Under the pieces are notes generated by a model. That model was not told the DNA's origin. It ran no database searches and worked only from the letters and a program-made list of their open reading frames with translations. From the NCBI GenBank assembly GCA_049320885.1, contig JBMORA010000045.1:18511-82510 (forward strand): 64,000 nt of DNA, written 5' to 3'. Each line of letters begins with the position of its first letter. Within the stretch, counting starts at the first letter, position 1. Position numbers and translations under genes: made by a program. The DNA comes from Thermodesulfobacteriota bacterium (GTDB taxonomy: Bacteria; Desulfobacterota; Desulfobacteria; Desulfobacterales; SURF-7). Shown here piece by piece: positions 1 through 64,000 of this stretch.

Positions 1-1790
1 TTTCCCATGTTCCGCAAACTCTCAATGGCTTCCGTATCACGGATCGACAGCAGCTCCAGTTTGGATTCCAGCCTTTTCCCCATCAATTCCCGCAGGGGCA
101 CCGTCTGCAGCAAATTCTCCTCCAGGTTTAAAATATCCGCGAAATGCTGTGAAAATCTCCGAATGTCCTTCATTTCCGACAAGGGACGCACCAGTGGCTC
201 GTCGATGGCCACAATCCTTGGATAATCCGAATCCACACGATTCACCGCGCGGGTCCCTAAACCGAAAACCAGCCGCAGCATGCCCGCCTTCGGGTTCATA
301 CCCTTTTTCCAGACGAATGGATTTCGGGACAAACCGACACCGGCGATTTCCGGAAAAAAATACTGCTCCCGGTAGGCACCGGATACTCGTTGCACCAGCA
401 AAGCCATTTGCTCATTCATTTGATCAAGCCCCCGTTGCATCCGGTAGGCAAGGGCATCTTCATTCATGGTGCTGGCGAATATCCGTTTTACCGCCTCCTC
501 GAAATGTTCATAGCGTTTTTCCGGAGAACCCTGGTTGACGCAAAAGAAACTTTCGTATTTTCCCGAAAAAGCGCTGCCGAAAGCGTCCTCCAGCAGGCTG
601 CTGGATCGGACGATGATGGGGGATTGGCCGAAATATTCCAGCATGCGCTGGAATTGTTCCTTGATTTCCTCCGGGAAACGTCCTTTCAGCATCTTGTTTT
701 TCAGCTCGGAAGCCTTTTGAAAATAGCCGTCCCTGGTCTTATGGGCCATCAACAGCTTCCACCAGCCGTTCTGAACGATGTAAGAATAATAAACATCCGA
801 ACCGATATAAAACGAATCATGCGGTTCCAGGATCGTATTCCATTGAAAAGCGGCATCCTGCATCAGGATTTTGCGGGCCAGCAGCATGCCGAGGGCTTTC
901 CCGCCGATAAAACCGGTGCCGATCAAGCGTTCTTTTATCTGGAGAAGATCCTCAAGCGAAAAATACTCCCGGATCAAGGCGAGGATACGCTTGCTGCGAC
1001 TCAACAGAAGCCGTCCCAACTGCTCCACCATGTCCCGTTTCTCATCCAGGGCCGCTTCCGATTCGAGTAATTTCCTGGTTTGGAGGAAAAGGCGGTCCCA
1101 GTAATCGAGGTGTCTCTGGGCATCGGCGGTGTAATGTCGTGAAAGATGGGAAAACAATTGGGTGGCTTCCGCGCTGTTGATAACCGGAATAAGGTCGTTC
1201 TTTTTCCGCAGGTGGGGAAAAAACATGGTGGGGGAATACCGGTGCTGCACTTTCAGCGGATGGATACAAATTTGCTTTCTATAGCTATAGACATCGATCA
1301 GCACCTGGGTTGTTTCCCGAATGCGCGCGATCGCCTTATAGGAATGCCGGTTGCGCTGGATGGCGAAATAGGCGATGGTGTTGAGTTCAAAAAGGTACGG
1401 GCAGGTGATATAAAAAAAATCGCCGATCATCAAGTCGGTGGCCCAGACATGCAGCAGGTCGGAGAGGGAATCAAACACATAATGGACGTCCCGGCCTTCT
1501 TGGGTGATGATGTTGTGCACCTGCGAGGAAAAGGATTCAAATCCCTGGTCCACATTCAGATTGTAGAGAACCACCCGGCTGCCGGCCTTCAGGAGGGGGC
1601 CATGGCGGGCGAATCGCATGTACACAATCCGCTTATTGCTGGAAACGGAGCTGTTAACAAAAAAAGCGACAAGCCGCTGGTAGTCATCAATACTGTCCAC
1701 CTGCCAAACGACGTTATCGCCCCCGCGCAGATGATCGATGATCATGTCCAGGCTGTCCCAGCCGGTGCTTATATGGGCATGAGTCTTCAT
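1..1790 (-). CDS. PEP/pyruvate-binding (PPDK_N, ATP-grasp) domain protein, 3' end outside the window
   Basis: Missing from the ORF track because it has no stop in the window. Read manually from ATG at 1790 (MKTHAHISTGWDSLDMIIDHL...). Contains IGGKALGMLLAR and PIIVRSSSLLEDAFGSAFSGKYES, typical of PEP synthase N-terminal domains. The + strand ORFs 390-1070 and 1146-1808 are its in-frame antisense shadows. Confidence 0.85.
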   Translation of the reverse strand, partial: MKTHAHISTGWDSLDMIIDHLRGGDNVVWQVDSIDDYQRLVAFFVNSSVSSNKRIVYMRFARHGPLLKAGSRVVLYNLNVDQGFESFSSQVHNIITQEGRDVHYVFDSLSDLLHVWATDLMIGDFFYITCPYLFELNTIAYFAIQRNRHSYKAIARIRETTQVLIDVYSYRKQICIHPLKVQHRYSPTMFFPHLRKKNDLIPVINSAEATQLFSHLSRHYTADAQRHLDYWDRLFLQTRKLLESEAALDEKRDMVEQLGRLLLSRSKRILALIREYFSLEDLLQIKERLIGTGFIGGKALGMLLARKILMQDAAFQWNTILEPHDSFYIGSDVYYSYIVQNGWWKLLMAHKTRDGYFQKASELKNKMLKGRFPEEIKEQFQRMLEYFGQSPIIVRSSSLLEDAFGSAFSGKYESFFCVNQGSPEKRYEHFEEAVKRIFASTMNEDALAYRMQRGLDQMNEQMALLVQRVSGAYREQYFFPEIAGVGLSRNPFVWKKGMNPKAGMLRLVFGLGTRAVNRVDSDYPRIVAIDEPLVRPLSEMKDIRRFSQHFADILNLEENLLQTVPLRELMGKRLESKLELLSIRDTEAIESLRNMG

Positions 1791-1901
1791 GAGTGCAATT
1801 CCGGATGATAAACGAATGGTATGGATTGCGGCGTCATCGATCGGCGGTCCCCCCGGGCGGTTCCCGGTTCACCCGCACTCTTCGGAGCCATACCGGCCCG
1901 T

Positions 1902-2600
1902 TTAAAACGAGTCATTCAATCGGAAAAAGAAGGCCAGGTTCATGAAAACCTGTTTTTCGTCATTCTCGTACTTGCTTTCATAGTAATCATAATCGGCATC
2001 GGGTCCGCCCTTGTAATCATCATCGCCGTAATATCGCATGAAGCGGTAACCGATGGTCAGGGAGGCCGTAATATGATCACCCGGATTGAAATTCACGCCG
2101 ATTACCGGGGCGACGCCGATCCCCACATAGGAATATTCATAGTCCCGGTCCTTGACGCCGCTGGAATCAATGAAATCCCCTTCCGAAACGGAAAGGCGCA
2201 GTTGCGGGCCGATCCACAGGCGGATGAGCCGGTCCTGGTAAAGGCGGAACCCGAAGGTATGATCCATGGTATAGGTATCCAGTTCAAGCTTTCCGCCGGA
2301 TTCGTTTTTCCATTTCCATTCTCCGTAGCCGAGATTCAGGCGGTAATTGAACGGCACATTCCTCGCCAGGGCGGTATCCAGGACAAAACCGATGCTGCGA
2401 TTGTCGTCATCGGTTTCAAAACGGTATTCGTCGCGGCCATTATAGTAATCATCCGGCTCCGCCGAGTGGTCCCCCGACCCGTCCTGAATATTCACATCCC
2501 CATAAAAACCCAGCCCTATGGCCGATGCTTCCGGAAGATGAAAAGCATACACGGCAACCAAGAGCATCAGCTGAATCGCAGCAAACCGTCGCACCTTCAT
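1902..2600 (-). CDS. Putative outer-membrane beta-barrel protein
   Basis: Signal-like N-terminus (MKVRRFAAIQLMLLVAVYA...), alternating aromatic/hydrophobic strands, Asp/Tyr-rich loops and a C-terminal Phe. The start could be at 2621. Confidence 0.65.
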   Translation of the reverse strand: MKVRRFAAIQLMLLVAVYAFHLPEASAIGLGFYGDVNIQDGSGDHSAEPDDYYNGRDEYRFETDDDNRSIGFVLDTALARNVPFNYRLNLGYGEWKWKNESGGKLELDTYTMDHTFGFRLYQDRLIRLWIGPQLRLSVSEGDFIDSSGVKDRDYEYSYVGIGVAPVIGVNFNPGDHITASLTIGYRFMRYYGDDDYKGGPDADYDYYESKYENDEKQVFMNLAFFFRLNDSF

Positions 2601-2652
2601 TTGAATTTTCTCCTGTGACATGGAAATACTGTCCTCAGGGCAGGGTGCCCCC

Positions 2653-5409
2653 TTATTCACCCATACCGTTCTTCATCATTTTTCGTAATACATACGGCAG
2701 AATGCCGCCGTTTTCAAAATAGGTGACTTCCACCATCGTATCCAGACGCGCCACCGCTTCGAAGCGAATCCGCCCGCCGTCCGGTTTTTCAGCAGTGACC
2801 ACAACGGTTTTGCGTGGCTTCATTTCCTTAATCCCGCTGATGGAGAAGATTTCACCGCCGTTCAGGCCCAGCTTCCTCCAGCTGTCGCCTTCCATGAACA
2901 CCAGGGGCAGCACGCCCATACCCACCAGGTTGCTCCGATGAATGCGTTCGAAGGATTCGGCGATAACGGCCCGCACTCCCAGCAGCAGGGTTCCCTTGGC
3001 GGCCCAGTCCCGGGAAGAGCCGGTGCCGTATTCCTTCCCGCCCAGCACCAAAAGGGGCGTCCCTTCCCTTGCGTAGGCCATGGAAGCATCGTAGATGAAC
3101 ATTTCCTCCCGCTGCGGCTGCTTGAGGGTCAGACTGCCCTGCTTGGGGACGACCAGTTGGTTCTTGATGCGGATGTTGCCGAAGGTCCCGCGCATCATGA
3201 CTTCATGGTTGCCCCGGCGGGAACCGTAGGAATTGAAGTCCGCCGGCGCCACCTGTTTGTCGGCCAGATACCTGCCCGCCGGGTAGGCTTCGGGGATGGC
3301 TCCGGCAGGTGAAATGTGATCGGTGGTGACGGAGTCGCCCAGCAGCAGAAGCGCCCGCCCGCCGGAAAAGTCACCCGGAGGAACGGGTTCGGCGGACATT
3401 CGTTCAAAATAAGGCGGATGGCGGATATACGTGGAAGCTGGGTCCCATTCGAAGGTAAGGCTGCGGATATCGGGCAATTCCTTCCAGAACCGGTCGCCTT
3501 CGAAAATCCGTCCGTATTCTTCCTCAAACAAGGCGCCGGAGACATACTTCTCCGTCAACCGGTTGATTTCCGTCGAAGAGGGCCAGATATCCCTCAAATA
3601 AACCGGCTCACCGTTGGGATCCATGCCGAGGGGGTCGGTGTGCGGATTGATACCGATCTCGCCGGCCAGCGCAAAGGCCACCACCAGCATGGGAGACATG
3701 AGATAATTTCCCTTGACGAACTGGTGGATGCGGGCTTCGAAATTGCGGTTGCCGGAGAGCACCGCCGCGACGCTCAAATCTTTTTCGGAAATGGCGGTTT
3801 CGATTTCGGGTCGCAAGGGACCGCTGTTGCCGATGCAGGTGGTGCAACCGAATCCCACCGGATGAAAACCGAGGGCCATCAGATATGGCATCAGTCCGCT
3901 TTCGGTCAGGTAGTCGATGACGACTTTCGATCCGGGGGCGAAAGAGGTCTTGACATGGGCGGGGACCCGCAACCCTTTTTCCACCGCCTTTCTGGCCATG
4001 AGCCCGGCGCCGATCAAGACAAACGGATTGGATGTATTGGTGCAGGAAGTGATGGCGGCAATGACGATGCTGCCGTCTCCGAGATGCACAACCCGTCCAT
4101 CCAGTTCAATGGCCACCTGGTGCGCCTTCCCCGGAATACAGACATCGCTTCTGCTCGTCCGACTGCCGGATTCGTCATGAAAGGTGGACACATGCTCCAT
4201 GGCCGCGTCCCGCTTGTAGTTGCAGCCCATGAAGGAATCGACGCTCGCCTTCAGATCGGCAAGCCGGATACGGTCCTGGGGACGAGCCGGACCGGCCACC
4301 GATGCCTCGATGTCATCGAGACAAAGCTCCAGAACCTTGGTGTATTCCGGTTCCGCGCCCGGCTCATAGAACAAACCGGTTTCCCGCGCATATGCTTCCG
4401 CGATGTCCGCCCGATCCTTGCGTCCCGTCATTCTCAGATAGTCGATAGTTTTTTCATCGATGGGGAAAAAGCCGATGGTGGCGCCGTATTCAGGGGCCAT
4501 ATTGGCGATGGTGGCGCGATCAGTGATGGTGAGCCGTCGCATCCCTTCGCCGAAAAATTCCACGAATTTCTCCACCACCTTCTGTTGACGCAGCATTTGG
4601 GTAACGGTCAAAACCAGATCGGTGGCGGTGACTCCTTCCCGCAACGCTCCCGTCATATGGACGCCGATGACCTCCGGAATGGCCATATAATACGGTTGCC
4701 CCAGCATGACCGCTTCCGCCTCGATACCGCCGACACCCCAACCCACCACACCGATGCCGTTGATCATGGTCGTATGAGAATCCGTGCCCACCAAGGTGTC
4801 CGGATAAGCAAATTCCCGGCCGGCCTTATTCTCCGAAAACACCACCTGCCCCAGATGCTCCAGGTTCACCTGATGGCAAATGCCGGAATTGGGCGGCACC
4901 ACCCGAAAATTGGAAAAACTCCGCTGCGCCCATTTCAGCAACGTGTAGCGCTCGGAATTCCGCTGATATTCCAGCGCCACGTTTTTACCCAGGGAATCAG
5001 TGGTTCCGAAGCAGTCCACCTGAACGGAATGATCCACCACCAGGTCCACCGGAACCACCGGATTGATCCTGCGGGGGTCTCCGCCCATGGCCGCGACCGC
5101 GTCCCGCATGGCCGCAAGGTCCACCACCGCGGGCACTCCGGTGAAATCCTGCATCAACACCCGCGCCGGATGGTATGGTATTTCAACCGGCTGTTCATAG
5201 GACTTCCGCCAGCCGGCGATTTGTTTCAAATCCGCTTCCGTGACGATCTCGTCATCCAGATGGCGCAGCAGGTTTTCCACAAGAACGCGGATGGAAAAAG
5301 GCAATTTTGAAATCCGGCCCGCGCCGGTTTTTTCCAGACGCGTGATATCATAGCCATGGATTTCTTTTCCGGAAACCCGGATGGCCCGTACAAACTCCTC
5401 TTTCTTCAT
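2653..5409 (-). CDS. acnA: Aconitate hydratase A
   Basis: RVLMQDFTGVPAVVDLAAMR, DHSVQVD, AAITSCTNTSNP, GCTTCIGNSG, TTDHISPAG, GSSRDWAAKG. Confidence 0.97.
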   Translation of the reverse strand: MKKEEFVRAIRVSGKEIHGYDITRLEKTGAGRISKLPFSIRVLVENLLRHLDDEIVTEADLKQIAGWRKSYEQPVEIPYHPARVLMQDFTGVPAVVDLAAMRDAVAAMGGDPRRINPVVPVDLVVDHSVQVDCFGTTDSLGKNVALEYQRNSERYTLLKWAQRSFSNFRVVPPNSGICHQVNLEHLGQVVFSENKAGREFAYPDTLVGTDSHTTMINGIGVVGWGVGGIEAEAVMLGQPYYMAIPEVIGVHMTGALREGVTATDLVLTVTQMLRQQKVVEKFVEFFGEGMRRLTITDRATIANMAPEYGATIGFFPIDEKTIDYLRMTGRKDRADIAEAYARETGLFYEPGAEPEYTKVLELCLDDIEASVAGPARPQDRIRLADLKASVDSFMGCNYKRDAAMEHVSTFHDESGSRTSRSDVCIPGKAHQVAIELDGRVVHLGDGSIVIAAITSCTNTSNPFVLIGAGLMARKAVEKGLRVPAHVKTSFAPGSKVVIDYLTESGLMPYLMALGFHPVGFGCTTCIGNSGPLRPEIETAISEKDLSVAAVLSGNRNFEARIHQFVKGNYLMSPMLVVAFALAGEIGINPHTDPLGMDPNGEPVYLRDIWPSSTEINRLTEKYVSGALFEEEYGRIFEGDRFWKELPDIRSLTFEWDPASTYIRHPPYFERMSAEPVPPGDFSGGRALLLLGDSVTTDHISPAGAIPEAYPAGRYLADKQVAPADFNSYGSRRGNHEVMMRGTFGNIRIKNQLVVPKQGSLTLKQPQREEMFIYDASMAYAREGTPLLVLGGKEYGTGSSRDWAAKGTLLLGVRAVIAESFERIHRSNLVGMGVLPLVFMEGDSWRKLGLNGGEIFSISGIKEMKPRKTVVVTAEKPDGGRIRFEAVARLDTMVEVTYFENGGILPYVLRKMMKNGMGE

Positions 5410-5428
5410 GAGTATCTCCCTTGGATCA

Positions 5429-6223
5429 TCATTTTACCGGCGGCAGAAAAGGCATCGCCAGCAGGTGCTGGATATCCAGTTTCTTCTCCTGGATATGCCC
5501 GTCCACACCGTACCAGATACGTTCCTGATAGACACCGGTTCGCATAGTGCCGAACAACCTGTCCCAGACGGAAAAACACCTGCCGAAATTGGTGTGGCGC
5601 TCCTCCGTATCCACGGAATGATGAACGCGATGCATGCCGGGTGGCACGAACAGCAGCCACAACAACCGCTCCAATCCCCAGGGTAACCGCAGACTCGTAT
5701 GGCGGATCTGGTCGCTCAGCAGATAGAACAGTTCAAAGATCAAAACCCCCACGGGATCCGCGCCCAAAAAGTAATAGCCCGCCGTTCTCGCCATGGCCGA
5801 CAGAACCACCTCGAAAAGGTGCCGGCGCAGGGATGTGGATACATCCACGTTCAGATCCGTATGATGGACCCGGTGAATACGCCACAGAAGCGGCAGACGA
5901 TGCAGCAGGACATGCCCCAAAAAAAGCAACAGGTCCATGGTAACTATGGTATCGAGCACTTTCAGCCACCGCGGCACATTGAAAAAATGGAGCAGACCCG
6001 ATTGCTGGGTGGAGGAATGAGCCGCCACACCGACCATCATCGTCGTGAACAACAGTTGCAGGATGACCGTATTGACGACACCGAGACCGATATTGTTCAG
6101 CCACCTTTTCAGTTTGGAAACCGAGCTTTCCCGGTAGGGCAGGATCGTTTCCAGCAAAAGGAACACCATCAGTCCGCCACATAGAATCAGCAGCCGGATC
6201 ATGTCATAGCTGATCTTCTCCAT
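5429..6223 (-). CDS. Sterol desaturase / fatty acid hydroxylase family membrane protein
   Basis: Transmembrane segments, His boxes HVLLH, HRVHH and HRVHH, plus TNFG...WDRLFGT. Confidence 0.88.
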   Translation of the reverse strand: MEKISYDMIRLLILCGGLMVFLLLETILPYRESSVSKLKRWLNNIGLGVVNTVILQLLFTTMMVGVAAHSSTQQSGLLHFFNVPRWLKVLDTIVTMDLLLFLGHVLLHRLPLLWRIHRVHHTDLNVDVSTSLRRHLFEVVLSAMARTAGYYFLGADPVGVLIFELFYLLSDQIRHTSLRLPWGLERLLWLLFVPPGMHRVHHSVDTEERHTNFGRCFSVWDRLFGTMRTGVYQERIWYGVDGHIQEKKLDIQHLLAMPFLPPVK

Positions 6224-6299
6224 GGTTCCATTTCCTTTCCAGGTTCACGGCGTTGGCCTCTTCGTTACCGCGTTACGGTTTTCGGCTGTCGGCTGCGGA

Positions 6300-7478
6300 T
6301 CATCGGTTGTCAATGGGCACAAAAGCGCATTCATCCGGACCGCAGTAATCGCCGATATACTCCGATTCCGGCCGATACAACATGGGCTTCGGGGCGGCGC
6401 CGGCAAACTGCTCCTCGAGCACGTGGGCGACCCAGCCGGCGGTTCTGGCCATGGCGAAAACCGGCGTGAACAGGTCGACCGGAATGCCCATGTAGTAATA
6501 AAGGGATGCGCTGTAGAAATCGACGTTGACGAAAATATCGCTTCCTTTTTTTTCCTTGAAGGCTTTCTTGCCGGCAACTTCCAGTCTGGCTGAAATTTCG
6601 TACCATTTGGGTTCACCGGTTCTTTCCCCCATGATCCTGGACATGGGTGCGAGGATATGGGCCCTGGGATCATCCACTTCGTATACCGCGTGGCCCAGCC
6701 CCATGATTTTTCCGCCGGTCTCCAGCAGCTCGTAGATATAGGAATCGATCCTTTCCTCGGCGCCGATCTCCAGCAGCATCTCCATGACCCGGGTATTGGC
6801 CCCACCATGGAGTTCGCCGGACAGGGAGCCCACGGCAGCCCCAACCGCCGCATACAAGTGCGCCCGTGTCGAGGCCACCTCCCTTGCGGCGAACGTCGAC
6901 GCATTGAAGGAATGCTCCGCGTGTAACACCAGGGCGGCATCGAAGAAACCGGTCAGTTCCTTGTCCGGAACGGTCCCTGTAAGCATATAGAGAAAATTGG
7001 CTGCGTGGCCCAGCTCCGGCATGGGTGTCAGTGGTTCCTGGTTGTTTCTGATCCTGTCCCAGGCGGCGACGATGGTCGGAATTTTCGCGATCAGCCGGAT
7101 TCCCATATCCATCGTCGCATCCTGGGATTTTCGTCGGATATCGGGATCATGGGCTGCCAGTACCGCCACGGCCGCCTGGAGCACATCCATCGGTAACGCT
7201 TGCCCGGGAAGCGTTTTCAGGGCGGCGATAACCTCCGCTGAAACAGCCCGCTCGTTCGCCAGACGCGACTGGATCACCGCCAGTTCCCGATGATTGGGGA
7301 GCTTTTCAAACAGCAGCAGATGTATGACCTCCTCAAAAGTCGTTTTCCCCGCCAGTTCCTTGGCCAGATATCCACGATACAGAAGCTTGCCGGCCTTGCC
7401 GTCCACATCACTGATGCGCGTCGTCGCGATGGTCACCCCGCGCAGACCGGTATTGAGGATGTTTTTCGATTCGTTCAT
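6300..7478 (-). CDS. gltA: Citrate (Si)-synthase / 2-methylcitrate synthase family
   Basis: GLRGV, LLYRGY, HAEHSFNASTF, LHGGAN, GLGHAVY, NVDFYS. Start moved to MNESK at 7478 because the upstream part of the track ORF overlaps the small CxxC gene. Confidence 0.92.
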   Translation of the reverse strand: MNESKNILNTGLRGVTIATTRISDVDGKAGKLLYRGYLAKELAGKTTFEEVIHLLLFEKLPNHRELAVIQSRLANERAVSAEVIAALKTLPGQALPMDVLQAAVAVLAAHDPDIRRKSQDATMDMGIRLIAKIPTIVAAWDRIRNNQEPLTPMPELGHAANFLYMLTGTVPDKELTGFFDAALVLHAEHSFNASTFAAREVASTRAHLYAAVGAAVGSLSGELHGGANTRVMEMLLEIGAEERIDSYIYELLETGGKIMGLGHAVYEVDDPRAHILAPMSRIMGERTGEPKWYEISARLEVAGKKAFKEKKGSDIFVNVDFYSASLYYYMGIPVDLFTPVFAMARTAGWVAHVLEEQFAGAAPKPMLYRPESEYIGDYCGPDECAFVPIDNR

Positions 7479-7524
7479 GTATCCCTTTCTCCAGGAAGGT
7501 TTTCTTGTCAAGCGGTCGATCCTG

Positions 7525-7737
7525 TCACTCGTCCAGCCACATCTCCGCTTCGTTGCCGCAGTGTTTGCAGGTAATGGATTGTTTCTTTCGCCCTTTCGGT
7601 TTTGTTGATCCGCTTGCCGCCTTCCCGGTCTTGACCTCCTGCGCCTCCGTTTCATCCGGGAGGGTGCAGGTGATCACCATCTCCGCCTCATTGCCGCAGT
7701 GTTTGCATTCACAGACTTGCTTTTGGGTTGTTTCCAT
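7525..7737 (-). CDS. Small metal-binding protein with duplicated CKHCGNEAEM motif
   Basis: AGGAGG RBS before METTQ; two identical CxxC motifs at the termini; fits between the FTR and citrate synthase genes. Confidence 0.8.
   Translation of the reverse strand: METTQKQVCECKHCGNEAEMVITCTLPDETEAQEVKTGKAASGSTKPKGRKKQSITCKHCGNEAEMWLDE
7539..7707. repeat. About 30-bp intragenic direct repeat (two copies) encoding CKHCGNEAEM
   Basis: catctccgc(t/c)tc(g/a)ttgccgcagtgtttgca at about 7540-7569 and 7678-7707, differing only at synonymous positions. Confidence 0.85.
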
Positions 7738-7806
7738 CCATATTCCTCCTGCTGCCATTGATGATATTTGGTGAATTATTTTGGAACCGGCGGGGGTTGC
7801 GGCCGG

Positions 7807-8142
7807 CTAAAATACCTGTTTCTCCGGCGGCCGTCGTTCCGGCACGAACGGATGCGGGATGCTTCCTGCGTTCCAGGCCGCTGACACGTAAAGATTGCAA
7901 TAACAGCTTCCGTATTCCTCCACATCCGGCGCCCGGTAGACGCAGGGGCAGAAAATATCCTTGTCCTGCTCGCGGTCGCCGCTGGCCAGCCGGCATGGAC
8001 AAGCCATGTACCCGTACCTGGCCTTGTTTGTCAATAACGCTTCCAGCAGCTCGAAAACGCGTTCCTTGTCGCTGTTGAAATAATAGCCCTTGGGCTCCTG
8101 GATTTTTCTGAGCGTTTCGTAGAGTCTCTCGATTTCGGTCAT
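7807..8142 (-). CDS. Ferredoxin:thioredoxin reductase catalytic subunit-like protein
   Basis: CPC...CPC...CYC signature (YMACPCR, IFCPCVY, GSCYCNLY). The start ATG overlaps the glutaredoxin stop (ATGA). Confidence 0.92.
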   Translation of the reverse strand: MTEIERLYETLRKIQEPKGYYFNSDKERVFELLEALLTNKARYGYMACPCRLASGDREQDKDIFCPCVYRAPDVEEYGSCYCNLYVSAAWNAGSIPHPFVPERRPPEKQVF

Positions 8143-8393
8143 TCCTTGAGCGCCTCCTTGATCTCCTTTTCCTTGTAACCCACGATCACCGTATCCTTGA
8201 TGACAATGGTGGGGAAGGAGCATCGCTGGTTGTATCGTTTCACCTCTTCGATAACCGCCTTGCGTTCATCGCCCTGGAGCAGGTCGACATCGACAGCATC
8301 ATATTCAATAGCGAGTTCGTTCAGCAATTTTTTGCAGGCCTTGCAGTGACTGCAGGTGCTGAGGGAAAATATTTTGACTGAATTCGAAGCCAT
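8139..8393 (-). CDS. Glutaredoxin/NrdH-like protein
   Basis: STCSHC active site, cis-Pro motif SFPTIVI, 84 aa. Confidence 0.92.
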   Translation of the reverse strand: MASNSVKIFSLSTCSHCKACKKLLNELAIEYDAVDVDLLQGDERKAVIEEVKRYNQRCSFPTIVIKDTVIVGYKEKEIKEALKE

Positions 8394-8407
8394 TTTTGTT
8401 CCTTTCC

Positions 8408-9778
8408 TTATTGTACCGAAAACAACCGATTGATCTCATCTTTTGCCATAATTCCCTCCTCCAGTGCAACCGTTTTGACGGTTTTCCCGGTTTCAAAGGC
8501 CTTCCGGGCGATTTCCGCCGCCTTATCATAGCCGATATAGGGCACCAGATGGGTGACCAGGGCAAGGCTTTTCTCGATGTTTTGTTCGCATCGTTCCCGA
8601 TCGGCGGCAATCCCTTCAATGCATTTCGCGGCGAACACTTCGGCGGCATTCGCCAGAATCGTTATGGATTGCATCAGGTTATGGGCGATCACCGGCAGCA
8701 TGGTGTTGAGTTCGAAAGTTCCGCCACCGCCGGCCAGCGCGATGGTGGTGTCGTTTCCCGCAACCTGGGCGCAAACCTGCATGACCGCCTCCGGGATCAC
8801 GGGGTTCACCTTGCCCGGCATGATGGAGGAACCGGGCTGGAGCGACGGCAGGATGATCTCACCCAGCCCGCACCGCGGGCCGGACGAGAGCCAGCGGATG
8901 TCATTGGCAATCTTCATGAGACCCATGGCCAGGGTTTTCAGCTGCCCGCTGGTCTCCACCGCCGTGTCGCAGGCGGCCTGGGCCTCGAAATGATTGGCAG
9001 TTTCGCGGAAATCAATGCCCGTGGCCGCTGCAATCCGTGCAATGGTCCTGGCCGCGAAACCGGGATGGGCATTGAGCCCGGTTCCCACAGCCGTGCCACC
9101 GAGAGCCAGGAACCGGAGCCTGTCCGCCGGGCCTTCCAGCCGTTCGAGCCCCAACTCCATCTGCCGGGCATAGCCCGAAAATTCCTGGCCGAGGGTTATG
9201 GGCACGGCATCCTGGAGATGGGTCCGTCCGATTTTCCATATTTCATTGAATTCTTTTGATTTATCCACAAGAGAACCCCACAGGCGAAGCAGGCAGGGCA
9301 TCAGCCGCTTGCGCATGGCCGACAGGGCGGCGATATGGATGGCGCTGGGAATCACGTCATTGCTGGACTGGCAAAGATTGACATGATCGTTGGGATGCAC
9401 CGGCGTTTTGAACTGCTTGGTTCCGGTCAGGATTTCGTTGGCGCGCACAGCGATGACCTCATTGACGTTCATGTTGGTGGAGGTCCCGGATCCGGTCTGG
9501 AAAACATCCACCACAAACTGATCCGCAAAACCGCCGGACAGGATCTCTGCCGCGGCCTGGATCACGGCTTCGGCCTTGTCGGGTGGGAGCAGCCCGAACT
9601 CCCTGTTCGTTTGGGCGGCGCATTGTTTGATCAGCGCCACGGCTGAAATCAATTCCCGGGGCAAGCCCATGCCGCTGATGGGAAAATTCTCCCGCGCCCT
9701 CTGGGTCTGGGGGCCATAATAACTTTGCCTGGGTATGAGCACCCTTCCGAGGGAATCGTTATATTCCGTCCAGTCCAT
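8408..9778 (-). CDS. fumC: Class II fumarate hydratase
   Basis: FQTGSGTSTNMN, HPNDHVN, KIGRTHLQDAVP, GSSIMPGKVNP. GGAGG RBS before MDWTE at 9778. Confidence 0.93.
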   Translation of the reverse strand: MDWTEYNDSLGRVLIPRQSYYGPQTQRARENFPISGMGLPRELISAVALIKQCAAQTNREFGLLPPDKAEAVIQAAAEILSGGFADQFVVDVFQTGSGTSTNMNVNEVIAVRANEILTGTKQFKTPVHPNDHVNLCQSSNDVIPSAIHIAALSAMRKRLMPCLLRLWGSLVDKSKEFNEIWKIGRTHLQDAVPITLGQEFSGYARQMELGLERLEGPADRLRFLALGGTAVGTGLNAHPGFAARTIARIAAATGIDFRETANHFEAQAACDTAVETSGQLKTLAMGLMKIANDIRWLSSGPRCGLGEIILPSLQPGSSIMPGKVNPVIPEAVMQVCAQVAGNDTTIALAGGGGTFELNTMLPVIAHNLMQSITILANAAEVFAAKCIEGIAADRERCEQNIEKSLALVTHLVPYIGYDKAAEIARKAFETGKTVKTVALEEGIMAKDEINRLFSVQ

Positions 9779-9832
9779 CACCACCTCCTTTCCCGGGAAC
9801 ATCCCCATGTCCATCCCGAAGGCAATCACCTG

Positions 9833-10558
9833 TCAAGGATCGATGTTCCGGTCTTTCCGGTTGCCCTGCATCCATGGCTGTAAAATTCGCAAAAACCGCG
9901 CTGTTGTCACGGCAGGTTCACTGGTTTTTTCCAGCCCGGCGATGAGCTGTTTCAGATCGTCCCGGGTGTCGATATCGCGCCAGCGGGGCAGCTGATGCAC
10001 CGAACGTCCCTTCCGGCGAAATCGCGAAAGGGTTTCGGTCAATACCGTGTCGGTACTCCAGGGAATTCCGGCGAACAGATCCGGATCATAGGTTTCCGGC
10101 TTCAGACCGATCAGGTAATACCCACCGTCAAATGTGGGGCCGATCACCGCGTCCTGCGTTGCCAGCGCCGCGAATCCTTCCCGGATGATGTAAATGGGCA
10201 GATCCGGAATATCCGTGCCCATCAGCAGTACCCGCGTGTATCCTTCCCCGAAAGTGTCCGTGAACGCCCGGGCCATTTTCATTCCCAGGGAGCCCGGGCC
10301 CTGGGCCCTGCACTCACCGACATGTCCCAACCATTCCCGGATGAAATCCCCGCTCTCCGGCGGATGGAAAAATATCCGGATGGTTTCTTCGCAGGCAACC
10401 ACGGAGGCCGCAATATCCTCCACAAAACACCGGTACAGCTCCGCCGCCAGCTCCGGGGTCATTTCCCGAGCCAGTCTGGTTTTTACTTTTCCGGCTTCCG
10501 GCGCTTTCAAAAACAGCAGGAGACAATCCCGGCTCTTTCGCTCTGTTGTTGCCGACAT
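9833..10558 (-). CDS. DUF2064 / TIGR04282-like glycosyltransferase-fold protein
   Basis: KAPEAGKVKTRL, LLMGTDIPDL, IGPTFDGGYYLIG, IPWST, DIDTRDDL. Confidence 0.85.
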   Translation of the reverse strand: MSATTERKSRDCLLLFLKAPEAGKVKTRLAREMTPELAAELYRCFVEDIAASVVACEETIRIFFHPPESGDFIREWLGHVGECRAQGPGSLGMKMARAFTDTFGEGYTRVLLMGTDIPDLPIYIIREGFAALATQDAVIGPTFDGGYYLIGLKPETYDPDLFAGIPWSTDTVLTETLSRFRRKGRSVHQLPRWRDIDTRDDLKQLIAGLEKTSEPAVTTARFLRILQPWMQGNRKDRNIDP

Positions 10559-10592
10559 TCACGTTCTCCGGTTTTCCACCGGGAGGATGGTT

Positions 10593-12521
10593 TCACTTCC
10601 GGTGAGGCCCGTTCATCCGGAACCGTTCAAAGGCCATGAGCATTCTAGGCGCGGACGCGGGATTGGACGCTATCCGGGACATCACCGCTTGAATGGTTGC
10701 CTCCGCCAGGGACCGGTATCGCTCCTCCCCGGTGTTTTCCGCCATGCGGATCAGGTTCATCGCCGCGATGGAGTTGGATGACGGCACCACCGTGTCATGG
10801 ACTTCCTTGACGCGGACGATCAGATACGGATCTTGGCCCCGCCCCGTCAGGAAAAAGCCCGCGCCGGTTTCGGCATCCCAGAAACGGCGGATCAGTTCCT
10901 CGTTCAGCCCCAGGGCTGCTTTCAGCCATTCCGGATCCCCATCCGCTCCATGCAAATCCAGCAGGGACCGGATGAAAAACGCATAGTCGCTGGCCAAGCC
11001 CTGCCTTCCCCTGATCCCGGCGCACCAAGTCCGGTACAGGGTTCCGGTGTCCGCGTCGAAAAGCGTCCGTATAATGAAACCGGCGGCTTTCCGGGCCGCC
11101 TGGAGATACGATTCGCTTCCCGTCAAGGCCTGCGCTTTGACAAGCGCCGAGATCATCAGGCCGTTCCAGGAGGTGATGATCTTGTCATCCCGGTCGGGCC
11201 GGACCCGTTTTCCGCGTTCCAGAAACAGGCGCTGTCCGGCGGCCGCAAGACGTCCGGCGGTTTCCTCCGGATCAAGGCCGAATCTTCCGGCCGTTTCCTC
11301 CAGGCTCCGGGCGGCGAATACAATATTGCCGCCTTTGAATTCACCATGGGGGTCAGCCGTCACATTGCCCCCCGGGGCCAGCCCGTATCGGAAACCCAGC
11401 ATTTCCGCCATGGAAGCACCCAGCAGGGAACGGATCTCCTCCCAAGTCCAGAGATAAAAAGCCCCTTCCCGTTTTTCACCGCCGCCCCCCGGCGGCGCCG
11501 AATGGCCATTCGGACTGTCCGCATCCTCGGCGCTGTGGAAACCTCCGCCGGGATGGGTCATATCCCGCAGCACATAACCGATCGTATCCTCGGCCGTTTT
11601 CCGAAACAAGCGCTCACCGGTGATCCGGTAGGCCTCGAGATAGGTTTCAATCAGCTGGGCGTTATCATACAGCATTTTTTCAAAATGCGGCACCCGCCAA
11701 TCGGCATCGGTGGCGTACCGGTGGAATCCGCCGCCCAGATGGTCGTAAATGCCGCCGGCCGCCATGGCCCTCAGGGTTTTGACGGCCATTTCCAGGACCG
11801 GCGGCCGCCCATGATCGGCGACTCCCGCTGGCTCTCCCAGCTGGTGATAAAACATCAGAAAATCCAGGACGCCGGCCGAAGGAAATTTGGGCGCCCGACC
11901 GAAACCGCCTCTTTGGTCATCATACGCTTCGCCCAGGGCCTTGCAGGCCTGCTCCAGAATGACCTTGTCCGGCATCCCGCCGCCGGGTTTCAAGGACAGG
12001 GCCGTATCCACCAGACGGGTCAATTCGGCTGCGGAATGAAGCAGGCGCCGGCGTTTTTCCGGATGATCCCAGGCGTCGTGGACCACCTGCAGCAAATCCG
12101 GCCAGGAGATCACCCCGAACCTCGCGGTGGACGGAAAATAGGTGCCGCCATGAAAAGGCCGCAGCTCCGGTGTCAGAAACACGTTCAGGGGCCAGCCGGC
12201 CGATCCGGTGACGGCGGACACGGCCGTGATATAAATCTCATCCAGATCCGGGCGTTCTTCCCGATCCACCTTGATGTTCACAAAATACCGGTTCATGATA
12301 GCCGCGATGGCGGCATTTGAAAAGGATTCTTTTTCCATCACATGGCACCAGTGGCAGGTGGAATATCCGATGGAGAGTATAATGGGCTTATCCTCCCGGC
12401 GGGCTTTTTCCACCGCCGCATCCCCCCAGGGATACCAATCCACCGGATTGTGGGCATGCTGCAGCAGATAGGGACTGGTCTCATGGATCAAATGATTGGG
12501 GTTCCTCGATTGCATGCTCAT
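10593..12521 (-). CDS. YyaL/SPATA20-family thioredoxin-domain protein (DUF255)
   Basis: [65 protein letters not shown]. Confidence 0.92.
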
Positions 12522-12859
12522 TGTTTCACCTCCCCTGTTGATTTCCTTCCGATTCCGCAACGGGTTTCACCGCTCCAACCGATTCAATCCAGGGGCAAAC
12601 AATTTCCATGCCATCCAACGGGCAGGCGGCGGCTCAAGGCGTCTTTCTCCATCCATAACCATTTGTTTTTATGTCTATTTATAAAATAGCAGCCCGTAAC
12701 GGGCCCCGCCAAGCCCTTTCATTGGAAACCAGGCGCCGGGCCGGCGACCGTGGAGCGGTCAGCCCGGATCAGGCCGATTTCATCCCCGGGAACCATTTGG
12801 CCAGGGCTGTTCCGTGTCATGTCATTACTAGAGACAGTCCTGTATCATCGTACACATTT

Positions 12860-12924
12860 TAGATAATTTATTAATTTATTTTAAATAGTTAAATCCTTGA
12901 CTTCAGGGCTTCGCCCATTATCTT
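12860..12924 (+). promoter_or_regulatory. Putative sigma70 promoter with AT-rich UP element for cooS
   Basis: TTGACT at 12897-12902, 16-nt spacer, TATCTT at 12919-12924, with an AT-rich tract upstream. Confidence 0.4.
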
Positions 12925-12974
12925 TGCTAGTAAGGCGATCTATTCACTACATATAACCATAATGGAGGGACTGA

Positions 12975-14945
12975 ATGGAAAAAAAAGAAAAGGACTCCAC
13001 GAAGGAGCCCGCCATCAAAGACCTGACCACCTGTGACGCCACGGCGCAGATGGTGGCCAAGGCCAGAAGGGACGGCGTGGAATTGCATTTCGACCGCGCC
13101 GCCAATATGAAGGCCTGTCCCATTGGAGCGGACTCGGCCTGTTGCAAGCACTGTTCCATGGGGCCTTGCCGACTGAACGCCAAGGATCCCTACTCCAAGG
13201 TCGGTGTCTGCGGCGCCACCATTGACACCATCATGGCCCGAAATTTCGGCCGCATGGTTGCAGCGGGTTCCGCGGCCCACACGGACCACGGCATGGGAAT
13301 GCTGGATCTGTTCCGGGAAGTGGTCAACGGCCACATTCTGGATTACAAGATCAAGGATCCCAACAAGCTCATGGAGGTGGCCAAATCCATCGGCATCGAA
13401 ACCGAGGATCGGGAATTGGAGGCCGTCGCCAAGGATCTGTACAGCGAGCTGGAACGGACCTACACCCAGGTGGAAGGAGAAATCCCCTTCATGAAGCGGG
13501 TTCCTCCGAAAACCCTGGAAACCTGGAGGAAACTCGGGATCGTTCCCCGGGGCGCCATGCGGGAGGTCATGGAAATGATTCACCGCACGGCCATCGGCGT
13601 GGACCAGCATTACGAGAATATCACCCGCCAGGCCAGCCGCACGGCCCTTTCGGACGGCTGGGGCGGTTCCATGGTCTCCACGGAAATTTCCGATATTCTT
13701 TACGGCACGCCTTCGCCGGTGGCGGTGGAAGTCAACATGGGCGTATTGAAGGAAGATCAGGTCAACATCATCGTGCATGGCCACGAACCCAACCTGTTCG
13801 AATCCATGCTCGAATCGGTGAACGAACCGACGCTGCTCGAGGCCGCCCGCAAGGCCGGCGCCAAAGGCATCAACCTGGTGGGCATGTGCTGTTCCGGAGC
13901 GGAAGTCATGGTCCGGCATGGAATACCCCATGCCGGGAATTTCTCGTCCACCGAGGCGGTGCTGGTGACCGGCGCAGTGGACGCCATGACCGTGGACATC
14001 CAGTGCATCAAGCAGGGACTAGCCAAAGTGGCCGAATGCTACGGAACCCCCCTGATCACCACCAACCGGCGTTGCCGGATCGAGGGGGCCGAGCATATCG
14101 AGCTGCATGAACACGATCCCAAGGCCTGCACCGACGAGGTCGTGATCAAGGCCATCTCCCGGTTTAAAAACCGCACGCATCCGGTGGAAATACCCAAGCA
14201 GGTCAACCCCGGAGTTCACGGATTCTCCTACGAGTACATCAATTACATGCTCGGCGGAAGCTTCCGGGGCAGCTACACCCCCTTGAACGACAACATCATC
14301 AATGGTCGGATCCGGGGTGTGGCCGGCGTGGTGGGCTGCACCAACCCGCGGGTGAAGCAGGATTACGTTCACGTGGAACTGGTCAAGGAATTGATCAAGA
14401 ACGATGTGCTGGTGCTCCAGACCGGATGCTCCCAGATCGCTCTGGCCAAGGCCGGCCTGACGACCCCGGAAGCGGCGGTTTTCGCCGGCCCGGGTCTCAA
14501 GGAAGTGTGCGAGGCCGTGGGCATGCCCCCGGTACTGGGCCTGGGCTCTTGCGTGGACAACAGCCGCATTCTGATCGCGGCCTCGGAGATGGTTCGGACC
14601 GGAGGGCTCGGTGATAGTCTGGCCGACCTGCCGGTGGCCGGGGCGGCCCCCGAATGGATGAGCGAGAAAGCCATCGCCATCGGCCAGTATTTCGTGGCGT
14701 CGGGGGTGTTCACGGTGTTCGGGGTCACCTTTCCCATCACCGAGAACACCAAGTTCCATAAGCTCCTGTTCGCAGGCCTGGAGGAACAGGGCCTCGGCAA
14801 ATGGGGGTTCTCGCCCGATCCCTATGAAATGGCGAGGATGATGATCGCCCATATCGACAAGAAGCGGAAACAACTGGGCATCGACAAGACCAGGGAAAGA
14901 ACCCTGGTGGACATGGCCGACCGCCGCGCCATCGAAGCGGCGTAA
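12975..14945 (+). CDS. cooS: Anaerobic Ni,Fe carbon monoxide dehydrogenase catalytic subunit
   Basis: CPIG...CCKHCSMGPC...CGA (D/B clusters), AAHTDH, and C-cluster ligands HGHEP, MCCSG, DIQC, GCTN, TGCS, GSCVDN, plus SEKA. Confidence 0.96.
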   Translation: MEKKEKDSTKEPAIKDLTTCDATAQMVAKARRDGVELHFDRAANMKACPIGADSACCKHCSMGPCRLNAKDPYSKVGVCGATIDTIMARNFGRMVAAGSAAHTDHGMGMLDLFREVVNGHILDYKIKDPNKLMEVAKSIGIETEDRELEAVAKDLYSELERTYTQVEGEIPFMKRVPPKTLETWRKLGIVPRGAMREVMEMIHRTAIGVDQHYENITRQASRTALSDGWGGSMVSTEISDILYGTPSPVAVEVNMGVLKEDQVNIIVHGHEPNLFESMLESVNEPTLLEAARKAGAKGINLVGMCCSGAEVMVRHGIPHAGNFSSTEAVLVTGAVDAMTVDIQCIKQGLAKVAECYGTPLITTNRRCRIEGAEHIELHEHDPKACTDEVVIKAISRFKNRTHPVEIPKQVNPGVHGFSYEYINYMLGGSFRGSYTPLNDNIINGRIRGVAGVVGCTNPRVKQDYVHVELVKELIKNDVLVLQTGCSQIALAKAGLTTPEAAVFAGPGLKEVCEAVGMPPVLGLGSCVDNSRILIAASEMVRTGGLGDSLADLPVAGAAPEWMSEKAIAIGQYFVASGVFTVFGVTFPITENTKFHKLLFAGLEEQGLGKWGFSPDPYEMARMMIAHIDKKRKQLGIDKTRERTLVDMADRRAIEAA

Positions 14946-14954
14946 CTCTCCCCC

Positions 14955-14992
14955 GGGGCTGCGGTTCCTTTTGCACCGCAGCCCCTTTTTTT
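14955..14992 (+). terminator. Intrinsic terminator after cooS
   Basis: GGGGCTGCGGT...ACCGCAGCCCC perfect 11-bp stem followed by T7. Confidence 0.88.
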
Positions 14993-15030
14993 ATTCGGTC
15001 TTATACGACCTATGGGCTTCGATTCTCCCC

Positions 15031-16698
15031 TTATGCCTTGCCCTGGTAGAGATCCTTGTGGATCGCCCGAATTTCCTTTTTATTGAATTTGCCGACGCTG
15101 GTTTTGGGGATGGCATCCACGAACAGCACGGCCTCGGGAAGCTGCCATTTGGCGAATTTGGCCGCCAGATGGGTGATGATGTCCTCGCGGGTGACCTTGT
15201 CCTTGAACTCGGCGCGCGGCACCACCAGGGCCACGGGCCTTTCCTCCCATTTCGGATGAACCAGACCGGTAACGGCCGCTTCCAGGACGGCCGGATGGGC
15301 CATGATTTCATTTTCCATGTCCACCGAGGAGATCCACTCCCCGCCGCTCTTGATCAAATCCTTGACCCGGTCGGTGATCTTGATGTACCCCTCCGCGTCG
15401 ATGGTGCCGGCGTCGCCGCTTTTCCAGTAACCGTCCTCCGTGAATTGGGCCTCGGAACCAGGTGCATTGTAATAGGAGGCCGTGATCCAGGGCCCGCGGA
15501 TCAGGATTTCCCCCGGCGACTTGCCGTCATGGGGGACCTCCTTGCCGAATGAATCGACGATCTTCACATCAAGGCCGACCACCGCATATCCCTGTTTGCG
15601 CTTGATGTCCCATTTCTGTTCATCGGTCATCTCTTTCTCCATCCAGGGCTTGAGACGGTTGATGGTCACCAGGGGTGTGGTTTCCGTGGCGCCGTATGCG
15701 TGAATGATCTCCGCTCCCGTCAGGGATTTATACCCCTTCATCAGGCTGAGGGACGGTTCCGATGCTCCGGACAGAAAGCGCGCCCCCGTAAGGTCCGGTT
15801 TTTCCGTGAGGCCCTTGATGTATTCCAGCATGGGCATGAACAAGGCCGGGGCGCCGGCGCTGACGGTCACTTTCTCGTCCACCAGCGGTTTGGCCAGCGA
15901 ACCGAGATCGGCGATGTTATACATGCCAGGAAGCACATATTTGGCGCCCACCAGAACGGTCGCATGGGGCATTCCCCATCCCAGGGCGTGAAACATGGGC
16001 ACCAGCTGATAAAAACAGTCCCGGTTGGAGATTTCCGTGTTGCAGGCGATGGTCATGGCGTGGAGATACACATCCCGATGGGAGTAATACACCCCCTTGG
16101 GTTTGCCGGTGGTGCCGGTGGTGTAACAGGCGCCGTAAGCGGAGGTTTCATCCAGCACCGGCCACCTTATTTCCGGTTTCTCGGCCGCCAGCAGTTCCTC
16201 GTAGCTGTAAAGCGGCGCCAGTTTCGTCTTGATGTCGGCCAGGGGCTTGTCCGTCATGACGATAAATCCCTTGACCGTGGTGAGCGATGGCGCCACGGCC
16301 TCCACCAGGGGCAGGAGGGTTTCGTCCACAAAGATGAATTTGGTTTCGGCGTGGTTGATGACAAAGGTCAAATCCACCGGCGACAAGCGGATATTCAACA
16401 GCAGCATCACGGCCCCGGTCCCCGGGATTCCGAAATAAGCCTCGAAATGCCGGTGGGAATTCCAGTCCATGACGCCGATCCGGTCCCCCACCTGGGCGCC
16501 GATGGTTTTCAGGGCGCAACCCAGTTGTTTCACCCGATCATAGGCCTCGACATAGGTATACCGGAACTCCCCTTTCAGTTTTTTGGCCACGATCTCCTGT
16601 TTGCCAAAACTGCGCGCGGCATGACGCAGCAGATTGATGACATTGAGCTGATACTGATTCTGCGATGTGGATGGGAACCCTTTGATGATGTCAACCAT
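15031..16698 (-). CDS. Medium/long-chain fatty acid-CoA ligase (AMP-binding)
   Basis: CYTTGTTGKPKGV, AYGATET, SGDAG, DRVKDLIKSGGE, PKTSVGK. Confidence 0.93.
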   Translation of the reverse strand: MVDIIKGFPSTSQNQYQLNVINLLRHAARSFGKQEIVAKKLKGEFRYTYVEAYDRVKQLGCALKTIGAQVGDRIGVMDWNSHRHFEAYFGIPGTGAVMLLLNIRLSPVDLTFVINHAETKFIFVDETLLPLVEAVAPSLTTVKGFIVMTDKPLADIKTKLAPLYSYEELLAAEKPEIRWPVLDETSAYGACYTTGTTGKPKGVYYSHRDVYLHAMTIACNTEISNRDCFYQLVPMFHALGWGMPHATVLVGAKYVLPGMYNIADLGSLAKPLVDEKVTVSAGAPALFMPMLEYIKGLTEKPDLTGARFLSGASEPSLSLMKGYKSLTGAEIIHAYGATETTPLVTINRLKPWMEKEMTDEQKWDIKRKQGYAVVGLDVKIVDSFGKEVPHDGKSPGEILIRGPWITASYYNAPGSEAQFTEDGYWKSGDAGTIDAEGYIKITDRVKDLIKSGGEWISSVDMENEIMAHPAVLEAAVTGLVHPKWEERPVALVVPRAEFKDKVTREDIITHLAAKFAKWQLPEAVLFVDAIPKTSVGKFNKKEIRAIHKDLYQGKA

Positions 16699-17058
16699 TT
16701 TTTCCTCCTCTTGCTGTTGGGATGCAGGGAAAAAACCTTAGAAGTGAATGTGGCGGCCGATGTATCTGAGAACCTCCCGTTTTCCGTCGGTGATGGGGAA
16801 CGGGTAACGCCTTTTCCGGTTCGGTCGCGAAACCGTTGGAAAACCGGGGGCGCTTCCCCTTGATTTACTTGTGACAAGTTTTTCATTTTTTTTCAAGTCT
16901 CCATTTTTTCTTACGGTTTAAAGCGAAATTCCATTGACAAACTCACCATATGAATCTAATAAGAGTCCAAAGAATATAGACTTCTATTGAATTCAGCGTA
17001 TTAGTGCGTCCATATTCGCCATATTTCCCGATGAATCCGTAGCACAGGATAATCCTCC

Positions 17059-18117
17059 ATGCCCGGCTCAACGAAAATCGCCGGTGTCGGCGTATATGTG
17101 CCTTTGCGGAAGATAACCAACGAATATGTCCTGAACAGGCTCGTTGCGGAAAGCAGCGGTTATCTCAACCGGGAGGATCTCGCCAGAATCATTGAAAAAG
17201 CCGAAGGCAAAATGGCCAAGGCCGGCTGCAGCGTGCGCTACTGGTGCGAACCGGACGAATACGGCACCGATATCGCCCTGAAGGCCGCGCGCCTTGCCCT
17301 GTCCGATGCCGGACTGGAAGCCCCGGACATCGACTACATTCTGTATACGGGGATGTCCAAAGCCTTTGTGGAGCCGGCCACGGCCCATGTATTGCGGCAC
17401 GAACTCGGGGCCGTCCGCGCCAATGTCATCGACACCCAGGACGCCTGCGCCAGCTTCGTCAAATCCGTCCAGATCGGCGACAGCCTCATCCGCAACGGGA
17501 TCTGCCGGCGGATCCTGATCGTCTGCGGCGAGCGGACCTTCGACTGGGCGGATTTCTGCTGCAAAACCATCGACGAACTGAGCTGGAAATTCGGCAGCCT
17601 GACCATCGGCGACGCCGCGGGAGCGGTGGTCCTGGAAGCCACCGACGAACCGCTGTACACCCGGGACGGATATCATTTCGACTATTCCCATGTCATCAAA
17701 AGCGGCACCTATGCCTACTGTCACATCGGCCTCAATCACCGGCTGGGAACCCGCTATAAACTGCACTCCCACTCCGGCGCGCTTTTCAAAACCGTGACCG
17801 AGGCGGGCTGGGAATTGGTCACGGGCCGGATGCAGGCGGATGAAAACTGGGTCCGGCAGCGCCTGGACCAGGTGTTCTTTCACGACATCGGCAATTATAT
17901 CGCGGAGTTCATTTTCCCCACCTTCCGGCCCCTCTTTCCGGAAGCCCCCCACCGCTATCTGTCCTATTTCGCCGGTTACGGCAACGTCGCCTCGGCCAGT
18001 TTCCCCTTAAGCCTGCACCTGGCCCGGGAAAACGGCAGTCTCCAGCGGGGCCACCGGGTGATGTTCGTCTGTCCGGCGGCCGGCGCCCAGATCGGCATCA
18101 TGACCTTTGTATATTGA
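17059..18117 (+). CDS. 3-oxoacyl-ACP synthase III (FabH/OleA-like) condensing enzyme
   Basis: Cys-His-Asn triad (DACASF, FFHDIG, GNVASAS), GDAAGA, and VEPATA. Confidence 0.85.
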   Translation: MPGSTKIAGVGVYVPLRKITNEYVLNRLVAESSGYLNREDLARIIEKAEGKMAKAGCSVRYWCEPDEYGTDIALKAARLALSDAGLEAPDIDYILYTGMSKAFVEPATAHVLRHELGAVRANVIDTQDACASFVKSVQIGDSLIRNGICRRILIVCGERTFDWADFCCKTIDELSWKFGSLTIGDAAGAVVLEATDEPLYTRDGYHFDYSHVIKSGTYAYCHIGLNHRLGTRYKLHSHSGALFKTVTEAGWELVTGRMQADENWVRQRLDQVFFHDIGNYIAEFIFPTFRPLFPEAPHRYLSYFAGYGNVASASFPLSLHLARENGSLQRGHRVMFVCPAAGAQIGIMTFVY

Positions 18118-19423
18118 CCATGTTCTTTTGAAACAACACTTTCATCAGAGTCCCCTCGCCGGGCTTGCTGTGCACTTCGATCCGTCCCTGATGGGCGTCC
18201 ATGATGGTCTTGCACAGACTCAGACCGAATCCGTAGCCCCCGGTGGCCCGGGACCGGGAGGGATCGCCCCGGTAAAACGGCTCGAAAATGAAGGGCAGGT
18301 CCGCTTCCGGGATGCCGCAACCGTAATCCCGGACGGCCACGGCGGCTTCCGCCGGATCCGGCTCCACCGTGACACTGACGGCCGGACCGTCCGGGGCTGA
18401 ATGCTTGACGGCGTTGTTCAGGATATTGCGCAGCACGATGGCGACCAGGTCCGCGTCGATGTCGAGAACCAACCGGGCGGTCAAAGGCTCAGCCTCAACA
18501 GACGGGCGGGCGTTCCGGTATTCCCGGACCACGGCGGCCACCAAGTCACCGAGATCCGTCGGTCTGCGCCGGATCCGGCCCTGGGCATGACGGATGCGGG
18601 CTTCCTCCAGGATCGTGGCGGTCATCAATTCCATTTCCTGGACATCTTCCCGGAGACTCTCCCTGGCGGGGTCCTCCGGCATCAGGGCGAGGGCCACCTT
18701 CATCCGGGTCAGGGGGGTCCGCAATTCATGGCTCACATCCAGGAGCAGCCGGTTTCTTGCCTGAATCATCCCCCTGATCCGGCCGACCATGTCGTTGAAG
18801 GCATGGATCAGTTCTCCCAGCTCATCGGAGCGCCGGCCGTCGATGCGGTGGTCCAGATTGCCGGCGCTCACCTGTCCGACCCCTTCGTGCAGCCAGGTGA
18901 CCGGCCGGAGAATCCAGCGGATCACGGCATAGGCCGCGGCGATCAGCGCCGACAACAGCAGAATCAGCAAACCAAGGTGGACATAGCCCATCCAGTCGAA
19001 TCCGGAATCCTTCCCCAGCATGAACGTGAATTCGGCGCCGTCGCGGCGAACGCGGATCATCCTGCGGCCATGATGCGCCCGGATGCTGACATCCCGGTCC
19101 CTATAAACGGTCCGCCAGCGATGAAAGGGAGCTGTTTCCATCGAATCGGAAGTGGACCAGGCGTAACCGGGACCGCTGTAGGAAATCTGCAGCAGGTAAC
19201 GGCGGGACATCTCCCGGGCTTTCTCCAGGCTGGGCCGCGGGCCGAGTTCCTGAACCAGGTAGCGGACGTAATTGGCGGAATTGCGCAGGTAGGGTTCCCG
19301 GCCGGCGCGGAAGATATGGTGCAGAAAAAAACCGCCCGCCAGCAGGTTGACGCCGATGCCCGTTACCACCAGCACCACCATCAAGCGGCTGAAAACGGAG
19401 CTAAGCAGTTTTCGGTTCCCCAT
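18098..19423 (-). CDS. HAMP-domain sensor histidine kinase (CpxA-like)
   Basis: Two TM segments, HAMP, SHELRTPLTR, NILNNAVKH, DYGCGIP, GFGLSL. Start set at MGNRK. Confidence 0.92.
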   Translation of the reverse strand: MGNRKLLSSVFSRLMVVLVVTGIGVNLLAGGFFLHHIFRAGREPYLRNSANYVRYLVQELGPRPSLEKAREMSRRYLLQISYSGPGYAWSTSDSMETAPFHRWRTVYRDRDVSIRAHHGRRMIRVRRDGAEFTFMLGKDSGFDWMGYVHLGLLILLLSALIAAAYAVIRWILRPVTWLHEGVGQVSAGNLDHRIDGRRSDELGELIHAFNDMVGRIRGMIQARNRLLLDVSHELRTPLTRMKVALALMPEDPARESLREDVQEMELMTATILEEARIRHAQGRIRRRPTDLGDLVAAVVREYRNARPSVEAEPLTARLVLDIDADLVAIVLRNILNNAVKHSAPDGPAVSVTVEPDPAEAAVAVRDYGCGIPEADLPFIFEPFYRGDPSRSRATGGYGFGLSLCKTIMDAHQGRIEVHSKPGEGTLMKVLFQKNMVNIQRS

Positions 19424-20120
19424 GATGGTCGGCGGCCTCCCCGGGATCGATGAACACATAGCCGGCACCCCAAACGGTTTTGATGAAGACCGGCGCCTTG
19501 GGGTCATCCCCCAGTTTTTGCCGCAACCGGCTCATGGTGATATCCACCGAGCGGTTGAAGGCGTCGCAATCCATGCCCCGCAGGGCCTGGAGGATACTGT
19601 CCCGATCCATGACCTTGCCGGGCCGGGCCGTCAGCAGGACAAGCGCGGTGAATTCGTTGGTCGTCAGCGGGAGCAGATTCCCGTTCAGCCGTGCTTCCCG
19701 CCTTGCCGGATCCACGGACAGGGGGCCGAACCGGCGGACAGGTTCCGGCTCCTGTTTTCCGTAGCGCCGCAGGACACTGTGAATCCTGGCCGCCAGCTCG
19801 CGCGGTTCGAAAGGCTTCGGCAGATAATCATCGGCGCCGAGTTCCAGGCCCACCACGCGGTCCGTCCAATCCCCCCGGGCCGTGAGCATGATGATGGGCA
19901 CCTTGCTCCGGCCGCGAATCCGTTTGCAGACTTCAAAACCGTTCATATCCGGCAGCATGACATCCAGGATGATCAGATCCGGCGGGTCCTTCTCGATCTT
20001 CCGGAGCCCTTCCACGGGATGGATCGCCGTCATGACGCGAAATCCGAAATTCGATAGATATTCCTCCAGCAGCCGGTTCAATTTCGGGTCATCGTCGATG
20101 ATCAGCAGCTTCGGTTGCAT
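19401..20120 (-). CDS. OmpR/CpxR-family response regulator
   Basis: LIIDDD, ILDVMLPDMNG, GADDYLPKPF, winged helix SRLRQKL...TVWGAGY. Confidence 0.95.
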   Translation of the reverse strand: MQPKLLIIDDDPKLNRLLEEYLSNFGFRVMTAIHPVEGLRKIEKDPPDLIILDVMLPDMNGFEVCKRIRGRSKVPIIMLTARGDWTDRVVGLELGADDYLPKPFEPRELAARIHSVLRRYGKQEPEPVRRFGPLSVDPARREARLNGNLLPLTTNEFTALVLLTARPGKVMDRDSILQALRGMDCDAFNRSVDITMSRLRQKLGDDPKAPVFIKTVWGAGYVFIDPGEAADHHGEPKTA

Positions 20121-20172
20121 ATCTTGCTCCGGCCATCGGGGCGCCGGATCACACCGGCGCCCCGAATCCCGA

Positions 20173-20613
20173 TCACTCGGCGCCGCAGTGCAGCTTCCGC
20201 AGTGATTCCAGTTTCTCGACCAGTTGTTGTTTCTGTTCCACCGTCAGGGTTTTATGGAAATCCGCCAATCGGGACACCGCAAGGGATATCAGCCCGTCGA
20301 TTTCCGTCCGGACGCCCGCGATGGCCTCCAGAACCCGTTCCTGATCCATGACCTCGGCGCCGATCTGGGCCATGATTTCCTCCCGGGCCCGCCGGTGGGC
20401 CGAGCGCATGCTCTTCAGATCGACCAGGATGTCGGCCTTGGAGTCGTCCAGGATTTCCTGCTGCTCCGGCGTCAGGTTCAGGTCATCGAAGAGGAACTCC
20501 ATAACCCGGTCCATCTTCTGCTCCGGCGTGGCATGATGCCGGCATCCGGCCGCCGCGGCGGCCAGGATCGCCAATACCGCGATCCCCGTCATGATCCATT
20601 TCTTGTTTGCCAT
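20173..20613 (-). CDS. Spy/CpxP-family periplasmic (lipo)protein
   Basis: Signal with AAGC lipobox, LNLTPEQQ and LTVEQK motifs, GGAGG RBS; upstream of the RR-HK pair. Confidence 0.85.
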   Translation of the reverse strand: MANKKWIMTGIAVLAILAAAAAGCRHHATPEQKMDRVMEFLFDDLNLTPEQQEILDDSKADILVDLKSMRSAHRRAREEIMAQIGAEVMDQERVLEAIAGVRTEIDGLISLAVSRLADFHKTLTVEQKQQLVEKLESLRKLHCGAE

Positions 20614-20714
20614 AAAGCCTCCTTTCATGTTCCATCTGTTGCTGTTCAGCGCCTGTCCATCGGCGCTCTTGGTTTCCAGGATAGAACAGTCGGGAGGCGA
20701 TTGCTTTTCCGGTC

Positions 20715-20740
20715 TGTAACGCTTTGTATCAATTTGTAAC
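20715..20740. promoter_or_regulatory. Triple direct-repeat OmpR/CpxR-type binding box
   Basis: GTAAC-N5-GTATC-N5-GTAAC with 10-bp periodicity, about 100 bp upstream of the Spy/CpxP gene. Confidence 0.65.
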
Positions 20741-20778
20741 ATCTTCAGCTATCGGTTGGAGATGGTACCCACCGGCTT

Positions 20779-21594
20779 TCAGTTTTTCGCCTTTTTATAG
20801 TACCCCACGGCCTCCGGAAGATGCTCCTTGATTTTCCGGATCCGGGTCTCGTCCGACGGATGGGTGCTCAAAAATTCCGGCGGCTTGCCGCCGCCCGAAC
20901 CGCCGGACATTCTGGTCCAGAAATCCACGGCTGCCTGGGGGTCGTATCCGGCCATGGCCATGAAGATCAATCCCAGGCGGTCGGCCTCGCCTTCGTGCAG
21001 CCGGCTATAGGGCAGAATCACCCCCACCTGGGAGCCCGCGCCGTAGGCGGTCATCCATAGCTGGCGGGTTTCTTCCGGCTTGTTGGCCATGGCCGTGGAA
21101 AGGGCCACGCCGCCCAGCTGCACCAGAACTCCCTGGCTCATGCGCTCATCGCCGTGCCGGGCCACCGCATGGGCGATTTCATGTCCCATCACCACGGCCA
21201 GACCGGTTTCGTCCTTTGCAATGGGCAGGATTCCGGAATATACCACCACTTTCCCGCCGGGCATGCACCAGGCGTTCACTTCCTTGCTTTCCACCAGGTT
21301 GAATTCCCAGGCATATCCCTTCAACAAATGGGACAATTTTTCTTGCGCCATGTAGCGCTCCACCGCGCTCTGAATTTTTTTCCCCACATTCCGGACCATC
21401 TTCACCTGCTTTTCGTCCTTGCTGACCGCATTGGACTTCAGGAACTCGCCGTATTGCTGGTAGCTCATGGACATCATGGTCGAGGCAGGCACCAGATCGA
21501 GCTGCGTCCTTCCGGTCAACGGAACGGTGCTGCAGGCTGCCGCGAGGAACAGCCCCGGAAACAACAAGACCGTACGGAGAAATTTGGTGCTCAT
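20779..21594 (-). CDS. M48-family zinc metallopeptidase lipoprotein
   Basis: AAAC lipobox, NAWCMPGGK, GHEIAH, EADRLG, FLSTHP. Confidence 0.93.
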   Translation of the reverse strand: MSTKFLRTVLLFPGLFLAAACSTVPLTGRTQLDLVPASTMMSMSYQQYGEFLKSNAVSKDEKQVKMVRNVGKKIQSAVERYMAQEKLSHLLKGYAWEFNLVESKEVNAWCMPGGKVVVYSGILPIAKDETGLAVVMGHEIAHAVARHGDERMSQGVLVQLGGVALSTAMANKPEETRQLWMTAYGAGSQVGVILPYSRLHEGEADRLGLIFMAMAGYDPQAAVDFWTRMSGGSGGGKPPEFLSTHPSDETRIRKIKEHLPEAVGYYKKAKN

Positions 21595-21836
21595 GTGCTG
21601 TCAACTCCTTTACCGCTATGATTTCATTTCATGCTGGTTGTCGGCTCACCGCCAGACTCTTATGTATCCAAGACAACGGCATTTGTAAACCCGGACGCTC
21701 CCGAAGGGGCTGAAAAACCGTACGCGCCATCCCGGCGGTTTTTTCAAAAAAAATGCCGCGCGGAGCTTTACTTTTTCGATTTGATCATTGTGGTTCCATC
21801 CGGCGGAAGGTCGCCGGCGGCGGCTTTGTTTTATAA

Positions 21837-22244
21837 ATACCACACGGTATCGATTTAATACACCTGTTTTACACGGGAAGGTGCCTCCTCTATCAAAAAT
21901 CCAGGCCGGAGAACGCTCCGGGACACTGCGCGATGTATGTTTTTCGACCCATCACCTGCCGTCTTTTCGGTTTTTCCGTGACCCGGGATCGAATGGGCCG
22001 GGACAACCTTGCCGCCTGCCGAATCATCCGCCGGACCAGCTCCGCTCTTTTCGAAGCCGCCCGTTCATTTCAATCCGAAGCCCCTTGCTTGTCGGACATG
22101 GGGCTCCGCCTGTACTCCCTGGATCCGAATTCCGGTGACCGGTTGCTGCCCATCAACGAAGCCCTGGAGGCCGCCATCCGCCGCATGGGGCTGTACCTGC
22201 AGATATCCCATGGACGATTGCTGAGCGACCATACCGCAGCGTAC
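21837..22244 (+). pseudogene. 5'-truncated YkgJ-family Cys-cluster gene remnant, in frame with the downstream ParA gene
   Basis: After TAA at 21834-21836 the frame reads GRCLLYQ...GHCAMYVFRPITCRLFG (C-terminal YkgJ motif) with no N-terminal CxxxCxxCC and no RBS. The end boundary is inferred. Confidence 0.6.
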
Positions 22245-22308
22245 GGAGGCAAAAACGGAATTCAAGATAAGAAACGAGGTCGATACAACATATGGTATAT
22301 CTTTACTA

Positions 22309-22337
22309 TTGACACACAATGGAGACCATATTACGGT
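22309..22337 (+). promoter_or_regulatory. Putative sigma70 promoter for the ParA-CBM48 gene
   Basis: TTGACA-17 nt-TACGGT, about 105 bp upstream of the ATG at 22443. Confidence 0.45.
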
Positions 22338-22442
22338 ATCCCATCGGGTGATGTATTCAACAGCCGCGGCATCATCATCGGCCATTCCCCGGGCCGATGC
22401 AGACCGGTTTCAGCCGGAAGGACTCCACCAACCGGAGGCGCC

Positions 22443-23504
22443 ATGCGAATCATAGCGATATCGAATCAAAAAGGCGGATGCGGGAAAACCACCACGGCGG
22501 TGAATCTGTCGGCCTGTCTGGCCCGGAAGGGGAAAAGCGTGCTGTTGATCGATATGGATCCCCAGGCCCATTCCTCCATCGCCCTGAACCTGGATGTAAA
22601 GCAACTTGAAACATCCGTCCGCGATGCCCTGGGGGGACCCGAAACCGGCCGGACCCGGATGGACGAAATCGTCGTTGCCGTCAGCGAGCATCTCCATATC
22701 GCTCCGGCCGATATCACCCTGAGCGCCCTGGAACAACAGCTGGCCATGGTGCCGGGACGGGAAAACCGGCTCAAGGAAGCCATCGCCGGCATGGATCGGG
22801 AATATGAATATGTCATCGTGGATTGCCCGCCCAGCCTGGGCCTGTTGACCTTCAACGCCCTGATCGCCGCCACGGAAATCATCGTGCCCCTGGAAATGAG
22901 CTTGTTTTCCCTGCATGGCGTCAGCCGGTTGCTGGAAATCATCGGACTGGTCCGGGAAAAGACCGGTCATGAGCCGCGGATCCGGATCCTGGCCACCATG
23001 GTTGACGATAGAACCAGAATATCGCGGGAAGTCCTGGCGGATATCGGAAGCCATTTTAAGGAGGCCCTCTTCGCCACCCGCATTCATTTTACCGTCAAAT
23101 TGAAGGAAGCCGCCAGTTTCGGCAAATCCATCGTCGATTACGGCAGGGACAGCCGGGGCCGGAGAGACTACCTGGCCCTGACGGAAGAAGTGATCGCACA
23201 AGATAGCCGGCCGGCATCCTCCCGGTTACGGGAAAAAAGCACCATCATTACCAGACAGTTCACGTTGGATGCCCCCCGGGCGGCCTCGGTGAAAATCGTC
23301 GGCACGTTCAACGACTGGACTCCTTCCGAGAAGTCCGCCATGGAACAACGGTCTGACGGCGTCTGGACAAAAGAACTCTCATTGACGCCGGGCGATTATC
23401 AATACCGGTTTCTGGTGGACGATGTCTGGACGGAAGACCACGCCAATCCCCATGCCGTGGACAACGCCTTCGGGGGAAAAAATTCCTGTATCACCATCCG
23501 CTGA
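22443..23504 (+). CDS. Soj/ParA-family ATPase fused to a C-terminal AMPK-type glycogen-binding (CBM48) domain
   Basis: GGAGG RBS before MRIIAISNQKGGCGKTT (deviant Walker A), IDMDPQAH, VDCPPSLG. The C-terminus has VKIVGTFNDW...GVW...LTPGDYQYRFLVDDVWTED...NAFGGKNS. Confidence 0.9.
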   Translation: MRIIAISNQKGGCGKTTTAVNLSACLARKGKSVLLIDMDPQAHSSIALNLDVKQLETSVRDALGGPETGRTRMDEIVVAVSEHLHIAPADITLSALEQQLAMVPGRENRLKEAIAGMDREYEYVIVDCPPSLGLLTFNALIAATEIIVPLEMSLFSLHGVSRLLEIIGLVREKTGHEPRIRILATMVDDRTRISREVLADIGSHFKEALFATRIHFTVKLKEAASFGKSIVDYGRDSRGRRDYLALTEEVIAQDSRPASSRLREKSTIITRQFTLDAPRAASVKIVGTFNDWTPSEKSAMEQRSDGVWTKELSLTPGDYQYRFLVDDVWTEDHANPHAVDNAFGGKNSCITIR

Positions 23505-23515
23505 AAAGGAAGGCC

Positions 23516-23944
23516 ATGGAAAACAAACGCCTCGGCAGAGGGCTGGAACAGATTTCCGACCTGTTTTTATCCACCGGGAAAGAACGGCCATCCGCTCTTG
23601 ATGGTGCCATGTTCGCGGATCCCGTCGATGAATCCGGGTCCGCCCCTCCGCCGGACGGGGAGAAGGAATCCGCGCCCCCTGATCCCCATGGTGACGGACT
23701 GGCGGCCGATCTGTGCGAGGTGGAGGAACAGGTGAGTGTCCGGAAGAACATCACCTTCCCGCTCCTGCCCGACGCCCGGGAAAAGATGTGGCGGTTGGTT
23801 TGCCGGTATCTGGAATCCGGTTACGGTATCAAGCGGATCGAGTTGATCAAAAGCAGCAGAAACGGCAAGCCCGGCCATCAAAAGACCACGGAAGAGATCG
23901 TCTGTATCGGCACCGAAGACCCGCCGCCCGTCATGAATTTTTAG
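23516..23944 (+). CDS. Hypothetical ParA partner with ParB-type N-terminal KRLGRGL peptide
   Basis: Starts 11 bp after the ParA-CBM stop, AAGGAAGG RBS, MENKRLGRGLEQISDLFLS, then an acidic Pro-rich linker and a small C-terminal domain. Confidence 0.8.
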   Translation: MENKRLGRGLEQISDLFLSTGKERPSALDGAMFADPVDESGSAPPPDGEKESAPPDPHGDGLAADLCEVEEQVSVRKNITFPLLPDAREKMWRLVCRYLESGYGIKRIELIKSSRNGKPGHQKTTEEIVCIGTEDPPPVMNF

Positions 23945-25196
23945 AACCGGCCGCAAGGGTCAGCCGCGTCATTTCATCCCCCCAGGCCAGCGCATCCCGG
24001 AAAGCCTTTCTGACCTTCCCACCGTCGAGTCCCAGATTTTGAATGGCTTTTTCCGCCGCGTCCCACTGGCCTTCCTCGATGATTTCCGACAGTCGCAGGA
24101 GCGGAGCGTATTCATTGTTCGCATCCCGGCACAGGGCGGATTTCAGTTTGTCCTCCAGGGGCAGGTATTGGACGATTTCCGGCATGGGACGGTTGATCAT
24201 GGCGTCCAGCAGGGAGAACATTCCCAGCAGAAACAGGCTTTCCGGATTGAAGCCCCAGAAATCGTGGTCTCTTGCGATCTGTTCCAGGAATTTGCCCCGC
24301 TGGGCTGACAGCACCACCAATTCCGAGCCTTTCTGGCTCTGGGCCATGTCGTTCAGCACCACGACCCGGACCCAGTTCCGCATTTTTTTCCAGCCCAGCA
24401 TGTTGATGGCGTCCCGGATGGACTGGATCTTCTGACGAAAGCCATAGGCAGCGGAATTGATATAGGACAGCAACCGGAAACTGATGGAAACATCCGTGCG
24501 GATGGCCTCGCTCAGTCGTTCCAGATCAGGGTCTTCCTGTTCGATCAGACGCATCAACTGCAGGCGGCTCACCTGATTGGACGATAGTTTTTTCACGCTG
24601 ATCTGTTCCGGCTGCTTGAAATATCCGCCCTGAAACAACTGAAAACCCACATCCTTGCAGACCGTCATCAGGGGCTGGCTCTGGACCTGTCCGGCCAGGG
24701 ACAGACAACCGAAGGGCTCGATCTTTTTCTGGAATCCGTTCAATTCATCCCGGTTTTGTCCGGCGACTTCCACATGGACGATGTCCGCGATTTTCAACAG
24801 GGATTCAGGCGTGGCTCCACCCGCCGCCTCCACCACCAGCATATATCCGTCGGCTTTCAATTGGGCGAGGGTGTCCTCGAATCCCGGTTCGCCGGCGGGG
24901 CGGCCGAGAATTTTCACCGCCGTCCGCTTCGGTGGCAGCGCATACGGCAGTTTGTCCAATACATTTTTGGCCGAGAACCGGACCATGATTTTCCGTCCGT
25001 GGTCCAGCATCTGCTGCAGGCCCATGTAAGTGCCGGAAGCCAGGGTGCCGGCCACCGTGTCCGTATCGAACTCGACGGCCGCGAGCTGTCCGGCTCCGGA
25101 AACCGCGAAGAGTTCATATCCCCACAGATGCTGTTCGGCGTCGAAAATCGGCTGTCGCGCCAGGGATAATGCTGCGACCTCTTTCCCAGTTGTCAT
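23931..25196 (-). CDS. Degenerate EAL plus HDOD domain protein (YuxH-like)
   Basis: LARQPIFD, GYELF, FQGGYF; HDOD motifs DVSISFRLLSYINSA and LFLLGMFSLLDA. Confidence 0.88.
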   Translation of the reverse strand: MTTGKEVAALSLARQPIFDAEQHLWGYELFAVSGAGQLAAVEFDTDTVAGTLASGTYMGLQQMLDHGRKIMVRFSAKNVLDKLPYALPPKRTAVKILGRPAGEPGFEDTLAQLKADGYMLVVEAAGGATPESLLKIADIVHVEVAGQNRDELNGFQKKIEPFGCLSLAGQVQSQPLMTVCKDVGFQLFQGGYFKQPEQISVKKLSSNQVSRLQLMRLIEQEDPDLERLSEAIRTDVSISFRLLSYINSAAYGFRQKIQSIRDAINMLGWKKMRNWVRVVVLNDMAQSQKGSELVVLSAQRGKFLEQIARDHDFWGFNPESLFLLGMFSLLDAMINRPMPEIVQYLPLEDKLKSALCRDANNEYAPLLRLSEIIEEGQWDAAEKAIQNLGLDGGKVRKAFRDALAWGDEMTRLTLAAGSKNS

Positions 25197-25246
25197 GGCG
25201 TCTCCTTTGTCATCAAGTGTTGATCCGCCGCCCGGACCGTCCCGTT

Positions 25247-27745
25247 TTACAGCGGCAGGGGTTTCATCCCCCAGATATTTCTGGCGTACTCCATCACCGC
25301 CCGGTCACTGGAGAATTTCCCCATGTTGGCGGTGTTCAGGATGGACCGTCGCGCCCAGTCCTCCTGGTTCTGATAGGCCAGGCTGACCTGTTCCTGGGCC
25401 TCGATGTAGGAACGGTAATCCGCCAGCACCATGTAATAGTCCCCGTGATCCATCAACGACTGGATGATCGGTGAAAACAGCCAGGGTTCGGCGGGGGAGA
25501 AATACCCGTTGTTGATCATTTCCAGCACCTTTCTCAGTTCCGCATCCTGGCGATAGATATCCCGCGGGTTGTATCCGCCGCCGCGCATCTGGTCCACTTC
25601 ATGGGATTTCATCCCGAAAATGAAGATATTGTCCGGCCCCACCTCCTCGAGAATTTCGACATTGGCCCCATCCATGGTGCCGATGGTCAAGGCGCCGTTG
25701 AGGGCGAATTTCATGTTGCCCGTGCCCGACGCTTCCATGCCGGCGGTGGAAATCTGCTCTGACAGCTCCGCGGCCGGAATAATCTTTTCCGCCTGGGAAA
25801 TGCAATAGTTCGGCAGGAAAATAACCTTCAGTTTGCCACGCACTTCCGGATCACCGTTGATTTTTTCGGCAATGGAATTGATCAGTTTGATGATCAGCTT
25901 GGCGCGATAATAAGCGGGCGCCGCCTTGCCTGCGAAAATCACCGTGCGGGGGGCAATGGGGGCCGTCGAACCCTCGATGATCCGGCAGTAGAGAGTGATC
26001 ACATGCAGGGCGTTCAGGAGCTGCCGCTTGTATTCGTGGATCCGTTTGACATGCACATCGAACAGGGTATCCGGATTGACCCCCATCCCGGTTTTACGCA
26101 AAATATAGCGCGCCAGGCGTTTCTTGTTGTTGCGCTTCACCGCCAGCCAGGCGGAGCGGAACGCGGCGTCCCCGGCATACGGGATCAGCCGCTTCAACTG
26201 ATCCAGCTCCGTGACCCATCCCGGGCCGATGGTCCCGGTGATCAGTTCCGACAGTTCCGGATTGGCCTGACGGAGCCAGCGCCGGGGGGTGATGCCGTTG
26301 GTGACGTTTTTCAGCTTGCCGGGAAACACCCGGTCGAATCCGCTGAACATGCCCTCTTTCAAGATGCGGCTGTGCAGCTCCGCCACCCCGTTCACCGAGT
26401 GGCTGCCGATGATGGCCAGATAGGCCATGCGCACTTTCTTGACATCGCCCTCCTGAATGATGGACAGCCGGGACAGCAACTCGGGCTGATCCGGGTACCG
26501 CTGTTTGATGTCCTCCAGGAACCGGTGGTTGATCTCGTAGATGATTTCCAGATGCCGGGGCAACAGACGGCCGATCAGGGACACCGGCCAGGTCTCCAGG
26601 GCCTCGGGCATGACCGTATGATTCGTGTAGGCAAAGGTTCTGGTGCAGATCCCCCAGGCATCCTCCCATTCCAGCCCCTCCTCGTCGATGAGCAGGCGCA
26701 TGCATTCCGGAATCGCGATGGCCGGGTGGGTGTCGTTCAGCTGGATGGCCACGTAATCCGGAAAATACACGAAGGACTGTTGCTGTTTCCGGTATCTCCG
26801 AAAAATGTCCTGCATGGTGGCGGAAACGAAAAAATATTGCTGCCGCAGCCTCAGGGTCCGGCCCTGCTCCTGCTCGTCACTGGGATACAGCACCTTGGAA
26901 ATGGTCTCGCTCAGCACCTTGTTTTCCACGGCGCCGATATAGTTGCCCTGGTTGAAATAATCCAGGTTGAATTCCCGGCTCGATTTGGCGGTCCAGAGCC
27001 GCATGTTGGTGACAAAATCGTCGCCGTACCCGGGAATCAGGATGTCACAGGGCATGGCCATGACCCCTTCCGTATCCACCCAGCGGCAGCGCCTCCTGCC
27101 TTCCACATCGGTGTATATCTCCGAACGGCCGTAAAAACGCACGGTATACAGCTGTTCGCGCCGCTTGATTTCCCAGGGATTGCCGCGCCTCATCCAGTTG
27201 TCGCTCTGTTCCTGCTGGTAGCCGTTCACCAGTACCTGATGGAAGATGCCGTAATCGTAACGGATGCCGTAGCCGTAGCCCGGCAGACGCAAGCGCGCCA
27301 TGGAATCCATATAGCAGGAGGCCAGCCGTCCCAATCCGCCGTTGCCCAACCCGGAATCCCACTCTTCCTCCTCGATGTCGTCCAGGTCGAATCCGATGTC
27401 GCGGGTCGTATCCGCGGCCGCCTTTTCCATGCCGAGACTGATCAGGTAGTTCTTGAGAAAACGCCCGGGAAGAAATTCCAGGGAGAGATAATAGACCCGT
27501 TTGGCGAGGCTGTCATAACAGGCCCGCTGGGTCTTGATCCATTTCTGAATCAGGCGTTCCCGCAGGCTGAAAGCCAGGCCGGTGAAACAGCTGTATCGGT
27601 TGGGCATATCCGGATCGCCGCCGAGGGTGGACAAAATATGACGCCGGATGTCCTCATTCAGATGCCGGATGTCTTCTTTCGGTCCGCCTGGCTCCGTCTT
27701 CCCGCCCGGCTCCATGGGGTTATCGGATGGTGAACGCTTGGGCAT
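25247..27745 (-). CDS. glgP: Glycogen/alpha-glucan phosphorylase
   Basis: LGNGGLGRLASC, QLNDTHP, KRIHEYKRQLLN, EASGTGNMKF (PLP Lys). GGAGG RBS before MPKRS at 27745. Confidence 0.96.
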   Translation of the reverse strand: MPKRSPSDNPMEPGGKTEPGGPKEDIRHLNEDIRRHILSTLGGDPDMPNRYSCFTGLAFSLRERLIQKWIKTQRACYDSLAKRVYYLSLEFLPGRFLKNYLISLGMEKAAADTTRDIGFDLDDIEEEEWDSGLGNGGLGRLASCYMDSMARLRLPGYGYGIRYDYGIFHQVLVNGYQQEQSDNWMRRGNPWEIKRREQLYTVRFYGRSEIYTDVEGRRRCRWVDTEGVMAMPCDILIPGYGDDFVTNMRLWTAKSSREFNLDYFNQGNYIGAVENKVLSETISKVLYPSDEQEQGRTLRLRQQYFFVSATMQDIFRRYRKQQQSFVYFPDYVAIQLNDTHPAIAIPECMRLLIDEEGLEWEDAWGICTRTFAYTNHTVMPEALETWPVSLIGRLLPRHLEIIYEINHRFLEDIKQRYPDQPELLSRLSIIQEGDVKKVRMAYLAIIGSHSVNGVAELHSRILKEGMFSGFDRVFPGKLKNVTNGITPRRWLRQANPELSELITGTIGPGWVTELDQLKRLIPYAGDAAFRSAWLAVKRNNKKRLARYILRKTGMGVNPDTLFDVHVKRIHEYKRQLLNALHVITLYCRIIEGSTAPIAPRTVIFAGKAAPAYYRAKLIIKLINSIAEKINGDPEVRGKLKVIFLPNYCISQAEKIIPAAELSEQISTAGMEASGTGNMKFALNGALTIGTMDGANVEILEEVGPDNIFIFGMKSHEVDQMRGGGYNPRDIYRQDAELRKVLEMINNGYFSPAEPWLFSPIIQSLMDHGDYYMVLADYRSYIEAQEQVSLAYQNQEDWARRSILNTANMGKFSSDRAVMEYARNIWGMKPLPL

Positions 27746-27985
27746 GAATTGTCCTCCGGTGAAACGCAAGGGTCGGTTAGGGGTTTTCCGATACGGGGGA
27801 GTCAAAACCGTCGGGCCATCAGGGGCTTTCCGGCAGTACGGCGCATCGGATATGGCGGCTTGAAGCCACCGGCGCCCGATCCGCGCCGCCGGCTTCAATT
27901 GTTGGTGTTGTATAATACTATATAGGGTATACGAATTCCACCGTTTGATCAAGAGGAAGATCAACAGAGGAAGAACAGCCGGCCT

Positions 27986-29290
27986 TCATTCCCTCAAGGT
28001 GAGTTTTTTCCCGGAAAGCGCCAGATTCATGTTTCTCACCGCGCACATTTTCCCGCACATGGTGCAGGTTTCCGGCTCCTCGGGTTGCGACGATTCCCGG
28101 TACCGGACGGCCTTTTCCGTATCCATGGCCAGGGTGAACATCCGCTGCCAGTCAAGATCGCGCCGGGCCTTGCTCATGGCGTCGTCCCATTTCCGGGCTC
28201 CGGGCAGCCCCTTGGCGATATCGGCGGCATGGGCGGCGATCCGGGCGGCGATGATCCCCTCCTTCATGTCCTCCAGGGTCGGCAGGCGCAGGTGCTCGGC
28301 GGGCGTCACATAACACAGGAAATCGGCCCCGCTGGCCGCCGCGACGGCGCCGCCGATGGCGCTGGTGATGTGGTCGTAACCCGGAGCGACATCCGTCACC
28401 AGCGGCCCCAGAACGTAAAAGGGCGCCCCATGGCAGAGGCGCTTCTCCAGCATCATGTTGCCGGCGATTTCATTGAGGGCCATGTGCCCCGGGCCTTCGA
28501 TCATGACCTGGACGTTGCGCTCCCAGGAACGCAGGGTCAATTCCCCCAGAACGATCATTTCCTGCACCTGGCAGGCGTCGGTGGAATCATGGATGCTCCC
28601 GGGCCGGCAACCGTCGCCCAGACTCAGGGTGACGTCATGGGCCGCGCAGATATCGAGGAGCCGGTCATAGTGTTCATAGAACGGGTTTTCACGTCCCGTC
28701 ATGGCCATCCAGGAAAACAGCAGGGCCCCGCCCCTGGATACGATATTGGTCAACCGTCTGGATTGCTCCAGTCTCCGGGCGGTTTCCCGGTTCAACCCGG
28801 CATGAATGGTCATGAAATCGACCCCGTCCTCGGCATGCTGCAAAACCACCTGGAAAAATTCATCCACCGTGATATCCTGCAGTTCCTTGTCGTAGTATCC
28901 CACGGCGTCATAGATGGGAACGGTACCCACCGGGACCGTGGACATGTCCACCAGTTTTTTCCTGAATTCGGCTGTTTTCCCATAGCAGCTGAGGTCCATG
29001 ATCGCCTCGGCTTTCCATTTCAGGGCGTGTTCGACCTTCCGCAGTTCCGCATCCAGATCACAGCAATCCTTGGAAATTCCCAGATTGACATTGATTTTGG
29101 TCCTCAGACCCTCGCCGATGCCTTCCGGTTCCAATCGTGCGTGCCGCTTGTTGGCCGGTATGACCACCCGGCCGGCGGCGATTCGTTTGATCAACTCTCC
29201 GGCCTCCATGTTTTCCTTGCCGGCGACAATGGTCATTTCCCGGGTGATGATGCCGTTGCGGGCCGCGTCCATCTGGGTTGTATATTTCAT
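27986..29290 (-). CDS. thiC: Phosphomethylpyrimidine synthase
   Basis: [39 protein letters not shown]; part of the thiamine operon. Confidence 0.95.
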
Positions 29291-29967
29291 GATTCGATCC
29301 TCGCAGGTGATGGGGTTGTTTGTCTCATGATCGCTCTCAATTCCCGGATCCGGGCGCCGATGTCGCCGGCCGAGACGATTTCCGTTACCAGGGAAATACA
29401 GCCGGCGCCGTGCCGGACCACCTCGGCAAGATTATGGGTCTTGATCCCGCCGATGGCGACAAAGGGAATGTCGAAACCGGAAACGACATGGTCCAGATAC
29501 CCCAGCCCCACCGGCTCGCAGACATCTTTTTTGGTGAAGGTCCGGTAGATCGGCCCCACGCCGATATAATCCGCGCCTCTTTCCACCGCATCCCGGGCCT
29601 GGTCCGGGGAATGGGTGGAAACGCCGATGATCATTCTGTCCCCGACGACTTGCCGCACCGCCTCGATGGGCAGATCTTCCTGCCCGATATGCACGCCATC
29701 GGCCGCCACGGCAAGGGCCAGATCCGCGTGATCGTTGACGATCAGAAAAGCGCCGACCCGGCGGGTCAATTCCCGGATGCGCTGGCACTGCCGGTATTTT
29801 TCCCCCATGGTTTTTTCTTTTTCCCGGTATTGGATCAGCCGGATTCCGGCCGACAGCAGACTTTCCGTCACCTGGATATTGTCCCGGCCGGAGGAGTGCT
29901 CTTCCGAGGTAATGCAATACAGGTCGGTGTTCAGAATCTCCCTTGCGGTTTTACGGGATGGTGTCAA
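29287..29967 (-). CDS. thiE: Thiamine phosphate synthase
   Basis: [33 protein letters not shown]. Confidence 0.93.
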
Positions 29968-29971
29968 GGCG

Positions 29972-30601
29972 CTACTCCTTTACCGGCTTGAATCGTTTCC
30001 CCAACACATGGGTCAGGATGATATCGGCCTGTTTGGCCGCCGCCAGGGTCACCCGGGGGGCTACCGGCGGAAAGTCATCACCGGCTTCGCTCACAAGATC
30101 GCCCACCACATGGACATTGGTCCCGATCCGATGAACGGTCAGGGCGTCGCTGTTCCCCCAGCCGGAGATGCCGGAGGCGCAGACCAACAATTTTTCCGTG
30201 TTCACGAAGGCTTCCAGCATCATTTTTTTATCCCCGGCCGTATCCAGGGCCTCCACGATCACCTGACAATCGGCCAACAGCCTTCGGACATTGCCCGGAT
30301 GCAGCCGCTCCCGATACAGGGTCAGGGTCAGATCCGGGTTGACGGCCAGCAGGTTGTCCCGCAGCATGTCGACTTTCCATCCCCCCACCTGGTCCAGAAA
30401 AAAAAACTGCCGGTTGAGGTTGGAAGGCTCCACCCGGTCCATATCCGCCAGGGTCAGGCGGTTGAAACCGCAACGCACCAGCATCAGGGCGCAATTGGAA
30501 CCGAGGCCGCCCGCGCCGGCAATGCCGATGCATACCTGCCGCAGCTTCACCAGCTCCTCCGCGCCGAGATACCGGCGGATTCCCACCTCGAACCGGTTCA
30601 T
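29972..30601 (-). CDS. thiF: ThiS adenylyltransferase
   Basis: [20 protein letters not shown]. Confidence 0.9.
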
Positions 30602-31701
30602 ATGGGCTGCCAGTCCTTGAACACCGGCTGATAACCGAGGCGTTGAATCTGATCACGCATATCCGCCACCGAGCGATGATCGGCGATCTCGAACTGACCC
30701 ACGGAATCCCGCTCCTGGGTCCGCCCCCCCACTTTGGTGGAGGAGCCGGCGGACATTCTGGTAACCCCCAGCCGGATGAGGCGATCCCGCAGATACGCGC
30801 TCTCCCGGGTGGAAAGGGCCATACCCGCCCGGGGCAGAAAAATCCGCCAGGCCAGCATGATCTGAACGAGATTTTCATCACTCACCGGATGCCGGGGCTG
30901 ATATTCGCCGGCATGGGACCGAATGCGCGGCAGGGACAGGCCGATCTCCACCTCCGGGAAACGGCGCTGCAGATAATCGGCATGCAGTCCGGTAAGATAG
31001 GCGTCCCTCCGCCAGTCGTCCAACCCCAGCAGGGCGGCGATGTTCACCGAACGGATACCGGCCCGGCAGGCCCTTTCCGGAGCCTCCAGGCGAAAACGAT
31101 AATCCCTTTTGGGGCCTTTCGGATGAAGGTCTTCGTAAAGGTTCCGGTTGTAGGTTTCCTGATAAATGGTCAGCGAATCCACGCCGGCGTCGATCAGCTC
31201 GCGGTACTCCTCTGTTTCAAGGGCGTATATTTCGATGCCGATGGAGGTGAAATAGCGCCGCAGGATCTCCAGGCAGTTCTTCAGATACGACAGGCCGGCC
31301 ATATGGCGGGCGTCCCCGGTGAGAATCAGGATATGCTTCAACCCCGTGGCGGCGATGGCCGCGGCCTCCCGCTCCACTTCATCGAGGGTCAACTGCATGC
31401 GGGGAATGGCGTTGCCGGCGTTGAAACCGCAATACCGGCACTGGTTGATGCAGTGATTCGACAAATACAGGGGGGTGTAGAGCAGAATCGTCCGGCCGAA
31501 ATACTGGACCGTCAGCCGGTGGGCCGCCCGGGCCATGTCTTCCAGGAACGGAACCGCGGCCGGAGACAGCAGGAACCGGAAATCCGCCGGCGGAACCCGG
31601 CCCTGTCCCAGAATCCGGCGCAGCCGGTCCACTCCGTTCTCCAGGGACGGCTCCTCTGCGGGGCAGCTCTCAACCGTCTCTACCAACGGGTAAAAACTCA
31701 T
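30598..31701 (-). CDS. thiH: 2-iminoacetate synthase (radical SAM)
   Basis: [41 protein letters not shown]. Confidence 0.95.
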
Positions 31702-31728
31702 GGCTGTATTCTTTCCTCCAACGTCCGG

Positions 31729-32520
31729 TTATTCCATTTTCCCATCGGTGTCTTCCCGTAAAAAACCCGTCAGGGGGGAAGATGCCGCCGCCACCTCGCC
31801 TTCCGCGCCCGGACCGGCCAGATACGCTTCCCGGCCGGCCCTGACAGCCTTGCCGAACGCATCCGCCATGGCCAGGGGATCGCGGGCGCTGGCGATGGCG
31901 GTGTTGACCAAACAGGCACCGGCACCCATTTCCATGGCCTCGCAGGCATGACTCGGTTTTCCCAGCCCGGCGTCCACAATGATGGGCAGGTCGATTTCAT
32001 CGATGAGAATCCGGATCAGCTCTTTGGTTTTCAGGCCGCGGTTGCTGCCGATGGGCGCCCCCAGGGGCATGACGGCGGCCGCACCGGCGGCTGCCAAGCG
32101 TTTGGCCACCATCAGATCCGGGCTGATATACGGCAGGACGACAAATCCCTCGCCGGCAAGAATTTCCGTCGCGCGCACGGTCTCGTACCCGTCCGGCAAC
32201 AGATATTTGTTATCCGTGATAACCTCGATTTTGACCCAGTTGCCGCAGCCGGCGGCCCTGGCGATGCGGGCAATGCGGACGGCCTCCTCCGCGTTGCGCG
32301 CCCCGGATGTATTCGGCATCAATTGAACATGGGCGGGAACATGCCGGAGGATATTCTCGCTTTCGGAATCGAAATCCATCCGCCTCAAGGCCACGGTGAT
32401 GATTTCCGCGCCGGAGCGGGCCACGATTTCGGGAATCAAGACGTCCGCAGACATTTTCCCCGTTCCCAGCAACAGCCGGCTGTGAAACCGACGCCCCCCG
32501 ATGATCCACTCGTCGTTCAT
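31729..32520 (-). CDS. thiG: Thiazole synthase
   Basis: [43 protein letters not shown]. Start set at MNDEW. Confidence 0.95.
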
Positions 32521-32524
32521 CCGC

Positions 32525-32731
32525 TCACCCTCCCCCGACAAACCGCAAAATTTCCAACTTATCGTTTTCATTTATTATTTTGTTTGACAATTCTTCCGTG
32601 GGAATGATCGCGAGGTTGTGTTCCACCACCACGGAATTCGGATCGATCCCCCGCTCGGCCAGAAAATCGGACAGACAGACCTTATCCTCCAACCAGGTCG
32701 GCTTTCCGTTGACGACGATCGCAATGGGCAT
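32525..32731 (-). CDS. thiS: Sulfur carrier protein ThiS
   Basis: 68 aa ending in FVGGG. Confidence 0.93.
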
Positions 32732-32780
32732 CCTCTCCCTCCTTGACCCCGGACCGGTTGCCGGGGAATGACGTCACCCC

Positions 32781-32808
32781 AAAAAAAAAAGCTCGCCCGA
32801 AGGCAAGC
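32781..32808 (-). terminator. Riboswitch-associated attenuator terminator
   Basis: Minus strand GCTTGCC-TTCG-GGCGAGC-T10, between the TPP aptamer and thiS. Confidence 0.85.
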
Positions 32809-32831
32809 CGAATGATTTGACCAATCCGTAT

Positions 32832-32918
32832 GTTGCTTCCCTCCGGCAGTATCAGCTGCATCAGGTTCGAGGGGTCGAAACCGAGTTTCCTCTCAGCCTT
32901 GCGGCTCCCCCAGCATGT
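32832..32918 (-). ncRNA. TPP riboswitch (THI element)
   Basis: Minus strand GGGGAGCC...GGCTGAGAGG...GACCCCTCGAACCTGATGCAGCTGATACTGCCGGAGGGAAGC upstream of thiS. Confidence 0.95.
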
Positions 32919-33116
32919 ATTTTATTTCTATAGGGGAGAAACCTTTTTTTTTCAAGCAATATTTGCGATGAGGCGCCGCAAGTTTCGGGAATCGACTGAA
33001 AATCCTGCTTGCGCTGCCCGCCGCTCCGTGTTATGAAACAAGCGTTATTTAACATATGCGCCATCTGTTGCCGTGGAATGCAATACAAGAGGTGTTTTTA
33101 AACGATTGAGTCCATC

Positions 33117-33581
33117 ATGCGCGGAAACCCACAGCGGACACTCCAACTGATCTCCATCGGCTTGCTCGGCTTGATCATCCTTACCGGATGCCGGGGCGGG
33201 TACCCGCAGACCGTCGAACCCGAGGGGTCCCCGCCATTTATCGTTTATGTCCAGACCGGCAAAATCCTGTACGGGAACTATCTGGCCACCAGTTCCTTTC
33301 GCATCGGCGACACGGCCAATTTTAAAATCACGGTCATCGATGATGACCTTGACATCCAGTCTCTTTCCATCCGGCGTTATTTCCCAAAAGACGCCACCGA
33401 ACCCATCCACCGGTTCAAGCCGTTTGAGCTGCATCAGCAGAAAGAGCGCAGGGAAAGCTTTCTGCTGAACGAACCCTTTGAGGTGACGGGACCCACCGGT
33501 GAATGCCGCTACGATCTCCTGATCGAGGATGCCCAGGGCAATAAAAGCAATATATACAAATTATTTGTGATTGTTCACTAG
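33117..33581 (+). CDS. Hypothetical lipoprotein
   Basis: Hydrophobic leader with LTGC lipobox, beta-rich remainder. Confidence 0.65.
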   Translation: MRGNPQRTLQLISIGLLGLIILTGCRGGYPQTVEPEGSPPFIVYVQTGKILYGNYLATSSFRIGDTANFKITVIDDDLDIQSLSIRRYFPKDATEPIHRFKPFELHQQKERRESFLLNEPFEVTGPTGECRYDLLIEDAQGNKSNIYKLFVIVH

Positions 33582-34165
33582 ATCCGCCTGACGGGGGCGA
33601 TGGGCGTGATGGGCGCCACCACCTCGCTTCCCTCGGCCCGCCGGGCTTGCTTGCGCAGGAGGGATCTGCGGGTAATCGGGGAATCCCCCGGCGGATTCTT
33701 CGGCATGCGGTTGGAAGCATCCGGTTTAACCGGCCGTCGCCCAGACGGCCGGGGGTTTTCCGCAGGCGGCAAAGCGTCGGCAGCTCCGCGAACTGCCCTG
33801 GCGAAAAAGGCCCGGAAAGTGCCGGTTGCTTTTTGTACTTCCGGTTTCACTGCCGGCCGGGAACGAGGGGGAACGGCAAGCCCTTCCCCATCCGCCCGTG
33901 GTTCCCGGACGGAGGGGCCGGCGGCCGGCCACCTTGTCCGGGGAGCCGGGCCGGACGAAAAACAGGTTTTGATCCGTTGATAGGCGCTGTTGATCCGCTT
34001 CAGGCGTTCCGCCATGACTTGCTGCAAATCCGGATCGGCCGCATAGCGGTCGGGATGAAATCGCTTGGCACATTTCCGGTAAGCCCGCTTGACGTCTTCC
34101 TCTGAAGCATTCTGGTTCAGTCCGAGCAGACGGAAGGCTTGATGAAGTTCCGGGTCGGAATACAT
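33578..34165 (-). CDS. J-domain (DnaJ-like) protein with low-complexity C-terminus
   Basis: LLGLNQNASEEDVKRAYRKCAKRFHPD...INSAY. Confidence 0.82.
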   Translation of the reverse strand: MYSDPELHQAFRLLGLNQNASEEDVKRAYRKCAKRFHPDRYAADPDLQQVMAERLKRINSAYQRIKTCFSSGPAPRTRWPAAGPSVREPRADGEGLAVPPRSRPAVKPEVQKATGTFRAFFARAVRGAADALPPAENPRPSGRRPVKPDASNRMPKNPPGDSPITRRSLLRKQARRAEGSEVVAPITPIAPVRRI

Positions 34166-34470
34166 GGGGCTGATGATACCTCATACCGCCGGGGGGATCA
34201 ACAGGAATCAACGATCCACAGCACCCGAACCGGCACCAATGACATGGGAGGTATATTCCGACCCGGTCATGAAAGGATTGATTTTTGCCGGGTTCCGGTA
34301 TATGGCAAACATCATCGGACATTGTTTCAGCGGTCCGGGGAAGGTGATCCGCCTTCCCCTGCGGACCTGCATGACGGCGTTCCCCTCTTTTTCATCGAAC
34401 CTATCTAAACAAAAAAATGAAATGGCTGCATGCAGGATCATTATGATTACCGGGATACGAATTCAACTAT

Positions 34471-37400
34471 ATGGGGTACGATATGGCAACAGGTGACATT
34501 TCGACCATGATAAATCCGAAAAAAATCAGCAGGGCGCTGGGCATCTGTCTGGGCGCCTCCACCATTTCCCTGGTTCAGCTGCAGCGGGACGACTGTCAAA
34601 GCGAGGCAGCGACGGATCATCCGAACCGGACCATCCGCGTGGTCCATCATGAACTCCATGTCCATGGGGGAAATCCCAAAAAAGTGCTGCAAACCGTAGT
34701 CGACAGCATGGGTATGGACGATTTTGACACCATAGCGGTCACCGGCCGTAAATTTCAGAAATTCATCAATCTTTCCACCGTTTCCGAGCCCGAAGCCGTG
34801 GAGTACGCCTACCATTTCACCAAACCGCCCGGCGTGGAATGTCCGGCGGTGGTTTCAGCCGGCGGCGAAACTTTTATGGTGTACGTTCTCAATTCGGAAG
34901 GCAAGATCGCCAATGTACTGACCGGCAACAAATGCGCGTCGGGCACCGGCGAGTTTTTTCTCCAGCAATTGCGGCGGATGGACGTCGCCCTCAGCGAAAT
35001 CGGCGACTGGGCGGACTGGGAGACCCCCTACCATGTTTCCGGACGCTGTTCGGTTTTCTGCAAATCGGATTGCACCCATGCCACCAACAAAGGCATCCCC
35101 AAATCCAAAGTCACGGCGGGACTTTGCGTCATGATGGCCAACAAGGTGCTCGAACTGCTGAAAAAAGTCCAGCGCCGGCAGATCATGATCACCGGCGGCA
35201 CGGCCATGAACCAGATGATGATCGAAAATCTGCGCAGGGAAATACCGGATCTCATCGTTCCGGAGGAAGCGCCCTATTTCGAAGCCCTGGGAGCGGCCCT
35301 CTGGGCCCTGGAAAATCCCACCCGCCCCTTTCCGGGCATTGCATCCCTGTTCCGGACGGAAATGCAGCCGTTTGCCGCCCTGCCGGCCCTCCAGGACTGT
35401 CAAAATCTCGTGACCTTCAAGACCCTGACCCGCGGTACGGTTTTTCCCAAGGACCGTTGTCTTCTGGGACTCGATGTGGGCTCCACCACCACCAAGGCAG
35501 TCCTGCTGCGCGAATCGGACCATGCCCTGCTGGCCTCCGTATATCTGCGCACCAACGGGGATCCGGTGGGCGCCGCCCGGCTCTGCTACCGTTCCATTCG
35601 CGATCAGATCGCCGAGCGGTTCGATCCCGGCCTGGTGGATATCATCGGATTGGGCGTCTGCGGCTCCGGAAGGCAGATCGCCGGCCTGCACGCCCTCACC
35701 GACGGCGTGATCAATGAAATCATCGCCCACGCCACCGCGGCGGTTTATTTCGACCCCAAGGTCGATACGATTTTCGAAATCGGCGGCCAGGACGCCAAAT
35801 ACACGTACATCGTCAACAGCGTACCTGCGGATTACGCCATGAATGAAGCCTGTTCGGCGGGTACCGGTTCGTTTCTGGAGGAATCCGCCCTGGAATCGCT
35901 GAACGTGGCCATGGAAGATATCGCCGGAATCGCCATGCAGGCCACCCGGCCGCCCAATTTCAACGACCAGTGCGCGGCCTTCATCGCCTCGGACATCAAG
36001 AACGCCATTCATGAGGGGATCGCCCACGAGGATATCATCGCCGGACTGGTCTATTCCATCTGCATGAATTACAGCAATCGGGTGAAGGGAAATCGGCCCG
36101 TGGGGGAAAAAGTGTTCATGCAGGGCGGGGTTTGTTACAACCAGGCGGTTCCCATGGCCATGGCCGCGCTGGTGGGTAAACCCATCGTGGTTCCCCCGGA
36201 GCCCGGACTCATGGGCGCTTTCGGTGTGGCCCTGGAGGTGGAAAAGCGTATCCGGAGCGGCCTCATGGCCGAGCAGCGCTTCGATCTCCATACCCTGATC
36301 AACCGGGAAGTGGAATACGGCAAGTCCTTCACCTGTCGCGGCGGCGGCGACAACTGCGATCGCGGCTGCAAAATCGCCATGATTCACCTGGAAGGCAAGC
36401 GCTATCCGTTCGGCGGCGCCTGCAACCGGTATTACAATCTGAGGCTCCACATTCAACATGACGTGCAGCAATTCGATCTGGTGAAGCTCCGAAACCACCT
36501 GGTCTTTTCCAAATACGCTGGAAAACCGGAACCGACGCTTCGCGGAGGACCTCGCCCCAGGGTCGGCATCAACCGGAGTTTCCTGGTAAGCACGTTTTTC
36601 CCGCTGTATTCCACTTTTTTCGCCGAAATCGGCTTCGAGCCGGTGATGCCGGAAACCCCTTCCCAGGCCGGAATCGACATGCGCGAGTCGGCTTTCTGTT
36701 ATCCCGCGGAATTGTCCCATGGTTTTTTTCACTCCCTGATCTCCGGGGATGATCCGCCCGACTATATCTTTCTGCCGCATCTGAAAGCCATCCCCAGCCA
36801 GAACGGGAAGGAGGTGTCGCTGACCTGCCCCTTTGTACAGGGCGAAACGTTTTTCCTGCAATCCACCTTCCGGAAGTTCCTCGCGGAATTAGCGGCCCGG
36901 GGGAAGAAAGTCCTTTCGCCCCTCCTCGATCTGAGCGCCGGGTTGGAGGCGGCGGGGCCGGCGCTGATCGACATGGCCGGCAACCTGGGCGTGCGGAAAA
37001 AAGACGCGGAAAAAGCCTTTGCCAAAGCCCTCCAGGCCCAGCGGGCATGCGAGGCGGAGATGCGGGCCATGGGTCGCAAGGCCCTGGAGGAGATTGAAAA
37101 ACAGCCGGACCGGATGGCAGCGGTGATCTTCAGCCGCTCCTACAACGGCCTGGTGGATGAGGCCAACATGGGCATCCCGCATAAAATCGCTTCCCGGGGT
37201 GTAACGGTGATCCCCGCGGACTTTCTTTCCTTCGAAGACACGGAAACCCGCCGACACATGTACTGGGGCACGGGGCAACGCCTCCTGAAAGCGGCGGCCG
37301 TGGTCAAGCAGCATCCCCAACTGTTCGGCGTCTATATCACCAATTTTTCCTGCGGACCGGACTCCTTCATCATCACGTATTTCCGGGATCTGATGGAAAG

Positions 37401-38889
37401 AAAGCCCTCGTTGACCCTGGAGTTGGACAGCCACACCGCCGACGCCGGCCTGGAAACCAGAATCGAGGCCTTCCTGGACATCGTTTCCGCCTACCGGAAA
37501 CTGGTTGCCCGACGGGAAATCCAGACCTTGCAACAACCGTTTTCACCGGCCCGCACCTTGATGGAAGACGGCTCCTTCCAGGTGCAAACATCATCGGGCA
37601 GACGGCTTTCCCTGAATGATCCGAAGGTGACGGTCCTGTTCCCCTCCATGGGACGCCTGGCTTCCGAGGCCATCGCGGCCGTGTTCCGCTCCAGGGGGTT
37701 CAACGCCGTGGTTCACCCGCCGGCTGACGAAGCCGTGCTGAAACTCGGCCGGGCCAATACGTCCTGCAAGGAATGCTTGCCGCTCATCCTGACCACCGGC
37801 ACCTTGTTGAACTATGCGGAAAAATGGAAGCAACAAGATGAAGTGCTGGTCTATTTCATGCCCACCGGATCAGGACCCTGCCGATTCGGCCAATATTACG
37901 TTTACATGGAAGACCTGATCCGCCGGCTGGGATTGCCGGACGTGACCCTTTTCTCCCTCACCTCGGAAAACGGCTATGCCGGCATGGGCAACCAGGTCCA
38001 GCTCCGGGCCTGGTGGGGTGTCATCGTTTCGGATGTGATGGAAGACATCCGTTCCATGCTCCTGGCCGACGCCGTCAACCCGCGGGAAGCGGAGATATGC
38101 TTCGAAACCGAATGGCGGTCCGTCCTGGACTGCCTGGAAAAAGGCGATTTCCGGTTCCTGGAAGACCGCCTGAAATTAACCGCCGCCCGTTTCCGGGAGA
38201 TCCCCATGAAACAACCACCGGAAACCGTCCCCACCATCTTCATGGCCGGGGAAATCTTTGTGCGCCGGGATGCCATCTCGCGGCAATATCTCACGGAGAA
38301 ACTGGCGGAAAAAGGCTTTGCCACCGTCTGCGCACCCATCGGGGAATGGCTGCTCTATTCCGATTATCTGGTGGACCGGAACCTGACCGTCAAGTCCATG
38401 AATTTCAAGGAACGGATGGCCTTCGCCATCCGCAAACGGTTGATGGGGCATTATGAAAAACGCATCAAGAAAATCCTGGGCGGCTCCGGACTCGTCCAGA
38501 TGCATGCCATCGATATCCGGCGGGTTATCCGGAACGCCGCCCCCTTTATTTCGGAAAACCTCACCGGCGAGGCGGTGCTGACAGTGGGCACCTCCCTGGC
38601 CGAAATTGCCACCCAGGCCTGCGGGGTGATCGCCATCGGGCCCTTTGGCTGCATGCCGAACCGGATTTCCGAATCCATCCTGAATGATGCCATGAACAGC
38701 GACACCAAACTGGCCATCGAACCCCGCAACAGCGCCCTCCGTCGAATCCTGGACAGCGTGGAAGAACTGCCGTTTCTGGCCATCGAAAGCGACGGATCAC
38801 CTTTTCCGCAGCTGATCAATGCCAAGCTGGAAGCCTTCTGTCTGAGGGCCGAACGCTTGCATCACCTGATGAAAACCCATCAAAACTGA
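34471..38889 (+). CDS. Large acyl-CoA dehydratase activase-like protein (two ASKHA activase domains plus DUF2229-like domains)
   Basis: GNKCASGTG, SGRCSVFC, GLDVGSTTTK, EIGGQDAK, MNEACSAGTGSF, NFSCGPDSF, GPFGCMP. The start may be 34483 or 34507. Confidence 0.88.
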   Translation: MGYDMATGDISTMINPKKISRALGICLGASTISLVQLQRDDCQSEAATDHPNRTIRVVHHELHVHGGNPKKVLQTVVDSMGMDDFDTIAVTGRKFQKFINLSTVSEPEAVEYAYHFTKPPGVECPAVVSAGGETFMVYVLNSEGKIANVLTGNKCASGTGEFFLQQLRRMDVALSEIGDWADWETPYHVSGRCSVFCKSDCTHATNKGIPKSKVTAGLCVMMANKVLELLKKVQRRQIMITGGTAMNQMMIENLRREIPDLIVPEEAPYFEALGAALWALENPTRPFPGIASLFRTEMQPFAALPALQDCQNLVTFKTLTRGTVFPKDRCLLGLDVGSTTTKAVLLRESDHALLASVYLRTNGDPVGAARLCYRSIRDQIAERFDPGLVDIIGLGVCGSGRQIAGLHALTDGVINEIIAHATAAVYFDPKVDTIFEIGGQDAKYTYIVNSVPADYAMNEACSAGTGSFLEESALESLNVAMEDIAGIAMQATRPPNFNDQCAAFIASDIKNAIHEGIAHEDIIAGLVYSICMNYSNRVKGNRPVGEKVFMQGGVCYNQAVPMAMAALVGKPIVVPPEPGLMGAFGVALEVEKRIRSGLMAEQRFDLHTLINREVEYGKSFTCRGGGDNCDRGCKIAMIHLEGKRYPFGGACNRYYNLRLHIQHDVQQFDLVKLRNHLVFSKYAGKPEPTLRGGPRPRVGINRSFLVSTFFPLYSTFFAEIGFEPVMPETPSQAGIDMRESAFCYPAELSHGFFHSLISGDDPPDYIFLPHLKAIPSQNGKEVSLTCPFVQGETFFLQSTFRKFLAELAARGKKVLSPLLDLSAGLEAAGPALIDMAGNLGVRKKDAEKAFAKALQAQRACEAEMRAMGRKALEEIEKQPDRMAAVIFSRSYNGLVDEANMGIPHKIASRGVTVIPADFLSFEDTETRRHMYWGTGQRLLKAAAVVKQHPQLFGVYITNFSCGPDSFIITYFRDLMERKPSLTLELDSHTADAGLETRIEAFLDIVSAYRKLVARREIQTLQQPFSPARTLMEDGSFQVQTSSGRRLSLNDPKVTVLFPSMGRLASEAIAAVFRSRGFNAVVHPPADEAVLKLGRANTSCKECLPLILTTGTLLNYAEKWKQQDEVLVYFMPTGSGPCRFGQYYVYMEDLIRRLGLPDVTLFSLTSENGYAGMGNQVQLRAWWGVIVSDVMEDIRSMLLADAVNPREAEICFETEWRSVLDCLEKGDFRFLEDRLKLTAARFREIPMKQPPETVPTIFMAGEIFVRRDAISRQYLTEKLAEKGFATVCAPIGEWLLYSDYLVDRNLTVKSMNFKERMAFAIRKRLMGHYEKRIKKILGGSGLVQMHAIDIRRVIRNAAPFISENLTGEAVLTVGTSLAEIATQACGVIAIGPFGCMPNRISESILNDAMNSDTKLAIEPRNSALRRILDSVEELPFLAIESDGSPFPQLINAKLEAFCLRAERLHHLMKTHQN

Positions 38890-38923
38890 GTGGCGGCATG
38901 CTGCGGGAAAGGAATCGATTTCA

Positions 38924-40258
38924 TTGAACGATACAAACAAACGGGCGGTATGGGGCTGGGCCCTCTACGACTGGGCTAATTCCGCCTTCGCCACCACGGT
39001 GATGGCCGGATTCTTCCCCATTTTCTTCAAGCAGTACTGGAGTATCGGCGTTGATGTGAACATGAGTACGGCCCAACTCGGTTTCGGCAACTCCATGGCC
39101 GGCCTGCTGGTGGCCCTGCTGGCTCCGGTCCTGGGGGCCATTGCCGATCAAAGCTCCAGCCGCAAGAAGTTCATGATCTTTTTCGCCTACCTGGGCGTCC
39201 TCATGACTGCGGCGCTGTTTTTCGTCGGCAAGGGGCAATGGGGCTGGGCCATTCTCATTTACGCCGGCGGTTTCATCGGCTTTGCTGGCGCCAATGTCTT
39301 TTACGACTCGCTGCTGCCGATGGTCGCCGACGAAAACCGGGTGGACCATGTTTCCAGTCTCGGATATTCCCTGGGATATCTGGGAGGCGGCCTGCTGTTC
39401 CTGATCAATGTCCTGATGACCCTGATGCCGGCCGTTTTCGGTCTTCCGGACGCCGCCGCGGCGGTCCGTTTTTCCTTTCTTACCGTGGCGGTCTGGTGGG
39501 GCGGCTTCACCCTGTTCGCCATCTTCTGGGTGCCCGAGGGAACCGACGCCTCCCGCCGCCTGCCCGGCAATCCCGTCACCGCCGGTTTCCGGCAATTCAC
39601 GGACACCTTCACCAAAATACGGAACCTGAAAACCGTGGGAATATTTCTGCTGGCCTACTGGTTTTATATCGACGGCGTGGATACGATCATCCTGATGGCG
39701 GTGGATTACGGAATTTCCCTGGGTTTCGCAAGCAACGATCTGATCGTCGCCCTGCTGATCGTCCAGTTTGTCGGTTTCCCCGCCGCGCTGGTTTTCGGAC
39801 GGCTGGGAGAGCGCTGGGGAGTCAAAAAATCCATCTATCTGGGGATTTTCATATACATGCTCATCACCTTCTGGGGGGCCATGATGTCCCGCAAGGAGGA
39901 ATTCTATATACTGGCGGGGGCCATCGGGCTGGTCCAGGGAGGAATCCAGGCCCTGAGCCGCTCGTATTACTCCCGACTGATCCCCCCGGACCAGTCGGCC
40001 GAATATTACGGTTTTTACAACATGCTGGGGAAATTCGCCGCCATCATCGGACCGAGCCTGGTGGGTCTTTCCGGGCTCCTGGCCAGACACCTGTTGATGC
40101 CGGCCGCCGCCACCCCTGAGCAGATAGCGGCGGCTGGACTCCTGGCAACCCGTTGGAGCATCGCCTCGGTGCTGCTGCTTTTTGTGATCGGCGCCGTCCT
40201 GTTCTATTTCGTGGATGAGAAAACCGGCAGAAGTCAGGCCCACCGGCTGGACCGATGA
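38924..40258 (+). CDS. MFS transporter (UMF1/ATG22-like)
   Basis: WALYDWANSAF, about 12 TM segments, QALSRS, YYGFY. Confidence 0.88.
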   Translation: MNDTNKRAVWGWALYDWANSAFATTVMAGFFPIFFKQYWSIGVDVNMSTAQLGFGNSMAGLLVALLAPVLGAIADQSSSRKKFMIFFAYLGVLMTAALFFVGKGQWGWAILIYAGGFIGFAGANVFYDSLLPMVADENRVDHVSSLGYSLGYLGGGLLFLINVLMTLMPAVFGLPDAAAAVRFSFLTVAVWWGGFTLFAIFWVPEGTDASRRLPGNPVTAGFRQFTDTFTKIRNLKTVGIFLLAYWFYIDGVDTIILMAVDYGISLGFASNDLIVALLIVQFVGFPAALVFGRLGERWGVKKSIYLGIFIYMLITFWGAMMSRKEEFYILAGAIGLVQGGIQALSRSYYSRLIPPDQSAEYYGFYNMLGKFAAIIGPSLVGLSGLLARHLLMPAAATPEQIAAAGLLATRWSIASVLLLFVIGAVLFYFVDEKTGRSQAHRLDR

Positions 40259-40457
40259 TACCCCCCGTCATCCGGCGTTTCCGGAGATTCATCCGGCCCG
40301 CGGACCGGACAACGGGGTCTGCGGGTTCGGTCCTGGAAATTTTCCATTGTTTTTTCTTTAGGGTTCTGTTTTACTTATGCAAATATAGAATTGACCTTCA
40401 CCGGCGGCCGGTCTCCGGCCCAACCGGTTCATTGCGCACAGCTCAAAGGGGGCTCTT

Positions 40458-41312
40458 ATGAAATCCGCCATGACAACCGCTTGTTGCCTGATCATCTGCC
40501 TTTTCGCGTTCATCCCTTCCACGCTGCCGGCCGCCGAGGAATATCGGTTCGAGGAGGAACTCACCGCCGTCAAGGCCGATCTGGACCGGGAATACCAGGA
40601 GCTTTATCAGCTAAAGTCCGAATTGGAAACCCACCGCCAGAGAGTCAAAACCGACAAGGATCTGGCGGACTATAAAAAAAAACTGGCGGTCTATGACAAT
40701 CGGGTGGCCGCCTATGACGAAAAACGCCGCAGCTATGATGAGCGGGTCAGGGCCATCATGGAGGCCGAAGCCGAGAAGCAGGCGATCATCGACGGCGCCT
40801 TGAGCGATCACGAAGGGTACCCGGTGGGGTTGGGCGAGCTTCAAACCACGGAAGAGGCGCCTGCGGAGGAGACAACCGCGGAAACACCGCCCGGAGAAGA
40901 AAACCCGGAAGCCGCCGAAGCCGACCGGCAGGCCGGCGATGAGGAAACCGCGGCGGCAGCAACCAGGCCGGAGGAAATCCAGGCGGTAAGCGCAGGCGGT
41001 GGAACGAAAATCACTCCGGCCCAGTCAGCCAAGGCCCTCCAGGCGGAACAGAAGATCCTGGAAAAACGCAAAGCAGCCATTGATGAGGACTTTACCAAAC
41101 TGTCCAAGGAAAAGGAAGCGGTGGAAACCCGGCGCAAACCCCGGATGACCGTCCGGGAAATAGAGGAATTGAACAAGGAAGTGGCTGAACTGAATCAAAA
41201 AATCCAGCAGTTCGAGGAAGGCCGCAAGCAGTTTGATTCGGAAGTCGCCGATTACAACAAACGGGTGACCGACGCGGGTCTGGCGGACAATCCGCCCCCG
41301 GAAAAAAAGTAA
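40458..41312 (+). CDS. Secreted coiled-coil protein with internal duplication
   Basis: Signal peptide; two charged heptad-like regions separated by an acidic Ala/Glu/Pro linker. Confidence 0.7.
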   Translation: MKSAMTTACCLIICLFAFIPSTLPAAEEYRFEEELTAVKADLDREYQELYQLKSELETHRQRVKTDKDLADYKKKLAVYDNRVAAYDEKRRSYDERVRAIMEAEAEKQAIIDGALSDHEGYPVGLGELQTTEEAPAEETTAETPPGEENPEAAEADRQAGDEETAAAATRPEEIQAVSAGGGTKITPAQSAKALQAEQKILEKRKAAIDEDFTKLSKEKEAVETRRKPRMTVREIEELNKEVAELNQKIQQFEEGRKQFDSEVADYNKRVTDAGLADNPPPEKK

Positions 41313-41326
41313 AGCGCGTGCTATCC

Positions 41327-42127
41327 TTAGAGTAACTCCCTATGGATCGCGGCCTGAAGCCGGGCCGCATGGTTGGAATAAATAAAATCCACGCCGCGTG
41401 CGATTTCCCGGTACAGGCAGTTGCGGGAGGAGATGAAACCCGTGCCCACCTGCTGCCCCCTTGCGTGATGCATCCGGATGCGTCCATCCGACATGAACAA
41501 ATAATGGCCGTTGACCCCGCCGTAACCCTCCTCCAGCGCCAGCCGGCTCAAACCGCGGATATTGATCTGGGCGATGGGCATGAAATGGCGCCGCGGGATG
41601 AAATCAATCTTCCGGAACATGTCCGGTGATAGCGTGATCAGGTGGTAATCCCGGCCGGGGGAAAGCCCGGCGAAAATCTCCCCCAGCGCGCGGTTCTGAC
41701 GGATGGGATCTGGATAAGGTTCCTGCTTGATTTCCAGCATGAGGTGCGTTTTCCCGCCATACCGTTCGACGACCTCCCGGAGGGAAGGGACCAGCGGACA
41801 GGCGGCCCGCAGTTCCGCCCAGGTCATACGGGCGATGACCTCCGGCTTGCCGTGCAGGCGCAACAGATCCGGATCATGGCTGATCACCGGAACCAGATCC
41901 CGGGTCCAGCGCAGATCGCATTCCAGGCCCCATACATCGGCGCAAGCAACGGCGTCAAAGGCCCCGAGGGTGTTCTCCAAGACGGTGCGGTTATCATATT
42001 CCCCTCGGTGGGATATCAGGCGGCAGGCCTTCAAGGCCCCGCGGTCGGGCCTGGGAGCGGGGACACGCGCAAAAACCGCATCCGCCGCCTTCACAAAACA
42101 GTTTTCAATCCAATCTGGAATCGCCAT
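41327..42127 (-). CDS. Glycerophosphodiester phosphodiesterase family protein
   Basis: ISHRG, ENTL, LECDL, ISHD, LEIK. Confidence 0.87.
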   Translation of the reverse strand: MAIPDWIENCFVKAADAVFARVPAPRPDRGALKACRLISHRGEYDNRTVLENTLGAFDAVACADVWGLECDLRWTRDLVPVISHDPDLLRLHGKPEVIARMTWAELRAACPLVPSLREVVERYGGKTHLMLEIKQEPYPDPIRQNRALGEIFAGLSPGRDYHLITLSPDMFRKIDFIPRRHFMPIAQINIRGLSRLALEEGYGGVNGHYLFMSDGRIRMHHARGQQVGTGFISSRNCLYREIARGVDFIYSNHAARLQAAIHRELL

Positions 42128-42143
42128 GGAGATTCTTTTCTTG

Positions 42144-43136
42144 TTATTGATCTCCGCCCAGCAAACCTCCCAGGGGGCCTAAAATGGAACCTTCTCCCTG
42201 GCTGCCGCCCCGCTGGGGAGCGGCCTGGAGCATTCGGCCGGCCAGCCTGGAAAAAGGCAGGGACTGGAGCCAGACTTTTCCGGGGCCCCGGAGGGTGGCG
42301 AAAAACAGGCCTTCCCCCCCGAACAGAGCGGTTTTAATGCCGCCGGCCTGTTGAATGTCGAATTGGACCCCGGGCTCGAAGGCCACGATGCAACCGGTGT
42401 CCACATGCAGGGTTTCGGCGCCGTCCAGGCTCCGCTCCACCACCGTCCCTCCGGCGTGGAGGAACACCATGCCGTCGCCTTCCAGTTTCTGCATGATGAA
42501 GCCTTCCCCGCCGAACAAACCGGTGAGGATCTTGCGTTGAAAATAAATCCCCACCGAAACCCCCTTGGCCGCGCACAGGAAGCTGTCCTTCTGGCAAATC
42601 ATGACGCCGCCCACTTTGCGCAAATGCACGGGGATGATATTGCCGGGGAAAGGTGCGCCGAACGCCACATGGGCCTTCCCCTGGCCCCGGTGGGTGAAAA
42701 CCGTCATGAAAAGACTTTCGCCGGTTAGCAGGCGCTTGCCCGCGCCCAGCAGTTTATCCATGAAAGTGCCTCCCCCGCTTCCGGAACCATCGCCGAACAC
42801 GGTTTCCATGACTACGGCGCTGTCCTTGTACATCATGGCGCCTGCTTCGGCCACGGCGCTTTCCCCCGGATCCAGTTCGATCTCCACGAACTGCATCTCG
42901 GAACCGACGATCTTGAAATCGATCTCATCGGCCGTGCGGCCGGTCCCCACCGGAGGCGGCGCCGGCATGAACGGCGCAGGCCTGGTCAATTCAGCCACCC
43001 GGGAAATGGGCAGCCACTCGGCATATCCCTCCCGCCAGGCGTGTCCGTTGGGATTCCGGGCCACCTGGGCGGCCGCCTGGGCGGGATCGAGCGGCCCCAT
43101 CTGATTTCCGTCATAACTCAGGTACCATTGTGTCAT
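42144..43136 (-). CDS. TIGR00266/AIM24-family protein with N-terminal GYF_2-like domain
   Basis: N-terminal WY...QMGP...[27 protein letters not shown] repeats, WLQSLP. Confidence 0.87.
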
Positions 43137-43157
43137 GAATCCCTCCTTTTCGGCTTG

Positions 43158-43820
43158 TCACAAGGGCCCGAGGCCCAACTGGCGGTGGATTTCGTTGACG
43201 GCCGCCGGATCCAGCGAAAGAAGTCCGGCAAGGGTTCGCAGGTAATTCCGCTCGGCGTCCGTGTCCACCTCCACGGCCACCAGCGAAACCGTGTACACCA
43301 TGCGGGCGGTTTCCAGCGAGGTCACCCCTGCGGCGATCCGCTTCGGGTCCATGGGAACGGCCATTTCCTGCCGGATGAACGCTTGTTCTTCATCCGACAG
43401 GTCCGCGGTTTTCAAACGCGCGAAAATAGCTGCCTGTTCCCGGTCATCGATGAGGCCATCGGCGTTGGCCGCGGCGATCATGGCGCGAATCAGGAGGACG
43501 GCCTCGTTTTTCGGCTCCGGCGCCCCGCCGGAAAACATGGAAACACCGGGCGGCGGCGGGGGCTGCCGGGAAGGACCGGGCGGCGGAGGCGGCGCCACCG
43601 GAGTCTGCCCCGGCCGCCGGAAATCACCGGTGGGGATGCCATAAGTCGGCGGAGGCGCCGACGGCTGGTTTTGGGCACGGTCCATGTAATGCGACACTGC
43701 TTCCATGGCCACGCCTAGAAGGCCCAGGGCTGCGCCGCCAGGAACCAGCGAATCACCGCGGCGGCCGATTCCGGATGAAATCAACCCTTTCAGCAGTTTT
43801 TCCGGATTAAACATAGGCAT
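43158..43820 (-). CDS. DUF533 (YebE/TerB-like) protein
   Basis: LLIRAMIAAANADGLIDDREQ, AERNYLRTLA; AAGGAG RBS; Pro-rich linker. Confidence 0.85.
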   Translation of the reverse strand: MPMFNPEKLLKGLISSGIGRRGDSLVPGGAALGLLGVAMEAVSHYMDRAQNQPSAPPPTYGIPTGDFRRPGQTPVAPPPPPGPSRQPPPPPGVSMFSGGAPEPKNEAVLLIRAMIAAANADGLIDDREQAAIFARLKTADLSDEEQAFIRQEMAVPMDPKRIAAGVTSLETARMVYTVSLVAVEVDTDAERNYLRTLAGLLSLDPAAVNEIHRQLGLGPL

Positions 43821-44119
43821 TCTCCTTATGGTTGCGGTCGGATTCATCGGAAGCGGACACCGGGACGGCCTCCGCTACGTGGGCATGCAGCGCCGGACCA
43901 GTTCTGTCGGGGCGGACATCCGTTACAAGCCCCGACCTAACCGAAGCCCATGGGCTTGTCAAGGGATTTGTACTCCGGTATTGACAGCCCCCAGGAAATC
44001 TGATTGGAACGAATGGTTGCCTGCGGCCCCGGCATGGGAAATCCCCCGCGGACCATGTTTTGCAAGTTCCACTGGAGAAGATTGTAGATTGATTCCATTT
44101 TGGTGCAGGTCGCAAATCC

Positions 44120-44872
44120 ATGGATGACGGCGGTATTGAATGGCCGGAGCTGGTGCCCGGGGTCCTGATCCGGCGCTACAAGCGTTTTCTGGCCGACATC
44201 CTCCTTGAAGACGGCGCAACCGCCACCGCCCACTGCCCCAACTCGGGGGCCATGGCCTCCTGCTGCGAACCGGGACGACCGGTGTATCTTTCCGTCCACA
44301 ACCAGCCCCATCGCAGACTGAAATACACCTGGGAATTGATTCACATGCCCGGCGCCATGGTGGGGGTCAACGCCCTGGTTCCCAACCGCCTGGTCCAGCG
44401 CTCCATCGCCGCCCGCCGCATCCGGGAACTAGACGGCTACAGGGACATGGTCCGGGAAGTCGTTGTGAGCCCCCATACCCGTCTCGACCTGCGATTGACC
44501 GACCCGGACAGGCCGCCCTGTTATGTGGAGATCAAGAACTGCACCCTGGTGACCGGCGGGAGGGCCATGTTTCCGGACGCCGTTACCAAAAGAGGCTTGA
44601 AGCATCTGGAGGAAATGACCCGGCTGGCGGCCGGCGGATCCCGCTGCGTCATGTTCTACCTGATCCAGCGCACCGATGCCCGCCGCTTCGAACCCGCCGA
44701 TCATATCGACCCGGCCTACGGCAAGGCCCTGCGCCGGGCCGTGGACGGCGGCGTGGAAATCCTGGCCTGGGATGTCGCCGTCGATCTGCACCGCATCGCC
44801 CTGCGCAGACCCATCCCCGTGAGGTTATCGCACGGATCATCGAACATCATTCATGCCAAGCAAGCGTATTGA
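44120..44872 (+). CDS. sfsA: Sugar fermentation stimulation protein A
   Basis: RRYKRFLAD, AHCPNSGAM, VEIKN, FPDAVTKRGLKHL. Confidence 0.93.
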   Translation: MDDGGIEWPELVPGVLIRRYKRFLADILLEDGATATAHCPNSGAMASCCEPGRPVYLSVHNQPHRRLKYTWELIHMPGAMVGVNALVPNRLVQRSIAARRIRELDGYRDMVREVVVSPHTRLDLRLTDPDRPPCYVEIKNCTLVTGGRAMFPDAVTKRGLKHLEEMTRLAAGGSRCVMFYLIQRTDARRFEPADHIDPAYGKALRRAVDGGVEILAWDVAVDLHRIALRRPIPVRLSHGSSNIIHAKQAY

Positions 44873-44893
44873 CACTGTTCGGTTTTTCACGAT

Positions 44894-45274
44894 ATGACAT
44901 CCTCAGAGAAAGGCGGCGAAACTTATATTGGGAGGTCGGGGTTGACGGAACAATCATCCGGATTTGATGCCATCATCATCAATGAAGTCCAGCTCGTTCT
45001 GGCGGAGAAGCGGACATCCCTGGCGGTGATGCGCACCGGTATCGCCGTGCTGGCTCTGCCCCTGTCCGTGCTGAGCGTCCTGATCGCCACCTCGAAATAT
45101 TACGATTTCGTTCGCGTTATACATCTGATGGTGCCCCTGATGGTGATCAATCTGTTTCTGGTTATTTTCGGCATCTATCTGATTTTACGCGCCATAGCGC
45201 GTATGCGGCGGCACGACGCTCTGATTCAAAAAATCAAGAAGGAGCACAGCGCCATCTCCGAATTTATCGATTGA
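44894..45274 (+). CDS. DUF202-like small membrane protein
   Basis: LAEKRTSLAVMRTG and two TM segments. An alternative TTG start at 44942 follows GGAGG. Confidence 0.72.
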   Translation: MTSSEKGGETYIGRSGLTEQSSGFDAIIINEVQLVLAEKRTSLAVMRTGIAVLALPLSVLSVLIATSKYYDFVRVIHLMVPLMVINLFLVIFGIYLILRAIARMRRHDALIQKIKKEHSAISEFID

Positions 45275-45375
45275 TTCAAACTGGTGAGTCAAACTGGTGA
45301 TCCAGACCCGTGACCCCAATCCGGGTATCGACGCTGCCGGGTCTTCACAACCATCTTCGCGGAAGGAGGCAGACC

Positions 45376-46227
45376 ATGAAACCGTTTTTCCCGCCCGATA
45401 GACAGGTAACCGCCGTCACCCACGGTCAGGCGACGTTTGAACTGCCGGTATTGTACTTCCGTGACGACGCTTTCGTCGTTTTCTATACCGCCGATCCCGG
45501 CAAGATCCGGGACATCCTGCCTTCGGACAACCTGCATCCGGTCCTGCTGCCCGGAAGAAGGTCCCTGGTGGGCCTGGCCGCCTTCAACTACACGGAAACA
45601 ACCATCGGATCGTACGGCGAAATCGGGATGATCGTTCCGGTGGTTTACGGCCCCAAGCCGCCGCCGGTCCTGCTGCCGGTTGTCCTGGAAAGCCGCTTTC
45701 CCGGATTCGGCGCCCTGGTCCTGCACCTGCCGGTAACCAAAACCCTGGCCCGGGATGCGGGCCGCGGGGAATGGGGCTACACCAAATTCATCGCCGACAT
45801 GCATTTCACCATCACGCCGGAATTCATGGAATGCTGCATGATGGACGGCAATCACCATATTCTGACCATGCATGTGCGCCGCAAGGGCATCATCCTGCGG
45901 GACAAAAAACCCCTGATCACCTACTCGGTCCGGAACGGCGATCTCATCCGGACCGTGATTCCCCAGACCGGCGCCTATAGGCAGGCCATCACCCCCCCGG
46001 ACACCCATGTGGATTTCGGCGACCACCCCATGGCGGACACCTTCCGGGCATTGGAGCCGGGCAGCCGCCCCCTGCTGTCGCGTTATTACGTGGAACGGGC
46101 CGCCATCCTCCCAAAAGGGGAAGTCATTGAAAGCAACGTGCGCCCCCTGGACGGCTATGCGGGGCAAAACCGGGAGGGCGCTCACAAGATCAGCTTCCTC
46201 GAAGCAACCGCTGAACCGGCGCGGTAA
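45376..46227 (+). CDS. Acetoacetate decarboxylase-like superfamily protein
   Basis: IGSYGE, LHLPVT, GRGEWGYTK (Schiff-base Lys position); GGAGG RBS. Confidence 0.8.
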   Translation: MKPFFPPDRQVTAVTHGQATFELPVLYFRDDAFVVFYTADPGKIRDILPSDNLHPVLLPGRRSLVGLAAFNYTETTIGSYGEIGMIVPVVYGPKPPPVLLPVVLESRFPGFGALVLHLPVTKTLARDAGRGEWGYTKFIADMHFTITPEFMECCMMDGNHHILTMHVRRKGIILRDKKPLITYSVRNGDLIRTVIPQTGAYRQAITPPDTHVDFGDHPMADTFRALEPGSRPLLSRYYVERAAILPKGEVIESNVRPLDGYAGQNREGAHKISFLEATAEPAR

Positions 46228-46231
46228 AGCC

Positions 46232-46981
46232 ATGCGGTGCCCCAAATGCGATTTTGAACAACCGGAAGGAAGCCCCGAATGCGCCCGCTGCGGGGTTATC
46301 TTCCGGAAAGCGCGTCCAGGGAACCTTCCGCCGGTTTCATCCAGCGGGCACCATGCGGCCGCCGGGGAGGAGGAGCCCGGTGCCGGCCATGTGATCCGGG
46401 AATTGCTGTTCGGGTCCCATCAGGAAGTGAATCCGTTTTATTTCGCCGGCAGGGTTCTTGTTTTCATCGGCCTCGTGATCCTGGGCATCCAATACATCCT
46501 GGCCGGCTGGCAGAGCAACTACCCTGCGGGGACCTTTCTCCACGGCGTCAATCTGGCCTTTCACGAAGCCGGCCATCTCCTGTTCCGCCCCTTCGGCCGC
46601 TTCATGACGGTCCTGGGCGGCAGCCTGGGGCAGCTGCTGATGCCCCTGATCTGCATGGCTGTCTTCTTGATCAAATCCCGGGATCCCTTCGGCGCCTCCG
46701 TGGCCTTCTGGTGGCTGGGACAGAGTTTCCTGGATCTGGCTCCATATATAGGCGACGCCCGGGCCCTGCGGCTCATCCTTCTGGGCGGCATCACCGGCCG
46801 GGACGCCGTGGACTACCATGACTGGGAATTCCTCCTGAAACAACTCGGCCTGCTGCAATGGGACCGAACCCTGGCCTTTCTGGCCCACGGCTTCGGCTCC
46901 CTCTGTATTCTTTCAGCGATGTTGTGGGGCGCCTATCTTCTCTTCAATCAGTACAAACACATGCGGGGGTCAGCGCAGTAG
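46232..46981 (+). CDS. Zinc-ribbon plus HExGH membrane metallopeptidase-like (M50-like) protein
   Basis: MRCPKC...ECARCG, FHEAGH, LGGS, YIGDA, HDW. Confidence 0.75.
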   Translation: MRCPKCDFEQPEGSPECARCGVIFRKARPGNLPPVSSSGHHAAAGEEEPGAGHVIRELLFGSHQEVNPFYFAGRVLVFIGLVILGIQYILAGWQSNYPAGTFLHGVNLAFHEAGHLLFRPFGRFMTVLGGSLGQLLMPLICMAVFLIKSRDPFGASVAFWWLGQSFLDLAPYIGDARALRLILLGGITGRDAVDYHDWEFLLKQLGLLQWDRTLAFLAHGFGSLCILSAMLWGAYLLFNQYKHMRGSAQ

Positions 46982-47113
46982 TTCCCAGCGCGAATCAGGC
47001 ATCCTTCGGGCTCCCGCGTACCGCTTCCCGACCGCAACCCTTTCCGTGTCCCGCAAGGAACATTTCCGTAGTCTCCGGAATGCCGAACGGGTGTCGGGCC
47101 TTTTGGTGCGATA

Positions 47114-47680
47114 TCAGTCCACCCAGAAGTGTTTGGCCAGGGTTCGCCGCTTGTTCCACAGGTTCGACTTGTCGGTGAACCCGGCGATACCCTGCCCCTG
47201 GTCAGCGTCGGCCACCTGCCAGAAGCCGTTCACCGCCCCGCTCAATCCGCCGGAGAGCAGTTCAAATCCCTGGGCTGTGTAGAGATCGGTTTCACAACCC
47301 CGGTTGATGATCACCTTGAGCTGGCGGCAGGCCTGCTGGTTCTTGACCCGCAGCACCTCCAGCAGGGCCTCCACTTCCCGGTCCAGGCTGTCGTCGGCCA
47401 CGACGCGGTTCCAGAGTCCCCATTCCACCGCCTTGCTGGCCGGATGCAGGGCGCCGATGATGTTGATCTCTTTTGTGCGCCGCTTGCCGATATACCGGGC
47501 CATGCGGGTGGTGCCGCCCCAGCCCGGCGTGATGCCGCTGTCCACCTCGGGCATGCCCCACTGGGCCCTTTCCGTGGCGATGACGAAATCGCTGGCCATG
47601 GTGATCTCCAGCCCGCCGCCCACGGCGTAGCCGTCCACCGCGCTGATGGTCATCTTGTCCAGTTCTTCCAAGGTTTCAGG
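47114..47680 (-). pseudogene. 5'-truncated enoyl-CoA hydratase/isomerase (crotonase) gene
   Basis: AVDGYAVGGGLE, GMPE..GITPGWGG. The N-terminal region with the AGxDL oxyanion motif is absent; an in-frame TAA lies about ten codons upstream and there is no RBS. Confidence 0.7.
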
Positions 47681-47689
47681 GGAACGGAC

Positions 47690-47765
47690 AATTATTAGCT
47701 TTTAATTTGCAAGCTAATAATTCCTAACCAATCAGCTTGCGATTTGCAAGTAGATTTTTTATACT
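47690..47765. promoter_or_regulatory. Paired palindromic operators overlapping the hxlR promoter
   Basis: Perfect inverted repeat AATTATTAGCTT-N9-AAGCTAATAATT (47690-47722); related CTTGC-N5-GCAAG (47736-47750); TTGCGA-17-TATACT (47737-47765). Confidence 0.7.
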
Positions 47766-47792
47766 GCCGGCATCGTCCATAAAGGAGGTGAA

Positions 47793-48278
47793 ATGCGCAT
47801 GAAGCCAACCCCGGTCAGCCACCGGGTATGTTCGGTGGCCAGAACCCTCGAGATTCTCGGCGATCGCTGGATTTTCCTGATCCTGCGGGAAGCCTTTTTC
47901 GGGGTCCGGAACTACGACCAGTTTCTCTCCAACCTGGGAATCGCCACCAACATTCTTTCGGACCGGCTCAAAATCCTGGTTTCCCATGGCATCCTGGAGA
48001 AGCGGAAAGACCGGGTCGACGCCCGCCGCAACCGCTACCGCCTGACGGAAAAAGGACTGGACCTGTATACCATCGTCCTGGCCTTCATGCAGTGGGGGGA
48101 CCGCTGGCTGGCGGATGCGGACGGCCCGCCGCTGGAATTGTTCCACAAAAATTGCGGCAACCGCCTGACGCCGGTCATGAGCTGCGCGGCCTGCGGAAAA
48201 CCCGTGATTCCAAAGGAAGTAGGCTATATGGAGAAAAATCCCTTTCAGCCCAAAGGAAAAACCGCTCTGAAGGAATGA
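47793..48278 (+). CDS. HxlR-family winged-helix transcriptional regulator
   Basis: CSVARTLEILGDRW, LSDRLKIL, YRLTEKG, WGDRW; AGGAGG RBS. Confidence 0.92.
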   Translation: MRMKPTPVSHRVCSVARTLEILGDRWIFLILREAFFGVRNYDQFLSNLGIATNILSDRLKILVSHGILEKRKDRVDARRNRYRLTEKGLDLYTIVLAFMQWGDRWLADADGPPLELFHKNCGNRLTPVMSCAACGKPVIPKEVGYMEKNPFQPKGKTALKE

Positions 48279-48290
48279 AGGCGCCTGAAG

Positions 48291-49760
48291 GTGTCGATGC
48301 GAATGGAGGATTTCATGAACACCCATCAATGGGAAAAAAACGCGCCCCTGCTCCTGGTATCTGTTGTACTGATTATCGGCGGATGCCTTCATCAAACCAA
48401 CCTGCCGCTGCTCACCGCTTATTCCGGCGATGAACGCCCGATCCTCATCACCGGCGTCGACCTCTTCACTGGCAAGGCCGATGAAGCGGTACGCGAGAAT
48501 GTCCATATCCTGATCGAAGACGGCCGCATTGCCCGGATCAGCGACGAACCCATCGCCGCCCCGAAAGCCCGGGTAATTCCGGCCGACGGTAAAATGATCA
48601 TGCCGGGCCTTATCGATTCCCATGTGCATGTCGTAGGTTCCGGCGCACCGCCCCAGCTCAAGGCCCTGCCGAATCCGGAACGTAACCTCACCGCCTTCCT
48701 GTATGCTGGCATCACCACAGTGGTGGACACCGGCGGTCCGCCGGAAACCCTGAAGGCACTGGCGGATCGGGTCGAATGCCTGGAACTGGCCGGACCGCGC
48801 CTTATCTATGCCGGTAAAATCCTGGCCCGGTCCGGCGGGCACCCGGCGGCCATGATTCGCAACCTGGCGCCCTGGCCCCTCAATTCCCTGATCATCGCGG
48901 ACATCATGTTCGAACTGGAAGACGACGCGGATATTCCAGTCATGGTACGCGAAAACAAGGCTGAGGGAGCCCGTTTCACCAAGCTGGTGGTGGATCAGAT
49001 TCCGCTGAAAGTACCATCCCTGAATGCGCAGCAGGTTGCCCGGATTGTTTCGGCCGCTCGGGAGGAAGGCATGGAAACCGTAGCCCATATCGGTTCCGAG
49101 GAGGACATCCTGACCTGTCTAGAAGGAGGGATCCACGTATTCATCCACGGCCCCTATCGGTCCCGTCTATCAGAAGAGACCATTCAGCGGATGAAGCGGG
49201 GAAATTGCATCGTGATTCCCACCGTCGCCGTTTTCGACAACCTGGAAATCTGGGCTCAAAACCGGCCGTATTTCAGCTCCCTGGACGCGGAAATCACCGA
49301 TCCGGTTATCCTGGCGGCCTACCGGGAGCCGGTTTCCGAGGAAACCACCGATCCCCGGATGACGGAATGGCTCAAGGAAGCCATCCGGCATGAGACGGAG
49401 AAGTTCGACATCACGGCCAGGATGAAAGTTGCCGGCATGGTGCTCCTGGCCGGCAGCGACAGCATCAACGTGGCCTCTTCCCCCGGCGCCACCCTGCACC
49501 GGGAAATGGAACTGCTCGCAACCCGCTGTGGCTTCACCCCCGAGGAGGCCGTGGCCGCCGCCACCTCCATCCCCGGCCATTACTACGCCGGGATTCTCGG
49601 CATACCCGGACTCGGCTGCCTCGAGGAAGGCGCCCCGGCGGACCTTGTAATCCTCAACGGCGATTTCCGAAAGGACATCACCCGGACCCGGGATATCCAT
49701 GAAGTCATCATCCGGGGCAAACGGGTGGAGCGCCGAACGCCGGATCATACCGAACTGTAA
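48291..49760 (+). CDS. Metal-dependent amidohydrolase family protein, possibly exported
   Basis: IMPGLIDSHVH, GITTVVD, AHIG, HG, AGSD, GAPADLVIL; hydrophobic leader with GGC. Start uncertain (48297 or 48315). Confidence 0.87.
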   Translation: MSMRMEDFMNTHQWEKNAPLLLVSVVLIIGGCLHQTNLPLLTAYSGDERPILITGVDLFTGKADEAVRENVHILIEDGRIARISDEPIAAPKARVIPADGKMIMPGLIDSHVHVVGSGAPPQLKALPNPERNLTAFLYAGITTVVDTGGPPETLKALADRVECLELAGPRLIYAGKILARSGGHPAAMIRNLAPWPLNSLIIADIMFELEDDADIPVMVRENKAEGARFTKLVVDQIPLKVPSLNAQQVARIVSAAREEGMETVAHIGSEEDILTCLEGGIHVFIHGPYRSRLSEETIQRMKRGNCIVIPTVAVFDNLEIWAQNRPYFSSLDAEITDPVILAAYREPVSEETTDPRMTEWLKEAIRHETEKFDITARMKVAGMVLLAGSDSINVASSPGATLHREMELLATRCGFTPEEAVAAATSIPGHYYAGILGIPGLGCLEEGAPADLVILNGDFRKDITRTRDIHEVIIRGKRVERRTPDHTEL

Positions 49761-49872
49761 CAAGGCCGCCCAAGCCGTTTTTTTCCGGCCCGGCGCTGTT
49801 GCGGGAGATAACCATACAGCCGCTGAGCGCTGGTTCCGCAGTGCCGTGCGCTGCGGAATTGGCGCCGGGCCT

Positions 49873-50118
49873 TCAACGGCAGGCATTGTCATGTCCTTTG
49901 CCCTTGCGCTGGCGACAAAGCTGTTGATAGATTCTGCGGGGTAGCTTTCCATCGAAATTCCGGCTGAGGTATTCGTTAAAACCGTTCAAGGCATGCAGCC
50001 TTCCTTCGAGAAAACGCCGGTTGGGATGCCCGACCTCATACTCGGCCAGGGCGGCTGTCACCGTCAGGATGCGTTGATCCACGCGCTGGTATATCTCTAA
50101 CAGATAGTTGTGAGACAA
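49873..50118 (-). CDS. Small helical hypothetical protein (paralog of the upstream gene)
   Basis: TTG start after AAAGGAA; NYLLEI...FLEGRLHALNGFNEYL. Confidence 0.7.
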   Translation of the reverse strand: MSHNYLLEIYQRVDQRILTVTAALAEYEVGHPNRRFLEGRLHALNGFNEYLSRNFDGKLPRRIYQQLCRQRKGKGHDNACR

Positions 50119-50153
50119 TGGTGTTCCTTTGCTATTTCCCTGTCGGGCCAGTC

Positions 50154-50351
50154 TCAAGGATAGGACTGAGTGGCCAGATTATAGTGCTCCGCGAGATAGG
50201 CCTTGAACTCCATGAGTTCCTGCAGCTGTCCTTCCTGGAAGGCCACTTCCAACACATCGTCCTGCTGCGAAATGTCCGCTCTCCGGGATTTGATCTGCTC
50301 CAATGTCTCGCTGATATGGCGATGAATTTCCAAAAGATACTGATTTGCCAT
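50154..50351 (-). CDS. Small helical hypothetical protein
   Basis: MANQYLLEI...FQEGQLQELMEFKAYL. Confidence 0.72.
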   Translation of the reverse strand: MANQYLLEIHRHISETLEQIKSRRADISQQDDVLEVAFQEGQLQELMEFKAYLAEHYNLATQSYP

Positions 50352-50513
50352 CTTCTTTCCCAATCCCAAAAACGCGGAGATTCCTATTCCTATTTCTTCA
50401 TCTATAGAAAAAGGCCTTTTTGTGTCAAGAATATTGTCGAAGGGGCGCGCCGAGATAACATCTTTTTAATCAATATTGAAAACTTTCCGTCGATGGACTG
50501 ATGGCGCGTATTA

Positions 50514-51485
50514 TCAGAAACTGCACGCGATCCCGATGGACCACCCTTGCACGTTGTCGCCGAACTTGTATCGCCCCAGGATGCGCGTGCGGGTAACAAT
50601 GACCCGGTAGGCGCTGGAATCCAGTTCAAAACCAGCTCCCATGGATGACAGCCAGTCAAATCCCAGGGCGCCGCGAAGATCTCCCAGGAATTGCGTGTGG
50701 GAGAACTCCAGCACATACCGCACCGGCCGCTTGAGGGCCGTCAGGCCCGTGGGCGCGCGCCATCGGGACCAGAGACTCAGGCTCTGGGTATCCGCATCCC
50801 CCTCGATCAGTTCCGACGAGCTGCTGATGCTTTGCAGATAAATATTGGTATAGCGCAATTCGACATCGATCTCGTTCTCCGGTCGGTAGCGCTCATAGTC
50901 CAGCATCAGCGAACCGCCAAGCCCCAGCGACTCGCAATGACCGCTGTTCAGGAATCTCATGTCCTGCCCGTTATAATGCTCGATGAGCCGCCGGGAGATC
51001 GAGGCATCGCTCTCCACATGCCCCAGGGAGCAGTTCACGATCGGCCGGAGAACGAGGTCCTGGACCATGGGAAAATCCCATCCGACCCCCACGGTGACGG
51101 ATAAACTGTTCCACTTGAAAGGAATCGATCGCGACTCGACTCCGTCGGTAAGCACGAAAGTGGGATCGTAGCGGCTGAACGCCGCGGTTCCCTCAAGATA
51201 AACCGGCAGGCTCTTGCTGACGGTAAAACCGGCGCCCAGGGAGGTCATGGCAAAACCCGGATTGCCGGTTTCGGCATTGGAAAAGGACAGGGAACCCGTG
51301 GTGACATCCGGGGTGAGGCTGTATCCCATCAGGGTCAGCACGCCGTTGACCAATCGATCCAGGTTGGTCCCGATCACCGCCGCCGGTTCCGCGGCGACCG
51401 GCGCTGCCGCCGGCACCACCCCCATCACGATGAAAAAAGCGGTCATCAGCGCCGGGAAAAATTTCGCGCGACGGGTCTTCATCAT
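50514..51485 (-). CDS. Solitary autotransporter-type outer-membrane beta-barrel protein
   Basis: Signal peptide, amphipathic strands, C-terminal Phe, no long passenger domain. Confidence 0.65.
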   Translation of the reverse strand: MMKTRRAKFFPALMTAFFIVMGVVPAAAPVAAEPAAVIGTNLDRLVNGVLTLMGYSLTPDVTTGSLSFSNAETGNPGFAMTSLGAGFTVSKSLPVYLEGTAAFSRYDPTFVLTDGVESRSIPFKWNSLSVTVGVGWDFPMVQDLVLRPIVNCSLGHVESDASISRRLIEHYNGQDMRFLNSGHCESLGLGGSLMLDYERYRPENEIDVELRYTNIYLQSISSSSELIEGDADTQSLSLWSRWRAPTGLTALKRPVRYVLEFSHTQFLGDLRGALGFDWLSSMGAGFELDSSAYRVIVTRTRILGRYKFGDNVQGWSIGIACSF

Positions 51486-51749
51486 GAACGCGACAGCGTG
51501 CTTTTCATTGCCATCACCCTCCCCCACAATATCCGCTTTTGTCACACCCGCGTTACCGCATGACGGCTCATCAGCCAAAATCAATTTCCGGCCTTGTATT
51601 GCAAAGGATTCATTATAGCCAGATCTTGGGTGCATGACAATACATTCATGAGGCGGTGATAAGACGCCCCCGCGAACGGCAGGGGCAGGAGATCCGGTGA
51701 CGGGGTTCGCGATGATCGCGGGATCTTAGGTACAGACCCATTGTACGCT

Positions 51750-52685
51750 TTATCTTTTAACGCCGGGCGACTGCAGATGCGACCATGAAGCCACCGGCGG
51801 GCGGGTTTCAGGGCTGGCGTCCGGTACGGCTTCCGTCCGCCACAACGATTCCTCCCGGGACTGCCACAGACGGACCGTTTTCGCGGCAGACTCCACATGG
51901 GACTGGACGATCCGGATGATTTCCGGGCCGTGGGTGATCGGCGACATGTGCCCGGCATTCCCGACCTGGACGAACTTCGCTGCCGGTATGGTGGCCGCCA
52001 GCTGCCGGGCCACCCATTGGATCGGCAACGGACTGCGATCCCCGGAAACCATTATTGTCGGCGCCGTGATGCAACGAAAATCGTTCAGCCGCCTGGAATC
52101 CGCCGTGATCGCCTCCCACCCCCAAACGACCTTTTCCATTCCCGAGGCCAACAAATGCCGCACCGGTTCCGGAAGGCTGTTCCAGGCCTGCTCGCCGCTC
52201 CAATAAGCGACGAAACAGCGGGCTGCGGACAAGGCATCCCCACCCTCCAGCGCTGACCGGCAGGCCTCCTTCACCATCATAAGCTCCGTATAGTCCTGAT
52301 TCCGGGGATAGGCGGTCAGCAGATGGAAGGCCACGGGCTCGATCAATATCAGACTGCTGAACAGATGCGGGAATTGAAGGGCAAGGCGCATGGCGACGAC
52401 GCCGCCATAGGAGTGGCCGACCACATGCACCGGGCCGCCGGTGGACTCGATCAGGGCCCTGATAAGGCGGCCTTCCGCCTCCAGAAGTCCGGACCAGTCC
52501 TTGCGCCCGGGCGTCCGGCCCTCGCCGAGGAGGTCCGGAATCAGGACTCGATGGCCAGGATTCAACGCCATCTTGATTTTCTGCCATTGAACGCCGGAAC
52601 TGGCCGCTGCATGCAGCAGCAGAACCGGCTCCCCTGCCCCGCTGTCATCCAGGTAAACCTGTACCCCGTCGATCCGCACCAACAT
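51750..52685 (-). CDS. Alpha/beta fold hydrolase
   Basis: PDLLGEG, GHSYGG nucleophile elbow, SGDRS, AGHM; GGAGG RBS. Confidence 0.9.
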   Translation of the reverse strand: MLVRIDGVQVYLDDSGAGEPVLLLHAAASSGVQWQKIKMALNPGHRVLIPDLLGEGRTPGRKDWSGLLEAEGRLIRALIESTGGPVHVVGHSYGGVVAMRLALQFPHLFSSLILIEPVAFHLLTAYPRNQDYTELMMVKEACRSALEGGDALSAARCFVAYWSGEQAWNSLPEPVRHLLASGMEKVVWGWEAITADSRRLNDFRCITAPTIMVSGDRSPLPIQWVARQLAATIPAAKFVQVGNAGHMSPITHGPEIIRIVQSHVESAAKTVRLWQSREESLWRTEAVPDASPETRPPVASWSHLQSPGVKR

Positions 52686-52840
52686 GGTCCCCCTCCGCCA
52701 GCAAATCCGCCTTCCGTTTCGATCGCCCGTGACAACATCCGGCACTTTTGTCGCATATTCGTTTCTTCCGTATCCGTTTGGCGCCGCCGTGTCAAGTACG
52801 ATATCGCCGGGATTTTCAGAGATGGAACCACGAAACGGCT

Positions 52841-54631
52841 TCAGGGTGCGTTTTGCCCGGAAACCAACACGCCGTCGAAGCTGCCCGCGATGGTTCCGGT
52901 GATCACCCGGGTATCGTCACAGTCATCACCGCTGCAAAGATTCTGCTCGCCCTGCATGTCGACGTCGAATGTCCCCGAAATCCGGTCGCCGATGTTCAGA
53001 CCGAAATGTTCGACCACCACCGTTCCCGATGTTGCCGAAAAAATCACTTGGCCGGCAATGGCATCCTGGTCGCGGATCTCAGCCGTCGTGAAATCGACGC
53101 CGACCTGAACGCCATCCATCAAGTCGAATATATTCCCCACGGAAGTATAGGTTCCCGGGCCGCCCAACGCCGGGTTCAGGGAAATGATGATGCGGTCTTC
53201 AAAATGGAGCGGATCGCTACCGGAATAGCCTTCAATGGCGGGGATGTTGTCCAGGGCCACATGCCCGTCCCCATCCGTGATCTGGGACAGCACGGCGCTG
53301 GTTTTTTCGCCCTCGGCGATGAGCCTGGTCTCATAGTAACCCGGAATATCGATAGTGGCGTCCACCACTCCCTCTTCCGCAGCGCTCCCGCAAGGACTGT
53401 CGCTGATCCGTGTTTTTTCTACGTAGATTTTCACGGCCGTCCACGGCGGCTTCATCTTCGTTCGCTGCTCCAGCGTCGCGCTCAATTGAATGCCGTATGG
53501 ATTCTGGGCCGGGTCGTTCAAGCATCCCGGAGCGCCGCAGAGCTCATCCTCAAGGGCCTCAAAGGGTTTCGCGTCCCGGAATTGCCGGAGGGCTTCCGCG
53601 GTCAGTTCCCCCTCCTTGGGATACCAGAATACATTCCCGCCGTTTTTGGTTTTCAGGGCCTGAATGATATCGTCGGAAGCGCTGACGCTGTTGCGGATCT
53701 TGACCTGACCGTTGTGCAGCTCCAGAGACGCCGTATGTTTGTAATGATTGAAAAAACCATCGGAGCGCTGCTCCCAGTCGCCGTCGGTAAACGCCAGGAG
53801 AACTTTCCGGCCGTTCTCCAGGTCCCTGGCATACTCCAGCAGCTTGTTGATGTCGGCGATGTCCTCCCCCTCATTATAGCTGCAAATTTCCTGGAAAAAG
53901 GTGCCGGCAAACGCCTGGATGACCTTTTCACTTCCGTCGATTTCGGTGAGGGAATAATTGGTCGACTCATCCGGCAAGGCCAGATTTTCAAACGGTTTTT
54001 TTCCCGCCTCGTCCTCATGATTCCGGATGGAATCGATCACGTTTTCGTTGGTGCACCCGCGGGCCCGGAAACTCTCCAGCATGTACTGCCAGGTTCCGGT
54101 ATGACAATTCTTTGCCAGTACGGCTCCACTGAAATGCGAGACCGTCGTTTCGGCCACATGAGACCCTTTCTGGCCGGAAACCGCCGCGTACTTTCCCGTG
54201 TAACAATAATTTCCGGGATCATTGCCGCTGAATTCGTACACCTGGGGAGCTTCGTCGCCATCCCATGTCGAAGGCAACGGGAATCGACAGACGGCCGGCA
54301 ATTTCAGGTCCAAGCCATCCGGCTCAAAGCGCAGGCCGATGACAAATTCGTCGCCGAGGCTTGTGACTTGGACAGGGGTAACCGTAATGGTGGTGTCCCC
54401 GGGAAGGGCATCCGGCGGGATCGTCACCGAAGCGCCGTTTTCCAGGGTGATCGTGCCCCCCTGGTCGGCCAGGATCGTCGCGGACGCCGCGGACGGCGGA
54501 CTGTCCGGATCGGCATTCTGAGCGGATGAATCATCGTCGCTCCCGCCGCTGCAGGCGGCGATACTGATCAGAAACCATAGGGCGATGAATCGTGCGATTA
54601 CTGAATATAACGATTGTTCCGGTGCATGCAT
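52841..54631 (-). CDS. Hypothetical lipoprotein with a ZU5-like N-terminal domain
   Basis: IAAC lipobox, GGTITLENGASVTIPPDAL, FEPDGL, TVSHFS; AGGAGG RBS. Confidence 0.7.
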   Translation of the reverse strand: MHAPEQSLYSVIARFIALWFLISIAACSGGSDDDSSAQNADPDSPPSAASATILADQGGTITLENGASVTIPPDALPGDTTITVTPVQVTSLGDEFVIGLRFEPDGLDLKLPAVCRFPLPSTWDGDEAPQVYEFSGNDPGNYCYTGKYAAVSGQKGSHVAETTVSHFSGAVLAKNCHTGTWQYMLESFRARGCTNENVIDSIRNHEDEAGKKPFENLALPDESTNYSLTEIDGSEKVIQAFAGTFFQEICSYNEGEDIADINKLLEYARDLENGRKVLLAFTDGDWEQRSDGFFNHYKHTASLELHNGQVKIRNSVSASDDIIQALKTKNGGNVFWYPKEGELTAEALRQFRDAKPFEALEDELCGAPGCLNDPAQNPYGIQLSATLEQRTKMKPPWTAVKIYVEKTRISDSPCGSAAEEGVVDATIDIPGYYETRLIAEGEKTSAVLSQITDGDGHVALDNIPAIEGYSGSDPLHFEDRIIISLNPALGGPGTYTSVGNIFDLMDGVQVGVDFTTAEIRDQDAIAGQVIFSATSGTVVVEHFGLNIGDRISGTFDVDMQGEQNLCSGDDCDDTRVITGTIAGSFDGVLVSGQNAP

Positions 54632-54914
54632 GGTTCCATCCTCCTTTCCAGTGCAGTCCCTTTCGATTCCGGGCCGGGCAGTATCGTTGATCTGTTTTTT
54701 CTCTGTATCTTCAACCGTATCACCTCCAGCGAAAACCGGCAACAGTCCGGCTCGTCACCCCTCTTGGTTCAAATGCCGGGGCGGCCTCTTTACAATTTCC
54801 CCATAACTTGATAAGCCGGTTTTCATCCAGGCTCCAATGGAGCGACCCTGTTCGACCAGCCTGAATCCATCATTCCGCTGACTCATATCGTAATGGCGCA
54901 AGGGAGGACTTACC

Positions 54915-55622
54915 ATGAAATATTTGTTGTGCGAGAACTGGGGCGGAAGAACGTATGATGCGAAAAAATCCCTCGCCGACAGCGATGATGATCTGATGTG
55001 CTGGGCCGCCGCCGCTTCCAATGTCCTCGCCTGGACCGGCTGGGGCTTTCCGGAAGGGCAGGCGTATACCGACGAAACTTCCATATTCAAGCATTTCCAG
55101 AACCACTGGCTGGATACCGCCGGTCATCCGGACGAAGCCTGGAAATGGTGGTTCAACGGGGATGAGGACAAACCGGACAGGGTGAACGTCCCGGGCGGCG
55201 GCGGGTTCTGGAAATCAGCCGGATTCGCCTTTGAGCAGTATTTCCATGCACAGTATGACCGGAGGGAAGCCCTGCCGGCCATCGACGAGTTCCTCCGTCG
55301 GGGTTACGGACTGGTGCTGGAGCTGGTAGGCCAGGGCGGCGGCCATATGATCACCTGCTGGGGGTGCGCCCGGGACGACCAGGGGCACTATACCGGAATT
55401 TATGTCACGGATTCCGATGACCCCTCGCCGGATTTGCGCCATTATGACGTATGGCAGGATACGACGGGACAGACCGGATGGGCCAGGTACAGGGACTGGT
55501 GGTATTTCACCTATCATACCCGTGCCACCCAATATCTTCTGGGCACGGTTTATGCGCTGGATCGCCGCCCCGGGATTCGGTCGGCGCCACCGGCGCCCAC
55601 CGGATTGCGCATCGTTTCCTGA
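54915..55622 (+). CDS. IdeS/Mac-1-like papain-fold cysteine protease
   Basis: YDAKK...DLMCWAAAASNVLAW, HMITCWG, GIYVTDSD; GGAGG RBS. Confidence 0.72.
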   Translation: MKYLLCENWGGRTYDAKKSLADSDDDLMCWAAAASNVLAWTGWGFPEGQAYTDETSIFKHFQNHWLDTAGHPDEAWKWWFNGDEDKPDRVNVPGGGGFWKSAGFAFEQYFHAQYDRREALPAIDEFLRRGYGLVLELVGQGGGHMITCWGCARDDQGHYTGIYVTDSDDPSPDLRHYDVWQDTTGQTGWARYRDWWYFTYHTRATQYLLGTVYALDRRPGIRSAPPAPTGLRIVS

Positions 55623-55718
55623 AAACGGGGCGCTCACCGCCAGCAGGTTTTACAAGGGGCCGGACCTTTCCGGCAAACGCCCGTGGCTCGAACGTTCCAG
55701 CACCGGAAGGCTTGCGGA

Positions 55719-56321
55719 ATGAAAAACAAACATCAGCAACTTCAAAAACTCTATGCGGATTTCGAACAGGCGGCGGCGGAAGGCAAGGCAGGCGCCGCCT
55801 GTAATAAGGGGTGCGCCTTCTGCTGCACGGATGCGGGCGTCATCGATATCACCACCATGGAGGGGCTGGTGATTCTGGACAGAATGACCGCGCTGCCCAA
55901 ACCCCGGGCCGGCCTGATAACCAAGGCCCTGCAACAGGACATGAAAAAACGGGAACAGGGCCGGGCATCGGCCTGCCCTTTCCTGATGAAAAACAAGGCC
56001 TGCCTGATCTATGACGTCCGGCCCTTCGCCTGCCGCCGGATGTATTCCCTGCGAACCTGCAGCAAGGAAACCCCGCCGGTCGTCAGCCGACGAGTCATGG
56101 ACCTGGCCGGACAAACCATCGCCGCCTTGCAGCGGCTGGACGACAACGGGTATTCCGGTCACATTTCCTACATTTTATGCATGCTGCAAGCCCCCCGGTT
56201 CGCCGCCGTCTATTGCGCCGGCGGCTTCAAACCCGAAGAGATCGCCGTGTTCGGAAAGACCCATCGCATTGCCTTCAATCGCCAGGTGCCGGACGCAGAT
56301 CCGGCCTTGACAATCCCTTGA
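55719..56321 (+). CDS. YkgJ-family Cys-cluster protein
   Basis: ACNKGCAFCC...CPFL...CLIYDVRPFACR. Confidence 0.88.
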   Translation: MKNKHQQLQKLYADFEQAAAEGKAGAACNKGCAFCCTDAGVIDITTMEGLVILDRMTALPKPRAGLITKALQQDMKKREQGRASACPFLMKNKACLIYDVRPFACRRMYSLRTCSKETPPVVSRRVMDLAGQTIAALQRLDDNGYSGHISYILCMLQAPRFAAVYCAGGFKPEEIAVFGKTHRIAFNRQVPDADPALTIP

Positions 56322-56375
56322 ACAGGGTCGCCGTCCACCGACCCGACTGGAAACAGGCATCTGCAAAGCCCGCCC

Positions 56376-57791
56376 TCATCTCGACGGACCCGTCAACGCA
56401 GCCGCTTCCGTGATCCAGCCGCCGCCCATGGCTTTATAGATATTCACCACGGCGATGACAAGAGAGGCCCGCGACTGGGCATAGGACAGTTCGGCCGGAA
56501 ACAGCTGCTGCTGTGCCTGAAGCACCGTCCCGTAAGGCACATAACCGCCATGATATTGAAGCTGGGCCAGCCGGACATATTCCTGGCCGGCCCTCACGAG
56601 GCGCCCCTCGGCCTGGACTTTTTCGGCAAATTTCCGCCTGGAAATCAAGGCGTTTTCCACATCGGCGAATGCATTCTGAATCGACAGCTCATAATTGGAA
56701 AGCGCCGCTTTCCGGGCCGCCTCCGCCTGTCTGACCTGACCTTCAATCGCCCCTCCGGTGAAAATGGGCCCTGTCAATGATCCGGAAACATTCCAGAGCT
56801 GGGAATTTCCGTCCATCAGGTCCGACAGATCCCGGCTGGCATAGCCCAAGGCGCCGGTCAATGAAATGGTGGGAAAATAAAGCGCTTTGGCCGCACCGAT
56901 CTGGGCATTCAAGGAGATGAGATTCTGTTCCGCCTGGCGGATATCCGGACGATTGACCAGCACGTCCGAAGGAATGCCGCCGGGAATCTCCGGCATCGTG
57001 ATCTCACTGATGGTCTTGCCCCGTGAAACAGGACCGGGATTACGGCCGAGGAGGATGGAAAGCGCATGCTCCGCCTGGGCGATCTGCAACTCGATCTGGG
57101 GGATGGCGGCGGCGGCGGTCTCATATTGCGTCCGGGCCTGTTCCACGGTCATCTGGGATACCTGGCCATAGGCGAACTGTTTCTCAAAAAGCTGGACCGA
57201 TTCATCGTAGGCGGCCAGGGACCGCTTTGAAATGAACAATTGTTCATCCAGTCCCAGCAGTTGAAGATAGGTGGTCGCCGTGGAGGCGACCAGGGAGAGA
57301 ATGACGCCGCGTTTGGCCTCGTCCGTGGCCAGCATGTCCGCCCGGGCGGCTTCGGTCAAACGCCGGATACGCCCCCACAGATCCATCTCCCAGCTGGCGC
57401 TCAACAGCGCCTGAAAGGAATTGTGGGGGTTTTCCGGCAAAATCCCCATGGTGGATTCGCTGACGCGCTGCCTTGCGGCATCTCCGCTGTAGCCGATCTG
57501 GGGGAACAGTGGCGACCGGACCTGCCACAGCCGTGCTTCGGCCTTTTCCAGATTGGCGACGGCCACCATGATGCTTTTGTTGTTGGCCAGGGCTTCAGCG
57601 ATAAGACCATCCAGGACGGAGTCCCCGAACTGCTGCCACCAGCGGATATTCACGGTTTCAAGGGCCTCATTCCCCTGATACAGGAAGGCATCCGGCATGG
57701 GCACTTCCGGTTTTTTGTAATCCGGCCCCACCGTACAGCCGGCAGCCAGGGCGACAAACGACAGAAGGACGGAAAGAGTGTATCGGCGCAT
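56376..57791 (-). CDS. RND efflux outer-membrane lipoprotein (NodT/OprM family)
   Basis: AAGCTVGPDY, WEMDLWG, RPDIRQAE, YKAMGGGW. Confidence 0.93.
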   Translation of the reverse strand: MRRYTLSVLLSFVALAAGCTVGPDYKKPEVPMPDAFLYQGNEALETVNIRWWQQFGDSVLDGLIAEALANNKSIMVAVANLEKAEARLWQVRSPLFPQIGYSGDAARQRVSESTMGILPENPHNSFQALLSASWEMDLWGRIRRLTEAARADMLATDEAKRGVILSLVASTATTYLQLLGLDEQLFISKRSLAAYDESVQLFEKQFAYGQVSQMTVEQARTQYETAAAAIPQIELQIAQAEHALSILLGRNPGPVSRGKTISEITMPEIPGGIPSDVLVNRPDIRQAEQNLISLNAQIGAAKALYFPTISLTGALGYASRDLSDLMDGNSQLWNVSGSLTGPIFTGGAIEGQVRQAEAARKAALSNYELSIQNAFADVENALISRRKFAEKVQAEGRLVRAGQEYVRLAQLQYHGGYVPYGTVLQAQQQLFPAELSYAQSRASLVIAVVNIYKAMGGGWITEAAALTGPSR

Positions 57792-57792
57792 G

Positions 57793-60700
57793 TTACCGGC
57801 CCTCCTGTTTCATCGCGGAATGGGCCTCCGGCAGGGCATGACCGGAGGGGGTTTTCCCAGCGGGTTCGGACTTGCCTCTGCGGGCCTCCAGCCATTCGGT
57901 GACCTGGTCGAACAGATAGAAAAGCAATGGGACATAGAGCATGGCCAGGGTGGTTTCGCCGATCATGCCGCCGATGATGCCGGTGCCTATGGAATGTCTG
58001 GCGTTGGCGCCGGCGCCCATGGCGACGGCCAGCGGCAGGACACCGAAGGCGAACGCCAGCGATGTCATGATGATCGGCCGGAGGCGCTGTTCACCCGCCT
58101 CAATGGTGGCTTCCATGATGGTTTTTCCCTGCTTGCGCAGCTCGACGGCAAAGGAAACCCTCAGGATGGCGTTTTTTGCCCCGAGACCGATGAGCACCAG
58201 GAGACCGATCTGGAAATACACATCGTTTTCCAGGCCGCGCAGCCAGTTGGCCAGCAGGGCGCCGAGAACGCCGAAGGGCACGGCCATCATGACGGTACCC
58301 GGCAGGGTCCAGGATTCATATTGGGCGGCCAGCACCAGGAACACGATGATCAGCCCGAACACAAAGGCGATCGCCGATGTGCCGCCGGCTTCCTTTTCTT
58401 CAAACGCCAGCCCCGACCAGGCATAGCTGTATCCCTGGGGGAGCACTTCGCGGGCGACTTCCTCCATGGCCGCTATCGCCTGGCCGGAACTGTAGCCCGG
58501 CGAGGCGTTGCCGTTGACTTTGGCGGCGGGGAACCCGTTGAAATGCGTCAACATATCCGGCCCGGCCATCCATCGGGTGGTCACAACCGCCGACAGCGGC
58601 ACCATTTTCCCCTGGCTGGAACGTGTATAGAGACGTGTCAAGTCGCCGGGGTTTTCCCGGTATTCCGGAGCGGACTGGAGTATCACCCGCCATACCCGCG
58701 AAAATTCGTTGTACTGGCTCACCGTAAGGGAACCGAACTGGGCTTGAATGGCGGCATAGACATCCTGGACCGGAACACCCAGCAGGTTGGATTTTTCCCT
58801 GTCGACATCCAGGTACAACTGGCGCGCCGTCGCCCGGAAGGTGCTGTTCAACCCGCTCAGTTCCGGACGCTCCGCGGCCTTGGCCAGGAACTGCCGGGTC
58901 AACGCCTCCAGTTCGCTTGGATCTCCGGCGGTCGTATCCTGGATCCAGAATTCGAATCCGCCGGTACTGCCGATACCGGGTATGGCAGGCGGCGGCACGG
59001 GGATCACCAGCCCCTCCTGGATCGCGGCGGCCTGACTCCTCAGTCCCAAAAGGACCGCCCTGGCGTTTTCCTTCTTGGCCTGTTTGACAGAGGCATACCG
59101 TTCCTCAAAGGGCTTCAGGGTCACGAAAAACGTCCCCGCGTTGGTCTTGAAACCGTTGTCCAGAAGGCTGTATCCAGAGAGTTGGGTCCGGTTGGCCGTG
59201 CCGGGAAGGTTCGCGAAAATGTTGTCCACCTTTTCGCAGACGGCTTTCGTGCGCTCGAGGCTTGCCGCATCCGGCATGATGACGGCCGCCATCACATAGC
59301 CCTGATCTTCGTTCGGCACGAAACTGGTGGGCAGCACTTCAAACAGTCGGATTATCGTCCAGATCAAGACGGCAAGAATGGCGAAGGCCACGGCCATCCG
59401 CCTGATGACGAACGTAACGGCATGCCCGAATCCACGGGTGACGGCGTCCACCTGACGGTTGAACCAGGCGAAAAACCCCCTGGTGGGCGGTGCGGTGTGC
59501 CGGAGCATGATGCCGCACATGGCCGGTGTCAGGGTGAGCGCCACGAAGCCGGAAACCGCAACCGAAATCACGATGGTGATGGCGAACTGTTTGTAAAGCT
59601 GACCGGTTGTTCCGGGTAAAAACGCCGCGGGCAGGAAAACCGAGGCCATGACCAGCACGACCGCAACGAGGGAAGTCGATATCTCCTCCATGGCCTTGAC
59701 CGTCGCCTCCTTGGGCGCGAGATGATGGCGGACCATGTTCCGTTCGACGTTTTCCACGACGACGATGGCGTCGTCCACCACCATCCCGATGGCCAGCACC
59801 AGACCGAAGAGCGTCAACAGGTTGATGGAGAAGCCCATGGCAAGCATGCCGGTGAACGTGCTGATCAACGAGACGATGATGGCCGCGATGCAGATGATGG
59901 TGGTGCGGATGCTCTGCAGAAAAAGAAACACCACCAGGACCACCAGGAAGATCGCCTCGATCAGGGTATCCTTGACTTCGGCAATGGACAGCCGCACGAA
60001 ATCATTGGTGTCGAGGGAGATGACATAGTCGATCCCGGCCGGGAAGCGCCGTTTCATCTGCTGGAGGGTTTTCTGGACAGCCGCCGATACTTCCAGACCG
60101 TTGGCCCCCGGTTGCTGGTAAATGGCGATGAACGTGGCGGGGGTCCCGTTCAGCTCGCCGTCAATGATGTATTGCCGGAGCCCCACCTCGGCCCGGGCCA
60201 CGTCTTTCAGACGCACAATGGCGCTGCCGTCCTGGCTGGCCCGTAAAATGATGTTTTCGTACTCCGACGGGTCCTGGAATGGCCCCTTGGTGACTACGGG
60301 GAACGTCAATTGAACCGATCGCGATGTGGGCTGCTGACCGATCTGTCCGGCCCCGTACAGGGCATTCTGTTTTGCGACCGCCTGCTGGATATCGCTGGTG
60401 GTGATGCCCAGGGAAGCCATGCGGTCCGGATTCATCCAGATCCGCATGGCCTGGTCCGGAACGCCCATGATCTGGGCCTGTCCCGCGCCGGGGACCCGCT
60501 TCAGGGCGTCAAGAATGTAGACATTGGCATAGTTGGCGATATATTCGCTGCTGTAGCGCCCCTCTTTGGCAAAAATACCGATCATCATCATGATGGACGA
60601 GGCTTTTTTCTGAACCGACACCCCCATCTGGGTGACGGCGTCCGGCAATTGGGGCAGGGCCAGGTTGACCCGGTTCTGGACCTGCACCTGGGCGATGTCG

Positions 60701-61002
60701 GGATCGGTATCCAGGGAAAAGTAGACGGTCAGGGTCAACTGACCGTTCGCGGAGGACGCCGACGACATGTAAATCATGTTGTCCACGCCGTTGATCTGCG
60801 CCTCGATGGGGGCCGCGACCGATTCGGCGAGGGTCTTTGAGTCCGCTCCGGGGTAGGTCGCCGAAACCGTCACCTGCACCGGCGTGATGGTGGGATATTG
60901 TTCCACCGGCAGGGCCGTCAGCGCCACGAGACCGGCGAGACAGATGATGATCGCGATGACCGTCGCAAAAATCGGCCGTTCAATGAAAAATTTCGAGAAC
61001 AT
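57793..61002 (-). CDS. RND efflux permease (HAE1/AcrB family)
   Basis: MFSKFFIERPIFA, GMVVDDAIVVVENV, AKNAIL, RLRPIIMTS. Confidence 0.95.
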   Translation of the reverse strand: MFSKFFIERPIFATVIAIIICLAGLVALTALPVEQYPTITPVQVTVSATYPGADSKTLAESVAAPIEAQINGVDNMIYMSSASSANGQLTLTVYFSLDTDPDIAQVQVQNRVNLALPQLPDAVTQMGVSVQKKASSIMMMIGIFAKEGRYSSEYIANYANVYILDALKRVPGAGQAQIMGVPDQAMRIWMNPDRMASLGITTSDIQQAVAKQNALYGAGQIGQQPTSRSVQLTFPVVTKGPFQDPSEYENIILRASQDGSAIVRLKDVARAEVGLRQYIIDGELNGTPATFIAIYQQPGANGLEVSAAVQKTLQQMKRRFPAGIDYVISLDTNDFVRLSIAEVKDTLIEAIFLVVLVVFLFLQSIRTTIICIAAIIVSLISTFTGMLAMGFSINLLTLFGLVLAIGMVVDDAIVVVENVERNMVRHHLAPKEATVKAMEEISTSLVAVVLVMASVFLPAAFLPGTTGQLYKQFAITIVISVAVSGFVALTLTPAMCGIMLRHTAPPTRGFFAWFNRQVDAVTRGFGHAVTFVIRRMAVAFAILAVLIWTIIRLFEVLPTSFVPNEDQGYVMAAVIMPDAASLERTKAVCEKVDNIFANLPGTANRTQLSGYSLLDNGFKTNAGTFFVTLKPFEERYASVKQAKKENARAVLLGLRSQAAAIQEGLVIPVPPPAIPGIGSTGGFEFWIQDTTAGDPSELEALTRQFLAKAAERPELSGLNSTFRATARQLYLDVDREKSNLLGVPVQDVYAAIQAQFGSLTVSQYNEFSRVWRVILQSAPEYRENPGDLTRLYTRSSQGKMVPLSAVVTTRWMAGPDMLTHFNGFPAAKVNGNASPGYSSGQAIAAMEEVAREVLPQGYSYAWSGLAFEEKEAGGTSAIAFVFGLIIVFLVLAAQYESWTLPGTVMMAVPFGVLGALLANWLRGLENDVYFQIGLLVLIGLGAKNAILRVSFAVELRKQGKTIMEATIEAGEQRLRPIIMTSLAFAFGVLPLAVAMGAGANARHSIGTGIIGGMIGETTLAMLYVPLLFYLFDQVTEWLEARRGKSEPAGKTPSGHALPEAHSAMKQEGR

Positions 61003-61018
61003 GGGGTCAACGCCTCCT

Positions 61019-62251
61019 CTATCTGCTGTCTGCGGCAGTCGCGGTCTCTTCCGCCGTTGTTTTGGACACGGCACCGGCATCGGCCGGCGTCGCCCCAAGA
61101 TTTTTCACCGCCACTTTCATCCCCGGACGCAGCATCAGCAGGCCGTCGACCACCACGCGTTCGCCGGCCTGCAGCCCTTCCTGAATGATCCATTGATCCC
61201 CATACCATTCGCCGACTTCGACCGGTCGTTTCTCAACCGTATTTCCGGGGTCGAGCACCCAGACGAACTGGCTTTTTGAGTCCTGCTGCACCGCGCGCTG
61301 GGGCAACAGGATCGACTGGGGGCGCATGGCCCCAAGGAGCCGCGCCCTGACATATTGGTTGGGGCGTAACAGGCCTTCGGGATTATCCACACTGGTCCTG
61401 ACCAGGAACGTCCCGGTCTGGGCATCGTACGAAGGTTCGGCAAAGGTGATGCGTCCTTTATAGGGGAAAACGGTATTATCCACCAGTATGACTTCCACCT
61501 CATAGGAAGAATCCTTTGGCGGCAGCAGCAGTCCTTTGGCCATCTGACTACGATACCGCTGCATTTCGTTTTCCGAAATACTGAAATTCACCCATATCGG
61601 GGAAAGCACTTCGACGGTTGTGAGCTGGCTGTTCTGAGGGCTTATGTAGGTACCCTCCGTCTGCGAAGCCGACCCGGCGATTCCGGAGACAGGTGAAGCG
61701 ATCGTGGTGTATGACAGATTCAGTTCCTCGGCCTGCACCTGCGCCTTGGCCTGCTCCACCGCGGCGGCGGTCGATTGATATTGCCCCTTGGCATCATCCA
61801 GATCTTTCAGGGATGCCGCATTGAGTTCGGCCAGGGGCTTGATCCGGTTCAGATTCGAACGCGCCGTTGCAAGGGCCGCTTCCTGCTTCGCCAGAGCGGC
61901 CTTCGCCTGCGCCAGCTGGGCCTTGAAGGGTTTTTCATCCATCTGGAAAAGAACCTGGCCCGCCTTTACCATGGCCCCTTCCGCATACAACCGTTTTTCG
62001 AGAAATCCGCTGACCCGGGCCTGAATGCTGACCAGATGGGAACTCTGGGTCTGGGCCACGAATTCAAAGGATACCGGCACATCCTGCGGCTTCACCTGTA
62101 AAGCGGTGACTTCGGGAGGAGGCACGGCCGCCACTTCCTCTTTTTTGTCACGGCAGCCAGGGCAACAGGATAACGCAACGATCAACATGGCGGACCATAA
62201 CAATGGATAACAGATTGGTTTGTCGCCTTTCATGGGTCTCATAGGGGGCAT
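61019..62251 (-). CDS. RND efflux periplasmic adaptor (MFP) subunit
   Basis: ARVSGFL, LSYTTIASPVSG, TGTF, LRPNQYV, GLQAGERVVVDG. The start may be 62233. Confidence 0.92.
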   Translation of the reverse strand: MPPMRPMKGDKPICYPLLWSAMLIVALSCCPGCRDKKEEVAAVPPPEVTALQVKPQDVPVSFEFVAQTQSSHLVSIQARVSGFLEKRLYAEGAMVKAGQVLFQMDEKPFKAQLAQAKAALAKQEAALATARSNLNRIKPLAELNAASLKDLDDAKGQYQSTAAAVEQAKAQVQAEELNLSYTTIASPVSGIAGSASQTEGTYISPQNSQLTTVEVLSPIWVNFSISENEMQRYRSQMAKGLLLPPKDSSYEVEVILVDNTVFPYKGRITFAEPSYDAQTGTFLVRTSVDNPEGLLRPNQYVRARLLGAMRPQSILLPQRAVQQDSKSQFVWVLDPGNTVEKRPVEVGEWYGDQWIIQEGLQAGERVVVDGLLMLRPGMKVAVKNLGATPADAGAVSKTTAEETATAADSR

Positions 62252-62484
62252 CTTTCCTGGTAGGGTTCACGACATCATCAAGTTTATTCAGGAGCACCAC
62301 CGGGAGCCAACCGCGCCAGGGCGGCGCGGATTCTCCCGGATACAGCGCACAGCACCTTCAAAAAGCCATCCGACCGATATTGTGAGGCAAAACCATATCA
62401 CAATCTGGTAAAAATGAATAGTGTTAAATACCACCAGGCGCCCTCGACAATGTCCGCCCCGCCCTGCCAAGGAGACGGACAACC

Positions 62485-63141
62485 TTATCGCAGTTTAACC
62501 AGGGCCTCTATCCCGTCGGCGCCATGTTTCCCCCAGTAATCAAACGCATCTTGAACAGAACCCCACTTCGTGAACCTTTCCGTGAATCCGGCCGTGTACT
62601 CAAGGTAGCCGACGGCGATCACTTCGTTGGATACCGAATCGAGGACCATGGCTTCGGCCTGGGTCGCGCCGGAACCGCTCCACGCACCTGTTACGCCTTT
62701 CCGTATGATACTGATGCCCATGCCTGCGGGAATCACCGTTGTAACCCCGCTGAGAATGGGTCTGCTCTGTTTGAGACCGACAATGGCCATGCGGAGTCGA
62801 CAAACGTCGGGACCGGGCTCCGCCACGACCGGGCGCCGTTGATTGACCGCCGTAACCAGGGCCGTGGAAGCCGCGTCGCCCAGCTCTTTCATTTCGTAAC
62901 CGGAAATCGCGTTGTATTCGGAATCCGGAGCCAGGGCAAAAACCACATAGTCCACCATAACCTTTTTATACTTGGTAAAATCCACTCCCGGCTTGATCCA
63001 GCGCATTTTGGCCACGCCTCCCTCGGGAGCCGGGGACAGCTTCCCCCCGTATTCTCCCAAAAAGCTCGATTGGCGCGGGCCACTGGTGGCACAGCCCGTC
63101 AAAACAATCATCCCCATGCACAGCGCCATAACCTTTTTCAT
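62485..63141 (-). CDS. DUF3313-like lipoprotein
   Basis: LTGC lipobox, SSFLGEY, PGPDVCRLRMAI, EAMVLDS; GGAGG RBS. Confidence 0.75.
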   Translation of the reverse strand: MKKVMALCMGMIVLTGCATSGPRQSSFLGEYGGKLSPAPEGGVAKMRWIKPGVDFTKYKKVMVDYVVFALAPDSEYNAISGYEMKELGDAASTALVTAVNQRRPVVAEPGPDVCRLRMAIVGLKQSRPILSGVTTVIPAGMGISIIRKGVTGAWSGSGATQAEAMVLDSVSNEVIAVGYLEYTAGFTERFTKWGSVQDAFDYWGKHGADGIEALVKLR

Positions 63142-63217
63142 TGTGTCCCCTCCCTTCGATCGGTCCGTCTTTATGTTATAAAGTTGATCCGCCGCATTTT
63201 TTGAAGTAAAAAAAGCC

Positions 63218-63829
63218 ATGCCAACCATCGACATCAAATTACGGCTCCACCGCATCGCCGCCATCCTCCTGCGCATCGGATTCCTGCCGTTCTTCACGGT
63301 TCGGATCAGCGGTCGTGAGTATCTGCCCCCAAGGGGTGGGTACATCCTGCTTCCCAAGCATCAGCGTTGGGAGGATATCCCCATGATGGCCCTGACGGCA
63401 ACCCGCCCCTTGTACTTCATCGCCAAAATGGAACTGTTCCGGTTCCCCTGGCCGGCCCGGCTGATGACCTTCCTGGGCGGTATCCCCTTGGACCGGGAAA
63501 ATCCCATGCGCAGCCGGAATTCCTTGAAAACGGCACTGGCGGTGCTGAAAAGAGGCGAACCGCTGGTCATCTTTCCGGAAGGGACCTATTTCATAAACCG
63601 CATGGGCCCCGGCCGGGAAGGCATGGTACGCTTCATCCTGTCCCGTTCCGGCAACACGTTTGTGCCCGTCGGCATTCATTACCGGCGCAACGGTCTGCGG
63701 ACCGACGTCGATATCCGCATCGGCAGGCCAGTGGCGACCCGGCCCACCAGGGAGGCCCGGGCTTTTCTCGATGACATGATGACGGAGATCGCCCGGCTCT
63801 CCGGGCTTGAGGCTCAAGCAGCGACTTGA
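63218..63829 (+). CDS. Lysophospholipid acyltransferase (PlsC family)
   Basis: HxxxxD (HQRWED), FIAKMELF, IFPEGT. Confidence 0.88.
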   Translation: MPTIDIKLRLHRIAAILLRIGFLPFFTVRISGREYLPPRGGYILLPKHQRWEDIPMMALTATRPLYFIAKMELFRFPWPARLMTFLGGIPLDRENPMRSRNSLKTALAVLKRGEPLVIFPEGTYFINRMGPGREGMVRFILSRSGNTFVPVGIHYRRNGLRTDVDIRIGRPVATRPTREARAFLDDMMTEIARLSGLEAQAAT

Positions 63830-64000
63830 AATAGATAATGATGCTGCCATGGCATCAAAAAGATATATATGACAACATTGCTGTCCGGTTAACTTTTTTA
63901 AAAACCGTGTAACATATAAATATATTTATCTATATTAACGAAAATATTTTTTCCGATTAAAGATTTTAAAAATTTATCAGTTTTTCGGCTTTTGGAACCA

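Follow-up and report, generated by a model that had tools for sequence, protein, structure and literature searches.

The 64,000-nucleotide stretch of Thermodesulfobacteriota DNA analyzed here (hereafter the window) carries a pair of co-oriented genes arranged as an operon, the first of which encodes a ParA ATPase fused to a predicted carbohydrate-binding module (ParA-CBM48) and the second a small partner with a ParB-type N-terminal peptide. The reading that fits this pair best, which we put forward tentatively, is that it may tether or position glycogen on the nucleoid in an ATP-dependent manner; at its core is what, judging from its domains and residues, is an accessory Soj-derived ATPase with a putative cargo-binding module of its own. 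The features of the locus are as follows:

22443..23504, + strand: ParA-CBM48 gene, 353 aa, four Pfam domains above cut-off
22443..23207, + strand: Soj-type ATPase domain (residues 1-255), from PDB matches and invariant residues
23208..23246, + strand: flexible linker (residues 256-268), pLDDT <50 at residues 256-265
23247..23501, + strand: AMPK-beta/CBM48-type beta-sandwich (residues 269-353), from Pfam, PDB alignment and pLDDT >90
23516..23944, + strand: partner gene, 142 aa, starting MENKRLGRGL, with its own ribosome-binding site AAGGAAGG at 23506-23513
23516..23575, + strand: ParB-like N-terminal peptide with an LGRGL core (partner residues 1-20), L10 and F17 invariant
23717..23920, + strand: conserved C-terminal domain (partner residues 68-135), from the model and its pLDDT
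23931..25196, − strand: HDOD-domain protein, Pfam HDOD E 3.1e-17, syntenic in loci L001 and L082
25247..27745, − strand: glycogen phosphorylase GlgP, Pfam Phosphorylase 1093.6 bits

An earlier, sequence-only reading of the window had described the fusion from its motifs, and we found both the open reading frame and the motifs where it had placed them. The domains it suggested all scored above the curated cut-offs of Pfam: AAA_31 on residues 1-174 (E 4.6e-53, 180.2 bits against a cut-off of 27), CbiA (72.1 against 25.4 bits) and AMPK1_CBM on residues 280-352 (47.0 against 26.8 bits), to which the scan added CBM_48 (25.4 against 22.4 bits). The open frame extends 5′ as far as 21933, and the database has the gene as a protein of 523 aa. 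We rejected this call, as the extra 5′ part is left over, in frame, from a gene of the CxxCxxCC family, and place the true start at 22443 because GGAGG (22434-22438) lies directly 5′ of the ATG and the homologs are 353-358 aa long. The AlphaFold2 model of the protein (mean pLDDT 89.4) shows two well-folded domains and a disordered linker; the protein has no signal peptide and no membrane segment.

By sequence, the ATPase belongs to the Soj-like branch of the ParA/MinD (deviant Walker A) family. Its closest match in the PDB is Myxococcus xanthus ParA (8ray, E 2.6e-50), and Thermus Soj (1wcv) is also among the top matches. The full Soj/ParA ATPase with signature lysine that had been described is indeed there, as K10, K15, the Walker A′ (DxD) and Walker B aspartates D37, D39, and D127, and R190 are invariant in the 36 ParA-CBM family members, all of which have KGGCGKT as Walker A, versus KGGVGKT in the genome's own Soj. 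In M. xanthus ParA, the R238E substitution abolishes DNA binding, as described in PMC12462528. With a numbering offset inferred from the position of D60A in 8ray, this residue aligns with K219 of ParA-CBM48, where 33 of the 36 members have K or R, so that the predicted position for non-specific DNA binding appears to retain a basic residue; together with R190, this agrees with the Soj nucleoid-binding positions that the sequence-only reading had pointed to. As for the six residues that define the ParB pocket of M. xanthus ParA (PMC12462528, sections 8 and 14), four of the positions are still hydrophobic (L132, L134, F137, and L169), while V116 and L192 are replaced by Q98 and T174. ParA-CBM48 scores 113.3 bits with the NCBIfam model ParA_partition, below the equivalog cut-off of 180, and 51.9 with minD_bact (cut-off 212.9), and by the equivalog measure it would lie outside the canonical partition ParA. 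The same genome has a separate Soj-ParB pair on another contig, and ParA-CBM48 is therefore an accessory ParA; the only ParB_N match in the genome (E ≤ 0.001) is on contig C27.

The first phmmer match of the C-terminal tail against the PDB was the CBM of AMPK beta-1 (1z0n, E 7.6e-6), and in the alignment with 1z0n/1z0m the stretches FNDW, YQYRFLVDDVW, and GGKNS pair with the AMPK motifs, in line with the sequence-only reading. The residues that we take to be the sugar contacts of AMPK beta-1 (W100, K126, W133, L146, and N150) align to W292, R322, W329, F343, and N347. Both tryptophans are invariant in the 36 members, which come from several phyla; position 322 is R or K in 33 of them and N347 is kept in 30. 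By this alignment the five contact positions are conserved or conservatively replaced, and their conservation over 36 members points to a conserved ligand. The tail is thus a module of the CBM48/AMPK1_CBM kind and a putative glucan binder. It differs from the AMPK beta CBM and from other CBM48 modules in being fused to a ParA ATPase, where these belong to kinase scaffolds or glucan enzymes.

The partner gene starts after a gap of 11 nt from the ParA-CBM48 stop. Its co-orientation, its length, and its LGRGL start had all been read correctly, and we found the N-terminal peptide to be of the ParB type: the LGRGL core is common to the partner and the N-terminus of the genome's own ParB, it is followed in the partner by I13, L16, and F17, and L10 and F17 are invariant over 20 partners of three types. 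The peptide has the pattern of ParA-binding peptides, a central Arg/Lys with flanking hydrophobic residues. The protein had no match in Pfam or NCBIfam, where we found neither ParB_N nor HTH domains and no nuclease, NADase, or peptidase. The model reaches a pLDDT of 93-97 in blocks spanning residues 71-130, with a helix at 87-100 and a hairpin at 107-132, and the C-terminal domain gave no fold match in Foldseek or VIA (wide; best Z 2.1). A partner profile built from five homologs found 98 cluster representatives.

The pair resembles a chromosomal ParABS system in its ATPase, which is nearest to M. xanthus ParA in sequence, keeps the signature lysine and a basic residue where that protein has R238, and conserves part of the ParB pocket, and in the LGRGL peptide that the genome's own ParB also carries. 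It differs in the ParB_N and HTH domains missing from the partner, the KGGCGKT motif, the ParA_partition score, and the added CBM, and a search for a repeat array found none. Judged by its domains, the partner is not the ParB of a ParABS partition system; it does have the N-terminal peptide of one.

The two genes converge, as claimed, on an HDOD gene and glgP, both on the − strand, and the HDOD gene overlaps the 3′ end of the partner by 14 nt. The former had been called EAL/HDOD; it is HDOD only, with no EAL in Pfam at E ≤ 0.01. The order ParA-CBM, partner, HDOD, GlgP is retained in L082, from the same genus, and in L001, and GlgP is 89% and 81% identical to the respective orthologs. Moreover, in five of the six Omnitrophota/Planctomycetota-type loci a GH57 gene lies two genes upstream in the same orientation. 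The genomic setting links the family to alpha-glucan enzymes twice and independently, through glgP in the lineage of the window and through GH57 in the Omnitrophota-type loci. The glycogen machinery of the host genome is complete, with GT5 synthases, GlgB, and four matches to phosphorylase. Upstream of ParA-CBM48 there are the CxxCxxCC-gene remnant and an M48 peptidase, and the neighbors in the window are TCA-cycle, thiamine, and two-component genes.

This arrangement, convergent and overlapping with a signaling gene near glgP and kept in three genomes, also suits a switch that reports glucan status without transporting anything. On binding glycogen or maltodextrin through its CBM, the ATPase would be sequestered or regulated, and the storage state would thereby feed into a process linked to the nucleoid or into the local regulation of GlgP, loosely as in the AMPK beta CBM. 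The AMPK-beta type of the module fits such a role, as does the placing of the cargo-binding domain on the ATPase, unusual in a ratchet, and c-di-GMP has been linked to glycogen breakdown elsewhere (PMC9530166). We nevertheless think a switch unlikely, since we see neither an output domain nor a target, the adjacency to HDOD and glgP is limited to the lineage of the window, and the carriers without glucan genes described below would be unexplained.

Genomes with the ParA-CBM fusion bear seven or more different phylum labels. Surveying it for LGRGL-type partners, we found a peptide-bearing partner in nearly all loci: in 26 of the 35 full-length loci the product of a downstream gene starts with a related peptide, and in six more a single-pass membrane protein encoded upstream has a similar motif at its N-terminus. 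Several interchangeable partner modules occur, namely the short LGRGL protein, a protein of about 260 aa without a P-loop, and the membrane protein. Within the order of the window the fusion is sporadic, being present in 5 of 151 sampled genomes (four full-length and one truncated), versus glycogen genes in 12 of 14 control genomes, and therefore ParA-CBM is not generally needed for glycogen. Furthermore, using the profiles PF08323, PF00343, PF03065, and PF02922 at our thresholds, we detected neither a GT5 synthase nor a phosphorylase, a GH57 enzyme, or a CBM48 enzyme in nine of the 34 carriers (G006, G008, G010, G015, G019, G023, G024, G025, and G027), where the PF02922 match, if any, is the ParA-CBM gene alone. 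G015 is a complete 5.0-Mb chromosome with a weak GH57 match and a single gene of the alpha-amylase family, and the others are MAGs, which may be incomplete. GT3 synthase was absent and GlgC below cut-off in the five genomes searched for them; PF00128 was searched in five genomes, four of which are among the nine. The sequence-only reading had held that homologs common in genomes lacking glycogen genes would speak against a role in glycogen, and the nine negative carriers show this to be partly the case. Finally, the ATPase domain and its ortholog in the L001 genome share 59% identity, whereas Soj has 87% between these two genomes and the partner 49%; by these comparisons the ParA-CBM gene evolves faster than Soj and than its neighbors. 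The negative carriers, the sporadic spread, and the fast evolution are three results against an obligatory role in glycogen metabolism.

The nine negative carriers all keep both CBM tryptophans, and the Omnitrophota loci also adjoin polysaccharide-export genes (Alginate_exp, Poly_export, Wzz/GNVR). Both observations would suit a CBM48-like domain that binds a protein or a polysaccharide other than an alpha-glucan, which would make the link to glycogen incidental. We regard this as very improbable, given the state of the five AMPK sugar-contact positions, a cytoplasmic ParA without signal peptide or membrane segment, glycogen being the main glucan of the cytoplasm, and an adjacency to GlgP and GH57 that arose in two separate lineages.

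The architecture itself is not new. Li, Burroughs and Aravind (2026, bioRxiv 10.64898/2026.10.19.760177, section 29) catalogued ParA proteins that end in an AMPK1_CBM, which like the gene studied here are scattered among several phyla, as ConB5, a putative carbohydrate-sensing immune system. According to the same account, its optional extensions are either a single-pass membrane protein that is encoded upstream and has a CBM, or a second, inactive ParA together with an inactive REase; these resemble the Omnitrophota-type and Myxococcota-type loci of our survey, whereas the window has neither and instead has the 142-aa LGRGL partner with its unmatched small domain, a protein that the main-text description of ConB5 does not mention. 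Under their proposal, the CBM would detect an infection glycan or the depletion of glycogen, and multimerization of the ParA would limit the invader. Several of our results agree with it: the spread over 5 of 151 genomes, the interchangeable partner modules, the fast evolution, and the carriers without glycogen genes, as well as a patatin-like phospholipase directly after ParA-CBM in L004 that matches a PADLOC effector model (E 6e-13). On the other hand, the context in the window is one of housekeeping genes and not of a defense island, the locus is syntenic across genera, and there is no effector domain, the partner included. PADLOC 2.0 (2023), which predates ConB5, found no defense system among the 35 genes of the window; ParA-CBM48 had a match of 22.9 bits at the level of the P-loop only and the partner had none, so that the pair matches no anti-phage system of that release. 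In 17 related loci, 3 of 137 neighbors matched PADLOC models at E ≤ 1e-10, and besides the phospholipase these are a TPR protein and ClpB, which we read as generic. Moreover, the CBM is nearly as conserved as the ATPase (mean pairwise identity 0.43 vs 0.49 over 630 pairs) and its contact tryptophans are invariant, unlike a sensor in an arms race, and the activating peptide, being of the ParB type, suggests an ATPase cycle like that of positioning systems. For the window, an immune function seems to us rather doubtful.

Returning to the tethering of glycogen, ATP-bound ParA-CBM48 would dimerize and bind the nucleoid non-specifically, with each subunit holding a putative alpha-glucan-binding CBM48 on a flexible tether of about 12 residues; the dimer, having two sugar-binding sites, could therefore bridge a glycogen particle to DNA. 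Stimulated ATP hydrolysis would release the tether, and the small dedicated partner would reset the dimers through its borrowed ParB activation peptide. In sum, glycogen particles would be reversibly anchored, spaced, or inherited on the nucleoid, and this may be coordinated with the phosphorylase encoded nearby. The sequence-only reading had arrived at a similar interpretation, which is strengthened by the architecture, the intact contact residues, the ParB-type peptide, the orphan ParA, and the links to glucan genes, and weakened by the three results given above. It is also weakened by the design of the protein: classical ParA systems have the activator on the cargo, whereas in ParA-CBM48 the ATPase appears to carry the cargo-binding domain.

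Two known systems offer partial parallels. MinD has a C-terminal membrane helix as a surface-binding appendage, and ParA-CBM48 would similarly have a C-terminal appendage whose avidity should rise on ATP-dependent dimerization, although this is a folded CBM and not an amphipathic helix and the sequence is Soj-like. The small partner, which would activate through its N-terminus, has a counterpart in MinE, whose N-terminal region stimulates hydrolysis by MinD (PMC12462528, section 14). In McdAB, as described in PMC8359340, a nucleoid-bound ParA-type ATPase spaces carboxysomes with a small, fast-evolving partner; the likeness drawn here is one of logic, a ParA-type ATPase with a non-DNA cytoplasmic cargo and such a partner. 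It is the adaptor that binds the cargo there, whereas in ParA-CBM it would be the ATPase itself, and the cargo would be a polysaccharide.

To our knowledge, no ParA system for glycogen has been characterized experimentally. We therefore offer with caution, and as a possibility short of probable, a system of the ParA/MinD type that has a polysaccharide as its cargo or working surface and whose dimers bridge glycogen particles to the nucleoid. If this is true, bacteria would actively control both the location and the inheritance of their storage granules, and glycogen would be the first cargo of the ParA/MinD ATPase family that is neither protein nor DNA.

Pfam places an AAA_31 domain at residues 1-174 of the 353-aa ParA-CBM protein (E 4.6e-53) and an AMPK1_CBM domain at residues 280-352 (47.0 bits against a cut-off of 26.8), with CbiA and CBM_48 also above the Pfam cut-offs. 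The co-oriented gene of the 142-aa partner begins 11 nt 3' of ParA-CBM, is preceded by AAGGAAGG and encodes the N-terminus MENKRLGRGL. These results confirm the ParA-CBM fusion and the LGRGL partner proposed in the sequence-only reading. An HDOD-domain gene and glgP face the pair in convergent orientation.

Features around the pair (window coordinates)
21882-22203, + strand: CxxCxxCC (YkgJ-like) gene remnant in the ParA-CBM frame, matching residues 106-212 of the homologue at L001, the syntenic locus of a relative, a MAG with a Desulfosudis species label
22443-23504, + strand: ParA-CBM, 353-aa protein
23516-23944, + strand: partner, 142-aa protein
23931-25196, - strand: HDOD gene, convergent, overlapping the partner 3' end by 14 nt

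The database gene call for ParA-CBM is 523 aa long, and the open frame reaches upstream to 21933. Because a GGAGG precedes position 22443 and the homologues are 353-358 aa long, we place the real start at 22443. The upstream remnant is 50% identical to the matching part of the intact 218-aa L001 homologue and lacks the N-terminal half; no stop codon separates it from the ParA-CBM start, which explains the 523-aa call. In an AlphaFold2 model computed from 36 family members (mean pLDDT 89.4), the ParA fold extends to residue 255, residues 256-265 are disordered and a beta-sandwich spans 269-352. Repeats between 21550 and 24100 were just short two-copy matches, with no centromere-like array, and a promoter/terminator scan scored no better than shuffled sequences.

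When the tail was compared with the PDB using phmmer, the top matches were the CBMs of AMPK beta-1 and beta-2 (1z0n, E 7.6e-6), with GlgB, pullulanase and SEX4 next. The phmmer alignment, which bears out the claimed match to AMPK beta, pairs the AMPK beta-1 sugar contacts W100, K126, W133, L146 and N150 with W292, R322, W329, F343 and N347, the chain being taken to start at residue 68. Both tryptophans are present in 36/36 family members, position 322 is R or K in 33/36, and N347 is kept in 30/36 (D in 5). The tail is an AMPK-beta-type CBM48 with an intact predicted binding site. The genome of the window also encodes a separate 130-aa AMPK1_CBM/CBM48 protein (contig C64, L086:6893-7282, - strand; 56.3 bits), which shares 44% identity with the ParA tail and lies outside any glycogen cluster, and ORFs of about 130-160 aa resembling it occur in carriers G001, G030, G031, G032 and G033. 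At L083 (G080:C34, same order) ParA-CBM stops inside the CBM, soon after the second conserved tryptophan, and this copy may be a decaying or variant gene.

Among solved structures, M. xanthus ParA (8ray, E 2.6e-50) comes closest to the ATPase, together with Thermus Soj. The only ParB_N match in the genome of the window sits on contig C27 beside a canonical Soj, which is 39% identical to the ParA-CBM protein, and at least seven further ParA-like matches are present; this Soj-like ATPase is an extra one alongside the chromosomal Soj-ParB system. Residues K10, K15, D37, D39, D127 and R190 are invariant in 36/36 family members, as is the uncommon Cys of the Walker A motif (KGGCGKT). K219, which is K or R in 33/36 members, aligns with R238 of M. 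xanthus ParA (numbering set by the position of D60A in the 8ray sequence); a basic residue is kept at this DNA-binding position, in line with the sequence-only reading. The R238E variant is described as lacking non-specific DNA binding, and six pocket residues of the same protein as binding the ParB peptide (PMC12462528). The six pocket positions align with Q98, L132, L134, F137, L169 and T174 of ParA-CBM; a hydrophobic side chain is kept at four, and the other two are unlike chromosomal ParA, differences that would fit a dedicated partner.

The partner has no Pfam or NCBIfam match, and a word-based search returned three relatives. A profile of 5 sequences retrieved 98 cluster representatives, 71 at E <= 1e-10, which define a family with three parts: an LGRGL...FLS peptide, a variable linker and a conserved domain of about 70 aa. 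Many linkers (alignment A3) carry a four-Cys insert (C..C ... C ... C), possibly metal-binding, which is absent from the partner in the window and its nearest relatives. The conserved domain is modelled as a helix and a long hairpin (pLDDT 93-97). For this domain Foldseek found no PDB match at E <= 0.001, the best VIA wide match had a Z of 2.1, and the ESM Atlas gave no usable feature match and structure rows below threshold. The LGRGL core is also found at the N-terminus of the host's own ParB.

Among the mechanisms proposed, the likeliest, which we advance tentatively and at somewhat under even odds, is that ParA-CBM would bridge glycogen particles to the nucleoid in an ATP-dependent and reversible manner, and that the partner would reset the bridge through its ParB peptide. 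In the M. xanthus ParA-ParB system, peptide and DNA together stimulate the ATPase synergistically. The same ATPase and predicted binding module might instead act as a glucan-status switch, although we consider this unlikely.

PF16561 is present in all of the best 120 protein matches to ParA-CBM, and 35 of the 80 loci retained in species-representative genomes match over the full length including the CBM (one of them, L020, is truncated in translation). Carriers are labelled Desulfobacterota/Deltaproteobacteria, Myxococcota, Omnitrophota, Planctomycetota, Nitrospirota, Acidobacteriota, Latescibacterota and Krumholzibacteria, along with some Spirochaetaceae-labelled MAGs. At 26 of the 35 loci a co-oriented downstream gene opens with a related peptide (LGRGL...FLS, R.L.DVLHYF.PE or L.QF.HLFLS), and L10 and F17 are the sole invariant columns in 20 aligned partners. 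At six more loci, of Omnitrophota/Planctomycetota type, the gene upstream instead encodes a membrane protein of about 195 aa with a single transmembrane pass, whose cytoplasmic N-terminus bears a Y.HLA.VYLG-like motif resembling the partner peptide.

Membrane-protein genes upstream of ParA-CBM
L008:1469-2098
L017:3433-4026
L018:2099-2698
L019:5397-5981
L023:5380-5952
L034:541-1122

Downstream of ParA-CBM these loci encode a strongly basic protein whose end resembles EF-Tu domain 2 (Pfam matches below threshold). No partner was found at L003, L004 and L020. The Myxococcota-type partner of about 260 aa has no Pfam match at E <= 0.05; considered as a possible degenerate ParA, it aligned with the ParA-CBM family in hhalign at 2.5% probability and E 0.019, and the aligned region makes topological sense. 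In 151 genomes sampled evenly from the order, with 13 candidates per genome scored, the full-length fusion was found in four and a truncated one in one, and it was absent from a second genus of the host's family. L084 and L085, two carriers in the order, pair ParA-CBM with the long, P-loop-less partner type in place of the short one.

Identity of window proteins to their orthologues at L001 (G001) and at L082 (G144, same genus)
GlgP: 81%, 89%
M48 peptidase: 78%, 82%
response regulator: 75%, 83%
HDOD: 66%, 84%
ParA-CBM: 57%, 75%
histidine kinase: 56%, 70%
partner: 49%, 57%
chromosomal Soj: 87%, 89%

From this distribution in the order and these identities, we conclude that the pair is a fast-evolving accessory module, yet one stably placed in the lineage of the window.

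The HDOD and GlgP context is shared by the window, L082 and L001. Of the EAL/HDOD gene and glgP on which the pair had been said to converge, HDOD and glgP stand; for EAL there is no Pfam match at E <= 0.01, although by eye the first 200 residues of the HDOD protein look EAL-like. No HDOD orthologue was found with the query used in G067, a genome of the same family that lacks the fusion. A GH57 gene lies two genes upstream of ParA-CBM in five of the six Omnitrophota/Planctomycetota-type loci, and genes for polysaccharide export are close by in these loci as well. Latescibacterota-type loci contain SBP_bac_5, DUF212, a peptidase and ClpB, and Myxococcota-type loci an ECF sigma factor, DsbA and PGM_PMM. 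We rejected PGM_PMM, 2-5 kb from ParA-CBM in 13 Myxococcota-type loci, as a glucan link because these may be phosphoglucosamine mutases and unrelated genes intervene. Upstream, the Myxococcota-type loci (e.g., L003, L024, L029, L005) repeatedly encode a MoxR-like AAA_5 ATPase accompanied by a VWA protein, along with an ATP-cone protein, an M48 peptidase and Ppx/GppA; the window, too, has an M48 peptidase gene upstream of the pair (20779-21594).

Glucan genes were searched in 34 carrier genomes, that of the window and those of 33 loci (L006, which nearly duplicates L005, and the truncated L020 were excluded). GT5 glycogen synthase (PF08323) matched in 21 of them, phosphorylase (PF00343, E <= 1e-10) in 16 and GH57 (PF03065, E <= 1e-10) in 14, and many hold CBM48-bearing enzymes; GT3 synthase was missing, and GlgC scored below cut-off, in the five genomes searched for them. 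Nine of the 34 (G006, G008, G010, G015, G019, G023, G024, G025 and G027) had no GT5, phosphorylase, GH57 or CBM48 enzyme match besides ParA-CBM, although gaps in the MAG assemblies may account for some of these missing matches. One of the nine, G015, is a 5.0-Mb record titled 'chromosome' with one alpha-amylase-family gene and a weak GH57 match. The CBM tryptophans are kept in all nine of these carriers. The expected co-occurrence holds at most loci for the partner peptide and only in part for the glucan genes. A non-glucan ligand for the CBM would, in our judgement, be a long shot. The genome of the window itself has GT5 synthases, one GlgB and four phosphorylase matches. It contains a one-strand glycogen cluster (contig C9, L087:3732-9856) of a DUF3417-type alpha-glucan phosphorylase, a GT5 glycogen synthase and GlgB, adjoined by a cNMP-binding hybrid histidine kinase, and three more full-length phosphorylase genes, the window copy included.

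The ParA-CBM architecture is already catalogued, as ConB5, in a preprint by Li, Burroughs and Aravind (bioRxiv 10.64898/2026.10.19.760177), whose text describes a sporadic "CBM-containing system" of ParA fused to AMPK1_CBM in several phyla. Its optional extensions are either a CBM-bearing single-pass membrane protein encoded upstream or an inactive second ParA with an inactive REase, and carbohydrate sensing is proposed to trigger ParA multimerisation in immunity (bioRxiv 10.64898/2026.10.19.760177). The partner type of the window, an LGRGL peptide with a small domain, appears to be undescribed in the portion of that text available. A full-text literature search for AMPK1_CBM with ParA gave nothing else relevant, and combining ParA with glycogen granules in such searches gave no relevant paper. 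The immune argument rests on fast CBM divergence (bioRxiv 10.64898/2026.10.19.760177); across 630 pairs, the ATPase averages 0.49 pairwise identity and the CBM 0.43, and the CBM is therefore just modestly more divergent. The sole hint of a defence-like neighbour is at L004 (7327-8226), a Nitrospirota-labelled locus with no recognisable partner, where a patatin-like phospholipase directly after ParA-CBM matches a PADLOC effector model (E 6e-13). However, PADLOC found no defence system among the 35 genes of the window, where the neighbours are housekeeping genes, and only 3 of 137 neighbours from 17 related loci match its models at E <= 1e-10: the phospholipase and two (TPR, ClpB) that read as generic. 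On balance, we doubt that the pair is an immune carbohydrate sensor.

ParA/MinD ATPases are a general means of placing large cytoplasmic objects, and to our knowledge the organisation and partitioning of bacterial glycogen granules are essentially unexplained. This makes a ParA with a built-in predicted glycogen-binding module a concrete candidate that can be tested. The LGRGL partner, a peptide with a small domain without fold match, offers an example of how a ParB activation peptide may be reused outside DNA segregation. The rival immune reading in the preprint sharpens the question of what the pair does: depending on the reading, the pair would be expected to alter how granules are distributed or to protect against phage, and these outcomes can be separated by simple experiments.

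Follow-up and report, generated by a model that had tools for sequence, protein, structure and literature searches.

We found that a gene for a 142-aa protein (23516..23944, + strand) in the 64,000-nt stretch of DNA analysed here (the window) is the conserved operon partner of the adjacent gene, which encodes a Soj-like ParA ATPase with a CBM48 module of its own (ParA-CBM48). The small protein is probably a dedicated partner of this ParA, i.e. an ATPase-activating adaptor that replaces ParB without the DNA-binding/CTPase core of the latter; its binding to ParA and the stimulation of ATPase activity are predicted from the sequence. The two proteins probably make up a minimal system that acts on glycogen, not on DNA, and a role at glycogen granules is plausible.

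The gene of the cognate ATPase (22443..23504, + strand, 353 aa) matches Pfam AAA_31 (1e-52), CbiA, AMPK1_CBM (3e-12) and CBM_48 (3e-5). Its product combines a Soj-like deviant-Walker-A ATPase (KGGCGKTT) with a C-terminal glycogen-binding CBM48/AMPK1_CBM module, located at 23280..23498 on the + strand (Pfam, residues 450-522 of the long ORF). The start of this long ORF at 21933 is probably not the real start of ParA-CBM48; the ATG at 22443 is the likely one, being preceded at a distance of 6 nt by GGAGG, and the N-termini of homologues align at MRIIxIxNQKGG. ParA-CBM48 is 40% identical to the same genome's own Soj, and little or no variation is seen in KGGCGKTT, the DxD motif or the Walker B segment DCPPSLGLL. 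In the CBM48, the residues W292, W308, Y321, W329 and N347 are nearly invariant among 34 aligned sequences. Within the phylum, ParA-CBM48 occurs in 17 of 401 sampled genomes, and the small partner family in 3 of 401 with one additional peptide-only match.

The stop codon of ParA-CBM48 (23502-23504) is separated from the start of the partner gene by an 11-bp gap, in which a Shine-Dalgarno-like run, AAGGAAGG, can be read directly (23506..23513, + strand). This arrangement recurs among the 55 related loci that we collected (3 genomic and 52 metagenomic): each of the 39 loci with more than 1.1 kb of upstream sequence has a co-oriented ParA of this clade immediately upstream, with the CBM in 38 cases, and 11 of the 16 loci with a short upstream flank still contain part of a ParA or CBM. 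Between the two genes, the gap has a median of 9 bp. The first-pass annotation had made its reading of the protein as a ParA adaptor depend on linkage of the homologues to ParA genes, and this linkage holds, with the exception of one genome (G338) in which the two genes are located on different contigs. The wider neighbourhood, by contrast, is not conserved (144 neighbours at 32 loci), and thus the ParA-partner pair itself constitutes the conserved unit.

Genes of glycogen metabolism are found near a minority of the loci only. In the window, the 3' end of the partner gene is overlapped by 14 bp by a convergent HDOD-domain gene (23931..25196, - strand; Pfam HDOD 3e-17), which is conserved at this position only in two close relatives (L001 and L002), and a glycogen phosphorylase (GlgP) gene follows 1.3 kb downstream of the partner (25247..27964, - strand; Pfam Phosphorylase, 1093 bits). 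The GlgP neighbour shows the same arrangement in the window and in these two relatives; as such neighbours are confined to close kin, the cases are not independent. Three other loci (L003, L035, L039) carry a half-size gene with a starch-synthase domain 3' of the partner gene and in the same orientation, and small CBM48-only genes adjoin L051 (phmmer match to the CBM of the window) and L072 (Pfam). We also observed a clade-specific third gene in 30 of the 55 loci, with products of 226-245 aa in the relatives; these have no Pfam, Foldseek or PADLOC match and an AF2 pLDDT of 62, and the gene is absent from the genome studied here (best E 0.15).

The partner protein starts with MENKRLGRGLEQISDLFLS, and this N-terminal peptide (residues 1-19; 23516..23572, + strand) is the putative ParA-docking/activating motif. 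KRLGRGLEQI corresponds to residues 4-13, and residues 9-17 form a helix in the AF2 model. The bare presence of LGRGL is unremarkable, as the pentapeptide occurs 20 times among the 58,099 six-frame ORFs (>=50 aa) of the same genome; what is remarkable is its conservation, on which the first-pass annotation had also staked its reading and which holds among the homologues. Indeed, MENKRLGRGL is invariant across the 4 closest homologues while the linker that follows varies, and the motif is present in 48 of 58 representatives of the partner family (33 in strict and 15 in relaxed form), which had been found mainly via the C-terminal domain. Two further representatives keep the tail of the motif alone, and the 8 in which it is absent look truncated or mis-started. 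The central position is occupied by Arg in 43 of the 48 motif-bearing representatives. The 52 metagenomic loci were collected by a scan with 22 of the 58 family sequences and a pattern that included LGRGL; the motif is therefore present there by construction and provides no evidence of conservation.

How closely does this peptide resemble that of ParB? As in ParB/Spo0J, the motif is found at the extreme N-terminus, with basic residues followed by LG(R/K)GL, an aliphatic residue at +7 and a flexible region thereafter, and the partner, too, is encoded directly after a Soj-type ParA. The N-terminus of the genome's own ParB reads KKVALGRGLDALFP. However, the likeness is limited to [KR][KR]xLG[RK]GLxx[IL], i.e. 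to 8-12 core residues, and does not reach significance in profile comparisons. In a comparison of the family profile with 28 ParBs of the phylum (hhalign), the sole alignment is the motif (EKKsLGRGLEDI versus krkaLGkGLxAL; 12 columns, E 0.016, Prob 2.8%), with nothing aligned beyond it. An HMM of 27 ParB N-termini recovers the genome's own ParB with an E-value of 7e-6 but gives only 2.4 bits for the window protein (best family E 1.4), and in the reverse search of the genome's six-frame ORFs with an HMM of the family N-terminus ParB ranks 13th (E 25). Also, the second half of the motif in the partner, EDISDIFLS, differs from xALIP in ParB. On account of these values (2.4 bits, E 25, Prob 2.8%) we dropped the claim of a demonstrable homology to ParB. 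The protein contains neither the ParB/Srx CTPase domain nor the HTH nor the C-terminal ParB dimerisation domain (PF02195 recovers the true ParB of this genome at 8e-34); and in contrast to ParABS, the ParA of this pair bears a CBM48, and there is no sign of a centromere-binding function.

The same peptide is also found on a second partner family. At 7 of 10 further ParA-CBM48 loci of the phylum the downstream gene encodes a larger protein of 277-312 aa that starts with the same core (e.g. KLGRGLxDVSxFFL; one of the 7 is cut by the end of the locus), 2 of the 10 keep the second half of the motif alone, and one (L072) has no peptide-bearing neighbour. ParA-CBM48 and the large partner show the same arrangement in the genome G387, and each of the 22 homologues of one such large partner begins with RPKLGRGLxDVS and has no Walker A. 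When the small and large families are compared profile to profile (hhalign), only 25 N-terminal columns align (Prob 93%, E 3.4e-7). Apart from the peptide, the large partner (~280 aa in all) is a degenerate ParA fold (E 2.6e-8; weak Pfam CbiA/ParA matches). Being shared by two unrelated partner families, the peptide is thus a portable module bound to this clade of ParA, and its recurrence on a second, unrelated partner is what one would expect of a dedicated ParA-docking module. Taken together, the proposal of the first-pass annotation that the protein is a dedicated activator or adaptor is partly supported, by the conserved motif, the linkage to ParA and the second partner family; the likeness to ParB is short and not profile-significant.

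The peptide is followed by an acidic, Pro-rich and variable linker (residues 20-65; 23573..23710, + strand). Its 46 residues comprise 8 Pro, 11 Asp+Glu and 3 Lys+Arg, are not conserved and have a mean pLDDT of 52-65 per 10-residue block; in longer relatives of the partner a Cys-rich insert replaces the linker. The conserved C-terminal domain (residues 66-142, CEVEE...; 23711..23941, + strand) is about 70 aa in size and confidently modelled, with a pLDDT >90 over residues ~68-135, and consists of a helix (87-100) and a long beta-hairpin (107-118/121-132) in the AF2 model. Searching for a related fold, we obtained no match at E<=1e-3 with Foldseek against the PDB, a best Z of only 2.1 with VIA-align against 48,161 chains and, in the ESM Atlas, only below-bar neighbours (DUF4177, Alba-like; TM 0.33-0.42 by query) without a feature match. 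An obligate oligomer modelled as a monomer may be the cause of the missing fold match. On the sequence level, the protein has no match in Pfam or NCBIfam at E<=1 and none of the 58 family members gives a convincing E-value with any Pfam family, HTH included; a search of PDB sequences with the family profile likewise yielded no match (best E 0.2, a ribosomal protein), and a GERR-type (GxxR) CTP-binding motif is absent from the 142 aa. Matching these results, the first-pass annotation had correctly placed and translated the ORF (23516..23944, + strand, 142 aa), had seen neither a ParB core nor an HTH and had described a probably disordered acidic linker and an unrecognised alpha/beta region. It further suggested a novel C-terminal domain that would mark the cargo or oligomerise. 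No known family or fold was found for the domain, which also accompanies CBM-less ParAs (G034, L013, L061) and is therefore not a CBM48-specific module.

From these parts a mechanism can be proposed. ParA-CBM48 would dimerise on ATP and probably bind the nucleoid, as does its close relative Soj, and its CBM48 would bind alpha-glucan (glycogen). The amphipathic peptide of the partner, with the hydrophobic residues L6, L10 and I13 and the central R8, might then enter a hydrophobic groove at the rim of the ParA dimer, presumably made up by the loop that follows Walker B, and its insertion would trigger ATP hydrolysis and release in the manner of the ParB N-terminal peptide. The flexible acidic linker would provide the reach, and the most likely task of the C-terminal domain is to oligomerise and/or to anchor the partner to cargo; if it oligomerises, two peptides would be offered to the two symmetric sites of the ParA dimer. 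The net result would be an ATP-driven dynamic tethering of glycogen particles, be it for their distribution and inheritance or for control of the access of glycogen enzymes. The architecture is unusual in that the cargo-binding module resides on the ATPase and not on the partner, so that it does not lead directly to a classical 'activator on cargo' ratchet. For a complex of two ParA ATPase domains, ATP, Mg and partner residues 1-40, a prediction run with alignments and without controls gave ipSAE values of 0.36, 0.20 and 0.24 relative to a mark of 0.32, which speak neither for binding nor against it. For comparison, the N-terminal motif of ParB, made of aliphatic residues and positively charged ones, is described as both required and enough to bind ParA; its peptide enters a hydrophobic cleft that includes L150-G151-L152 of Myxococcus xanthus ParA, in a loop joined to Walker B, and dimeric ParB is far more potent than the single peptide (all as given in PMC12462528).

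Going beyond the pair as such, we tentatively suggest a minimal ParABS-like machine for a polysaccharide cargo, an idea that is possible but rather doubtful in its full extent: a Soj-derived ParA with its own CBM48 and a 'headless ParB', made up of peptide, linker and an oligomerisation domain of new fold and driving the ATPase cycle of the former, would distribute or partition glycogen granules on the nucleoid of sulfate-reducing Desulfobacterota, the same peptide on the dead-ParA scaffold acting as activator instead in sister lineages. The positions of chromosomes, plasmids, carboxysomes, chemoreceptor arrays and division sites are set by ParA/MinD ATPases. If the suggestion is true, glycogen would be a new cargo class for these ATPases, and the published immune reading of ParA-CBM would need revision for these clades. 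In our literature search we found no ParA/MinD system for glycogen granules, and the sole paper found on a ParA-CBM fusion, a preprint dated October 2026, favours immunity in its section on the subject (bioRxiv 10.64898/2026.10.19.760177). The small partner family is without a Pfam model, and no known fold could be detected for it. With its two proteins, one peptide of 20 residues and a single Arg, the pair offers a testable minimal system that bears on the evolution of ParA activation peptides, on insulation from the host ParB and on active organisation of glycogen in bacteria.

Several known systems resemble the pair in part. MinE joins a short N-terminal, ATPase-contacting helix to a small dimerising alpha/beta domain, and the partner likewise possesses a short N-terminal helix and a small alpha/beta domain; its cognate ATPase, however, is Soj-like and not MinD-like, the partner has no Pfam MinE match, and MinE is not among the Foldseek or VIA matches (best Z overall only 2.1). 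Moreover, the site of MinE on MinD is reported to differ from that of ParB on ParA (PMC12462528). In ParG (TP228) and omega (pSM19035), both small proteins, an unstructured N-terminal tail activates a ParA-type ATPase and a compact C-terminal domain oligomerises, as outlined in the same source (PMC12462528). In these type-Ib centromere-binding partners the C-terminal domain is a ribbon-helix-helix DNA binder, whereas the model of our protein shows a helix and a long beta-hairpin but no RHH, and its C-terminal domain has no detectable DNA-binding family according to Pfam, Foldseek and VIA. Non-DNA cargo is handled by McdA/McdB (carboxysome) and PomX/PomZ, in which a ParA-type ATPase is described to be activated by the N-terminal region of a small or partly disordered partner (PMC12139897, PMC7993993, PMC13170346). 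They have no sequence relation to the pair studied here, and there it is the partner that binds the cargo, whereas here the ATPase has the CBM48.

Among the alternatives, the one that survives best is a conflict or immune system, in which the CBM would sense infection-related changes of carbohydrates, multimerisation of ParA would be the effector and the small protein a regulator or sensor subunit. This is the reading given in the preprint to ConB5 'ParA-CBM', a ParA with C-terminal AMPK1_CBM of sporadic occurrence, some variants of which have a second, inactive ParA (bioRxiv 10.64898/2026.10.19.760177). The AAA_31 and AMPK1_CBM matches of our upstream gene (1e-52 and 3e-12) agree with the core of ConB5, and the inactive ParA corresponds to the large partner; the small family of 110-200 aa and the shared ParB-like peptide find no mention in the ConB5 section of that preprint. 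Sporadic distribution in the sampled phylum, the clade-specific third gene in 30 of 55 loci and defence-like neighbours at a few loci (an HsdR fragment at L018, AAA_21 and DUF4276 at L011) would fit as well. However, a rapidly diverging CBM and a defence-island context, the signatures of an immune type, are not seen in the examined clade: the CBM does not evolve fast, with aromatic residues nearly invariant in the 34 sequences, and housekeeping genes (ATP synthase, efflux, ABC transport, PolA, ClpB, mraZ cluster) make up most of the 144 neighbours at the 32 loci, only about 3 of which have defence-like neighbours. Several loci are adjoined by genes of glycogen metabolism. In PADLOC, the partner, the large partner and the third gene were all without a match, and the matches of ParA-CBM48 were weak and mainly in the P-loop region. 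In addition, intact ATPase motifs together with a ParB-type peptide suggest a turnover cycle and not a one-shot effector. We regard an immune role as unlikely and as weaker than the reading of the protein as an activator or adaptor of ParA.

Less probable again, in our view, is that the protein is a partner of ParA but uses its N-terminal amphipathic helix in another way, i.e. for targeting a membrane or the granule surface or for sequestering or inhibiting ParA, the likeness of LGRGL to ParB then being coincidental. The lack of a profile-significant relation to ParB, the short amphipathic helix modelled for residues 9-17 and the second motif half ISDxFLS, which has no counterpart in ParB, are compatible with such a role. 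Yet it is precisely the part shared with ParB (the basic residues and LGRGL) that shows the highest conservation in both partner families, Arg being found in 43 of 48 cases, and the peptide accompanies the Soj-like ParA clade on two scaffolds that differ from each other. The partner showed no transmembrane or lipid-binding feature; membrane targeting as the main role of the helix was rejected, as no feature supports it.

Finally, that the partner ORF is nothing but a chance open frame in GC-rich DNA, as might be thought of a small ORF without a database name whose relatives carry the annotation 'hypothetical protein' only, is ruled out by its conservation: a search among 1.84 billion proteins returned 56 representative clusters of the family at E<=1e-3 (8 of them at <=1e-10), the conserved ends with a variable linker between them are a pattern typical of a protein, the gene has a Shine-Dalgarno-like run and a conserved operon position, and the C-terminal domain is confidently folded in the model.

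The partner gene (23516-23944, +) encodes 142 aa beginning with MENKRLGRGLEQISDLFLS, and a AAGGAAGG run (23506-23513, +) lies within the 11-bp gap between the upstream stop codon (23502-23504) and the partner start. The linker (residues 20-65) is rich in Pro and in acidic residues, its 46 positions including 8 Pro, 11 Asp+Glu and 3 Lys+Arg, and has low confidence in the AF2 model (58-row alignment, mean pLDDT 78). In the same model residues 9-17 form a short helix, and residues ~68-135, with pLDDT >90, contain helix 87-100 followed by a long hairpin of strands 107-118 and 121-132. The protein has zero matches in Pfam and NCBIfam at E<=1, and is therefore without a ParB/Srx domain and without an HTH; ORF reading, AF2 and Pfam/NCBIfam thus confirm the first-pass annotation in its description of the ORF, the linker and the missing ParB core and HTH. 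The upstream ORF encodes ParA-CBM48, a ParA-type ATPase with a CBM48/AMPK1_CBM module (Pfam: AAA_31 1e-52, CbiA 1.5e-19, AMPK1_CBM 3.4e-12, CBM_48 3e-5), which is 40% identical to the same genome's Soj; that Soj adjoins a true ParB on another contig. Among 34 aligned sequences, KGGCGKTT (signature lysine and Walker A), DxD and DCPPSLGLL (Walker B segment) show little or no variation, and the CBM residues W292, W308, Y321, W329 and N347 are nearly invariant. As the start of this 353-aa protein we prefer the ATG at 22443 over 21933, where a long ORF opens that probably does not mark the real start, because homologues begin at MRIIxIxNQKGGCGKTT and GGAGG stands ahead of the ATG. Ahead of the likely start the frame runs for 170 codons without a stop (21933-22442, +), and automatic callers may therefore predict 523 aa with a spurious N-terminal extension.

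A word-index search returned three relatives of the partner (57, 49 and 38% identity), in which residues 1-10 are invariant and the C-terminal domain conserved, with a variable linker between them. When 1.84 billion representatives were searched exhaustively, 56 proteins reached E<=1e-3 and 8 reached <=1e-10, most of the 56 through the C-terminal domain; source names of the relatives, where given, read 'hypothetical protein', Pfam found no convincing match in any family member, and the family profile had zero match among solved-structure sequences. Family members are either short (~107-125 aa) or long (175-204 aa). Where the linker stands, the long ones (the related proteins P0007, P0012, P0014, P0025, P0035 etc.; L013:491-1042 among the related loci) carry a Cys-rich insert (...RExxCxxCxN...KC[RK]IF...C.YF), a possible four-Cys metal site judging by its sequence, which is missing from the partner in the window. 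The peptide was counted in 58 sequences, i.e. the query, the 56 proteins and P0004 from the word-index search. The strict N-terminal motif [LIVMF]G[RK]G[LIFM]xx[IVLF][STA]xx[FYSC][LIMF][ST] is present in 33/58 and a relaxed form (e.g. GRELxxVSxLFISS) in 15/58, so that LGRGL is kept among homologues and one stated ground for refuting the earlier proposal falls away; 2/58 have the motif tail alone, and the 8/58 in which the motif is missing seem 5'-truncated or mis-started. Arg is the central residue in 43 of the 48 motif-bearing members. The LGRGL pentapeptide alone is not rare (20 occurrences in 58,099 six-frame ORFs of this genome), and the case for the peptide therefore rests on conservation and position.

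The same peptide was found on a second scaffold. Full-length ParA-CBM48 fusions occur in 17 of 401 phylum genomes, this genome included, and the small-protein profile matched 3 of the 401 plus one protein by its peptide only. The latter (genome G387, locus L008) has 316 aa, directly follows ParA-CBM48 and has the N-terminus MKRVKRLGRGLEDFSHLFLSS, after which comes a ParA-like domain without Walker A. When we looked at ten further ParA-CBM48 loci (L072-L081), the downstream protein opened with the same core in seven (e.g. RPKLGRGLSDVSRFFLS, KKQGRGLAKVSHLFLS, ASRGIEEVSRYFLT), six of these proteins having 277-312 aa and the seventh (L073) being cut by the locus end; two others (323 and 470 aa) have the second motif half only (QLAEIAHLYF), and in L072 a CBM48-only gene replaces the peptide-bearing partner. 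All 22 database homologues of one large partner (38-96% identity) start with RPKLGRGLxDVS and are without Walker A. In profile-profile comparison, the small family and this large family of ~280 aa (KLGRGLxDVSxFFL peptide plus Walker-A-less ParA-like fold; L008:1489-2436, L077:2574-3422, L080:650-1498 on the reverse strand, P0078-P0099) align over 25 N-terminal columns and nothing else (Prob 93%, E 3.4e-7), and the large-family body aligns to ParA over 130 columns (Prob 95%, E 2.6e-8). The large partner is probably the 'second inactive ParA' in the available text of bioRxiv 10.64898/2026.10.19.760177. A ParA docking module would be expected to recur in just this way, as one peptide shared by two unrelated scaffolds that occupy the same place behind ParAs of this clade; this portable peptide is our strongest result and, going by sequence, looks exactly as such a module should.

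Linkage was assessed in 55 loci (3 from a genome-contig scan and 52 from metagenomes, scanned with a sub-alignment of 22 sequences), every ORF of which was scored by phmmer with two queries taken from the window's ParA, its ATPase portion and its CBM. All 39 loci with >1.1 kb upstream have a same-clade ParA immediately before the partner gene in the same orientation (CBM in 38/39), which runs counter to the other stated ground for refutation, that homologues would be unlinked to ParA genes; short-flank loci have a ParA or CBM fragment in 11/16 cases, and the median ParA-to-partner gap is 9 bp. The metagenome scan pattern included LGRGL, which makes those loci uninformative on motif conservation; ParA linkage is independent of the pattern. 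A CBM-less sister ParA (~330 aa; L066:1501-2496, L068:214-1212, L061:3965-4942, L006:2090-3103 on the reverse strand), whose C-terminal tail is acidic and conserved (...S(E/D)MVEA(I/M)A...), was found in L061 and L013 (metagenome) and in L006/L011 (genome G034). In some genomes it stands beside the same small partner, in others alone; genome G338 has the small gene between birA and hypF and the sister ParA on a different contig. More than half of the loci (30 of 55; L012:5665-6348, L017:1690-2382, L026:3916-4593 and others) have a third gene behind the partner and co-directional with it, which encodes 226-245 aa and is 69-82% identical between copies; it has zero match in Pfam and Foldseek, its AF2 model is mostly helical (pLDDT 62), and it was not found in this genome (best E 0.15).

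Partner and ParB share two basic residues, L-G-[RK]-G-L and an aliphatic residue at +7, i.e. hydrophobic positions i, i+4 and i+7 with a basic residue between; the same genome's ParB reads ...KKVALGRGLDALFPD, and a further 27 ParBs from the phylum follow [KR][KR]xALG[KR]GLxAL[IL]P. However, the second motif half differs (xDISxxFLS in the partner, xALIP in ParB). A ParB-motif HMM recovers the same genome's ParB at E 7e-6 and scores the window's partner at 2.4 bits, the family N-terminal HMM ranks ParB 13th (E 25), and the motif is the sole alignment of small family and ParB in hhalign (12 columns, Prob 2.8%; the large partner behaves alike). As the similarity is short, we limit the claim to motif resemblance: the likeness appears to be a functional one between short linear motifs, not demonstrable homology. 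According to the available text of PMC12462528, the central Arg/Lys of ParB touches the other subunit, and ParB dimers are far better activators than single peptides. S-L-G-L-L directly after Walker B is kept in the ParA-CBM48 clade, and we infer that this loop is the counterpart of L150-L152 of M. xanthus ParA, mapped from the description in that text, not from an alignment. The divergent second motif half could insulate the partner/ParA-CBM48 pair from chromosomal ParAB.

Taken as a whole, the comparative evidence supports the earlier proposal of an activator or adaptor for ParA-CBM48 in part: it speaks well for a dedicated partner whose ParB-like peptide is conserved and portable; ParA activation, oligomerisation and cargo are points that we infer. 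We class the system as a ParA/MinD ATPase with a presumably activating partner, a known arrangement. Structure searches found no known fold for the C-terminal domain. It occurs with ParAs whether or not they have a CBM, and a dead ParA takes its place in the large partner, so it is not a CBM48-specific binder; in its simplest role it would oligomerise, so that two peptides reach the two sites of the ParA dimer.

The cargo may be glycogen. The conserved CBM48 in ParA speaks for this, as do GlgP neighbours in the window, L001 and L002 (close kin, not independent cases) and stand-alone CBM48-only proteins of 119-123 aa beside the system (L072:2608-2964, by Pfam; L051:739-1107, by phmmer to the window's CBM). 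In a more distant clade (L003:6546-7418, L035:2146-3018, L039:5573-6532), the gene next after the partner encodes 291-320 aa with the N-terminal 'starch synthase catalytic domain' alone (Glyco_transf_5, E about 1e-18 to 5e-19); the product looks like a half-size GlgA-like protein and ties the system to alpha-glucan metabolism a second time, independently. However, most loci are without a nearby glycogen gene. The reading of ParA-CBM as an immune system in the available text of bioRxiv 10.64898/2026.10.19.760177, the only description of the fusion that searches of open-access papers and bioRxiv returned, finds no support in PADLOC or in the gene contexts of these loci, where mostly housekeeping genes stand (144 neighbours, 32 loci; ATP synthase, TetR-RND efflux, ABC transporters, PolA, ClpB, mraZ cluster), and is a less likely alternative. 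Beyond the pair, the neighbourhood is not conserved. The same searches gave no description of a ParA partner for glycogen or of the small partner. In the window, a 421-aa HDOD protein (23931-25196, -) converges on the partner gene with a 14-bp overlap; its HDOD match lies only in the second half (residues 212-327), and its N-terminal 200 aa have zero family matches. Further downstream of the partner gene lies glycogen phosphorylase (GlgP, by Pfam; 25247-27964, -), and the HDOD-GlgP pair is kept in L001 and L002.
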